A stretch of DNA of 63,062 bases, counting the filler, from Reticulomyxa filosa (taxonomy: Eukaryota; Protista; Foraminifera), in the NCBI GenBank assembly GCA_000512085.1. It is 23 parts of 23 records of this genome, joined end to end, with 100 filler letters (N's around TTAATTAATTAA, not from the genome) between each part and the next. Parts side by side here need not be neighbours in the genome. Positions count along the whole stretch, not along the records: positions 19,069 to 24,941 come from ASPP01003975.1; 22 more parts are not named here. One strand, written 5' to 3'. This document shows, one piece after another, positions 1-63,062 of this stretch. The number at the start of each line of letters is the position of its first letter. Positions within the stretch are counted from its first letter, which is position 1. A program made the translations under genes and the position numbers. The notes below the pieces were generated by a model, which made no database searches, was not told the DNA's origin, and was given only the letters and a program-made list of their open reading frames with translations.

Positions 1-1060
1 AAAAAAAAAAAAATTGTGTAACGTTGTCCTCAGGCTTGTTTGTTTTTCTCGAAGGCGACTTGGATGCTGTCTTGGTAGCGTTAGGAGTAGATAGTGGTTG
101 TTTCGACGTTTTTGTTCCAGTCGCTTCTGCTTTTCCTTGTTTCCTTGGCGTTGTCATCTTTGCATCATTCGTTGCACTTTTTCCTTTATCTTTTTCCTTT
201 TCTTTGTCTTTTGTCTTTTCCTTGGGTTTGTTGGCAGCGTCATTTTTGGTGGCCGTTTTTGCCTTTGGCTTGTCCGCAACATGTTCGTCGGCAATTTTTT
301 CATCTTCGTTTGATTTGGCCGTTTTTTGCGATTTGGACGCTTTGTTCGAGTCCGCGGGCTCTTTCTTATTGGACGACACATTTGCAGCCCTTGGACTTTT
401 GGCCGTCTTGGGAGACTTGGGCGCGGCTTTTGTTGATTTGTTGGTCGTCGACTCCACCGTCATCTTCCCGCTGCTCGGCGTTTTTATAGTGCTTTTTGTT
501 GCTTTTGCATTCTTTGGTGTTTTTGCATTTGCATTTGCATTTGTATTGGAATTAGGAAGTGGAAGTGGAAGTGGAAGTAATAGTGTTATTATTTTTACTA
601 TTGCTATCAACATCTTCTTGCTCTTTTTTCTTCTCTTTTTGGTTTTTTAACACCAACGAAAGTCCGCGCACAAATGTGCCATGTTTGTTCGATTCGCATT
701 TAAAGTATTGTCTTCCTTCTTTGCTCCCATCGCTTTTGCCTTTCGGCTTCTCCAGCGCTACGCCATACCATATTCCCTTTTTCAATGGTTGCAATCCAAC
801 ACATCACAAAATTTTCTTTTCCCATCTCATCTCATTTCATTTCATCCCACCCTCCTTCTCTTCCTCCTTCTCGTATGTTTTTGTGTTGTTTGCTCATTGC
901 TTTGGAAACAACCTAACCTCCATTGGCCCCGGTAAAATGCCGATATAACGAACTACGCCGTCACATTGCGTTGTCTTCACCGTTACCTTGTCTCCGACCG
1001 TTATGCGTGGAGGCTTTTCTGCTGCTGTTCCGCTGTTGTCATTTTCTTTGTTTGATAGGT

Positions 1061-1117
<57 letters not shown>

Positions 1118-1575
1118 GTCTTATAAACAAAAAAAAGATTGGTAGACTAGATTACATCATATACATGTATTATATACATATACATATACATATATTATAT
1201 ACATATGTATATATGTTTTCAACTCAAAGTCTTCACAATTCGATTTTTTGTCACAAAGATCCCTTTGGCGTCTTCACAATGAAAGTATGTGGTCTCCTTC
1301 ACTTTTCCATTGTTTTCTCCAGTCCCACTCTCCAATTCAATTCCAAAGTATATTTCATCGCTCTCACTCTTTTCATTCAGTTCCATGTGCCCGACAAATC
1401 GTATCATCCCAATTGCTTCATTGTCGAGTTTTACCTTTTTTTTTTTTTGTTCATGTTTTGCTTTCTCTTTCTGCTTTGTCTGACGACATGAGCTGATGAA
1501 GAAACGAAACAAAACAAGACATACCTTATCACCGACAGTAAAGCAACTGTTGCTGCTTTGCGTACTTTGTGCCAT
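1..1575 (-). CDS. Multi-exon protein with two CAP-Gly domains and a K/T/A/S-rich low-complexity tail (3' partial)
   Basis: Spliced VGDK|VKLDNEAIGMIRFVG...YFGIELESGTGENNGKV...YFHCEDAKGIFV (intron 1524-1435). Second copy VGDKVTVK..GVVRYIG..WYGVALEKPKGKSDGS..YFKC..HGTFV. The tail frame (647->1) is open but offset from the CAP-Gly frame (intron or indel at 552-652). Confidence 0.9.
1062..1116. repeat. (AAT)n microsatellite, probably intronic in the CAP-Gly gene
   Basis: Pure TAT/ATT run. Similar runs occur at ~33298-33344, ~51223-51275 and ~52980-53003, and (CAA)n at ~17117-17165, ~18293-18318 and ~54216-54251. Confidence 0.95.
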
Positions 1576-1831
1576 GTTCCAAAAATTCTTACAAGTCTTG
1601 TTGTTCGACCTGCTTTGTTTGCTCCCTCCTTTGAGTTTTTCTTGCTTTTTCAGTGTTGCGGAGTTAGTACAATACTAGTTCTTTCATTTGCAAGATGGGG
1701 CCACGTAAAGAGATTACTGACACTTTTTTACAAAAAGTGTCTAAAAGGATTTTACTCAAAAAAAAAAATAAAAAAAATAAATTGATAATCAATTGCAACT
1801 AAAAAACTTTAATAGAGTATAAGATAAAAAT

Positions 1832-3058
1832 ATGTCCTCAAGCATTACAAAAGCAAAAGATGTGCTATTGGTAACAGGTTGTGGGATAGGTATTTTGAAT
1901 GGGGAGTATGAGTTGGAGTCAAAAGCGGAAGGAAGAGGAGATGGACTGGTATATGGACACAAAGAGAAGAAGGAGTACAAGATAAGAAAGAAAAAGGTAG
2001 TGGAGCTGAAGAAAGAAGGTAGTATTTGGGTGATAATGAAAGAAGAGAAGGACGAAGACAAGGAGGTGATATACTACTACAACGACAGCGAAGAGGCAGA
2101 TAAGAAAAGTAATGTGCCAAAGAGCGGATACAAAGAATTGGGTGGATACGGAACGCCCATGATCTATGAGGAGAAGATAGCGAAGCATATATACAAGCAA
2201 GAATACGGACAAATACAAAGAAAAGAAAAGACAACGGCTGTGGATGTGTATTATTTGAGCAACGAAAAGGGAATGTCAATTGAAATAATGACGTATGGTG
2301 CGACAATCCGAAGCTTGACAATTCCAAATAAAAAAGGAAAGGTGCAAGACATTGTGATTGGGTGCGATAGTTTGCAAGACTACCAAGAGAAGAGTCGATA
2401 TTTCGGAAGCACAATTGGACGTTATTGCAACCGAATCAAAGGAGGAAAGTTGGAATTGAATGGAAAGCAATACCAATTGAGTGTGAATGAAACCAAAAAA
2501 GACAATTGTTTGCATGGAGGATGGAATGGATTTGATAAGCAAATTTGGAAAGTAACAAAAGCGGAAGAAGATAATGAAAAAGTGACATTGCAGTTGCAAT
2601 ATCTTTCCGTTGATGGCGAAGAAGGCTTTCCTTCCAATTGTCTTGTCACTGTCACGTTTCAACTTGGCTTATCTCATAACTCCTTTGATATCCTCTTTTC
2701 TGCTGCCATTCATCAACACTCGCTATCCACCGTTGTCAATCTCACCAATCACTCTTATTTCTCTCTCACCAATTCCTTTGCTACCAATGCCGTTGAACAC
2801 ACTCACTTCTTTCATTTCCCTCTCTCCTCGCACTTTGTTCCCATCGATGCCAACTCCATTCCCATTGCTTCCTCGTCCTCCCCCTTTCTTCCTGTTGCCA
2901 ATACGCCCTTCGATTTCACGTCCTCTTTCCACTCCATCCACAAACAAATCGCCTTGTCTCCCGATCATCCGCAAATTCTTGCTGGCAATGGCTTTGATCA
3001 CTCTTTTGCCATTTCACACAAAGATTCAAAGTTTACTTTTCATTCAGAAATAAATTAA
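1832..3058 (+). CDS. GALM: Aldose 1-epimerase (galactose mutarotase) with ~115-aa N-terminal extension; C-terminus missing beyond the gap
   Basis: Motifs YGATI, YFGSTIGRYCNRI, LHGG, DGEEGFP, NLTNHSYF, TPFDF and GFDHSF. The catalytic Glu segment (typically CLETQ) is absent, so the gene probably splices near 3031 into missing sequence. Confidence 0.95.
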   Translation: MSSSITKAKDVLLVTGCGIGILNGEYELESKAEGRGDGLVYGHKEKKEYKIRKKKVVELKKEGSIWVIMKEEKDEDKEVIYYYNDSEEADKKSNVPKSGYKELGGYGTPMIYEEKIAKHIYKQEYGQIQRKEKTTAVDVYYLSNEKGMSIEIMTYGATIRSLTIPNKKGKVQDIVIGCDSLQDYQEKSRYFGSTIGRYCNRIKGGKLELNGKQYQLSVNETKKDNCLHGGWNGFDKQIWKVTKAEEDNEKVTLQLQYLSVDGEEGFPSNCLVTVTFQLGLSHNSFDILFSAAIHQHSLSTVVNLTNHSYFSLTNSFATNAVEHTHFFHFPLSSHFVPIDANSIPIASSSSPFLPVANTPFDFTSSFHSIHKQIALSPDHPQILAGNGFDHSFAISHKDSKFTFHSEIN

Positions 3059-3099
3059 TAAATATATACACATATACATATATATATATATATATATAT

Positions 3100-3199
3100 N
3101 NNNNNNNNNNNNNNNNNNNNNNNNNNNNNNNNNNNNNNNNNNNTTAATTAATTAANNNNNNNNNNNNNNNNNNNNNNNNNNNNNNNNNNNNNNNNNNNN
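3100..3199. other. Artificial scaffold spacer N44-TTAATTAATTAA-N44 (first of 22)
   Basis: Identical 100-bp spacers start at 3100, 6600, 10863, 14200, 15695, 18969, 24942, 26623, 29035, 30219, 32956, 34794, 36583, 42796, 44045, 46278, 49080, 50621, 51725, 54252, 55353 and 60922. The core places a stop codon in all six frames. Confidence 0.99.
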
Positions 3200-3300
3200 C
3201 GCGTTAATCAAACATAAAAAAAAAAAAAAAAAAAAAAAAGACCATAGGGGAGAGTAAATAACATGTCCATACATAAATTAAATGTACTCCTATTACTTAC

Positions 3301-3956
3301 CATCATTGTCATAGCTCTGTGTTTGCTCCATGCCATCTTCATCACCAAAATCTGTTTCATCCATTGCGGTTTTGTGCGCCGAATCGCTTTGAATACTTGT
3401 CGCATGGACTTCATTCGACGATGACGAATCGCTTGCATGTTGATCTTCCTGCGTTCATTTGTCCATATTTATTTTCACCAAGATTACACAACATAAGAAG
3501 AAAAAGGGGAGGGGAAAAAAAAAAAAAGAAGGAAGTGAAAAAAATAAAAAAATAGACAACGACAACGCATACAGAAAATGTTCGTAAAGAAAGAATATCT
3601 TGAGTCATAGGATCCTGTACAAGGAAGCCTATAGTTTATGTGTCATTTTTTTTTTTTTTCCAAAGGTGCCAAGGGTGCATTAAAAAAAATTCCATTCCTT
3701 TTCAAACCAACGTGACAACAAAAAATTCATATGCATTTGCCCCTTAGCGGCTCTTTCGTAATTTTTGTTTGTTTAAAAAAAAAAAAAACAACTTTCATTT
3801 ACCATTTATCCCCAAAGCGTCTGGATTTGTTAGCTCCGGACACGCACCATTGCGCAACGTGTCACTTTCATCTTGTTCATGCTGAGACAGAGAACCGAAA
3901 GTAGAAACGGAGGCAGCTCCAGTGAATGGAAATAGTAAAGCGGCAATTGTTTTCAT
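3301..3956 (-). CDS. Hypothetical multi-exon protein (5' exons, acidic low complexity)
   Basis: ATG at 3956 gives MKTIAALLFPF...DALGIN|gtaaat. A later exon reads EDQHASDSSSSNEV...YDNDG|gtaagt. No recognisable domain. Confidence 0.4.
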
Positions 3957-4611
3957 GACTTCTGGTACAGCAAAAAAAAATGCTGGACCTAAATGACAAG
4001 CAATATTAAAATTTTTTTATAGCTTCGATATTAAAGCGCTTTGACTTTTGCCCGTTCTAAACTTGGCCTTGGATCTTATCACACAATGTTTGAAAAGTTA
4101 ACGTGAATGGACACAAATATTTTGGTGGGACTAGGAAATCTAGATACAGAAATTTTCAACTGCAATTCGAATTGATGAAATAACACTTTTTCTTTCTTTA
4201 TGTTCATTTCAAAAGAAATTTGTACTTTTTAATTATTCACATAATGCATCAAGTAAATATTTTTCATTACAAGACAGTTGTTTCATCTTTATTGACTTTT
4301 GTTTGTCTTATAATCATGAAACTTACAAACTTTTTTGTTTTTATCATAACAATGAAGCGTTTTGTATTTTGACTAGATTTTTCTCGTTGTTGAAAGCAAT
4401 TTTTTTAATGTTCTCATTCGTTTTCAAATAATTATTACAAGAGTATATTTGATGGCTGATTGCCTTTGATTGTAACAAACGCTTGTCTTTGGGTCAAGTA
4501 AAAGCACTTTTCTTCCTCACAGCAACACAAAACTTTTTTTTTGTTTCTACAGTTCTAAACCTTCAAAATAAAAAAAAGGAGTTTTGCTTTGAAGTTTACA
4601 TCATCGACATC

Positions 4612-6599
4612 ATGCTTGCGCAACTTCAACAAACGTTTTCCGAGGTAGGTAAAGAGGTTATTTTAAAAGCATGGAAGAATTGTAAGGAAAATATCGACGA
4701 GACAAAGGGTGCCTTAACTTGGCTAACAGAGAACACGTAACAATAGATTTCTACACAGTTTCTTTCTTTTTTCATAATAACCATTATGTTTTTTTGACAA
4801 TTATTACATTATATATTTTAATACAGCACAAATTTGCAACAACAGCAATATTTAATGGAATTATTTGAATATTTTGGAGATAAACTTGAAAAAACAACAA
4901 TATCACAAACATGGAAAAATTGCAATCAAATTTTTTTTGACACATATAAAAAATTAGAAGAAGTTTGTGCAATTTCCGACTTGAATGAGTTAAATGCATA
5001 TGAAATGTGTATATGACTGTCGAATAAAACAAAAAAATTATTGAATAGATTGAAAGAAGAAAATGAATTTAAAATACTTCGAGAAATATGTTTGCACATT
5101 TTGTGGAATATTTTAAAATATCCTAAACATATTAAATATCGTCAAATTCACAAACAAGCTTTATACAACTATTTATTTCTGAAATGTCATACATTAGGTG
5201 CAGATTTGGAAAAAGTATCTGTAGTTATGGAATGGTTTTTGCAATATTTTGGATTCAAAAAAGGAAATGATGATAATTGGTATTATCAACACCATCATAT
5301 TCAATTATTACATCTGTGGAAATGTTATCGATCAGCGATTAATCTACAAAAAATGTATTTTTGTGTGTTTATTTTGCTGCTGTTAATAAAGCGAATGATA
5401 TAAATATATAAATGATATAACCAATCATTTTAAATAGATATAAAACAAGACATTGGATTGTTAGAAGAGTGTGCATGTTATGGAATGGAAAATTGAAAGA
5501 TTATGAAAGTCTATTCGATTATGAACATCGAACAATAATGTTATTTGATGAACATAAATTAAAAATAAAATCATTACAACTTGGAAATCCAAAAAAATCA
5601 TCATTGGAATTCAATGTAAGTATTCAATGGTATAATGACATTGACATTCATCAAACACATGCCAAATGGGCTTGTCTCATTCTCAATCATACCTGGCACT
5701 TCCGCACAATTCATCCGTTAGATAGAGATGATTTATCAAATTGTGTATCAGTTAATGAAAGCAAAAACATACGAGTGTCTTTATCAATTATCAAATATAA
5801 ATTATCAATTATTTGTTAATATTCAATTGTTACGCTTATATTTCAAACACACAGGAATTCAACTCTTTCAATGTCATTTGGAAATCTATTGATAATAAGA
5901 CACACAAAGAGCCGTTGAATCCATATTCAATCACTTTCAAACAAGGAATACAACATGTACAACATAATTTACAAATGAGAAATCATTTTATGTTTGGAAT
6001 GGATGAACTAATATTATTTGAATGTAAATTTGACAAATGTAAACCAGCAATATCATCAAAAATATCAAAAATGAATGACTCAGATGTATTGTTATATGAT
6101 ATTTACAAACATCTTCCTCATTATCCAATTATTCAAGTACTTTGGGAAATAAAAGGATATTTTATGGTACCCTACAAACGCACAATTGGAATAGAAAGAA
6201 AAGATTTACCAAAAAGTAATGACTTAGGTATTGAATTTATTTCATCAAATCAAAAAACTAAATTCAATCCATTATTATATGAATGTGATTTGCACAAACT
6301 TAAAATTATTGAAGATGAATCAAGTGTAAAAGTGACAAGAAACAACAACTTGCAAAAACTGTTTCACGAAGTGATACAAAATAATTATTTATGTGATTTA
6401 ATCACATTCCAATCTAAACAAAATAAAAAAGAAGAAAAACAATTTTATAATAATATCAAAAAACAAATGAATTATAATGAAAAGGATGAAAATGGTGAAT
6501 TGATATTAAATGATTTGATATTAACAATATTAAATGAATTGAAGATATTGTATCATGATGATATTCATAAACAAATGGGATATCCACTTCAATTACATC
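4612..6599 (+). CDS. Multi-exon protein with CUE/UBA-like N-terminal helical repeats and a PUB-like domain (3' partial)
   Basis: QLQQTFSEVGKEVILKAWKNCKENID and LFEYFGDKLEKTTISQTWKNCNQ repeats. ILWNILKYPKHIKYRQI...FLQYFGF resembles PUB domains. Consecutive ORFs are separated by short GT-AG introns. Confidence 0.6.
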
Positions 6600-7542
6600 N
6601 NNNNNNNNNNNNNNNNNNNNNNNNNNNNNNNNNNNNNNNNNNNTTAATTAATTAANNNNNNNNNNNNNNNNNNNNNNNNNNNNNNNNNNNNNNNNNNNNA
6701 AAAAAAAAAACTTGGTGCAATCAATATAATACTTCTCCTTCTTTTTCTTCTTTTCCTCTGATCAGAACAAAAATTGACAGATCATTTCAAAAGACAATGC
6801 GTGGATTTTGTGCAGTTTTCTTTTCAACGGACGAATTGCTTTTTAATGAGAGAATTTCCCTTGCAACAAATCATTTGTATGTTTTGTGACAAATTTTTCA
6901 AAGGAATATCTAAAAAGTTTTGGATATTATGCTTTTTTTTTCAATGTGAATGCAAATTTCACTAAAACCAAACAATTCAGCGAAAGACGGCATAGTCAAA
7001 CAACTATTTATTTAACAAAAAGATAATAAGAAATATTCAAATATTAAGCCTTTTCAAAATAATTTTTTGATAAAACAGTGTCCAAATTAATTTTTCAACA
7101 AATGATGCATTTAGGATGAACTTTTGAAAAGTAAAACACTAAAAAAAAATTAGGTACGTGTATTCAAAGAACCCCAGAACTGGTATTACATATAAATGCT
7201 TTATTTCACATTTATTTTCTTAAATAAAGCGAATTGAGTAAGAAATGTCTCCATCTCAAAACAAAAAAATTTTATCTTCAAAACTCTACTAAAAAAACTT
7301 GATACCGTATAAGGTTGAAATTTTCTTTCATTTCATAAAACAGAATTACAATGTTATTACAAAAACATCAGAGAAATAGTACTGTTTTTTTTACTACATG
7401 ACGTTGTTATTTGATTTGAGAATTTGACTTACTGTTACTTCTTTTTCATTAAAGACAAAAATTTACCAAATCATCCCAAATTTAAAAATGAAAATAAATA
7501 CATTTTATCAATGCCTTTTCACTTTGCAAAAACTTATATATG

Positions 7543-8907
7543 TTATCCCCAAACACGGATTGGACCTTTGTCTGAACCATAATATAAATTATTAACACAA
7601 CAATTGTCATTTGTTTTTTGTTCATTGTTTCTTTTTTTTTTCAATAATACAAATTTAAAACATATTATTCCATAGTCTTCTTTATCATTTCCTTTGATTA
7701 CATACAATTGATTCTTATTTGATCGAATATCCCAAAAACGAATTGTATTATCATATGATCCTGAACAAATCACGTTTGAACTACAACCAATTTCTTTATT
7801 GTCTATCACAAATGGTGAATATTCAACAGCGTACACAGTATATTTATGTCCGTTGAACACTTGAATTTGTTCACCAGATCGAATATCCCACATACAAACA
7901 CTTTTATCATATGATCCAGATAATAATGTATTTAATAATTCATTTGAACCATGTTTAACACATCTCACTGTACCTTGATGTCCTTTGATTACAATGAGTC
8001 CTTTCGTTGTTTCAATATCCCATATACGAATGGTATTATCCCATGATCCAGAACAAATCGTATATCCATTTCCACCAATTACACCAATATTATTACTTTT
8101 ATTATCATTCTTATTGTTATTGCTTTGTAATGGTAAAATATCCACACATGCAACACCTTTTTTATGTCCATTGAAAACATGCAATGATTTGTGTGTTTCA
8201 ATATCCCATAAACGAATTGTATTATCAGCAGATCCAGAACACAAATATCTACCACCATTAAATGATGAAAATTCAATGCCATAAACACTTTTTGTGTGTT
8301 CATTGAATATTTGTAATTGTTGATTATGTTTAAAATCCCAAAAACGAATAGTTTTGTCTTCTGATGAAGAACAAATGACAGTACGACAATGATTATGGTA
8401 ATGATATGATGAAAATTTCACACAATTCACATCAGATAAATGTCCATTGAATGTTTGAATTTGTTTATTGTTCTCAATATCCCATAAACAAACTGTATTG
8501 TCATCTGATCCGGAACAAAGTAACTGTCTACTATCTAATATTGAGTAGTCAATACTATTTACACGATTTTTGTGTCCACTGAATGTTTCAAGTAATTTAG
8601 AAGATGAACGGAAGATATCAAATATGAAGATATCAATAGCCTGTGATTATAGATAAACATTTCAATTTTTTTGTTTTACATTTAAAAAAAAACAAAGAAC
8701 ATAACATATTTGATAATAATTTGATCAAAATCATGGATCCACCCTAATTTTATTTTTAATATTCGAATCCAATGTTGAGTAATTAATGGAATCTCTTCTT
8801 TTTTTGACTGATTCAATCACAAACTACGTAAAATTATTATCAAAGAACAAACAAGCTAAAATGAAGCTTACTAGTGATAGTTGCATTGATATCTCTGAGG
8901 TAATCAT
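7543..8907 (-). CDS. WD40-repeat protein (3 exons)
   Basis: About seven GH...SGS.D.TIR.WD repeats. Exon 1 is 8907-8872 (MITSEISMQLSL|gtaagc), exon 2 is SKKEEIPLITQHWIRILKIKLGWIHDFDQIIIKY|gttatg, and exon 3 runs from 8640 to the stop at 7543. Confidence 0.95.
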
Positions 8908-9194
8908 CCTCTCACTTGTTTTGCTTGAGATAAGATAAAGTTTCAATTTTTTTATATCAATATCAATATTTAAAGGGTTCTCAAAATATTTGTAAGAATT
9001 TTTTTTAAAAAAAGAGCGTTTTGAACAACTTTAAAAAAGGTATTTTTTACATGGAAAAATATTATTACTATTGCTTTTGAGATATTTTCTTATTTTGTTT
9101 GAGAAAAAAAAAAAGCAAGATCAAATTAATTCAATTGTTTGGTAATATAAATGGATAAAAATATTATTTCTTTCAGTAATAATAAGTTTAGATT

Positions 9195-9350
9195 TAAATA
9201 TTTAGAGTTTGGATCAAATGAATTAGTAATTATCGGTGGTATAAATACAATATATCTGGATCATATGATAAAAGTATTCGTTTGTGGAATATCTATCGAA
9301 TAAGGATGAATTATATGTAGTAAAAGAAAGAAGAAAATGGAATTATGTTT
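9195..9350 (+). pseudogene. Decayed WD40 fragment, paralogous to the neighbouring gene and in opposite orientation
   Basis: FGSNELVIIGGINTI/SGSYDKSIRLWNI/KDELYVVK matches HGSNELLNTLLSGSYDKSV..NQLYVIK, with frameshifts and an internal deletion. Confidence 0.75.
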
Positions 9351-10457
9351 TTTTTGTGTTTTTTAGAATTTTTTGGCTGTTTATTTTATAAATTTAATTT
9401 TTTTTATATTATTTTTGCGTTCAAGTTTTTTTTGTTTTTTGTGTTAGTAATTGTAATTTTAAAAAATTTGAAAAGCAAAAAAAATGCCATAATTTTTTAA
9501 AATTAAAAGTTTTTTGGGTTTTGCGCACCAGCATATGCTAGACTGTAAGTTTTTAATAAATGTCAAAAAAAATAAACATTAAATCTTAAAATTGAAAATT
9601 ATAGTGATTTAGTTACAGTAGATTGCAGAAAAAACTGTCACATCTAAATGGCATTATATGAGAGAACAGATTTTCTCCATGAAAAATAAAGATTTAATTT
9701 TTTTTTAAAATGGATAACTATTTTCAATAAAAAAGACTTTGTTTTCTGAATTATTATTAAGAATGTGTTGTGTTAGCAAAAATTAATTTTGTTGAAGCGA
9801 AATCTTGATAGTCTACAATACAAAAATAAAATAATTTTTCATGCCAATATTTTTTTTTTATTAAAAAAGCAATTTTTGCTTTGAAAAACCCAATCCATTG
9901 CATGTGCTAGAACATTCAAGACTTGAAGCTCAAATTTAAAATAGTACGAATATTTGTACACATTAATGACAAAAAATGCAACAAAAGAAAAGAAAGATTT
10001 TTTGTTTTCAATTGCAAATATCAGATAACGCAACTGCAATAATATTAACAAAAGCAATCTTTTTTATAATAAAAATACGAAAACACTATATTTTATACTT
10101 TGATATTTTTGAAGTTTAATAAAAAGTATCCTTGTTTTAAATCTTATCCTTTTTCATTTTCATTACCATAACACAAAAAAACATAATAAGTGTCTTATGA
10201 ATTATGATAAATAATAATTTGATGTTTTTAAAGGATATGAAAAGAAACAAAAAGAAAATATCCTCGGTGCAACTGATATAAACATCTCACTATCATTTTT
10301 TTATTTTTGTTTACGCTTTTAGTTTTCATTTTAAACAGTAATTATCAACCATATTTAACTTACTTTCCTTAAAGATTTTTCAATTTTCATTCTTGAAACA
10401 GAATAATACTTTCTAATTTATATTATTATTTCATATAGACTTAAGAAATAAATAATT

Positions 10458-10862
10458 CTACTTAGCCAAAAAAAAATTAGTGATATTGTTGAATAGATAC
10501 TTGTGTATTTGTAGCCCAATACCAGAAGCGGCAGCCGAAAAAGGTGCAGTGACACATATTGTTGCCAAACTAGCTTCCATATCGGTTTGCTGTTTATTTT
10601 CTTCTGCTTCTTTCATAAAAGCTTCCCATTCTTTTTCTGATAATTTTCCGTTTTTATCTTTGTCATGTTCATCAATAAACCTTTGTGCATCTTCGACAGT
10701 CCATCCTATTTTGTTTGCTAACTCGTGTGCGTCCAGTTGTCCATCTCCATCTTCATCCAGATCGTCAAGAGCCATGTTTCTTAGATTTTTAAAGATTTGC
10801 TGTATTCGCGCATATCTCCTAGCATTCCAAATAATCCCAAGGCTAAGTTTATCTTCTTCGCT
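10458..10862 (-). CDS. EF-hand calcium-binding protein (5' partial)
   Basis: Two canonical loops, DEDGDGQLDAHE and DKDKNGKLSEKE. Confidence 0.85.
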   Translation of the reverse strand, partial: SEEDKLSLGIIWNARRYARIQQIFKNLRNMALDDLDEDGDGQLDAHELANKIGWTVEDAQRFIDEHDKDKNGKLSEKEWEAFMKEAEENKQQTDMEASLATICVTAPFSAAASGIGLQIHKYLFNNITNFFLAK

Positions 10863-10962
10863 NNNNNNNNNNNNNNNNNNNNNNNNNNNNNNNNNNNNNN
10901 NNNNNNTTAATTAATTAANNNNNNNNNNNNNNNNNNNNNNNNNNNNNNNNNNNNNNNNNNNN

Positions 10963-11690
10963 CGTTCCTTGCACCCTTCTTTTTCACCAGGTAAATGTTT
11001 TACAACAAGCCGTTTTGCACCCATTGTTCCCAGAAGTGATATCAGCATTACAACAATTCCATTGTTTTTGGCAGCCTTCTTCGTTTTTCCTTGCGTAGAC
11101 AAACACGGATATAGTCTGCGTTCTTTACAGCCTTGTGTGTCCTTGCCCTCACCGCAATTTTGACATGCGTCAAAGCATCCAAGTGTCCCACTTGGCAAAC
11201 CATAGCATGCGTGGTTGTACGTGTATACCTCTTCATTATTTGCATCCTTCCGTGTTCATAGGCTTGCTGCAGCTACCACAAATGTTATTTTTTTGCACAC
11301 GATAAATGGAGCCTTTGATGACAACCCGAGCAAATGAAATAGTTTGAATAACTTAAACTTTTATCACAATAATCGCAGTCATAATCACTACTCTCTGTAT
11401 TTACTGTTTTTTTGTTTTTTTTTAATAATAAAAAAAAAAAAAAAATCGCAAAACTAATTTTAGCAAAAAAAAAAAAAAATTGCAGCCATAATACACTACC
11501 TTCGATATTTTTTTGTTTAAAGACAACTCGCATAACTAATTGTAACAAAACAAAACTTAACGGTAATATGCTGAATTTACCACCTGACAAAGGGGACATT
11601 CATAGCCCGAAGAGCAACCATGAAGCCTTTTTATACCAACAATACTTCGAGTGGTATTATTACAGCGATGTCTTCGAGTAAATTTGTCAT
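10963..11690 (-). pseudogene. Cys-rich, probably Zn-binding protein fragment, frameshifted
   Basis: ECPLC, CDYCDK..CSGCHQRLHLSC and GCFDACQNCGE..QGCKE pieces lie in different frames with stops. Confidence 0.45.
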
Positions 11691-12016
11691 GGTAATACTC
11701 AGTAACGACAGCACGATTATGATAATAGTAAAATTTGAAAAATTTAAAATAGAATATCAAAATGCTTACTTCCAACGGATATCTAAAAACGTACATTAAA
11801 AAATTACAAAAAGAAATGAACAATGTGATGCAAGTGGGTCCAATTTGTATTTAGGGATAAAATATTGTGGATAAACAAAAATTTTAATTTTATAAGGTCC
11901 CATTTTTAGGTTTGATTGAAAAAAAAAAAAAAATTTTTCTGCCAAAAATAATTGTAATGTAATGCTGTACATAATGGGCTCTACAATTCATTTCATTCCT
12001 CTTTGTTGAAAGAAAG

Positions 12017-12460
12017 TTAGCACAAAAAGTCTTTACTGATTATTGGTAACTCGTTAATTGTTTGCAAAAGCCTTTTTTTTGTTAGTTTCTTTATTGAAAA
12101 AAAAAAATAACAATCAATCCTTTGTCCATTTTGTTTCATCATTTGTTCAGCCAATACTGCTTCTACATTTAATTCAAGCCAATTCCACCAAAATGTTTTG
12201 TAAAAATCTAAAGTATCTGAAATGATTGACAAATGCATTTTGAACATCTTTGAAATCTTTTTGTTTGTCGTCACTTGTGTGATCAGAGTATCTCCATTCA
12301 CACCAAATTCTCCATCCGTGATTACCATCAATACGTTTTGGGTGAAAGTTGGCTGAGTTGCTTCAAAGACTTCATTGATCAAGTTTTCCATGGTCAATTC
12401 TGTCAACGTGATGGTGTGTATTTTTGTGCCATCATGCAATTTGGCTTTAAACAACGACAT
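12017..12460 (-). pseudogene. Decayed gene with a PB1/ubiquitin-fold-like N-terminal domain
   Basis: MSLFKAKLHDGTKIHTITLTELTMENLINEV...VITDGE has a PB1-like pattern and resembles ORF 13908. The downstream part degenerates. Confidence 0.4.
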
Positions 12461-13907
12461 AAGCAAGAACTACTTTCTTCAGAATTACTTCAGGGACAAA
12501 AAAAATTTCTTCAATTTTTTTTTTTTCTACTTTAAGTAGCGAAGTGGAGTTCAAGCAATGCCAAAGATTGGTGGCATATTCGAATTTGCAAGGCGTTGTC
12601 ATATTTGACACTTCTCTCAAATATTTTGTGTGTGCAAATATTTTGCATCACTGAAAGATTTTTGGTTTTATATTAAAGTGTGGTTTCCTTGAAGTTTTTT
12701 GCAATTTTTTTTTTTAACAATAATTTTTAAAAAAATAGTTTAAACAATCAAATTTATTTTCAGCAAAAATCTCAAAAAATTGAGCTTCTTTTATAGATAA
12801 CTAAAATGTTGGTAAACTTGAAGACAGAACTGGAAGATTATGCTAGCTGGTCTGAAAAAAAGGGAGCAGTGCTCGTGTAGTACCAATTTTTTGGTATCCT
12901 AGTGCCCCTTTCAAGAGATTTATGGAAAACATAAACTAAATTTGAGTTTGTATGCATGAGTAAGTGTAGTTAATTTAAAAATGAACAGTGACAGCTTTTG
13001 AAAGATAACCCGGATTTTTTTGAAAGTTTTCTTTAGCGTCAGGGAAACTGGCAGCAAAGAAAGCTTTGTTTGAACAAAATCTTGTAACATAGAGTAATTA
13101 ATTTTTGATTGTGTCAGAAGGGGAATTTGCTTTCGATGTAATTTGGCTGCATAATTTGAATGCAAATAGAACCACATGGAGCCAAAGCAGCCACTTCCAA
13201 GAGTTCGTCCAAGCCAATTTGCTGATGTTGTTGTCACCGCTCAAGCAACTGTCACAATATCCGTTCCGCAAACACATTCACCACAAATGCAATTCATAAC
13301 AATGTCATTCAATAGCTCTGCATATTGCACATTCTATCTCAATTTTTAATCATTCAAAAATCCAATACACACCCTCTTATTTGTCAGTGACCATACACCG
13401 CTATTGTTCTCACGTAGTTTTTATTCACATCATACATGTCACTTTTGATATTAAAATCACCATCTTCAACTGCTTCCTTCCAATTCACTGGATGGTGAAG
13501 CATCTCTTCCACATTTTTTGACAACCAAAGCCAAACAGCATTGGCCGAAACATGCGTTTTTTTTTGTTTCAGTTACTACCTTGGAAAAAAGACAATAGAA
13601 ATTGTCGACAATTAAAACTTGCGTTTTTTTAATGAATGAATTGGATGAATTACAAAGTATAATTTGTTTTTATAATCAACACTTTCAGTTTTCAAATAAG
13701 AATGTAAAAAGCATAGCTACTTTAAAATTTTTTTGTCTTCTTTGATGCATTTGATGTAAGTCAAATGTATGGAACTGAGACAGACATAACAACAATAGCA
13801 GGTTTCACAAACATAAAAACTTTTAAAAAGAAAAAGAGACAAGTAAAAAAAAAGGGAAGAACTTTTGAAGTTTTTTTTTTGCAGTAGTCATCTGACTTTG
13901 AACAAGT

Positions 13908-14168
13908 ATGTCTTTTCAAGCCTCTGTTTGCATTGAAGATAAAAGCTCTGAAGTGACACTCAGCTCCTTGTCCTTGAAAAGTCTGGAAGCTAAGGTGAAA
14001 GAGCTAATTAGTAATAGATCCGAGTTAAAAGCAACAAAGCCACTCCATTTTAAAATCAGAGACATAAATGGTCAAAATATTGACAATGATCAAAAACTTC
14101 GAATTGCATTCGATACTAACCCTGTTCGACTTTTTATTCATTTCATTCACAGTTTTGTTTCTTTTTAA
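13908..14168 (+). CDS. First exon of a protein with a PB1/ubiquitin-fold-like N-terminal domain
   Basis: MSFQASVCIEDKSSEVTLSSLSLKSLEAKV...FKIRDINGQNIDNDQKLRIAF..VRLFI. Probable donor near 14152, then a gap. Confidence 0.5.
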   Translation: MSFQASVCIEDKSSEVTLSSLSLKSLEAKVKELISNRSELKATKPLHFKIRDINGQNIDNDQKLRIAFDTNPVRLFIHFIHSFVSF

Positions 14169-15339
14169 AAAAGGATATATTTTCTTTTTTAAAAAAAAGN
14201 NNNNNNNNNNNNNNNNNNNNNNNNNNNNNNNNNNNNNNNNNNNTTAATTAATTAANNNNNNNNNNNNNNNNNNNNNNNNNNNNNNNNNNNNNNNNNNNNC
14301 ACATCTGCATCACGTATACAGTTTTCTTTTGTTATGTTCATGGTTACACTATAGCTACCACCTTTGCTCATTATCACCTAAAAATTGTAATTATATCACG
14401 ACAAACAAACTATCAATTATCAATTGTAATTTGGGAAATAAGAAAAAAATACTTGGGTTCGAATTGCAGCATCATCCTTCATAAAACCTTTCATTATTTA
14501 TATTGAATGTTGTGTTTAAAGTTTAACAAAGTCCTTTGAAAAAAAAAGTTCAAATCCTTTTTTTTTTTCCTCAAATGTAAGACATACTAGGGCATGCTTG
14601 AGTCAGATTCATGTCCGAAAAATCAATTGATCCTGAGAAAGAAAACACAGCAAAAAAAGGGACAATTATGAGTTTTTTTTTATTATTCTGTAAATATTTG
14701 AAGACAGAGATGGGGGGTGGGAAAGAGAATATGAATGCGTAATGTGTTTTTTAAAGAAGTTTTGATTGTGGTTTAACGTTTTTCGTGTTCAATAAATGTC
14801 ATAGTACTTCGAGGATCACTACAATCTGCTTTATTATTTTTATAGGTGCTTTTTTTTTTTTTTGTTTACATACATGAATAATTTTCTGTAAAAAAAAAAA
14901 GGGGGACGGAGGAGGGAACGATGTCACAGAAAAGACCTTCGTGTACACGTAGAGACGTCAAATTCTGAAAAAAAAGAGTTGTATACACTAAGTCGGAACA
15001 AAATAGCGACAATTCGTTAATCCAAGTTAAATAAAGCTGGAAACTGAACAAATGAAAAAAATACCTGTGAAATCACTGTTTTACTTGTATAAGCAGGAAA
15101 ATAAAATGATGTTTGAATCAAAACACAAGCACTTGGAGATATAATAGCAATATTTTGTTGACATTTCTAAAATAGAATTATTGTCTGTTATCAGATAATT
15201 TTATGGTACACTCGAATATCTTTCTTCTTGTAATAATATCAACTAAAACATAGTTGAAATTATTATTGTTGTTATAATCTATACTAAACAATTTCACACG
15301 ATATTGTATCTATGAAATGTAAAAATCTTCAGCAAGATG

Positions 15340-15590
15340 TTAAAAAGGCAAAGAATGTCTTAATCTGGCTAACAGAGAATACGTAACAATTAATTTCTAT
15401 TATTTTCTTTTCTCTTTTTTACTAACATGCATTTGAGAAATTATTCGAGATTTATGCAACTTCCAGCTTAAATGAGTTAAATGTAAATAAAATATAAAGA
15501 AAAGATAAAATAAAATTTGTAAAATAATAGGCTGAAAGAAGAAAATGAATTTAAAATATCTCGAGAAATGTGTTTGCATATTTTGTGGAG
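15340..15590 (+). pseudogene. Collapsed fragment of the PUB-like family (paralog of 4612-6599)
   Basis: tggctaacagagaatacgtaacaat matches 4720-4744, and tgaaagaagaaaatgaatttaaaata..cgagaaat.tgtttgca.attttgtgg matches 5051-5107. Most of the intervening exon is missing. Confidence 0.85.
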
Positions 15591-15988
15591 GAAAAAAAGA
15601 AAAGCTTACTATCCAAGATTGAAATGCAACTGAAAAAAACAAAAAAAAGCTGATTTAACAAAATATTTTTTATTTTGAAAAGAGTTAATAAAAANNNNNN
15701 NNNNNNNNNNNNNNNNNNNNNNNNNNNNNNNNNNNNNNTTAATTAATTAANNNNNNNNNNNNNNNNNNNNNNNNNNNNNNNNNNNNNNNNNNNNACGTTT
15801 ATCCGTTTTTTTTTTTTTTTTTTTTTTTTTATGAGGGAAGGGATATATACATTCACATATATGTATATGCATACGTACATGTATATGCATATATATGTAT
15901 ATGTATACTGTATTTACATTCATTCATTCATTTTTTTGTATTTTTGTATTTTTGTATTTTTTTTAAAAAAAAAAAACACATCGTTTAG

Positions 15989-17116
15989 AAACTCTCGAAT
16001 TATGTGACAGTTGGAATTGCAATCCATCGCTTGGCAATCCATATAATGTCGAACAACCACGTAGAGTTGATTCGCCAAATCCACAGGAAACCTCTGCAAT
16101 GATTGCGCAAGCAACTGCATCAACCCCGTGGCCATGTCAGCCATGAACGCGATGACCGGAGGCAGCACGAGCACGAGCACGAGCACGAGCATCCACAACA
16201 ACGCCAACAGCAGTATCATCACCACCAACAGCAGCACTAGCACAGCCCATGTGACAGTGCACGCCGTGGCCAACCCTGCGCTCGCCGGCGTCACCAATGC
16301 CAATCCTCCTCAAGACAGCAAAAGCAAGTTGATGAACAAATTCAACTTTTTCTCGGACAAGAAAAGTCACAGTCAAAATCAGCCGCAGCAACCTCAACCT
16401 CAACCTCAACCTCAGTCTCAGCCTCAGTCTCAGCCTCAGCCTCAACCTCAACATCATAGTCAGAGTCAGAATCAAAATCAAAATCAAAATCAAAATCGGC
16501 CACCTCCACCACCTCCGCCTCCTCCGCGTGACCCAATGCCGGTCACTACCGGTTCTGTTCCGCATGCAGTAACAATGAGCACAACAACAACAACAACAAC
16601 GGCAGCAATGATGACTAAGCCAAATCCACCGCCTGGAGAAGCCGATACTATGAATAAGACCATTCCAACAACAACAGCAACAACAGCGACTCCAATGGGA
16701 AGTGGTGTTCCGAAGACAGCCGCTAGCGATCCTCCGAAAGCGAACATTTTGTCCGACGACGCCAAGTTTTTGTCCGACTGCCGACTGAAGCCGCGAGGTG
16801 CGATCCGCAACCTCGCAGTGGGGGACAAGTTTATCTACATGCACGCGGTGAACACGAAGCACCCGGTGAAGCCGCTGGTGATGGCCGTGATAAGCGACTT
16901 TACATTCGGACTGGTGAACCTGGGCGAGGGTAATTCGATTTGGAACACCAAGATCGGCAAGCGCGTGGAGCAGTTTTTTAGCGTCCAAATGCGAGACATT
17001 GACATATTGGCGGACACAAATTTGAAGGAAATGTTACAAACGGAGTTGAAGAACACATTGGACGCGACCTTGCAGGAGATTCGCAAAGAGCAGCAAGATG
17101 TGGAAGAGACAAAGCC

Positions 17117-17165
<49 letters not shown>

Positions 17166-18938
17166 ACAACAACAACACCAAGTGGCAAATCAAAAAAAAA
17201 TACAGAAGACGAAAAAAAGAGATCCGAACCTATGGACAAGTCGCTAATGACATTGATTGTGTCCAGTCGCCACATTCGACTGTACGCGTCACCACATCAC
17301 TTTGTATTTGGACTGAGCACTCCTTTTGCTGGGTTCCAGGAGGAAACGGCCGCCGTGCTGAACTTCCAATGGACGCGACGAATGCCCGCGCCGTATCGCA
17401 TCTTGGGGTCCATGACTGACATGCACATCAAACCCGTGTCCGTGTATCTGGACCCTTTCCTCGTGTTCAACATCGCCAAGTTCTTTGCCGGCAACGGCGT
17501 GCTGAAGACGTATCAAGTGCAGGCGGCATACACCACGTACAACATCATCAAGCAGCGCTTCGTCAGTCGCTACCAACTGGACACGCTCAAGATCGTCATT
17601 CCCATCAACGACGAGTCTAACGTCACCACCGAGGTGCATCAGCTTCGCGCAAGTTCGCATGACAAATTGGACGAAAACATTCACACGCGTGGTCTGGTGG
17701 ATCTGTCCAATCTGGCATCCTTTGGCAAGTTTACCCTCAAAGCCATGGGATTGAACGAAGAGGCCATTGATCGTCTGCACAAAGAAAGGTTATCTAATAC
17801 GAAAGTGCAAATACCTAATAAAAATGGCGTTGCCACGAATGTGAATGCGAATGTGAATGTGACTGATATGATCAATCCAACAACTGCAATAGCAACTGCA
17901 ACAGCAGTGCTTAGACCACCAGATGAATATCCCTGGGAAATTCATATCAAAGGTCTCAACTTTGCTTCACTGATCGCTCTGGAGGGCAGACGCTACGACA
18001 ATGAACTGCGCGTGGGCAATCTGCGCATGCGCACAGTCACCATTCGTGGTGACGGCATGGGCGCCACCATTGCCAACAACTTTGCCACGTCCAACACGCT
18101 CACCCCTTTCGTCGAAACGCAAATCTCGTTCCGAACCGAGTCGCTTACGTACAACTTGGAGTTGTCTGTCATCGACGCCCTAGTCAAGTTCTTCAAAGAT
18201 GGCGAGCTGCTTCGTCTACCATTCCCTGCTCTTTATGCCAAGTTGAAAAATCAGCTGCTCCGGCGTCAGGGAGATAAAGCTCTTCCGTCCTCACAACAAC
18301 AACAACAACAACAACAACCATCAACAAATGCATCCACTCCCACGCAAAATCGACCTCCAAGCACTAATGCAAGAGCTGCTACGCCCAATAGCGCACGTGA
18401 GAAAACTCCGCAAACCAAACAAGGCAAAACGCAAGAAAGCACTGCCAAAGCGAAAACGCGCAAAGATAAGAAGAAAAAAAAAACGCAGGCGGAAAAAGTG
18501 TTGGAGCAATTTGAACCTGCCAATTCCGACATTCGCAGAATTTCTCTTTCTTTGTCAGGAGGAGAAAGAGGAGAGGATGGTGGTGATGATGATGATGATG
18601 ATGATAATAATAATAGAAACGATTACAATGAAGATGACCTTGCGCAGTATGGATCGGATAACGACTTGGATGTCGCAGCCTCTCCCAATGAAGGCAATGA
18701 CACGGAGGCGCGGGTGTCCATCTATTCGCACTTGGACAAGGCCACGTTCAAGCTGACCAGAGATGGCCACTCGTATTTGGAAGGCAAGTCCGTTGGACAA
18801 CAGGCTCTGCTCCAATATTGCGTCAGTAGAGCGGTCAAGCTCCAACTCCATCTGTTTGGCAAGCAATTTGATTTGACCACTTCTCCTTTTGGCACTTGGC
18901 ATGAAAAGGATGTTGTCACACGCTTTTCTAGAGTTTGA
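15989..18938 (+). CDS. Large internal exon of a probable bridge-like lipid transfer protein (VPS13/ATG2/BLTP repeating beta-groove type) with Q/N/T/P low-complexity inserts
   Basis: 936-aa ORF with repeated beta-strand+helix units such as IKPVSVYLDPFLVFNIAKFF and FRTESLTYNLELSVIDALVKFF. Acceptor at 15987-15988. A one-base slip in CCCC (16124-16127) joins the upstream frame. The family call is inference. Confidence 0.5.
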
Positions 18939-19074
18939 CTTGTCAATGTGGTGTTTTTTTTTTTTTTTNNNNNNNNNNNNNNNNNNNNNNNNNNNNNNNN
19001 NNNNNNNNNNNNTTAATTAATTAANNNNNNNNNNNNNNNNNNNNNNNNNNNNNNNNNNNNNNNNNNNNCCCCCC

Positions 19075-20013
19075 CCTCCCTATTGGAATTTACGTCCTTT
19101 GAAGTCCCGACCATAGCATTGGCATCCCATTCGTTCAGTTCCACTCCAAGAGAGTCTTTGTTGATCTCTCTCAATTGGATCAAAGGGACCCATGTAGTAG
19201 ACGATGCTGGCCTCGGGCTGTTTCACCATCAATATTTCTGCATGCGTTTTCACATCGCCGACCCATGTAAAGTAACTGCATCCCAGTTTGTATTCAACGT
19301 ATCTTTTTTCATTCAATCATTAAATAAGAATGCCTTGTCAACACGTCTTACGTTCAAAATAAAACAAAAACTTTTCAGCAGGGAAAATGTTTAGAAGAAA
19401 AGCTGAGACTGACCAATGGTTTTGTCTTTAAGCAAGACACGGTCGCTCACTTCAAACAAGACTTCTTTATTGTGGCTGCATTCTCCAGTTGTTTGACAAT
19501 TGTTTTCCTTGTGATAAACAAGCCATAAGCCCTCTTTGGTGGTGAAGTAGTTGTTGTCATTGTCCAATTCGATGCCCAACCAATCGTCTTTCCCAATGTA
19601 TTTGATCGCACCTGCAAAAAAGTCAATAGATTTTGTTTTTTTTTAAGCTGTTAAAAATCGATACGCAACTCAACAAATTAAAAGTGGAAAAAAGGCATGT
19701 GTATATGTACATTATGTATACATATGTATACATAATATATACGTATGTTTTAAAAAAAACACCTTTTCTATTATTAGTTAATTCAATTACCAACGACATA
19801 GTCACGAGAGTGATTTCTTGTACGATCTCGAAGTACCCTGTGGTCTTGACACACGCTCAACCATCGCTGTAGTGTTTCCACCATTTGTCGAAATTGTGGT
19901 GCCATGTCTTTCTTTTTAAGGATCTTTTTTTTGTCAAATCTACTTTGGAGTATCTTGACTTTAAAGACCAATTGCAAACTTTGTTCACGTTCATCAAGCT
20001 GAGCTTTTCCCAC
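19075..20013 (-). pseudogene. Decayed multi-CAP-Gly gene
   Basis: IELTNNRKG|AIKYIGKDDWLGIELDN..YFTTKEG, VSDRVLLKDKTIG and LGVELNEWDANA/FKGRKF pieces in shifting frames. Confidence 0.7.
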
Positions 20014-21163
20014 TGTTAAGGATTCTACGGGAAAATTTTTTTTTAAGCTGCATTTTTTGGTAAGAGATCATAGCTTTAAAAATAGAATAAATTATGTTTG
20101 TTGATCCGATCCCCACTCCTGGAATGTTCAGAAATTATGGTTAAAGATGTACATGTTTTGATAGTGTGTCATCAGATTGATTGTGGGTACATCTATCTGA
20201 GATTTTTCATCGATTTTCTTATTTTCGGTATCAACTATTTTTTCCACTTATGATAATTCCAAAAAAGAAGGAATACCCAAATTGAATAATCGATAACTTT
20301 GTTATTCTTTTTTTTTTTTTTTTGGATACTCAAAGCATTGAACTATTAAATTGGAAATGTTTTGAAATGAGTCTTTAGCTTGTATCTTCATTTGGTCACA
20401 ATACAATGACAAAAAAACATGATCTAATAAAAAAGTTTTTGGTAACAAAGTACTAAAAAAACAGATACGTACATTAATATTGAGAAACTTCGTTGTAATA
20501 ATCGACCCCCACTGTTGTGATTATTTTTTGTAATTTCACGTACTGATTATTATGGACCATCAATTTCGATCGATGAACAGAAGATAATATTGTAGACTTT
20601 ATTGTTTATTGTGGAAACGGTTTATAATCGAATATCTGATTTATTTTTTATTTATGAATAATTTCATGTAGTATTCACTTTCGAAACAAAAAAATTAATA
20701 TCATATTTTGATTGTAAAGATAGATGTACAACATCAACCTGAATGTTGCCAATCAAGAGAGACCAAATAGACAGTCGTATTTGTTTAGGCCGCGATGATC
20801 GCATCCTTTTTTTGAATGATGTTGTTATTTTGAGTGTGTTGGGTTTACACTGACTCTGTTCTTTCTTTTTCGGTAACTGTTGCAGTTTTGCAGAGAACGA
20901 ATCCTCGAGAAGCGAGCTCCATGTTGTATACTTTGGCTTGTTTGGTTGTTTAAAGAAAGAAGAGCCAAAACTATATTCATAATGTCGAAGAGAACTTTTT
21001 CTAAAAAGGGAAAACTTTTCTCTCTAGAGAAAAATCATTACTCAAGAAAAAGTGATTATTCATTCAAAAAAAACAATTTTAATTTCAATAATCTGTAATT
21101 AATCAATTTTTTATAACCAAAAATGAAATATTATACAAAAATTTGAACAATTCTTTTTTTCAA

Positions 21164-22380
21164 GTTGTTTTGCCAAAAATGCCAAAATATTCTAAAAAAT
21201 TGCAAATTTACATTTTTTTAATAGATATTTATTATTTGTGAATCTACGCGTTGTTTAAGAAAAAAAGGTCTTTTTTTTTGTTGGTTGTATCTCTGTATCT
21301 CTCGTACCAGTTCATAATTAGGGTGCTAATCGCCCTCTTCGCAAAACACTAGTATGTCTTTTTTTTTTTTAAGTTATTTTGAAACTTAAAAAGTGGTTTG
21401 TTTGTTTTTTTTTGAACAGTTCGCAAACTCTAAAAAAATATTAAAAAGATGTCATTTTTGTTTGGATCCTGTGCATCCTTCTGCAAGAGAAAAATAATAA
21501 TTGAATATGGGGTAAGGCCCCCCGTCTCCGCAAGGAGTACAACAGGTTTGATATATATTTATATATTTTTTTTGACTTAATTAACTTTGTTGTTTTTTGA
21601 TTGATAGCCGCAACCCGTCTGTCCAAAAAAAAAAAAAATTATATACATCCACATCCTCACCACATCCAAAGAAAAACTTCGGGGTTGAAGCCACCCCACA
21701 TTCAAAAAAAAATAAAAGAGTTTATATTTTCTGTTTTTTTTATTTTTATTTTTATCAAACGTTTGTATATTTGTGAACAGGCATGCCCCCATCAAAAAAA
21801 AAATGTATTTACCCCATCCCCGTTGCAAAAGAAAAAAAAAAGTAATAGGTGATTGTAATGTGAGCTTTTAGCTCGACAGTGAAAGTATGTTTTTGTTTAT
21901 TTTTGTTAAAAATAAACAAAATTTTCAATTTTTATTTATTTATAGGGTTCAAGAATCAAAAAAAAAAGATTGGAAAGTTTTATTTTTTTATTTTTTATAT
22001 ATATTTTATTTGTGTTTGAGATGAGAGGGATAGGAACAATTTGGGGGGAAAAAAAAAATAATGGAAAAATTAGGGAAAAATTGGGAAAAATAAAATAAAT
22101 TGAAAAGGGAGAAGAAAAAAGGGGAAAAATTTATTTAAGAAAATTGAAAAAAAAAATGAAGAATGAAAAATAAAAAAGAAATGTAAAAAATTTGGAAAAT
22201 GAAAAAGAAAAAAAAAAAGAGACAACGTGAAAAAAGTAATAAAAAAGAAAAAAAGATTAAAAATATATATAAATAAAAAAGATAAAAAGATAGAAATATA
22301 TAAAAAGAAAAAAAGAAAAAAAGAAAAAAAGAAAATGAAAAAAAGAAAATGAAAAAAAGATAAAAAAAAAAATTGTGACA
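21164..22380 (+). repeat. Dispersed structured, intron-bearing non-coding element, copy 1 (possible non-autonomous transposon)
   Basis: Colinear with the reverse complement of 47965-49079 and partly with 45629-46277. The 36-nt block 21507-21542 is identical to rc(48712-48747). Ends in an A-rich tract of ~330 nt. Confidence 0.9.
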
Positions 22381-24900
22381 ATGAGGAGCGTAGATTGATC
22401 GCTCATATCAAATGGATTGTGTACGTGCGCTTTTTCGCACTTTGTATTTTAGATTGTAAGTGTGCTTGGGTAGGGGGAGATTTGGAAAGACTTGTCGCAT
22501 CAATGGAGGAGCACAAGTCTATGCGAACAAAGTTGGTGCGGCAAATCACCAAAAAGGAGCCGAACTTCAATATATAGTCGCCAACAAACAATGGAGACTA
22601 ATTGTTATCGAAATGGCGCTAACTTCGTGAACATAGAACCTCGTCGTATGCATGCGCGCAATACTTTGTATTAGTCTCACTTGGTGAACAATGGAGCGTT
22701 GGTTGCCAATTTGCATTCGTTTGAATTGGATTTGTGTCTGGAGAATCGTTCAATGTGAAAGTGTCCCAGTTCGTGAAGGAGTTTTGCAAAACTCTACCAA
22801 GACACCAGGAAGCAAAAGATGGAGATGATAGGATGATGAATAGAAGAAAAAGAAATTGGAGCCATATCGCGTTTGGTAAGTTTTTAAAAAAATAAACATA
22901 AAGAAAAAAAAAATGTTATATCGCGCAAAGTAAGAACGACATCAACATTATGTTGTAGCAACGGCGGCTGGATTGACGAAGGAGTTGAGAACGGTGAAGA
23001 AAAAGAAAATAATTGGCATTGTGATCGAGCAAACCACACTACATTGGATAAATCATCTCATGAAAGAGTGGTTCAATTAGTTCGAGACGTACAAGACACC
23101 GGCAAGCAAGAAGAAAAAGAGTATAAAGATGATGATTTGTTTAAAAGGGAAAAAAAAACAACCAATCGACCGCCTTTATTAACTTTGGTTTGGAATTACT
23201 TCTTACGCAAAGTCGCCACTCGCAGGGCAGACTAACTTCCCATATTGCACCCCAATGAAAAATGTTAAAAAATATGTCAACGTCTGGCAGTGGTACCCGA
23301 AGTATTTGAAAGAACCTGTTTGCCATCAGCGTATACGATACAAGTCTCTGGCGCTGTGCCATGCAAACAATTATCCGCAAATATAATGTCCAGCTGCGAT
23401 GTACCGGCGCCAATGGCCAAGGGAAACTCTGTCGTTATGGAAATACTTACTTTTATAAACACAGCACAACAGTCGAAACGCATAGATTGTGCACTCATGT
23501 CGAAACTGATCGTGAACGTGCGCACATGCGCAAATTTGGACTTAGATCATAGGCGTACCGATTGGAGAAATCGTAAGTCACAGGCAATATTGAGCATCGA
23601 CAATTCTTGAATAAATAGAGTTTGTTGTATTTTCCGGGTTCACCGTTGCAATAGTGGTTTGCTTTGCGTTTGTCGAATAAACGCACATAATCTTTGCCGA
23701 ACTGCCTCCACGATCGACTATTGACTACGGACGACGTGTTGGATGGCACTCAAGAAAACCAGAAAGAAGAATAGCAACAAATACGCCCAAAAAAAAAAAT
23801 GCAAATGGTACCATTCCTCACCGGATTGCCGATCCAAAAATTGTTGAATAAATGCATTGGTGATAGATGCGAGAATTTCCAGTAACGACAACCGTTCAAG
23901 GCCAAAGCGTGTTTTTTATCACAAGGGCGATTAGAGTGAATGAATTTGTTATTTAGAAAATATCCATTTTATGACTGCATTGGAACAGTGGAAAAAAAGT
24001 ATACAGTTCAATCGTCGACGGTCTGGATCTTGGCGCTGTCAAGAACAAAGAAAAAAAAAGACGTGATGATATCGCTCAAAATGGAAACGATATCGATATT
24101 GCTATATTGCAACAACAGCAGCGACTGAATTGGTAGAAGAAATGAAAGAAAAAAAATAAGAGGATGCGGACGTTGTAGGAAATAAATAATCACATATGAT
24201 CCGTCGAGTAAGACACTCTCAATGGAACTCTTCTTACGATATCGTGACTCAATTTGGTGGAAACTCAAGCCGACATCACCAGCAGGCAAGAAGAGGAAAA
24301 CAGGAGGAGGAAGGTGCGATTATGAATAGAAAGAAGTCAGAGAATATTGCGTTGAATTTGTTTTAAAAAGAAAAAAATCATCTGCAACTTCAGTCATGAA
24401 ATCGCCTTTCACGCCCGCGAGTGGCGGCTTTGCGCACTTGTGCATGGACTAGTGCGCCTACAATGGAAGCGTCTTGCCAGGTGTGACAATGTCAAGTGCA
24501 GTGCCAGTGACGATTATAATGACAACAACAAAATGCAGTCCATGTCCTCTTTTTTGTCAATTGTTTTAACACATTGGACTGGTGTTGCTGCTGTATTTTG
24601 CGATTTGATTTGTGTACGGAAGAGAATGTTGTAAACATCTGTTAAAAAAGGAACAACATCGTGCCAGTCGATAATTGGGTCGACGATTCGAAAACCAGTC
24701 CATCATTTATCAAATCAAGAAAAAGCTTGAATATTGGCAATGTCGGTGGCACTGGGCTCTTTTCACATGGGTTTGCTGTTATTTCGATTGGTCGTTTATG
24801 TGCGTCTGTCCAAGCTCCTGGTACATGTTGTTAAATCTTATTTGGGTCCATTGCTTGAAAAAGTCTTTGTATGTACATATTCAATAACTAATCGCAACAC
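22381..24900 (+). pseudogene. Decayed fragment of a large-protein family ('family X', possibly the RNF213-like C-terminal half)
   Basis: Coding-like composition with many stops and frameshifts. VSGAVPCKQLSANIMSSCDVPAPMAKGNSVVMEI is homologous to 34894-35480(-) and to ~55100-55155(+). Confidence 0.7.
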
Positions 24901-27900
24901 AGAATTTTTATACGTATATTGATTATTTATTTGTGTGTATGNNNNNNNNNNNNNNNNNNNNNNNNNNNNNNNNNNNNNNNNNNNNTTAATTAATTAANNN
25001 NNNNNNNNNNNNNNNNNNNNNNNNNNNNNNNNNNNNNNNNNTTTTTTAATGAAAAAAGGTTTGTGTGGATGTTGATGAGAGGGTGAGTCCTTTGTGTTGC
25101 ACACTTTTTTTTTTAAGAAAAACTTGAATCAAATATAAAAATTTTCATGATGATAATTTTCTGGAATGAATTTTTTTTACTCAGTATGATTGAAAGAATT
25201 GAATGAAATGAAAATATATTGTTTTTTGTAGTTGATTATTGGCAAGCTAAACTATACCAATAATTAACGCTTTCTTCCAAGTTGAAAAGAATTGTATTTG
25301 TAATTTTTGACTTTTTGTCGATGATAAAAAAAAATTTTTCAACAGGAGAATGATAATTATTTTTATGGAGACAAGTCGTTGGCGTTTCATTTTCAAACAA
25401 AAAGAAATACAATTTCTAAAATAATCATCAATTATACAAAATTTAAAGTTATCACACTAATTGTAAAAATCCAAGAAATGTGTGCCAGTGCTCCCAAGAG
25501 TTTATTTTCGTTGCCAAATATTTCTACTCAATACCTCTTCGGAAAAGATCACATTTCCAGTTTTGTTGAGGCTCCATTCTGTTCAATCTTTTCGCAAATC
25601 TTTCATATTCGAGTCAATGTTTCAGCATATACGTTTTCAAAGTCTTTGGCTTCCAACGATTAATTTTTGTTTCCTTTTTTTATTTGATATGCATCCAACA
25701 ATCTAAATGCTTCTATTTCCACAGAAATAAATTCTTCAAAATTTTAATCGAGTTGGCTTTTGCTCACCAGACAAGGCTCCAATTTTTGTGATTGTCTTAT
25801 TTTTCTTTCTTTGTAGTCAGTCATCTGTTACTGCTTGTGGTATCATCATGTTCCAGTTCCTCTATTTGTAGAAGAAAACAACAACAAATTAATTCAATCA
25901 TTTGTTAATATTCTTGCTTGAAGGCGATAATCACAGTTCTCTTGCATCAAAAAAATAATCCAATCAACAACGTACCATAATTTCGATATGTTCCATCAAT
26001 CAATATGGAAATTATATTAATTTGAATGTATGGTGTATGTGACATTTGAAATCACATACAACATACTCGACGCAAATATCCGATCAACTGGAATGGACCG
26101 AATAGATTCACAATTGATTGACTCTTTGATGTTTTCACTAGCATTGACTACCGTTGGAATAATTTTTTTATTTCGCTTGGCCTTCTTCACTATTCGTTAC
26201 ATAAAATGAAAATATAAAGAAGCAACAATTGAAAATTGGTGATATACGTATATACATACATATTGATATAAATATATGTGTATGTAAAAAAGATAACATT
26301 GGAATCAGTACCAGCTATGTGATAATTGGATCTTCTTTGGTTTTGTGACTTTTTTCATAGGATTTGATCTTCGACTGCAATTGAACAACACGATCACCAA
26401 CATCTAAACTATTGTTGTCCATTTGAAGAATATGCTCAATGTTGTGTCATTATTTTTTCTGACTTGGCCATTTTTGTTTCGAATTCAGTGATCTTTGCTT
26501 TTCTTCTTCTTCTTTCGAGTGGATTTGCTCGTCCCAATTAAGATGTTGGCGCTCCTATCCGCTTTCCAATTGTCAATATTCGCTGTTTGGTACATGTTGC
26601 TTCTTTGCTTTTAATCCTTTGTNNNNNNNNNNNNNNNNNNNNNNNNNNNNNNNNNNNNNNNNNNNNTTAATTAATTAANNNNNNNNNNNNNNNNNNNNNN
26701 NNNNNNNNNNNNNNNNNNNNNNAAAAAAAAAGATCACTTTTCTCAACTGTTAAATTCAATGCTTTTTCGTCATTGCTAAATGCTTGAGTGACACTGTAAC
26801 ATCGGTCATTTCATAAAGTATCGACAACCTTCCAACAAGTCGTTCCATCTTCGTCTTCATTCATATTATGTGAAGTATTCACTCGATTTTCTTTTCCTTT
26901 GCTTTTGCTGTTTGTGGTGTCGGTGAGACTTGTGCTTCAGTTATCGCACTTGTGCGAATAAGTATTTGAAGTGTCGACGCCAATGTTGGCCTTCGCTGTG
27001 CTCTCTCGACCGCATGCTATAGTATCGCACACAAGACACAAAGCAACAGTAGCAACATAATCAACTGAAAAGAAATATGAAAAAAAAACTGATGAAAGCG
27101 TGTGGATGTGGAGAATTACGAGAGCGGGTGTCATAAGAAATATATGAGGAAGCAATGACAACACTGTTTTGCCATTGTGATTATAATGATTATTGTAGTT
27201 GTATGTGTAATTGTAGTAACGATTGTCCGAGCGGGATGCCATGTGATCGTTAGTCACACATTGTCGAGTTTGATTTTCTTGTCTTTCCAGTTTGCATCCC
27301 AATCCGTTGTCTCCTACGACATCAAGTTCAATCCCAAACAGTACATTTCAAATAAGTCCTTGCACAAACAAAAAGAAAATTATAACAGACGATTTCATCT
27401 GTCAGGACACGCCGAAAAATTCACAGAAAAACCACTTGAAAAGTCATCATAGTGCGACATCTTTCTAAAACGAATTCACTTTTTCATCCTTTTTTAGTCT
27501 TATGACAAACCCTTGGTTGTCGCACTAGCAAGGAAAGTTTGACTTATGTTGGGATGGAAAGTTCACTTTTAAACGTTTTACAACAAGTACTTTTGGTTTG
27601 TTTATTCTTTTAGCAACAAAGAAACAAAACTTTAAAAATCAGAATAAAGTTATTTGATAAAAAAAATATTACAACGGGGAAACGGAAGCGCATGTATTAA
27701 AAAAAGGTTTGTTCTTACCACAGACAGAGACCTTGTCACTGCCAATGGCTACTTATTATTGCGAGGTCGATATTTAGCATTGCTTGCTCGACATGGCAAA
27801 GACCAAACAAAACTCAAGAAACTAGATTATCACATGTTAAGCTTACAGTCACTACTGCAGCAAGTGGCTGAGACTACCAAAGACCTCTGTGAATACAAGG

Positions 27901-29134
27901 ACTGGTATATCAATTAACTTCAACATCTCCAGCATCAATACAGATACGAATAATAGTAATTGCAATAATTCGAATGAAATAATGAACAAAAGACAAGCAC
28001 AATTATCGGGGCAATTGTTAAATATGACCGCACCATTTGATAAATATCGTTACGAAAATGGTTTTAGATGTTACTGCTCCGCCGTCAATTTGCATATCTA
28101 CCGACTGTAATGATATTATCATCATTACTACAACGACATTGGTAATTAAAAATACTTAGAATCACATATTAATCATAATATTACAATATTGGTATTAACT
28201 ATACTTTTTTTTTTTATCAAACAATATTTTATATTTACGAACATAAAACAATTTTTTGTTTGTATGTACTTGTCAATATACAGATATAAAATACTTCATT
28301 TTTTTTAAAAAGGACATGATTTCTACATTATTGCAGATTTTGTTCTGCTGTCAAGCAGACTATTTTTGGACAGTATTTTGTCCCATCTGAATTTATTAGC
28401 TTGGAAACGCGAGATTTTTTTTTTGTTTGGTAAGTACATATTACAACTTTTTAAAAGAATAATTTTGTATAATTGTCTTAAATAAAAAAAAGGTTATCTG
28501 GTCGCCCTTTTTTTAATTAAAATTATTTGGCTTAAGGCGATTTTATATTGAAAACATGTTGGTTATATTTGTGCTATTATGGAAATAGTTCAAGGAGCAA
28601 CAGCAGATTGGCGCGTATCATACTTTCTGTAACTACTTCCAAGTGAATTGTCACTGGTTTTAAAAATGATACTTTGGAAGTAAAACGTTAGTTTTCTAAT
28701 TTGTATTGTACGTACATGTACACCGTTTTTAAATAGATAATTAGTGTTTGTACGTATTTTTTTTTGAAAAATAGAAATTAATGTTTTGCTTTCAATAAGT
28801 AATTTTTTTGGTCCAATTTTGTGATCTTTTTACTGTTGATTCTGTTCTAGTAATTGATGTTTTTTAATTTGACTTTTATTTTGGAAAATAATTAAGAACA
28901 TGAACTAGTTTAATCAGTACCGGCCAACTGTCACATCAAACATTTTTTTCTACAAGTGAAAAATGATGACTGATAGACGTTCTTGAGTTTTTCAGAATTG
29001 GGTCATTTTTTGTGATTTGTGGGTCATTCTTGAANNNNNNNNNNNNNNNNNNNNNNNNNNNNNNNNNNNNNNNNNNNNTTAATTAATTAANNNNNNNNNN
29101 NNNNNNNNNNNNNNNNNNNNNNNNNNNNNNNNNN

Positions 29135-30218
29135 CAAATGCAAATGCAAATGCAGATGCAACTATAATAACAACTGCAGATGCAAGTGTAAATGTAAGTA
29201 CAAGTACAAGTACAAATACAAATACAAATGTAAATGAAAATGAGAATGAAGAGCTGTCGTCGAGTGAGTCAAGTGACGACAACGTGCAATTGGGCACGTG
29301 GGCCAAAAGCGTGAGTCAATGTGACAAGGCCATTTCCGCAAAGTCGGCACACACAGTGCTAACAACTCCGACAATATCACCCGTCCATTTCGTGCATCGT
29401 TACGAGGACCTCGATTCCGTATACACTGTAAGTTTTCTCCACGATTATAAGCATGTGTTGTCGTCCACAAATGGACAGTCGAATATCGATGTCAAGGACA
29501 CAACAGCCTCGCCGTTGCTCTTTTCATTTCACAACCGACCCAGTCACGTGTTGATTGCCAATACCACGTTATATACCATTCTGCGGTTGTATTTTTTTCT
29601 GTTCGATCGATTGCGCACCGCCAAAAAATTGTCTTGGAAACCCCATTCGATTCGGAAACTCAGCGATGCCGAAAAGTTTGAAATCAATCAACAGTTTTAC
29701 AACTTGGTTTGGAATATGTTGGACGACGAAATCAATGAACAGAAGTTTGAAAACAAGCTGTTCTTATTGCTGGGGACACAGGCCTACGAACTCACCACCT
29801 TGAAAATGCTCATCTCCACTCTCACAAAAGAGTTTATTACACACATTTCCGCCGATTTCTCTCACATCGTTCAATTTGTCAATCTGTGGAAATATTATAC
29901 CATGCAATGGAAGCTCATCGATCCCAATGAGTTTCACTTTATATATATACGTATATATTTATATATATATAATACATTCATTTATATATGTATATGTATA
30001 TATTAGTTGGAAGGCTCGTTTGGACTTGATGCATCGTTACCATAATGACATGCGTGCACGTTGTCCCGATCATCACAAGTTGCCATTGGTTCAAATCGAA
30101 TATTTTTTGGACACTGACGAATTGGCGATGCAGGTGATATGTGCCAATCATATTGCGACAGATGTGGCTGTATCGTCCGCGGTGAATGTCAGTTCGGAAG
30201 TGTCATCATCATCGTCGT
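29135..30218 (+). CDS. SIN3: SIN3 corepressor C-terminal (Sin3a_C-like) region, partial
   Basis: ANTTLYTILRLYFFLFDRLRTAK...FYNLVWNMLDDEINEQKFENKLFLLLGTQAYELTTL matches the Sin3 C-terminal consensus. Intron 29931-30006 keeps the frame (GA|T). Confidence 0.8.
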
Positions 30219-30444
30219 NNNNNNNNNNNNNNNNNNNNNNNNNNNNNNNNNNNNNNNNNNNNTTAATTAATTAANNNNNNNNNNNNNNNNNNNNNNNNNN
30301 NNNNNNNNNNNNNNNNNNTTTTAAAAAAAAAAAAAAAAAAAAAAGGGAGAAAAAAAAAAAAATTTTGTGTTTCTATTATGACAAATGTGCAAAAGGGGGA
30401 AAATAATTAATTTTTTTTTTTTTTTTAGAAAAAAAAAAAAAAAG

Positions 30445-30905
30445 GTGGTGGGATTGATTTGATTTGTAATGCGGATATCCGTTGGTGTTTAAACTCATCT
30501 CAATTCAGCATAAAAGAAGTGGATGTCGGCTTGGTAGCGGATGTTGGGACGTTTGGGCGAATAAACAAAATAGTTGGAAATGATTCGCTGCTTCGCGAAC
30601 TCGCATACACGGCTCGCACATTCGATGGTAACGAGGCGCAACGTCTTGGATTTGTTAGTCGCGTGTTTGAGACCAAAGAAGAGATGATGAAACAAGCCTT
30701 GGATTTGGCCTCTCAAATTGCACTCAAATCACCGATTGCTATTTTTGGGATCAAAGAAATGTGCAATTATGCTTTGGATCATACCTTGCAGGACTCCTTG
30801 CGTCACGTTCGAACTTGGAATGGAGGCATGCTGCAAGCCACTGATGTCGCCGATTCGGCCTTGGCTTTTGCAAAAAAAACAAAACCCAAATATGCAAAGT
30901 TGTAA
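30445..30905 (+). CDS. ECH1: Delta3,5-delta2,4-dienoyl-CoA isomerase (crotonase family), last exon, peroxisomal PTS1
   Basis: GGGIDL..ADIR, FSIKEVDVGLVADVGT, RELAYTAR, KSPIAI.G.K, and C-terminal AKL. Confidence 0.92.
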
Positions 30906-31284
30906 TTTGTTGTTGTTATTGTCGCTATTGTTGTCCGTTACTTACTTCAACTTTTGGTGTGAATCTCGCTGGTTACACCATTCCAATTTGACTAGCTTTA
31001 AACATTACATATTAAAAAAAAAAAACATCTTTTTCCCTACATACATTTTCCTACTTCAATTTGACTTTCGAAGTATTACCAACACATTCAAGCAAATACT
31101 CTCATTTGCTCTTAACTCTTCCTTGGAAAAATTCTTCGCTTTCAGAAACTTTGAATGAAATTGTGTATTTGAATTTGGCTTAAGACGTCAAAAAAAATAA
31201 AATTGACGTTCCTTTTTTTTGGTTGCAACTGCTACCAAAAAAAAGGGGAACACACATACTAAAAAAAAAATTGGAATTACTATC

Positions 31285-31734
31285 ATGGCTTGCACCAACA
31301 AAACTGCAGACAAAATACCGGATATTTCATTTATTTCTCTAGATGTTGGCCCGAATAATTGTAGTTTATCAAGAGAATTGAATATTACAGGGACCTTTGA
31401 AAGTGAAAGCTTTAACGGAAAGGCGGTAATAAGCTACGTTGTTGACAGTGCCGATGCTCAACATATCATTCGTTTGGGCGAAACGGATGTGCTAAAAGCT
31501 GAAGGTCATTCCAACAAAAAGCATTTCAAATTTTCCATTAACTCGATCGACGTGCAGAACATTAGTAGATCAATGTTACTAAATGTTGGACTATTAAAAT
31601 TGGATTTGTTGGAAAGAAACAATAAATCTGCTGTTCCTACTAAGGAAAAACTGACCGTTAACATTGTCACACAAATAAAAAAAAATCAACAAGGGGAACT
31701 AATTCGAACTTTTTTCAATCCTTTGGAAAACTAA
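31285..31734 (+). CDS. Divergent ASF1-like (Ig-fold histone chaperone-like) protein
   Basis: 149 aa. Pattern LDVGPNNCSL..LNITGTF..ISYVVDSA..FKFSINSIDVQNI...LLNVGLL parallels the ASF1 strand order. Lacks canonical ASF1 motifs such as LEWK and EFIRVGY. Confidence 0.55.
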   Translation: MACTNKTADKIPDISFISLDVGPNNCSLSRELNITGTFESESFNGKAVISYVVDSADAQHIIRLGETDVLKAEGHSNKKHFKFSINSIDVQNISRSMLLNVGLLKLDLLERNNKSAVPTKEKLTVNIVTQIKKNQQGELIRTFFNPLEN

Positions 31735-32023
31735 AACATATTGCAAATTTTGTGCACGCTTTTTTTTCTCCTTTAAATAAGCTGTATTATTTACCGTTTT
31801 GGAATGTTTAAAAGGATTCAATCATTTAAACGTAACTAAAATAAAACTACTTAACACTTTGACAAATTCGTTATGGAGTTTTCATTTCATATATTTATAA
31901 TTCTACTTACATAAAAAAAAACAAGCTTTCAAGTGAATCTACATTTTATCTGATTTATGAGCTTCGCAGCTGAGTACTTTTTTAAAACAAAACAAAGTAA
32001 ACGTAAATAAAAGAAATAGCTCA

Positions 32024-32955
32024 ATGTATACGGCAGAAAATTTAATGTATGATTGTGTGGGAAGTTTTGTCACAGATTTTCATGGAACGCTAAATAAGTC
32101 CCAGCTTTTTAATGGTTAACATCCTCGTTTTGTAACATGTCGTTGTTTACGTTCACAGAATCTTTTAATCAAAAAACAATAAAAAAACTATATTTTCAAC
32201 AAAAGAGTATCAGTATAGCCAAGTGTGGTTAGCATTACTGAAATGGACACAAAAGCAATTTCAAAGACACAATTCTTTCATTATTCCGCATTTTGGTCTC
32301 ATTGCTTGGAATGAGCACAGCAGTGCTTGGTCGGTCTCGTTTTCGACTGACTTTGTGCCCACATGCCACGGCTTAATAACCAAAGTGGGAACAATAAGTG
32401 CGATTGAAATTTTGCACTCCAATGCGATGCGTTGCAACAAGCGTTGTTTGTCACGTTGCACGACATTGACCGACCCACAGATTCAAACAGCATTAGAACA
32501 CCTCTTCACGAAATTGAAAGAGACAGTGGCATTATCAGCAACAGCATCAATAGACAACATTCGTAACAATAAATTGAAGAATGTGAAAATACATTTTGGT
32601 TGGGGGTTTCTTTCCGTCGTAGACGGGATCGTGGATTTTGTATTTTCAGTTGCAAAACAACAAATCAAAGAAAACAATGACAGCTTTGTGTCAAGCGTGT
32701 TTTCCAACGAAGCAAATATCTCTCAGCAACACTTGTTGTATACGTTGCAAAATTCCAAACCCTTGAACCACTCGCTTTCTGTTGTCGCTTTGAAACATCA
32801 CTTGCTTCGCAAAACATTTCAAGATCAACAGTCTTTGTTGCATACTTTTCAAACAAACATTCGCAACTTTTATTTACCACTTTCCAATGATATCTCTTTG
32901 CGACAGTGCTCCACTGCACAAACGATTCTGCGCAGTGTCAGTGCAAAAAAAAAAA
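32024..32955 (+). CDS. CCDC81-like protein with tandem HU-like domains (3' partial)
   Basis: VWLALLKWTQKQFQRHNSFIIPHFG...FSTDF and IQTALEHLFTKL...VKIHFGWGFLSV..IVDFVF fit the two CCDC81 HU domains. A phase-1 intron ends at 32205. Confidence 0.65.
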
Positions 32956-33055
32956 NNNNNNNNNNNNNNNNNNNNNNNNNNNNNNNNNNNNNNNNNNNNT
33001 TAATTAATTAANNNNNNNNNNNNNNNNNNNNNNNNNNNNNNNNNNNNNNNNNNNN

Positions 33056-33296
33056 GCTTCCCTGCACTCAATTACTTTTGCTTCAACGAAGTGCACTTGC
33101 TTATTCACACCATTCATACGCTCGTCTCGCCCAACTGTCCCATGCCCAGTCTACAAGCCTCCAAGTTTATCAAGCCGTTCCTCCAAAAGATCAATTCCAA
33201 GTCACCGACCAACACGTCGACAAGATCTTACGCGACTGGAAATACTTGGACATGGTCGAGCGATCCAAATCATCTCTCCATGCTTACGACAATGAC

Positions 33297-33346
<50 letters not shown>

Positions 33347-34628
33347 AAATGACTTTAAAGATTGTAACGATGACATTGTCAAGTTTGGCAATGCTCTCCA
33401 TCCCATTTGGCAGTCCTCACAGCACAATCAGACTTCAGAAACTCCTATTTCCATTGGACTCAATCCTGGCAAGCCCAACTTGGTGATCAGTTCCAATGAG
33501 TTACTCTTCCAGTTGCTCGCGCTCTTTGAGTCGCAGCGATTTATTCCGCGTGCCGAGCATGTGCTCATTTGCAATGAAAAGACAACCGAAGAGGACGTCG
33601 CTTGTTTGATCTTTCGAGCCATCACCAATTACAGAAAGACTCTAACCACAACAACAACAACAACAACTACTACTACTACTACCACAATCTCTTCAATACA
33701 GCATGACACTGTTCAACCTCTGTACTGTCTAGTGTTTCCTGAAAAACTGACACTGACGACATTGGACAAGATATATCAAGTCATATACGACTTATTGCTA
33801 AACGACATTCGCTTAGAAAAATTAAAAGATAATTTGTACATGTTTGTGGTCATGTCATCCAAGTCCGACAACAACCTGTGCAAATCCCTTTCGCCGTTCC
33901 AAGTCATTCTTCAAAGCTTATCATCCAAAGACATTAGTCAGCAAATGCTATCCCAGCTTTATTGCAAGTCGTGGACCAATTCACCTGACTCATGTCAAAG
34001 TATCCTCATCAAGCCTTGGGTCCAACTCTATATGTCCGACGATGTCGCCCTGGGCAAAAGCACACTGATCCAAAAGGAAATGAACAAAATTCAAACTATG
34101 CACAAAGACACCAAGATGGTAAAAGAGGCTTGTGTCGCTTTCAACAGCAAAGACATCGATTGGGGTCAAATGATGAAAAGTTTTTGGAGTTATCATCCTT
34201 GCTCTGATGCTGCCAATTTGCAAATGGAACATGCCAAGCTTGAACGTCAACTCGATACGTTGATCGTGTACCATTTAAATATTTCTTCCTGTGTCTCCGA
34301 ACAGATCAACGACTTCCTCTTTGAGCTCTTGTTTTTGCAACATATTAACTCCAACTCTCAAATGTGTCAATGCTTTCATGTTGACTCCAACATGGCCTTT
34401 CTCATCGAACTCCCTTCCACTTTGAGCGACCCCACTGCCATTTTAACTCCCAAAAAACTCTTCTACTTATTCTTTTCTACCGCTCAATTTCCCACTACCC
34501 ACGTCACCGTGCAAAATAATCCCTTTCAGTTTGGAAACGAAGCACAGTATGCTATCAAATGGATGCAAGAATTTTTTGCCGGAAATTTGAAGTTTTGCAA
34601 AAAAAAAAAAAAAACCATAAATTTATGA
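33056..34628 (+). CDS. RNF213/mysterin-like giant AAA+ ATPase, stalk and first AAA region (internal fragment)
   Basis: PNLV, IPRAEHVLICNEKTTEEDVACLIFRA, YCLVFPEKL, SDDVALGKST (Walker A), YHLNISS...FLFELLFL and FLIEL are colinear with remembered RNF213 motifs. Confidence 0.8.
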
Positions 34629-34893
34629 ACAACTGGATTTATGAAAAAAAAAAAAAAAACTGTGCATACTGTGTTTATGTGCTTCTCTCTTCTCTTGGAA
34701 AAAGAAAAAAAGATCCGAATCCTCTCGAAATGCCCAACATCGGGGAAGAGGAAAATGAAGAAAATGTATGAAAAAGTCATTTTGAAGAGATCANNNNNNN
34801 NNNNNNNNNNNNNNNNNNNNNNNNNNNNNNNNNNNNNTTAATTAATTAANNNNNNNNNNNNNNNNNNNNNNNNNNNNNNNNNNNNNNNNNNNN

Positions 34894-35480
34894 TGGCACC
34901 ATTTCGATAACGACCGAGTTTCACTTGCTCGTTGGCATCGGTATATCGCAGTTGGACACAACCTTTGCAGATAATTCTTGGCATGGCAAAGCGTCAGGGA
35001 CTTGTGTCTGTATACGTTGATAGAGTGGCGACTTTGCGCGTTTCCAAACGAAAAGAGCCATTTCATAATTAAAGTCAATAAGCCGGCTGCTGACTGTTTT
35101 TGTTTTTTTTTTCCTTTTAAACAAATTATCCATCTTCATCCTATTCAGCTTCTTGTTTGCCGGGTGTCTTGTGCTCGATCGCAATGCTGATTATTTTCTA
35201 ACAACGTTCGTGTCATTTTCTTCATCGTCTTCCATTTCTTCGCAGTCCAGTCACTGCCGCCGTTGCTACACCATAATATCCACATTGTTTTCACTTTCTT
35301 TTTTTTTTTTCTTCTTGGCGAGCTTGCTTTTATATTTTGCGGCATCAAGGTCTAGATTGTTTGCGATCGATCAGAAGAATTTTGCCAATTGTCCCAACTC
35401 TATATGGCGATGTTTTCCAACTATGAGTCCATCTGCTCTCGCCGCTGTTATGATTATGAGCACAATTTAGTCTGATCGAA
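34894..35480 (-). pseudogene. Second decayed family X fragment
   Basis: QVPDALPCQELSAKVVSNCDIPMPTSK*NSVVIEM aligns with 23340-23445. Shared DNA blocks tgtagcaacggcggc and atttgtttaaaagg. Confidence 0.8.
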
Positions 35481-38071
35481 TTGATTAGAGCATTTGCAAT
35501 GATAGGATGCACCATTTGTATATTCTACTTTACTATTAGGCGTATTCATTGTCTCTCTTTTTTCCTGCTTTCTTCATTGCTACAAAATAAGTCATCCGCA
35601 GTTCATAGTCGACCCCCCCCCTGGAGGCAATCAATTTGACATTGCTTCAACCACTTTATCTTTGCTTGCTGACACTGCAACCTCCTTTCCAATTGCCCGA
35701 TAGGCAGGATTGCATTCTTTGAAGACCTATGTTATATACGTGTGTGTGTGTTGATCATACATGTTTCAACCATTTTCCAATCACATTATAAAAAAACTAT
35801 TATAACTTGGAATATAGGCTGCGCACATAATCACCATAATCAGCTCACCACTTTCAATTGTACGATTTACTTTTAATCCATCATGAGCCATATTACACGA
35901 TATGGACCTTCAATTTTTGTTCAAATTGTACATCATTTAAAACGCAAACGATGACCCACATTTGATGCACACCGTCACTAGATACTTGTTCAATAATGAA
36001 TACATAAATATATTGAAGAAAGATGTGTGCGTGCAGCGTAGTAAGGCTTCCATGATTCGACGATAAGGTTGCCACTTTTGTTTTCATGTATTATAACCAT
36101 CGATATTGCTACTGCTGACGTTGCTGTCACAATTGTCATTATCGCTGGGAACCCGCTGTCGCACCAATGACAATGTACACAGCAAAACATGTCCATCCGC
36201 ATTCTAATACTTCATTGATACACCTTGAAATATCTATTAAAAAATTTCAAGTAACATACATCACATACACATAAATAAATAATCAATGTACGTATAAAGA
36301 TGTTGTGTTGCTGTTATTTGTTGAATATGTACATATATCAAAAAAAAAGTATATACAAAACTTTTTCAAGCAATGAGCACAAGCACGATTATATCGTCAG
36401 GTAGCTGGAAAGAGGACAGACGCACAAACGATCAACCAAATAACAGCAACTCCTTGAGGTCTTGCGAATGCGCGCTTCGATTTCAACGACACTATTTCCA
36501 TCAAGTATTCCGTTATTTTGGACGATTGACGGACTTGAGGAAATTGGTATCATTGAAAGACTTGTCCCCCCTAGAGCACCATNNNNNNNNNNNNNNNNNN
36601 NNNNNNNNNNNNNNNNNNNNNNNNNNTTAATTAATTAANNNNNNNNNNNNNNNNNNNNNNNNNNNNNNNNNNNNNNNNNNNNTGTGTTTTTATTGCAATT
36701 TTCATTATTTGGTACTTTTAGTGTTCCCTTATCATTATATTTTTTCTTTTTTGAAATTTCTTTACAATTTATTATTACTTTGCTTTAAAAGGTAAGCGAT
36801 TCATAATAATACAAGTTTGTCGGTTTGTGTGCTTTGTGTTCATTTTGTATCATAATATTTGATGAAAAGTAGCGACAAAAGCTCATGTGATAATTGGCAA
36901 ACATCATTTTAAATATTTTTTTGTTCAGAAGTAGCAATTTATTTATTGTAAGAGGAGTTTTGCCATTAATAATTTAAAAATAATATTTGAATGTTATGCA
37001 AAACTCTTTTTGTTCCATTTGGTTATGCATTGTGATAATAGATTAATATTTGCAAAGTTTGCTATTTAGAATATCACTAAATGTAACTATCAACATGGAT
37101 CTTTTTGTTCTATTTTGACAAAGAAATAAATCTATCCATGCTATTTCTTTATAAAGGATTTTGTCTTGGTAATCAAATTGCAAATAATGCAGTAGAATTG
37201 CAGTGGAATTACAATGTAATAAACATGAAAATGCAGAACAAGTTTATTGGGTAGGAAAAGAATGTCTACAAATGCATTTGAAGAAAAACAATGGAAAATA
37301 AACCTCTTTTATACGATGCTTTCTGTCACTTGACAAAATGGTCGTTTTGTGTAAATAATTTTCACTGCTAAAATAATTGGCATAGTATTGTGAACTAAAA
37401 TATCTTAAACTCACCTGTGTTTTTTTGAAAAAGGGATAAAAAGTTTGTTATCAATTTGATATAAAGGGGAGAATCAGATCTTTTATACTTTGAATTCAAA
37501 ATCGGAAATAAAAAATAACCAAATTCTTTGAATCAGTATTCCAAAGCTTCCGAAGGATATGCATTTCCTAAATGATATCTTTCTTTTCTTTGGATTTGGT
37601 CTCATTTTATTTGACTCAGAATATTTTATACAAATTAATTTTCTCATAAAAAATATCGTTTTATTGTATATAATCTTGAAATTCTTCGAAAATTAATCAT
37701 TTCACAGCATTTTAAATTTGTGAATCGTTTGACAGTGCTTAAAGCTTTGTGGCTGTTACAGTCTTTTTTTCTAAACCCCCGACCTTTCTGCATTATTTTT
37801 TACATGCTTTCAATACTTTAAATGTCAAACACTGCTCCTCCATTATTTCTGGCTTCTTTCTTGATAACATTCTTTTTGACACTTTTGATTGGCGGTATAT
37901 TGTTGAAACTCGGTCAGTGCAACTTAGACGACAAATCAACCCTTCCTATCGGAACCGCGGACCCTGCTGAAGCGACTCCTCTTGTGACTGAAGCTTAAAA
38001 TAAGCTATAAATTTTTTTTTAATCTATTGCGATTTTTTTCTTTTTAAATTGTTTCGGAACTACTCACTAAA

Positions 38072-38904
38072 TTGTTTGATTGTGTGTTTGTTACAACAAA
38101 TCGAAGAATGCCGAAATTAATACAAGTAAACGATGTTGAAGTACTGATTGCAATGTCATTTTGGGCATTGGGCCAGCCAATTACGTGTATGATTGGTTTT
38201 GTAATGAGCGGACTTAAAGCAACAGGTGATGACAAGAAAGTGTTATCAGTTTCAACGGTAATGGTCGATGGGTTGACCTACGGCCCTGCGAATCTGCTTT
38301 TATTAGGTGTGACGGTGGTATTGAATATGTTTTGTTATTCGTACATTCGCTATGCCCTTCGTTTGCAGTTGAAGGAAATACCGTCTACGTTTACGTGGCT
38401 GTATTTCATTAGCTATGTCGGATTAGCCTTTTTGCTTGCTTTCCCACCGGTCAAGGTTCACATTACGCCATTTGATTACGGCATACAGTATATCGGTATG
38501 AGCGTGTTTTTTTTTACTTGTGTATACGTATTGTTTTTTTTTTTAGTTGCCGCCAAAAAAATAATGCTTCTTATTTTTATTATGTCACAGGGTCCCAGTT
38601 TTTCATGGTCTTTTCGATTTGCTGGATGGCGTACTTTACGCAATGGCTTAAAAACAGTGGTGGACGTGCTTGCTTTTTGGTTGCTTTGTCATTGGCTGGT
38701 GTTTTGCTGATTGTTTCATGGGTAATAGCTGCTGCGGTTGACGAAAAAAGTGCCGCACCGGTTGAATGGAGCAGCTTGGGAATTATCATGGGATGCTTTG
38801 CCTTGGTGGTGTTTATCTGTGAACGTGAGAAAGTATTGAAATTAAATTCCAGTGGCTTTAGTAACCAGGTGTCAAACACTCCTCAAGAGTATGAACAGGT
38901 GTAA
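38072..38904 (+). CDS. Multi-pass membrane protein, possibly Frag1/DRAM/Sfk1-like
   Basis: About six hydrophobic segments. An intron at ~38520-38590 joins two ORFs. The last TM carries AAPVEW. The 5' end is uncertain. Confidence 0.5.
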
Positions 38905-39219
38905 AATACCCAAAATAATATCAAAACCGTGCATTTAATTCAAATTTTTTTTTTTTTTGTTTATCACGAAGTTTCGGTTAAACTCTGGGGTTTTCTTATC
39001 CCTTGGCTTGGGATCAGCTTGTAAACACTAAGCATTTTGTCTTTTCATTAAAATGAAGAGAACTCTTGATAAGCGGATGCTTATCTTATCCCACTAAATG
39101 AAATAATTTTCAAGGTGATCACTTCTCCTGAACCGGTGTTCCTCTTGTTTTTTCAAAAAGTTTTAAAAAAGGATCGTGGCGTCAAAAAAAACTTAAACTA
39201 AGTACGCTTTTGTCTAAAC

Positions 39220-39972
39220 ATGACGCAAGCCGAGGAAACTGTGATCTGTCTGCTTGTGGAAACACCAGAAAATGTTGCAACGTTTGGAATGGGCTGGTAT
39301 ATCTAAAAAAAAGCTGCCAACAACCGACCCAAAACAGTAAACACAACACAACAGCTTTTGGGGACCTGAGGCCCGATTCTCGGCAATGAAGGTTTTTTAT
39401 CCAACAAAACAAATTTTTTGAGTTGAAGCCACAGTAATTGCATGACAAATAGGGAGTGGAATGGACGAGAGTTCAGTGTGTTAAAGACAGATACGTCAAA
39501 TTATTATTGTTGTATCTGTATTTTTCAATAAAAATTCAATTTTGTTAAACACCAAAATAGGTTGGATACACAGGAGGTAAGTCAGTTTTGCATAAATGAA
39601 AAATTTGTCTGTTTAACAAAGAATGATTGTGTTGCAGGAACAATAAAATTTCCTCATTATGGCAAAATGGGAGATCACACGGAAGCTGTCCAAGTCAAAT
39701 TTAATCCGGAAATAGTAACATTCGAACAGTTGTTGACAGTATTCTTTGAAGAACATGAATACAATGTAAAAGAAGAAAGTAGACAATATCGAAGTGTTGT
39801 GTGGTACCAAAACGAAAAACAAAAAGCTGCAACAGAAGCCAAAATCGCTGAAATTGAAAAAAATAAAAAGTGTCAAGTGTATTCGACTGTTGAGCCTTTG
39901 GGAGATTTTTACAAGGCTGAAGAATTCCACCAGAAATATTGCATAAAACAAAAAGAAAAAGGAGAAAAATAA
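39220..39972 (+). CDS. MSRA: Peptide-methionine (S)-sulfoxide reductase, 5 exons
   Basis: Exons 39220-39296, 39355-39391, 39453-39470, 39561-39576 and 39638-39972 rebuild ATFGMGCFWGPEARF..GVEWTRVGYTGG..GDHTEAV..QYRS..FYKAEEFHQKY. Confidence 0.95.
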
Positions 39973-41011
39973 TTTTTCATTTTTTTGGTTGAAAAATACT
40001 ATCCTTTTTGTTACCTCTTTTCTTTCATTGATGTCTAAATAATCAAAGATGACATATTGTTATAGAACGTTGATATGTGCATGTTCGAAGAGGTTTCATA
40101 TGTTTGAGCCATTTAATGAAGCATTTTTTTGTAATATTACTTATTGCAATGATCCGTTAAAAAGCTATTTCCTCTTTTTTTCACGAAACCAATCAGTAAA
40201 AGAGCATATCAATTAACATTTTTTATTTGCATCAAGACATAGGATAAATAACGGCACTGAAACAGCAAAGAGAGGCTGTCTGAACTTAGGAACTCCTTTT
40301 TCTCAAAACCTACTTTTTGCTTCTTCGCTTTCTTTGTCTTGCTGCTCGCTGTTCTTTTTGTTTTTTGTGAAAATTGCCGAAAAAATGACCATTTGTATTA
40401 CGCTTCACAACCGAAAAACTTGACCAAGCTAGTAGCAGTGCAAGGTATTATGTGATATAGAGTCTAAGCCTTTTGTGTAATTACAATTTTTCGTTTCTCA
40501 GCAAAAATTTTATTAATCAAAGATCATGTTTTGTTAGAAGCCTACAATTCCTACAGCAGGAAAAATAAATAAAACTTGCAAATAATTTCAAAGTTTTCTT
40601 CTACAATCAATGATACGAAATATACTAAATGCCAAAAAGTGTTGTTATCCTTTTTTTTTTTGCATTTAACATTATTAACGGTAATGCCTACATATTAGCG
40701 AAGTACATGTAACTTGATAAACCAATTTCTGCTTGTCACTTAAAAATATTGATTCGTGCAGTTTTGCAATGAATTTCAATAAGTGTTGTAAAGTAAATAG
40801 ATTAAGATATTGTTCAAGTTTTTCCAAAGATATCACAAACTGATAAATGTATTATTACAAAACTTTTCAATCAGACAAAAAAGATATATGAATACACTAC
40901 GAAAATAAAGAGCAAGTTATTTTTGTGGAGATGAGCATTATCAAGAAATCAATTTTGATATCTTAATACCTCATCATTACCTGATTTTTTTCTTATTTGA
41001 AGTGAAAACTT

Positions 41012-41908
41012 TCATTTCAATTCTACAAGATATCTCTCAGGACTTTCTTGTCTACTGTTGGCAACATCATCTCCAATGCTAAATACCCATGTTGTCATTC
41101 CGTACACAAATTCTGGAAACTCGATTGCTTTGTGTTCATTCAAACCGAGCTCGTTCATTCTCTCTTGAATCTAAAGAGTTGGTTTTGTTGTAGTATTAAT
41201 AAGCTGTTTTTTTTAAGATATAGTACAACTAACTAGGTCGTCTTTATGTACTGCCAAAAAAGCTTGTTTTAATTCCTCATAATCAATTTTCCCCGACTTG
41301 TCTGTATCCATTTTCGTAAAGGCCTCCTTGACCACGCGAAACCCTTCCTGAATTTTTCCGAGCTGTTTGGGTTGTTCCCCTTTAAAAACTTCCTCATTCA
41401 AAAAGCAACCAAGAGCGACAGTAATAAGAAATTCTTTGAAAGTGACGCAATTCTTATTTGAGATGGTACGGGACATGATACGATTCAAGAATTCATCAGT
41501 CAGTAGTTGGGGCGAAAGCCCTAGAGCGGTCAAGCACTGCCGTACGTCTGTGCTCTGAATATGATTATTATCTTTGGAACAATGGAGAAAGACAGTTTGT
41601 GTGGCAACAAAAGATCTCCGAATTTTAGGAAATTTCATGGCAACTGCTTGCATTACACCCTTGTGAGCGCTTGTACGTCGACGAAATCTTAATTGTGGAC
41701 TTGTTTGAATGCCATCCTTGTAATGTTCGATTGATCGTTGATTTTACATTTAAGGCAACCAATCAAAGATTTGGTTATGTTTTAATGACACAAAAATGAA
41801 GCAGACATTATAAAGCAGATACTATCCAAAATAGACATTTACTGTAGCAAGGGTTATGGACGTTTCCACGGAACTTGTATCTTCGTTTCCGTTTTGACAC
41901 GCCCCCAT
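41012..41908 (-). CDS. N-acylated EF-hand protein (CML21/22-like), 3 exons
   Basis: MGACQ N-terminus (myristoyl Gly plus Cys), MKFPKI, VTFKEFL, DTDKSGKIDYEE, and last exon IQERMNEL..IEFPEFV..W. Confidence 0.8.
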
Positions 41909-42895
41909 GAATTCAATAATTTGTTCAATCTAATTTTGATATTGTTTTGTTTAATTTTTTTTTTGGATTTTATATTTCACAAAATGGAAATTTGGCGTTT
42001 TTGTTGCTATTTTAGAGCACAATTTTATTAACATAAGATGTTGGAGGGTACAAAAAAACAAGGATCAGAGACAGACAGTCCACAAGCAGCTGATTGCTAA
42101 TACTAATCGTAAATATCGTATTACACAAGTTAAAAAAAACTCACTTGGGCGTCATTTTTGACTATTATTCATTTTTTCCAATTTCTTTGTTTCAAATTGT
42201 CTAAAATCTCTTCTGTTTGAGCTCTCTACGTTTCTTTCACTTGAACAGACAATCATAATTTTCAATTTCCATACAGCAAGCTATTGTCATCTTTTTTAAA
42301 TTTGTCTTAGCAAAGCTTATGCTCAATGAGCAAAATAAAATCTCTAAAAAGTGATGGCTCCAGATCTTTTGCGATGAAAAGCGCACTTTGTAGTAAACAT
42401 TTTGTATGAATATTTTTGCATTTGTTGAAGAAAAGAGAAAAAAAAGAATATTCCGGCTCTCATTGCTAAAAAAATGACTATTAAAGAAAATAAAACAATT
42501 TAACAAAGAAAGAAAGAAATTAGACAGCCAGTACACGAACCCGTAGCCAGAGTTTCAAAAAGCTCCTTTACAAATCACAAATCACAATTAGCCCCTCAAA
42601 GATGAGCTTCTTAACAAGGATATTTGGCCGCAACAATGAAAAAACGTTGTTGGCCGGAGAAGAGGGCACCATATTTCATTCATCTATACAAACGTACATT
42701 CGAATTTTTTCGCAGTCACTAAAAAAAAAAGAAGTTTTCCACCCTTTGTTCGACCTACAATATAGAACAGCAAAAAAAAAAAAAAAAAAAAAAAANNNNN
42801 NNNNNNNNNNNNNNNNNNNNNNNNNNNNNNNNNNNNNNNTTAATTAATTAANNNNNNNNNNNNNNNNNNNNNNNNNNNNNNNNNNNNNNNNNNNN

Positions 42896-43800
42896 CGCGA
42901 CGTCGAGGTTCAGTGAGTAAAGAGAGCACAACTTTGTTACCAAAGTACGTGTCGCCATTGACAGACGAGCAGAAGAACGGGTTGGTGAAGACGTCGGCAG
43001 ACTTGACGACGGAGCGCAACTTGAAGCGTTTGGAGGAGGCATTGGGTCAAAGGAACCAAGCGACGGAGGTGATAAAGAACCTAGCCAAGGAAAACGAGGC
43101 GATGAAAATGGAGAACGATGAATTGAAGTCGAGTAGTGCACATGAAGGAGCACGACTTGAAGCTTCTGATCAAACACAATGCTTTATTGAACGAGTTGTG
43201 CGAAGAGAAGAAGCTCACATATGAATCAGAGCTTCTTACATTGGAGAAATTGAAACAAGAGATGGTAGGCCGAGTTTGAGCTGCACACACACACACACGT
43301 GAACAACAGATGTTTAGTGGAGCTTCGAAAAAGCCCAGAGGAAGTAGTAGAGATGAAGAGAACCACCGACATGCTAGACGATTATGATGATGAAGAAGAG
43401 GAGGAGAAGGAGAGCGGCGAATTACTACAATATCAATATAAAATGGCCACCGAGGTGGCGGTGCAATGGACATGGCATTTATCCCTTGAACGGGAAATCG
43501 CAAGTGTCATCCTGCGAAGTTTAAAAAAAAAAAAGCTGCATGAAGAGTTGCAAAAGAAGAAAGACGACGTGGAAAAGGAGTTGAAAGAGCAATTGGAAAA
43601 ACGAAAGAAGAATTGGAGCAATTGAAAGAATATTTGCAAACAAATTGAAGCAGTTGGACGACGACACAGCGATCACGCAGTCCGTGCACAATGGAAATAG
43701 TTGAAGCTCGCACTTGGAGCAAGAGAAGCAAGAACCTCGTCAAAGCATCTCCGATGCCAAGCATTAACGAAATAGCAATGTTACAAAAGAGTCTGGCACT
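42896..43800 (+). pseudogene. Decayed E/K-rich coiled-coil protein
   Basis: Coiled-coil-like ORFs (42913-43224, 43299-43625) are broken by frameshifts and stops. Confidence 0.5.
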
Positions 43801-44162
43801 ATTCCATCACTGAAAATTGACCCATGACATCATCATCATCAACAACAAGAACATCAAAGATATAAATGTGAATGAAAATACTGGAAATGGAAATGGGTGC
43901 ACATGCGCAAGACAAAAGCTCAAATAATTCCGGATGTGTTGAAAGAATATCTGCACCGTGGTGAAAATAAAATACCCGAAAGTGAATGTGTGTGGAGTCG
44001 GACGAACTGATCCCGCAAAGTGCAATTCGAAACCTTTTTTTGTANNNNNNNNNNNNNNNNNNNNNNNNNNNNNNNNNNNNNNNNNNNNTTAATTAATTAA
44101 NNNNNNNNNNNNNNNNNNNNNNNNNNNNNNNNNNNNNNNNNNNNTTTAACCAACATGGCCGT

Positions 44163-45600
44163 ATGATAAACATATCACATGATACCAACAATATATTCAA
44201 ACACTCGGCCAATTACATGCGGAAATTGAAGAAGTTGAAGTATGATCAAGGTCTACAAATCTGCAATAATGTGGCAAGCACATCATCATTACAAATTTCC
44301 AACATTGAATCGATGCCATCCAAAAACAAAATTATACGTGTTCTCCAAAGTAATTTTGTTACAAATCCAAATCAGTCCAATAGCAATTTTAATATAAAAT
44401 TATTGTCCATGAATAAGTGCACATCCACTTCGAGTTTATCATCAACGGTCTACAAATTCACATTTGAACAGACAACATTCAGGTACATAATAATGATAAG
44501 ACGAATAAAAAAAAAATGATCATGAAAAAAAAAAGGGAGTATTACGTATATCAAGAGATATGAAGGGGAGATTATTGATTATATGTGTTGTATATGCATT
44601 GTATTTAAAAATAATTTTTTTTAAAAAAAACAAAAATAACAGATTGTTCAAAGTGGAGTCAATGCTAAGCACGCCACCGTCGAATAGATCGTGCAACAGC
44701 GAGTATCAAGTATGGATTGGAGACTCTGTATATGATCAACAGTTCTGGCCACAGCGTTGCAACAAACGAGAAGCAAACCACCAACACTATATGCAGCCAC
44801 AACAGATTTATTTTCAATGTCCTGCTGCCCAAAACTTAATCAAAGCACAACTTCACGTCCAAATCATATTGTGTCCAATGCTGCAATGTTAAGTCCTTTT
44901 ACTTCCTTTTTTTTGTTTAAAAAACAATCAAACAAACAAACAAAATTAGATTGTGCGAATACAAAGTGCCATCACTAAATGGAAAATTGAAAGACAACGC
45001 ATACTTGTAATGATTGTCCAACCAGCTGCAATTGCTGGGACAAACTTTGACGAAAAAATTCGTCGTCTCTTTTCCATGGCAAAGATATGCCTTTTGTGTA
45101 ATAGAAGCGCTGTTAGCGCAAATGGGGAAAATGGGTTACAACGCATCCGACGAACAAGTTGGTCGTGGTACCCATCCTCATTTACGCAAGCAAGCGCAAT
45201 ATTCACAAATGCGTATTCTCATCAGGCACTTAGCCTCAACACAAGATGCAGCACAAAATGGACAAGCTCGCAATGCATTTCTCCATCTATTATCCACACA
45301 CTTGCAGCTGGCCAATCAAATTATCAACAAGCGACAATGCATTAAATCATCAATTCCATTTGATGTCAATTGGATTCGTCGACGATATTGTGGGCCATTA
45401 CAAGTTATTCTTATTTCTTTGTTGTTGAATAATAAATGTAATTTTTTTGCTTGTTATTTATTTACAGATAATTGTGGATCTATGCAATTGGAAGCAACTT
45501 GTGCTGGAATATCCACTTTGTGGCTTGCATTGCGAGCGATGCGTTGTAATTACAATTCAACAGGTAATTCTTTTGCTTTTCATTTATGTTCAACCTATAA
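44163..45600 (+). pseudogene. Decayed intron-containing gene of unknown family
   Basis: Short ORFs are linked by GT-AG introns (e.g. ~44483-44642) but show frameshifts. The region runs into repeat copy 3. Confidence 0.4.
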
Positions 45601-45628
45601 CTGTGTATTGTGTGTTTATGTTTAATAG

Positions 45629-46277
45629 AAAAATCCAACTGAATGAAAAAAATGAAGAAAAAGAAAGTGGGGTAGCAACCACCCCCGTCTCCTCAAGGAG
45701 AACAAATGGTTTGTTCTATTTGTATTTTTTTTTATAAATATATTTACATGTTGCATTTGCATGATATAGGTTCCCCCGTCCTGCCAAAATCGCTTCATCT
45801 GTACCCCCTACGTACGCACACACACAAAAAAAAAAGATGATTGGGGTTGAAGTCTACCCCGTTTGAAAAAAAAAACAAAAAGGTTTGTATATGTTTTTTT
45901 TTATTTTGTACATTTATCACTTTGTAATAAAATGTGTGTTTGTTCTTGTTATGAAATAGGAATTCCCCCTCAAAAAAAGACACATATATGTATATTTATT
46001 TATTTGCTTCCCCACTCCCTAAAAAAAAAAAAAAAAAACTTGAAGTGTATTTAATAGGAAAAAAAAATTAAATGCTGTATCGCACCTTGTAATAGTTATG
46101 AATATGTTTTTTTTTTTTCGTCTAAAAATTATAAAATATGTCTTTGTTTTTTTGTGTATATAGGAATCGTTCACAAAGACAAGATAGTTATTTTTTTTGA
46201 AAGTGTATTGGGAAGGGGAAAAATTGGGCATCAAGTGGGGGTATTGAAAAAAAAGGGGATATGAATTATTAGGGGGG
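45629..46277 (+). repeat. Dispersed structured element, copy 3 (diverged, partial)
   Basis: GGGGTAGCAACCACCCCCGTCTCCTCAAGGAG (45669-45700), GGGGTTGAAGTCTACCCC (45843-45860) and GGAATTCCCCC (45959-45969) occur in the same order as in copy 1. Confidence 0.8.
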
Positions 46278-46377
46278 NNNNNNNNNNNNNNNNNNNNNNN
46301 NNNNNNNNNNNNNNNNNNNNNTTAATTAATTAANNNNNNNNNNNNNNNNNNNNNNNNNNNNNNNNNNNNNNNNNNNN

Positions 46378-47760
46378 TTTTCATTCACTTCTGCTTCTTC
46401 CTCGCTTTTTTGATACCGTCCAAAGATATTTCCGAGTTCGGGTCCCGTTTCTCGCCTCGGCTAAAGTCTGTCCGCCAACCCATTTCACGACACTTTTGCG
46501 AACACTACCCAACTTTGACGCCTTTGCTTCTTGTGTCGGCGTTACCACTGTCACAGTTGGTAACCCCCACGACATGGAATTTTCCGCCATGTGCCCCTTT
46601 ATCCGTCATGACCCCTTTATCAGTCATGTGCAACCTTTATCCATTGAACAACCCCAAAATGATCATTTCATCACATTTGCTAAATCCAATGAATTTGATC
46701 TCGCTTCATTTCGCCATGGACCATTTTTTACTTTGTAGTCGACTTCGCAAGTTTGGTCGGACTGGAGGCGGGACTGGACTACGTCATACCGACTCAATTC
46801 CAAGCAGCGGAACACATTCAAAGCATCCGGATCCGTCTTGACAATGTGAATGGCCAGGAATTCTTACATTCAATTATTTGAAGACCAACTCAATGACAAT
46901 TGCAACGTGATCTTTGGAATCGACTTTTCAAAGAAACAAATGATTCCAAGTGCGCCGCTTCTTGCTCGAACGTGGTCTGCTATTAAAGGCGTCCGGGTCA
47001 ATAGTCCGTGGGCATAATCTGATTGGCTTCACAGTCAAACAATGGGGCACGTTTTCTGCATTCACTAACAGTATTTCTTCTATTTCTTTTTACTATTGTT
47101 ATACAATCGCACCTTCATCGTTGTTTTTCTTGTCGTGCTCAATCATCTTTGCCACTAGGTCATTGAAGTTCGTCATGCTTTGCAAGCGTGCAAAATATCA
47201 ACGGCCATATGATACATCAAACAGCAATTTTCGCGTATGGTCCTATCTTTTGCATTTCATCCCACAAATCGGTCATGATCACAAAACAAGTTAATTATAA
47301 ATAATAATAAGTGTAAATATAAACATGTGCATATATATTTATTTGTTTGTTTATTATTACAGACAAGAAACAACACAAACCAAATGCCAATAATTTCCTA
47401 GTATCAGTTGCATAGCTATTCCAATGAAACGCAACTCCAGTCTTTGTCTACATGGTGATCGTTGCAGTGATGACGGAAATTCGTGATAGCGAGTGTGAAC
47501 AGCATGTGCACTTTCTGGTCGAACAAAGAATCCGGACCTTTGCCAGCGTTAAAATATCTCATTGCTACTAATCCAAAATCTTTTCCTTACATTGACATAA
47601 CATCAATATCCTTCAGGTGCCAAGTACTTTTCTCCACTCAAGTTACCGCTGATAGTCGAAGGTCAAACGCAATTTCTTTGGATGAAGACTTTACATTGCC
47701 AATGAATACCGCTTTTCCTGTTTGCTGTCATGTGGTCACGTAATCTTGCTCTTCCAAATT
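46378..47760 (-). pseudogene. Decayed multi-CAP-Gly gene
   Basis: TGKAVFIGNV, RYFNAGKG/GFFVRPES, EIKFIGF..IILG and VVKWVG/RTDFSRGE pieces in shifting frames. Confidence 0.65.
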
Positions 47761-47964
47761 GGCCACGTCAAATTTTTCAACTATTGCCATCATCTTCATT
47801 GGCTGCCTTCAATTCAACTTACTTCAGGCGACAGCCAATTATTAAATAAAATAATAAAAATGTTCAGGTCGCCAAAGCTGACCAACACAAAAATATAATA
47901 TTACAAATGTCGTCTCCTTGTCGAGAACGGCATCACATTCTTTGAACAGCGCTAATGCGCATCT

Positions 47965-49079
47965 CCAATTTTTTTTTTTTTTCCACACTTTTTTTATCTT
48001 TTTAATTTTTCTTTTTTTTTCACTAATTTTTTCTTCATTTTTTTCTTTTCTTTTTCAAGCATTTTTTTGATTTTTTTTTTTTTTCTTTTTCAAGCTTTTT
48101 TTGATTTTTTTTTTTTCTTTTTCAAGCATTTTTTTTTGATTTTTTTTTTTCTCATTTTTTTTTTTCATTTTTCTTAAATAAAATTTTGCGCCCCCCCTTT
48201 TTTTTCATCCCTTTTTTCACTTTATTTTTTCCCCCCCTCCAAACTTTCACTATCCCTCTCACCTTAAGTAGAAATAAAAAATAAAAATATAAAAACTTCC
48301 CAATATCGTCTTGATCTTTTCTATACACACATTCACAAATTAAAATAATTTTTTTTTTTTAAGAGAAAAAAACAAACTTTTGATGTGGAGCTAAAAGCTC
48401 TAATTCCAATATATCTATTTTTTTTTCTTTTGTTTCGGGGAGTGGGCAAATATAATTTTTTGTTGAGGGGGCATGCCTATGCAAATCACAACATTTATAA
48501 ATAAAAATAAAAAATAAAAAAATAAAAAATAATAACTATTTCATTTTTTTTTGAACGCTGGGTGGCTTCAACCCCATAATTTTTATTTGAGAGAATGTGG
48601 ATGTGGACGTATAAATTTTTTTTTGACGGGTTGAGGCTGTTAATGAAAAAACAAGCAAAATCAACTTGTCAAAAAAAAATAAAAATAAAAAAATAAATTA
48701 TAACAAACCTTTTGTACTCCTTGCGGAGACGGGGGGCCTTACCCCATTCAAATTTATTTTTTTTCTCTTGGTGAATGATGCAAAGCATCCAAACAAAAAA
48801 GTCATCTTTTTTTTTTATAAGAGTATGCGATCTGTTCAAAAGAAAAAAACACAAAACAACTTTTTTAAGTTGAAAAATAATTTAAAAAGGAAAAAAGACG
48901 TACCAGTGTTGTGAGAAAGTGCGAATATCACACTAATTACGGACTGGTGCTAGAGAAAGACAACCAAAGAAAAAAAAAAAAGACCTTTTTTTCTTAAGTA
49001 AGATGTAAATGTACAACTCGTAAATGTTTATTAAAAAGATGTAAATTTGCAATTTTTTTGAATATTTTGACAAAACAAC
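47965..49079 (-). repeat. Dispersed structured element, copy 2 (inverted; 5' end cut by gap)
   Basis: The reverse complement aligns with 21164-22380 block by block, including the A-rich tail (T-rich on + at ~47968-48230). Confidence 0.9.
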
Positions 49080-49641
49080 NNNNNNNNNNNNNNNNNNNNN
49101 NNNNNNNNNNNNNNNNNNNNNNNTTAATTAATTAANNNNNNNNNNNNNNNNNNNNNNNNNNNNNNNNNNNNNNNNNNNNTTTGTATTATTTATCACATGC
49201 AAATTCGGGATCAAACTTTTTTATTATTATTTTTATTATACGTTAAAAAAAAATCTCGTCGGAATTTTTTTAATTTAAAAACAACAAAAAAAATAAAATG
49301 TATATATTTTATATATATAAGTAATAAAGAGTGGTTTTGTGAGATGTCACGTCTTTTTGTAAATATGTATTAATCAATATTTTATTTTTCTGTTGACAGT
49401 TTTTTTGAAATAAATAAGAGATGGTGAAAGATATACATTAAGACAAAGCTTTGTTTTTTAAACAAATTTTGATATTAGATATGCATATGTCAAAAGAGTT
49501 TTTAGCAACCCTTTTATTGACAGAAAAAGGCAAGTTTTTTTCATCATCATCATTATCAATGACCAAGAGGTGAAGGTTCTTCTTTAAAAAAGTTTGTTGT
49601 GCTTTTGTATCGTCTTAGCTCAAAGAAAAAAAAAGTAAAAA

Positions 49642-50025
49642 ATGTCGATGTAAATGTAAGTATATTATCTTAATACGAACATGACGATTATTTGCATTTA
49701 TTCTGAATAGCTTCATGAAAACTTTAACCGAAAAAACAATCACATTGGATGTCGAGCCCAACTACACGATCCAAGACAAGGAAGGCATTCACCCAGAGTA
49801 ACAATGGCTGGTCTTTGCTGGAAAGCAATTGAAAGATAGAAGGGCCTTAAGTGATGCAAATGTAAGTAGTTTTTATTTTCGAAAATACGCAATCTTTTAT
49901 TTGTTTGGAATATAATTATAATTACAAATATACGTATGTAGCTTTGTGAAAACCTTAACTGGGAAGACAATCACGTTGGACGTTGAATGCAATGAACGAT
50001 CAAAAATCCAAGATAATAAAGGCAG
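49642..50025 (+). pseudogene. Polyubiquitin pseudogene (two deleted monomers)
   Basis: MSM*I|[41 protein letters not shown]..LS / MQI|[15 protein letters not shown]..KIQD. Contains stops and deletions. Confidence 0.92.
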
Positions 50026-50755
50026 CTAGAACACAATGACAATAGAGACTTATGCGATTAAGCAGAAATAGTGACATTGCAAATAGCAGATTTGATAAAA
50101 GCTCTTCGTAATGTTTCGGAGTCATAAGTCTATCTGGATTGGAACAAGACTATGTAGTGTTGTTGGAGAAGGATCAAGAAAAAATGAATCGATTACAAAA
50201 AAAATATAAACATGTATCAATGATGTGAATAAATTGGAGCCAGTAATGGCAGAATTGGAATAGAAGTACAATGATTGAAAGAAAAAGCTGAGAAAGAATT
50301 TGATGACTTGGCGAACAACACTCAAAGCTATGAAAAGATTTGTTAAAAATAGATTTGTATAAAATAACAAAAAAGTGACACTTTAAAAGCAATTGGCCAT
50401 TTAAGTTTTTGCAAAACAAAGTCGAATCATGATTAATGCTTTGCCTAAGTGTATGACCAATCCAAATTAAGAGCAAAGAATCGAAAGAGTTATATTTCCA
50501 AGACCCTTTGATTGATCAAATGAAATTTGATGACACATTACAATCAGTGCGTGTTGTTTGGGACAGCAATGATCGCAGTATAACTTTGTCAAAAATCAAA
50601 GTTATTCAACCGGAATTTCANNNNNNNNNNNNNNNNNNNNNNNNNNNNNNNNNNNNNNNNNNNNTTAATTAATTAANNNNNNNNNNNNNNNNNNNNNNNN
50701 NNNNNNNNNNNNNNNNNNNNAAAAAAAAAAGAATGATGGACGATAACACCGGACT

Positions 50756-51220
50756 TTGGAATCTTTTTTTTTTTTTTTTATGTGTAAAAAATCAGAAACT
50801 GTGGCGACTTTGGACGTGTTTGGTGGCATTTTGCCCAAAGAGTTTAAGTGCAATTTGAATGAGACAATGTCATATTTGGTCGTCGATTCAGTGGATTCGA
50901 ACCACGGCAGCAATGGCAATCCATTGGGATTGATTTCGACGCAAGGCAAAGGCGAGGACGGATGCAACGTGAGCACACGCAAGCAATACAACTTCTATTC
51001 GCCGAGATATTTGCACGACCGCATCTTGCGTATCGTCGACGAGTCGTACCAATTCTATCCGACCACACAGCCACCGCTGTCCTTTCCCGATTCCATGCGA
51101 ACGTGGGCAAAAGAAGACCAAAAGAAAGACAACGAACAAGAAAATGAAAAAGACAATGATAACGCTGAGACTGAGAAGGATAAGGCCGCCAAACAAATTA
51201 AAGTTTTGTGTTTCATCAAA

Positions 51221-51277
<57 letters not shown>

Positions 51278-51644
51278 CAAAATATTAACAAAAATAAAAA
51301 AATAAAAAAATAAAAAATAGAAAGAAAAAGAAAAAGTCAAAACCAAACCTGATCGGTCCATAAAAATCATTCGGTCGAAAGATGACGTGTTTTGGAACCT
51401 GGCAGCCTATTTCCAGCTGTTTGACTTGCCCTTTGGGTTCTTGTTCGGTGGACAAAAGGAGTTTGAACAGGGACTGACCTATGTTCAAAGCAATGACAAA
51501 ACCGGCGTCCGAGCAAATAGTACCGATGTACCCACAGTCGCCAAAGAGTACTTATTGGCGGCATTGCCACATCACATTTGGTGTATTGCTCACAGAAAAG
51601 CGAAAGAAGAAGATGATGAAATGATTAAACAAGTGAACAATTAA
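50756..51644 (+). CDS. Hypothetical protein, internal exons
   Basis: Two GC-richer open stretches separated by an (ATT)n/A-rich intron (~51200-51335). No recognised domain. Confidence 0.45.
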
Positions 51645-52586
51645 TGTATACACCAAATGTGTTTCACTTTTTTTTTTAAACAAACAAACAAACAAAACAA
51701 AACAATAAATAAATAAAATAAAAANNNNNNNNNNNNNNNNNNNNNNNNNNNNNNNNNNNNNNNNNNNNTTAATTAATTAANNNNNNNNNNNNNNNNNNNN
51801 NNNNNNNNNNNNNNNNNNNNNNNNTTATTAAATCGAGTTTAAATATTTCAATGTTTCAATCAATTGTTCGTACGCACACATAAGCCGGTCCATCCGTCGA
51901 GCCACGTGATGATACACATATAGAATTTTTTTTTTTTGTACACGCCACACAGAACACACACAACTCATGAACTTGCGATTGCAATGCAGTACTCAGAGAG
52001 TGAACCACAGAAAAACTGATGACAAGAGAGAAAACAAGACAAGTGAAAGGGGCCAGGAAGAGAGCAAGATATGCCAGGACAAACAGAAAAAAAAGTGGCC
52101 ATGTTACCGAATCTTGGCTCATCCTTTATTTGTTCGGCACGTTGTTAGAGCTTTGGGTTGAAAAAAAGAGTGATTATTGTCTCAAGGATTGTTTTGGATA
52201 GAGGATATGCGAAAGAAGATATTACAGTCACCGTGTTTTTTTGTAATTTTATTATTTTTATTTCTAGTTTTCTTTCTTTTTTTTCTTGCGGGAGAAACCA
52301 AAAAAACTGGCCTTCACTGTTTTTTATTTGCTGTAGTTCAAGTTTTAGGTAACATTGTTTGTCATAAAAAAATTAACTAAAGGTTTCGGGTTAAAGCGTT
52401 ACAAAAACGTTTGCCAATAAGAAAAAGAAATTGATATAATTTTGTCGTGTTGATCTACTTTTATTTTTATTTTGCTTACTTAACTCAGTGAAATGAAAAT
52501 CGGTTTGAAGAACCGAAGCGTAGGGAAGGGGAGATAAAAGTTGAGATAAAACTAGCCCCTTTTGACAAATATATAATAGATTAATA

Positions 52587-54216
52587 ATGCGACGAATGAA
52601 TTGTGATAGGTTTTGCCATTGCTTTAGGGAGTCCCCAATGACACCTTGGGAGCGTCTAAAGTTGGGTCCGTTCCAAAAGTGGAAAAGGTATGGACTTCCG
52701 CCGTGGAAGCTATTTTTGAATGTGTTAGCGGTGATAGCGACGACAGTGTCGATATACTTGATCGAGGAGAGTTTGGCACCGTACGCGCGAGTGCAGCAGA
52801 TGAATTGGGAGAACATATTGGTGCCAAGTAGTCTGACGTACAGTGGATATGCATCGGATTACACGTACGACATTTTTACAATAAGCGATTTTATGAGCAG
52901 TTTGGAGAGCTACGTGCAGACATATTATGAGTTGCCAAATGCGACAGTAGGCAATTATGAATACATGGAAGCCGAAGAAGATAATAATAATAATAATAAT
53001 AATACAAATATACGTCCAATAAAGATGGAATTGATACGTTACAAATATCCAAGCGACTTATTCAACACGATCGATTCGAGTGTGAATACGGAGACGTATA
53101 CGTCAGTGTATGAGTTGCAAGACAAGTGGGACCTGGGTCCGTTCAACAATGAGTCAGGACGAGAAGAGGTGATCCATTCGATGGACGCGATGCATTTGAG
53201 TTTTGACGTGCAGAACATTGACGTGGAGAATGGGGACCGAGTGTGTTACGTGAATCACGTGAAGGAATCGTACAAGTATTACTATCGAGGACACGTGCAG
53301 CTGACAGTGCATCCATCGGTGTACATGTGTGGAAGCGAGTATCATAAAAATTTCGTGGAGATGCACTTTATGCCGTTGATGTTGGCACTGTTCGTGGTGA
53401 TCGTGTTTAGCATATCGTTGGAGTATTTGCACATTAAAGCGGTGATCAAACACATTGAAATCTATCAGTTGATCAAGAGACAAGCAAAAACGCGCAGACA
53501 AGAGTGGCGCAATTTGTCGTGGCGAGATAAGCTCGAGTTTTTCAATGTATGGTTCTTCGTGACGAGCATGGGCAATATTGCAAGTATCATTGGTAGCATT
53601 TGGTGCGTGCGTTTGCTATTGTTCGAAACGACATCCATTGATTTGAATCCTCCCTTTTTTTTTATCGGCATTGGCTGTATGTTTCTATGGATTTCGTTAG
53701 TGCAATATCTGGAACAGTTTCCACATTATTATTTCCTTATTCTCACACTTAAAACGTCCTCTCCTAGAGTGCTCGCCTTTGTCGTCGGCGTACTGCCCAT
53801 TTTCATTGGCTTTGCGTGCTTTGGCGTCGCCTACTTTGCCAGCTTCTCGTCACTGTTTTCGTCCATTGATCAAGCCGCCGTCACGTTGTTCTCACTTTTG
53901 AATGGAGACTCGATTCACGATGTGTTTTCTCAGATTTATTCGGCATCTCCTGTCGTCAGTCGCTTCTATCTATACATCTTCATCGCTCTCTTCATCTACG
54001 CCGTTCTCAACATCTTCATCGCCATCGTCGAAGACTCCTTCTTCGCGTCCAAACAGGCCAGTGAAAAGGAGCTCCGAGATAATCTCGATATGAAGCAGGC
54101 TGACGCCTCCGAACTCGACGTCGTCGCACTTGTGCAAGGTCCGCCCGTACCCAATCTCACACCTCCTCCTGTTTCCAAGTCTCATCTTTTCGAGCGTCAG
54201 CTGCGCGCTCAAGAGC

Positions 54217-54251
<35 letters not shown>
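52587..54251 (+). CDS. MCOLN: Mucolipin (TRPML)-family cation channel (3' partial)
   Basis: PFQKW..PPWKL, EFFNVW, GIGC..LW..VQYL..F..Y..LILTL, pore TLFSLLNGD, and SRFYLYIFIALFIYAVLNIFIAIVEDSF. Confidence 0.95.
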
Positions 54252-54539
54252 NNNNNNNNNNNNNNNNNNNNNNNNNNNNNNNNNNNNNNNNNNNNTTAAT
54301 TAATTAANNNNNNNNNNNNNNNNNNNNNNNNNNNNNNNNNNNNNNNNNNNNAATAGAAAATACAATAAATTGGAAAAGATACGAACAGAGAGGACTCATA
54401 CGGCATTGAACTGGATGAAAAATACAACAATTAAATGATGCAAGGTTTGTTATTGTTTGCCAATTGTCATTGAGATAAAAAGTAGAGGAAGACAAATAAA
54501 CAAAACAAAAATTCAATATTTGTTCTATCTTTTTTTTAA

Positions 54540-55260
54540 AAAAAAGACCTGAACGGTGGTATATTTGTGCGAAAATATATAATCAAAACGGCAATTGACA
54601 CGGACGAAGGAGAAATATATGTTATCGAGATCGGAGTGTGGATCGGAGAATCAATAAGCGCCGAGGTCGAACGAACAAAGAAATCATTGACATAGCATAC
54701 TCGCTTACCCTTCGGCATTGAACGAGTTCGGACCAAGACAACAACGAAAAAAGCGACGATAAGTCTCTTGATTGGGTGAGACTGGAATTTACCAATGGCA
54801 TGGTGGTCACAATCCGTTTCATTGATACCATGAACGGACAACGAATCTTTGAGGGAAATCGATATCGACGATGCAATACGAACTGTCTCAAAAAGATCAA
54901 AATGCTGATCGTGACACAAAGGCAACGACAAATGACAAACTCCAACTTTGATTTATAGCTCAATGATGTGTATTAAAACATGTTGACATTCCAAAAAATG
55001 TTCAAAGCACCAATTCGACAGAAAATTGCTAATTCCTCCAGTCACCGTTCATCCGATATTACAAAGGCGTGATTGGATTCAATGGAAGCTGCTGAACGAG
55101 TGTGACAATACCAAGTAGAAGCCCGAAGGGAAACTCGATCGTTGTGGAAATTGGCGCTAATTTTATGGCGCAGAACAACAATCAAAACGCAGAGATACGT
55201 AGGGACCTTTGGCCCACTCAAAAAGCAAGTTGAGCCATGGCACGCAAAAGAGCAAGAAAG
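54540..55260 (+). pseudogene. Third decayed family X fragment
   Basis: aagggaaactcgatcgttgtggaaatt (~55126-55152; KGNSIVVEI) matches KGNSVVMEI at ~23420. Many stops. Confidence 0.55.
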
Positions 55261-55481
55261 ACGACAACAACGAATATGCTTAATAATGAAAAAAAATTAA
55301 AAAAATGATGCCTTCCCTCATTGGATCATCAAGCAAAACATTGGATAATGATNNNNNNNNNNNNNNNNNNNNNNNNNNNNNNNNNNNNNNNNNNNNTTAA
55401 TTAATTAANNNNNNNNNNNNNNNNNNNNNNNNNNNNNNNNNNNNNNNNNNNNAAAAAAAAAAAAGGAGGAAAAAAAAAAGA

Positions 55482-57459
55482 ATGAAAAGGATTGAAGTGA
55501 ATGAAACACAAATGCAGATCAGTGAAACACGATATGTGGGAACAGTGTTAGAAGCAACGCGCGCAGCGATAGGGGCAATGGGACCCGGCGAACTGGAGGC
55601 TTATAAACATGGCCAATTTAATCATTATTACAAACCGCCTACGATCCGCTACCGTCCTCATGACGATCGAGATGAAACCAGCATCATTCAAATGTCACAC
55701 AAACACGAGTTAATTCATTTGGTACCCGGAGACAAAGTGTCTTTCCGTATTCAAACCAACGAACTCGATGGTATTGAAGATCATTTTGCTGTTAACGCGT
55801 GTGTGTTGGAAGAAGCATCACGCGATGAAAAAGGGATTATTCATTCATTAACTGAAAATTATGGATTCATTTCGGTATATAATTCTATGCGTATATTTTA
55901 TTGTGAGTTTTGTTACAAAAGACAGACCCCTTTTTTTTCTTCACTCCCAATACAGTTAATAGACAGACCAACTGAACGCATATTTTTCCAACTGCGAGAC
56001 TGGATCAGCTTGGACGAGTTCCCAATTGACATTGACTTAAAAGTCGAATTCAACACTTCAACTGATTTCAAAGGCAGGCCTTATGCATTCCGCGTTCGCC
56101 CGGCGGAACGAAATGAGGCGATAGATCACTCATCGGCCGCCATACGCTCAGTCTCGAACAGTCATCACAACGCAAATGAACAAAACAAAGCATACATCAA
56201 CAGATCCCAACATGAATGGCCCGAGTCCTCGAACAGGACCAATCATCCGATGGAAGGAAATGCCTCTGGCAATCGTCGTCGTGGAAGTCGCCCACCACTC
56301 CCGAATGTGCCCAGAGTTTTGCAATTGCCTGGCCAAAAACGACCAGAGTCATCACAACATCAAGGACAATACCGAGGCTCGGAGTATGATCACACAAATA
56401 ATAGAGTAAGCAATCAAAACAGGAAAAAATCACACAGCTCTGAAAAAAGAGCCAATGGAACTCAAAAAAGCCAAGACTGGGGGTCCAATCAAACCATAGC
56501 GCAGACAATGGAACATGGAGTCCAAACTGTTGTTTCTCCTAGAGAGAGACCAAGACACAAACATTCAATTGATAACTCTAGTTACTTGAGTGTTTTTTTT
56601 TTTTTTTTTTGAACAATTGCTAAATATGTTTTTTTAAAAAAAAAAAGGCAAGGATGCAACTAATACTGATGCGTCAACAAGTGATGAAACAGAAAGGAGA
56701 AGAAGTAAGCCTCCGCTCAAAACGACATCAATGAAGAGAGACGATTCTGGTGCACAATCGTCAACCCAAAAAAGACAACCTCGCAATAGCAATTCCACTA
56801 ATCAAACTTCCTCGAACATAGCTCAAGAATATAGACAACCATCATCTCGACAACACTTCAAATCGTATCAACGAAACAGTGCGGGGAAACGACGAACAGA
56901 TTATTCTTCATCGGATCAACAACTGCCGATTTCCAAAAGTAGCAATCAAAAAAGGGGATTTCGACAAAATGAATACCGCAAAAGGTATGAAGAGAGACAA
57001 CCACGATATGATGAGTATGATGATTATCGATATAGCCATTACAATGATTACAATGAGTACAATGATTATGAAAAATATAATGATTACAACGACCATAATT
57101 ACCGCCGTTCTCATTCTCGAGGTGCAGGTTAGTTCAATAAAACAAAACAAATTATACTTTCCTTTGTTTTTTATATCTTTGATAATGCTATTCATTTTAC
57201 AGAATGGGCAAATCCTTCTAATGATCGATATGATCCATATGGATATGAAGCAACGTTACGTAAATAGCTCTTCTTGCCGAATTAGAAGTAAGTATAAAAT
57301 TGTTTCTGATTTTGTTCTTTTTTTAGGAACATAAAGGAGTACAACGAATCATATAAAAGTTCCCGAAACCGAAGTCGACATTCAACTACAAACAGTAGAG
57401 CAACGTCTCATAATCTGAAATATGTGCCGAAAAACATTCCTCCTCCAGACGCAAAGTAA
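55482..57459 (+). CDS. Cold-shock/OB-fold RNA-binding protein (CSDE1/UNR-like) with disordered R/S/Y/D tail (5' partial)
   Basis: PGDKVSFRI..FAVNA, EKGIIHSLTENYGFIS|..ERIFFQL..VEFNTSTD..AFRVR. Introns at ~55874-55954, 56581-56647 and 57128-57202. Stop at 57457-57459. Confidence 0.75.
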
Positions 57460-58174
57460 CAATACTGAAAGAGTCCATCGACTTTGCCCACTTGTTTTTT
57501 TTGTTTGTTGTTTTTGTTTTTTGTTTTTCTGTTCCTGATTTTTATTAGGACATTTGAATGGATTAATGACGCTTGTAGGTGATCTATCTGGTTTTGATAC
57601 AGAAGATGTTGCGTTTCAATTTAAACAATAACAAACTTGTGGAGGTCTTGCCTTCTTTTTCCATAGTTTGAGGGCAGCGTCTCTTCATTTTGTCAGAGTT
57701 GAAACTACACTTTCAACAAGTATTCGCGATTGGACCATCTTTTTTTCATTTTGCGTTATACATTTAATCAGTATGAGCATCTTTCCCTACTCTTTTTGTT
57801 GGTTATGTGAATAAAATTGTTGCCGAAGAAAACAAACGTAATTTTAATGTGAGCGTTTCACGCATTCAGCAAAAAACAAACATACACTTTCGCTTCCACA
57901 CTCAAACACGGTTCATTGATCCACAGTTCTTTGGAAAATTATGTTTACCTTTTTGTTGTAAACACACTATTTTGAATAATAAAAAATCCTAAAAAAGCTT
58001 GTTTGAAGGAAGATTTCATTTATTGGAGATGCAATGTGTATTAATTAAAACATTTCTGTTTTCAAACGTGATTGCTTGTATTTGGCAATACACTGTTTTT
58101 GCTTGAAAGAGTGATAGAAAATTGGCAAATTGAAAATGGCTCGTTTTTAGTGAACGTAGTTTGGTTAACATAGT

Positions 58175-59631
58175 TTATTTTAGTGGTTGTTTTTCAGCAT
58201 CTTTGGGATCCATGTGCACATCATCGTCATTAACATCAACGTTTGTCTCAATATTTTTGGTTATAGCATTAAGAGCGTAAGTATCAGCAGTTTTTTTGAT
58301 AGCAGAAGCAGTAGGTACCGAATCCTTTTCATTATAATTGAATGTTGCAATAACAGTGACAACAGCTCCAATGACAAAGATCACGTCGAGCACATCCCCC
58401 AATAGAAATGACCCTACCACAGAAATGACAATTAAAGAGAAGCGCTGGCAAAGCCTTTTACAATAACGTCAGTGTATTTAATTGTCAAAGCCACGAGTAT
58501 TCCGCCGCTAGTCCACAAAAAGATCAATATGAAAGTGTTTATTGTCCAGCCCGCGAACATATGTCCTTTATCACGAATCCATTGATAGTCGAACATCAAA
58601 GAAAAAAGTCCGATTATTATCGACCAAAATGCCAATTGAGTGTTTCTGTCCCAAATGGATAACTGTGACAATAATAGTGAGCATTTATGTCACAATTTTT
58701 TTTTTTTTTGCAAATATACGTTTGAAATAAAAGATTGACAAACAAAAAAAAAAAAAAAAAAGGCATGTTTGAATGATGAAATATATGAAGAGCAAAAGAC
58801 CTCCATAGGTGTTGCGTTGTTCGGTGTGGCTTTATTTTTCAATAGCAGCTGTGTGAAGACCCCAGCTAAGCCGGAAAAACAAACAATTGTCGAAATGGCA
58901 ACTGTCCCTTTGAAAAGATTGTTTGAAGTGGAATTTCCAGATTGAATTTCAGAAGTATGACTTTCAATCAACACACCCCCGGCCATCAGCAAAAGCAAAG
59001 CACGCCATTGACGAGGCAGCAATTGCTCTCGGAGTATCAAATAGCTAAAAACAGCTGCACTCAATATTTTTAACTGTTGCAACACGGCATAGACCGGAGC
59101 AGGCAGGTTTTGCAGGGCGGTGTATTGCAGCATATTTTGAATAAAATAACACACCGCCGGTACCCATGCATAACCCGAATTTTTAATCAAAAACCATAGT
59201 TTTGTCTCCAAAGGCCATCTTTGTTTTATGTTTCATTTTCTTTTATTTGTCCTCGTTTGTTGGATGCGAAATTAATGTTGAAATTTCATTACACTTTTTT
59301 TTTAAAAAAAAGTAAACTTACCCCCCCCCCTTTACTCAACGGCTCCGAGTTTAAGCATGAATTACCCACTTTCATGTGGACACAAAAAGCAGACACCAAA
59401 AATTTGCAAATTTCTACGACCAATACAGCACTACTCGCCAGGTAATTCTCCTTCAACACTGCGCGGGAATACCTGGTCATTATGACTGTGGTAGCATTCT
59501 GTCAGCAAGCAACTTCTTGTCCATTCCCAGTTTATCAAAAATAAAGCGGATATATTGTTATTAACTTGAATAATCAATAAAACAAGGACAAAGAGCTTTT
59601 GTGAATTAGTCACTTCGTCTTGCTGCGGCAT
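58175..59631 (-). CDS. SLC35A-type nucleotide-sugar transporter (UDP-Gal/CMP-Sia family); one apparent frameshift
   Basis: VPAVCYFIQNML, YAVLQQLKILSAAVFS, QWRAL, SGLAGV, SIWDRNTQL and GGILVA..IKYTD.IVKGFA. A 1-nt loss at ~58440. Confidence 0.92.
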
Positions 59632-60311
59632 GACCCAAGGAGTTTCTGTCAAAAAAAGTCTCCAACTTTCCAGAAACACACCAAACAGATGTACGACAAT
59701 CATAAACGACATAAAATGTTACAATTTGTAAGAATAAGCTTTTCTGCTATTACGTTACTTGATAAGTTTACTTTATTGTACATTTTTCAATAGATTTTGG
59801 ACACTTTTGTGGTCCATTGCATAACTATGGAATAGTCTTATTTTAACTGATGATTTGAGTGAGCAGACATAAGTTCTTATCTTGTTACAAAAGCGAATAA
59901 AGGCAGCATCTCTTTAGTGAACAAGGTTTACCTTTTTTAATCAGATAAATTAATGCATAGTTTAAAAATTTGGGGTAACTTTATCGTGTACTTGTAAGTT
60001 TTGCCGCTGCAGCTAGCGTGTGGAAACTTTGTCTCGGAGTCGTGAACGTTCAGGAGTGTTTTTTTTCAATAATTAATCACAAAAAATTATGAATGTATCG
60101 TTTTGCACGCTTTGATTGTTGTTCATAATTTTTCTTGTCGCTCTTGATTTTTCTAACGTATGCATTTCCTTTGCGTTGATCTTTGACAAGAAGAAAATTG
60201 GGAAAAAAAGGGGGGGAGGAGAGTGGAGGGTGGAAAACAGCAAAGAAATAAGAAATGAACAAATAAACAAAACAAACAAACAAACAAACAATAATAAATA
60301 AATAAATAAAA

Positions 60312-60830
60312 ATGAAAATAAAAGTGGGAAGAGAAGTAATGTCTAACATAACATATGAAAATATACCTGTTTGTACGCAATTGTACAAGTTTCCATACAT
60401 ATTTCCAAAAAACCCGGAAGATGGATTGGTATTTTACAGTTCACTGTTGGCACTGACATTATGTGTGTTATGTTATGTACTATACAAAATTCGAAAGCAG
60501 CGGCAATTATTGCAAAAAGGAGAAATCCGAACAATGAAAGGATATTTATTACCGATCTACAAGATCTTTTTATATTGTTGTGTGATAGTGTATGGAATTA
60601 AAGCAATAGATATAGCGATCGCGTTTATAATTTACAAACAGCGATTCCAAACTGGAATGCCACTAGCGTTTGCAATATTTCACGCGACAAGTTTTTGGAC
60701 CAGCGAGTTTTGGTTATTTGATTTATTGTTATTTTTTAGTAAGTAATAGTCATGGAATGATTACCATTCGAAGGGCACTTTGGTTTTCAACTCTGCTTTG
60801 GATTGGAAATATCGTTGCCATTACATTAGG
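60312..60830 (+). CDS. Multi-pass membrane protein, N-terminal exon (loosely TPRA1/7TM-like)
   Basis: Four hydrophobic segments. A frame slip in the T-run at 60732-60737 joins to LVSNSHGMITIRRALWF. Donor near 60830, then a gap. Confidence 0.45.
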
Positions 60831-60883
60831 TATTTTTTTATCTTTGTATTCTTTGAATGTAATATATTGCCCTTGCTTTTCAT

Positions 60884-60920
<37 letters not shown>

Positions 60921-61021
60921 TNNNNNNNNNNNNNNNNNNNNNNNNNNNNNNNNNNNNNNNNNNNNTTAATTAATTAANNNNNNNNNNNNNNNNNNNNNNN
61001 NNNNNNNNNNNNNNNNNNNNN

Positions 61022-61276
61022 ACTGTTGTTCATGAAGCAGCAAAATCAGGAAACTTGTCACAATTGAAATTGATATTGCAAAATCATCCTGATATTGATA
61101 TAAATTATTCATGTAATGAACATCGACAAACTCCATTACATTTGGCAATCAATCATCAACAATGGGATGTTGCTTGTTATTGCATTAAACAAAGTGCATA
61201 TATTGATATCAAAGAGGGCGCTGTCAATTCTCTCATTTTAGGAACTCCTTTTGAAAATATCAAAAATTCATTATGA
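61022..61276 (+). CDS. Ankyrin-repeat fragment (5' partial)
   Basis: TVVHEAAKSGNLSQLKLIL..DIN...QTPLHLAINHQQWDVACYCI..AYID. Confidence 0.8.
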   Translation, partial: TVVHEAAKSGNLSQLKLILQNHPDIDINYSCNEHRQTPLHLAINHQQWDVACYCIKQSAYIDIKEGAVNSLILGTPFENIKNSL

Positions 61277-63062
61277 AACACAAAAAGGACAAAAATACTA
61301 AAAAAATGAAAAGCAACAATGTCAAGGTGTAAACCAAATATAGAATGACAACACCAAAAATCCTCTACAATGATGGAAAGTAAAATTGTGAATGAATACA
61401 ACAAAAAAAATACTTTTTGATTGATTTTTGAGAGTCCATGTAAAACAAGTGGATGATCTTCACACAGATAAACACTTGACGAAGAATCAACTATAACGGT
61501 TTGTGTTTCGTAATTGCGGACTTTTTTGAATTGTTCAAATGTAAAATCCAGCCACATTGTTTCAAGCAATGAGAAATGACACTGCTCAAATTCCTCTTCA
61601 AGTTTTCAAGCAAAAAAACTTGGAAAAAGTTTTAACCTTTTAAAACTTTATTGACCCTTAGATAAGGCAAATAATATTTTCATTTAAAGAAAAGAGAATT
61701 TTATATTTATGATAGTTTCGTCGGATTTTTTAAGATTAAGATGATTTTAAGATTTAAAAACAAATATTTCAATATCATTGCATTTTGAAAGAGGGAACAG
61801 GAACGCCAATGAGCTAAAACAAAATAAAAAAACTTGCTGCATGTGTTTCTATTGCAAATGTTGAAAAATCTCATACCTCATCAAGTGTAGCAAATGAAAA
61901 TGAAAGACAAACAAAATGAAGAGTGTTAATGCGAAAAAGGTCAGCAGCCGATACTATAAACAAGTGAAGAGAAAACAGTACTCTTTTGAAATAAGGGGAC
62001 TATCTGAGCGATACTCTTTTCTACGTTGGTGGTATTAATCTCTTACTCTAATCCTTGCAAGAGATTTGCGCTTGTTGGGAATAAAAACAAGACAACAAAA
62101 ATGATGGCCAATCAGACAGTGGATTTAACACTTTTTATATTAGCGATCATGGGACAATCGCTAGAATAAACAGTATAATTTTTTTTTACAAAAAAACATA
62201 TCCAAAATATTTACACAAACAAAAATAAACTTACATTATCATATCTGAGGTCGCTGATTTTCTAAAAAATTTAACAATCTTTCTCCATACTAATAATTGC
62301 CATTTATGTTTTTTGAGAACAGAAAACAAAAATGTGAAAAACGATTAAACTCAAAATTCCTTGAAAAAATTTTACTCTGATTCTCTTTGCCTTTTTTCAT
62401 ACACCTCCGTCTCTCTTTACGTCTTTATGCTGAAATGCACACACAAGTAAGTATCAATGGATTGTTCAGGATCATTAAATAATTGTTTGGTAATGTCGCT
62501 TTAATTTTTCTTTCGTTGATCCAACTCTTCAGCAGGATTTTGTTTCCCTGTTTGATCGCCCATTATTTAACTTTGGCACACATTTGATCTGATGTTTTTA
62601 AAATAAAATAAAAAAATTGAGAAATAAACATCTCACTTCTAGTGTGAATGTTTTTTATTTTGGTTTGATTTTGTTTTTTTTTTCACTTTTTTGTTTAATT
62701 GATTTTTCTTTACAAGATGATAGTCAAAGTTTTAATAAAAAAAAACCATACAAAAACACGATTTTTTTTTTCACAAGACTATAATTTATTTAGTAATCGG
62801 TTTTTGAGTAAAGGTGACACAAAAAAACCCGGAAAAGCGTAGTGTGGAAAAAAAAAGGGATAGGTTTGAAAAAAAAAAGGATGGTATTTTGTTTGAGGTG
62901 GAGCAAGTGAGACAGCACGGAGAGATTGATGATGCAAAGGCGTTTGCGTTTCGTTTTGATTTGTATTGACAGGCTTATTGTCAGGAACTTTCCTTCGAAT
63001 GTTTCGAGCGTCAGGCAATATTTGTGTATTCCCCTGTAGAGAAAAACAAATACGAGCAAAAA

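Follow-up and report, generated by a model that had tools for sequence, protein, structure and literature searches.

Hairpin-capable GC islands in an apparently undescribed low-copy repeat of Reticulomyxa filosa, and the case for neutral drift

When small GC-rich hairpins recur in order through AT-rich DNA, are they the stems of a folded molecule maintained by selection, or simply what decaying duplicated DNA looks like? One locus of the foraminiferan Reticulomyxa filosa raises the question. In the window, by which we mean the whole stretch of DNA analysed (63,062 nucleotides, filler included), contig ASPP01003975.1 (5873 bp, assembly GCA_000512085.1) sits reversed at positions 19069-24941, and upstream of the gene RFI_04380 lies DNA of 16-32% GC in which a sequence-only reading had picked out six GC-rich hairpin or palindrome islands, together with an outer stem around the first. 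All of these are present in the sequence. That reading saw in them the mark of selection on RNA or single-stranded DNA structure. Our own conclusion, held with moderate confidence, is that this upstream DNA represents one copy of a low-copy, non-coding nuclear repeat of R. filosa, apparently undescribed, which spreads and decays at the DNA level by neutral drift. The gene and the parts of the repeat are as follows, in window positions:

19080-20560, minus strand: RFI_04380 (ETO32736.1), the sole annotated gene of ASPP01003975.1, an orphan
20988-22380, plus strand: repeat unit, copy 1, in its full long form of about 1.4 kb, running from the left arm through the central part to the A-rich tail (aligned to L001 and L007 with blastn and MAFFT)
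20988-21440, plus strand: left arm with island 1, found by alignment in all forms (copy 1, both L001 copies and, for its first 115 nt, L004)
21441-22040, plus strand: central part with islands 2-6, in long copies only (alignment of copies)
21668-21717, plus strand: best-conserved block of about 50 nt, containing island 4 (alignment of copies)
21710-21747, plus strand: T-rich internal direct repeat with its partner at 21958-21995 (repeat scan); the pair brackets the deletion in L007
22041-22380, plus strand: A/G-rich low-complexity tail of 340 nt (GC skew +0.9, AT skew +0.66), with a period-8 AAAAAAGA array

The left edge of the unit, at 20988, is the abrupt start of homology, at AAGAGAACTTTTTCT, with the longer of two copies carried in inverted orientation by contig L001 (ASPP01005238.1). 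This long copy (L001 copy 2, 4513-5734) is 73% identical to 21016-22263, and the contig end falls inside its A-rich tail; the short copy occupies 557-1 on the reverse strand, and the inverted pair share 84% identity across 442 nt. The remaining copy, L007 (ASPP01048010.1, 410 bp), is a fragment over its positions 1-410, in which the tail follows islands 3 and 4 and only the 3' half of island 2 is present. The further contigs were reached via paralogous proteins, and L007 via a profile of two element ORFs, whose sole match was RFI_39536. A similar A-rich tail, on the same strand, ends all four copies. The contig that carries RFI_33865 (L004) ends 115 nt into the element, the paralog contigs L002, L005 and L006 stop short of it, and no second copy was found within the ASPP01003975.1 part (19069-24941). 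The longest exact blocks shared with copy 1 measure 28 and 27 nt in L007 and 19 nt in L001. The best-conserved block, 21668-21717, reaches past island 4 into A-rich flanks (CAAAGAAAAA upstream, CATTCAAAA..AAAATAAAA downstream) and has a 27-nt exact match to L007. That the element is multi-copy, as had been claimed, is borne out by the independent copies at L001 4513-5734, L001 557-1 and L007 1-410; as these lie on further contigs, the repeat is real. More copies are probable, since the variants quoted earlier (a TCAA loop, GGAATTCC and an agcaacc loop) are unlike any copy compared. Exact and gapped DNA patterns drawn from the best-conserved blocks gave 0 matches in metagenome, prokaryotic and viral contigs, collections that hold no R. 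filosa.

How the copies arose is suggested by what surrounds them. The repeat lies 0.4-1.8 kb upstream of the annotated starts of RFI_04380 and its paralogs and is oriented away from the gene, and the same upstream block is found at RFI_06206 (on L001) and RFI_33865 (on L004). Homology runs unbroken from the gene through upstream DNA into the element, 19838-21438 aligning with L001 1690-134 and 19827-21131 with L004 1271-1, and these alignments identify three copies as the 5'-flanking DNA of a gene block that was duplicated. We infer that an orphan gene family (RFI_04380, RFI_06206 and RFI_33865) was amplified recently and that its 5'-flanking block would form the core of the repeat, gene and flank having probably been copied jointly through segmental, partly inverted, duplication, with at least one further partial copy presumably placed elsewhere at a sharp breakpoint. 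The locus shares with segmental duplications and low-copy repeats a homology that passes from gene and introns through upstream DNA to the element without interruption, a similar divergence throughout, an inverted pair within one contig and internal deletions flanked by simple-sequence runs; it differs in that at least one copy, L001 4513-5734, lacks the gene and sets in at a sharp breakpoint. For this copy, homology past the element into the flanking gene and introns fails, and its inner end is without a recognisable adjoining gene.

The exon of RFI_04380 at 19412-19612 (minus strand) is a 100% match to ETO32736.1, and the only domain signal is a sub-threshold similarity to CAP-Gly. Between its paralogous copies (19292-20987 against L001 and L004) exons are 85-89% identical, the large intron 88-94% and upstream DNA 85-86%. 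With exons no better kept than intron or upstream DNA, RFI_04380, RFI_06206 and RFI_33865 may be drifting pseudogenes or over-predicted models. Two matches to known RNA families, both outside the element, were rejected. An intronic, palindromic TA/CA microsatellite at 19689-19753, which recurs in the paralogous intron (L001 2063-2127), resembled the microRNA mir-297 of Rfam at 39 bits, far below the 90-bit gathering score, and an AT-rich palindrome at 20259-20319 resembled the Plastid-psbA-4 3'UTR model on both strands at 29-32 bits (gathering score 56.8); each is a low-complexity palindrome, the first looks like an artefact of that kind rather than a microRNA, and the second match is almost certainly chance. 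On the far side of the repeat, 22381-24941 is unannotated, has 40% GC and holds short ORFs only (<110 aa, without a Pfam match). It also contains weak internal repeats about 1.1 kb apart (22388-22463 resembling 23480-23556 at 70%, and 22900-23134 resembling 24047-24316 at 61%), a recurring short ACAATGGAG-like motif and ten small GC hairpins, and shows no similarity to the other contigs compared.

A place upstream of RFI_04380 and its paralogs would also suit a regulatory role, in which the islands would serve a promoter or enhancer as short, palindromic, G/C-rich boxes for protein binding, copied along with the regulated gene. Several islands are indeed DNA palindromes, and Dictyostelium offers well-known examples of G/C boxes in AT-rich promoters. 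Islands 2-6 are, however, missing from the short form found at RFI_06206, no gene can be recognised next to the inner end of L001 copy 2, and conservation does not exceed that of introns; we regard this role as very improbable.

A more serious competitor, if still an unlikely one, is a degenerate non-autonomous transposable element, whether an unclassified DNA element or a retroposon-like unit whose 3' tail is A-rich, that was inserted upstream before the gene family expanded and also landed elsewhere, in L001 copy 2, L007 and the other locus of the sequence-only reading. L001 copy 2 begins to align abruptly at its 5' side, and this edge together with the A-rich tails counts against the neutral view in so far as both also fit a mobile element; the long A-rich tail stands on the same strand in four of four copies; and contigs break within the element, as they do in repeats, which are reported to make up about 30% of the R. 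filosa assembly (PMC13746701). Beyond the A-rich tail and the one sharp boundary, positive hallmarks of transposition nonetheless did not turn up. An inverted-repeat scan returned only low-complexity matches of A-runs to T-runs as terminal inverted repeats, ARAGORN found no tRNA in the element, and ARAGORN and Rfam found no tRNA-, 7SL- or 5S-like head with an internal pol III promoter. Nor is there a recognisable target-site duplication, no clear direct repeat flanking 20988 and 22380 in a comparison that offers two independent left flanks and one right end only; the 3' end is seen in no second independent context. Among non-LTR retroposons and SINE-like elements, A-rich tails are familiar from the TRE elements of Dictyostelium and from plant SINEs. 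The R. filosa repeat shares with them a 5' edge that is defined in one independent context, a 3' tail that is long, A-rich and confined to one strand, and a non-coding character, but it shows no pol III head, no recognisable target-site duplication and no 5' truncation series. Its variants do the opposite, keeping the 5' part and losing internal or 3' parts, and block duplication with the gene already explains three of the copies.

In the L001 short copy the sequence passes straight from about 21449 to about 22200 and is without islands 2-6, and L007 jumps from 21753 to about 22050, between the T-rich direct repeats, and is without islands 5-6, so that islands 2-6 or 5-6 are dispensable in two of four copies. 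The deletion junctions of these short and truncated forms lie in A/T-rich runs or internal direct repeats. Under the duplication that we favour, the copies would drift neutrally as A/T runs expand, contract and recombine, yielding the short forms that have shed islands 2-6 or 5-6, and the few GC-rich clusters that remain alignable would thereby come to look like persisting islands.

What, then, has become of the islands where they do survive? In copy 1 they are:

21304-21355, plus strand: island 1, an extended stem-loop in which an 8-pair outer stem surrounds a 6-pair hairpin at 21320-21336 (RNAalifold, three copies)
21509-21521, plus strand: island 2, GGGGT-aag-GCCCC; in L001 copy 2 it reads GAGC-aag-GCCCA, with two of five pairs lost
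21526-21537, plus strand: island 3, CTCC-GCAA-GGAG; the stem is invariant and the loop changes from GCAA to GCGA, remaining GNRA
21681-21697, plus strand: island 4, GGGGT-tgaagcc-ACCCC; one G-C to G.T change in L001, identical in L007
21780-21787, no strand assigned: island 5, the palindrome GGCATGCC; GGCACGCC in L001 copy 2, deleted in L007
21862-21874, plus strand: island 6, GAGCT-ttt-AGCTC; in L001 copy 2 the stem is unchanged and the loop goes from TTT to TTG; deleted in L007

The contention that hairpin-capable GC islands recur in order between copies is right. Island 2 is broken in L001 copy 2, as is the palindrome of island 5 through its reading GGCACGCC, and islands have been deleted outright from two copies. 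Islands 3, 4 and 6 have no pair changed on both sides and are uninformative either way. Island 4 also has an alternative to its local hairpin, a GC block (GCAACCC, 21612-21618) that can pair with its 5' half.

In island 1 the outer stem, GTACCAGT/ACTAGTAT at 21304-11 and 21348-55, closes a stem-loop that is followed by a T run (21359-21370), and RNAalifold, applied to the 14 pairs of the whole stem-loop in three copies, counted one compensatory pair, three G.U changes and three unpaired cells. The compensatory change is the one described earlier, a G-C to T-A double change beside a T.G pair that is kept, and it occurs in both L001 copies; being common to the two, it represents one event. Four of five loop positions have changed, against 7 of 28 stem positions. 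Set against this, each copy has a different mismatch in the outer stem, fold z-scores in the three copies are -1.7, -2.1 and -0.8, and in the L001 short copy (z = -0.8) the structure is not the minimum-energy fold. The broader claim of compensatory base changes is sustained only by this pair in island 1. Among some 33 stem pairs of the element it is the sole compensatory one, a total equalled by 175 of 500 shuffles, and in a comparison of 2-4 sequences per helix, four copies in all and of low power, RNAalifold with shuffles placed covariation no higher than chance and gave no significant covariation supporting the helices. The single change in island 1 lies within chance, and hairpin-templated repair by template switching could also make it.

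Hairpins are nevertheless somewhat denser here than composition predicts. An automatic scan for short GC-rich hairpins found five in 21290-21890 against 1.1 in dinucleotide shuffles, none of 500 of which reached five, and block shuffles that keep local composition gave an expectation of 1.4-1.8 (P about 0.005). Measured against 17.5 kb of other R. filosa DNA, which carries 2.29 hairpins per kb, the five (in 877 nt) compare with 2.0 expected (P = 0.05), and given an excess over shuffles that is only marginal against real R. filosa DNA the enrichment is real but modest. Folding of the 600-nt region gave z = -2.8 on the plus strand and -1.4 on the minus strand, from 20 shuffles only, and single islands range from -0.8 to -2.6.

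Whether the islands resist change is best judged against DNA with no such structures. Between copy 1 and the paralogous loci the left arm is 80% identical and the island-1 hairpin 79%, as compared with 85-94% for exons, introns and upstream DNA; set beside the 88-94% of the large intron, the 79% of the hairpin means that it is conserved no better than introns, and the element diverges like its neutral flanks or more than them. Some measures lean the other way, both on islands that had been picked after viewing the sequences: stem positions changed in 12 of 66 cases against 21 expected (P = 0.026), and the islands of the sequence-only reading are 83% identical against 71% in random blocks (P = 0.03). 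Outside the islands, G/C sites turn to A/T at three times the per-site rate of the opposite change (35% against 11%), which is expected of AT-rich DNA at equilibrium, and a two-state model allowing for mostly ancestral island G/C sites predicts a G/C loss of 20-25%. The islands as originally chosen lost 10.5% (P 0.006-0.03 against the model), GC blocks defined by composition lost 17% (P 0.09-0.25) and automatically found hairpins 14% (P 0.09-0.22). G/C retention therefore fits neutral AT-biased decay once islands are defined blind to conservation, and their persistence would largely reflect compositional heterogeneity and A/T-run slippage.

It follows that the original interpretation, which takes the islands for stems, whether in a structured RNA or in single-stranded DNA hairpins, that selection maintains in a functional element family, has fared poorly, and we hold it to be most improbable. 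To its credit stand the compensatory change and faster-evolving loop of island 1, the nested stem-loop that RNAalifold recovers in three copies, the GNRA loops (GCAA and GCGA) of island 3, and the hairpin enrichment and lower rate of stem change given above. Ranged on the other side are covariation at chance level, single-hairpin folds of variable stability, stems that are broken or uninformative, the mismatches peculiar to each copy, the loss of islands 2-6 or 5-6 from some copies, hairpin conservation no better than that of neighbouring introns, and a search of Rfam 15 at E up to 1 that gave no match inside the element in copy 1, L001 or L007. A nested stem-loop with a GNRA-type hairpin nearby is a feature shared with structured RNA families, but no Rfam family matches any copy. 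As far as the alignments reach, selection for hairpin structure is not supported by the copies compared, and hairpins that give no convincing sign of it look like part of ordinary drifting duplicated DNA. The short hairpins would on that account be small GC palindromes with no demonstrable structural role in RNA or single-stranded DNA.

There is a mobile precedent for GC-rich palindromes in AT-rich DNA, namely the GC clusters of yeast mitochondria, short GC-rich palindromic hairpin elements that move among AT-rich spacers. The R. filosa islands resemble them in being short, GC-rich, self-complementary and set in very AT-rich non-coding DNA. They differ in that their context is nuclear, with an adjoining gene that has spliceosomal introns, and in that they keep a fixed order within one larger repeat, are mutually dissimilar and give no sign of moving singly.

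Could the element instead be, or have been, transcribed and spliced? On this view it is a unit divergent to RFI_04380, a decayed pseudogene or a spliced non-coding RNA, in which the spacers are short GT..AG introns and the GC-richer island blocks are exon remnants. The spacers 21547-21607 and 21727-21779 start with GT and end with AG after a T-rich tract, their length of about 60 nt comes close to the mean for introns of the species (87 nt), and their GT and AG dinucleotides are kept in three copies. The annotators, moreover, drew spliced models on other copies. One is RFI_39536 on L007, and another is a 154-aa model on L001 with an intron (5034-5093) that corresponds to the first spacer; such models and the intron-like spacers would suit a spliced non-coding transcript or a dead gene. 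GT and AG are, however, non-specific in DNA so similar and so AT-rich, and the real introns of RFI_04380 have no consensus beyond GT..AG. No conserved ORF was found between the copies: similarity hops between reading frames, indels are not multiples of three, and copy 1 has in-frame stops where the annotators' L001 model runs on. The exons of that model, searched singly, had no Pfam match, a protein search with the ORF at 21601-21849 returned nothing, and exact look-up of ten ORFs of the stretch in a protein collection found none present. A coding reading of the element was rejected on the unconserved frame, the in-frame stops and the exons without a Pfam match, and a transcribed unit of the kind described seems to us improbable. 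The earlier description of a repeated, non-coding, apparently undescribed foraminiferan element was right.

The deposited hypothetical proteins lie over copies of the repeat and its A-rich tail, on L001 at 8-654 (minus strand, 110 aa), 4682-5315 (plus strand, 154 aa) and 5526-5702 (plus strand, 58 aa), and on L007 at 150-356 (plus strand, RFI_39536, 68 aa). These models are K/F-rich and without a domain match and their frame is not conserved between copies, and so they are probably spurious.

Neutral drift of duplicated DNA does not account for everything with equal ease. Stems are less changed than expected, hairpins exceed shuffles, and the island 1 stem-loop with its T run is kept in three copies. 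On the boldest reading the locus would be a foraminiferan-specific functional unit, perhaps a mobile element that bears hairpins or a non-coding transcript that is spliced, with small GC stems kept by selection, above all the island 1 stem-loop with its T run and the island 4 block, and with the short forms as decayed copies; we consider this improbable.

Were real covariation or a transcript to emerge, Foraminifera would have in this element one of their first described families of non-coding RNA or transposons, although present evidence points elsewhere. As it stands, the repeat helps to explain why contigs break at this place in a poorly assembled, repeat-rich foraminiferan genome, and it suggests that the hypothetical models placed on its copies, RFI_39536 and the three on ASPP01005238.1, may be discounted as probably spurious. 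It also illustrates how, in AT-rich DNA, GC islands can pass for conserved RNA hairpins.
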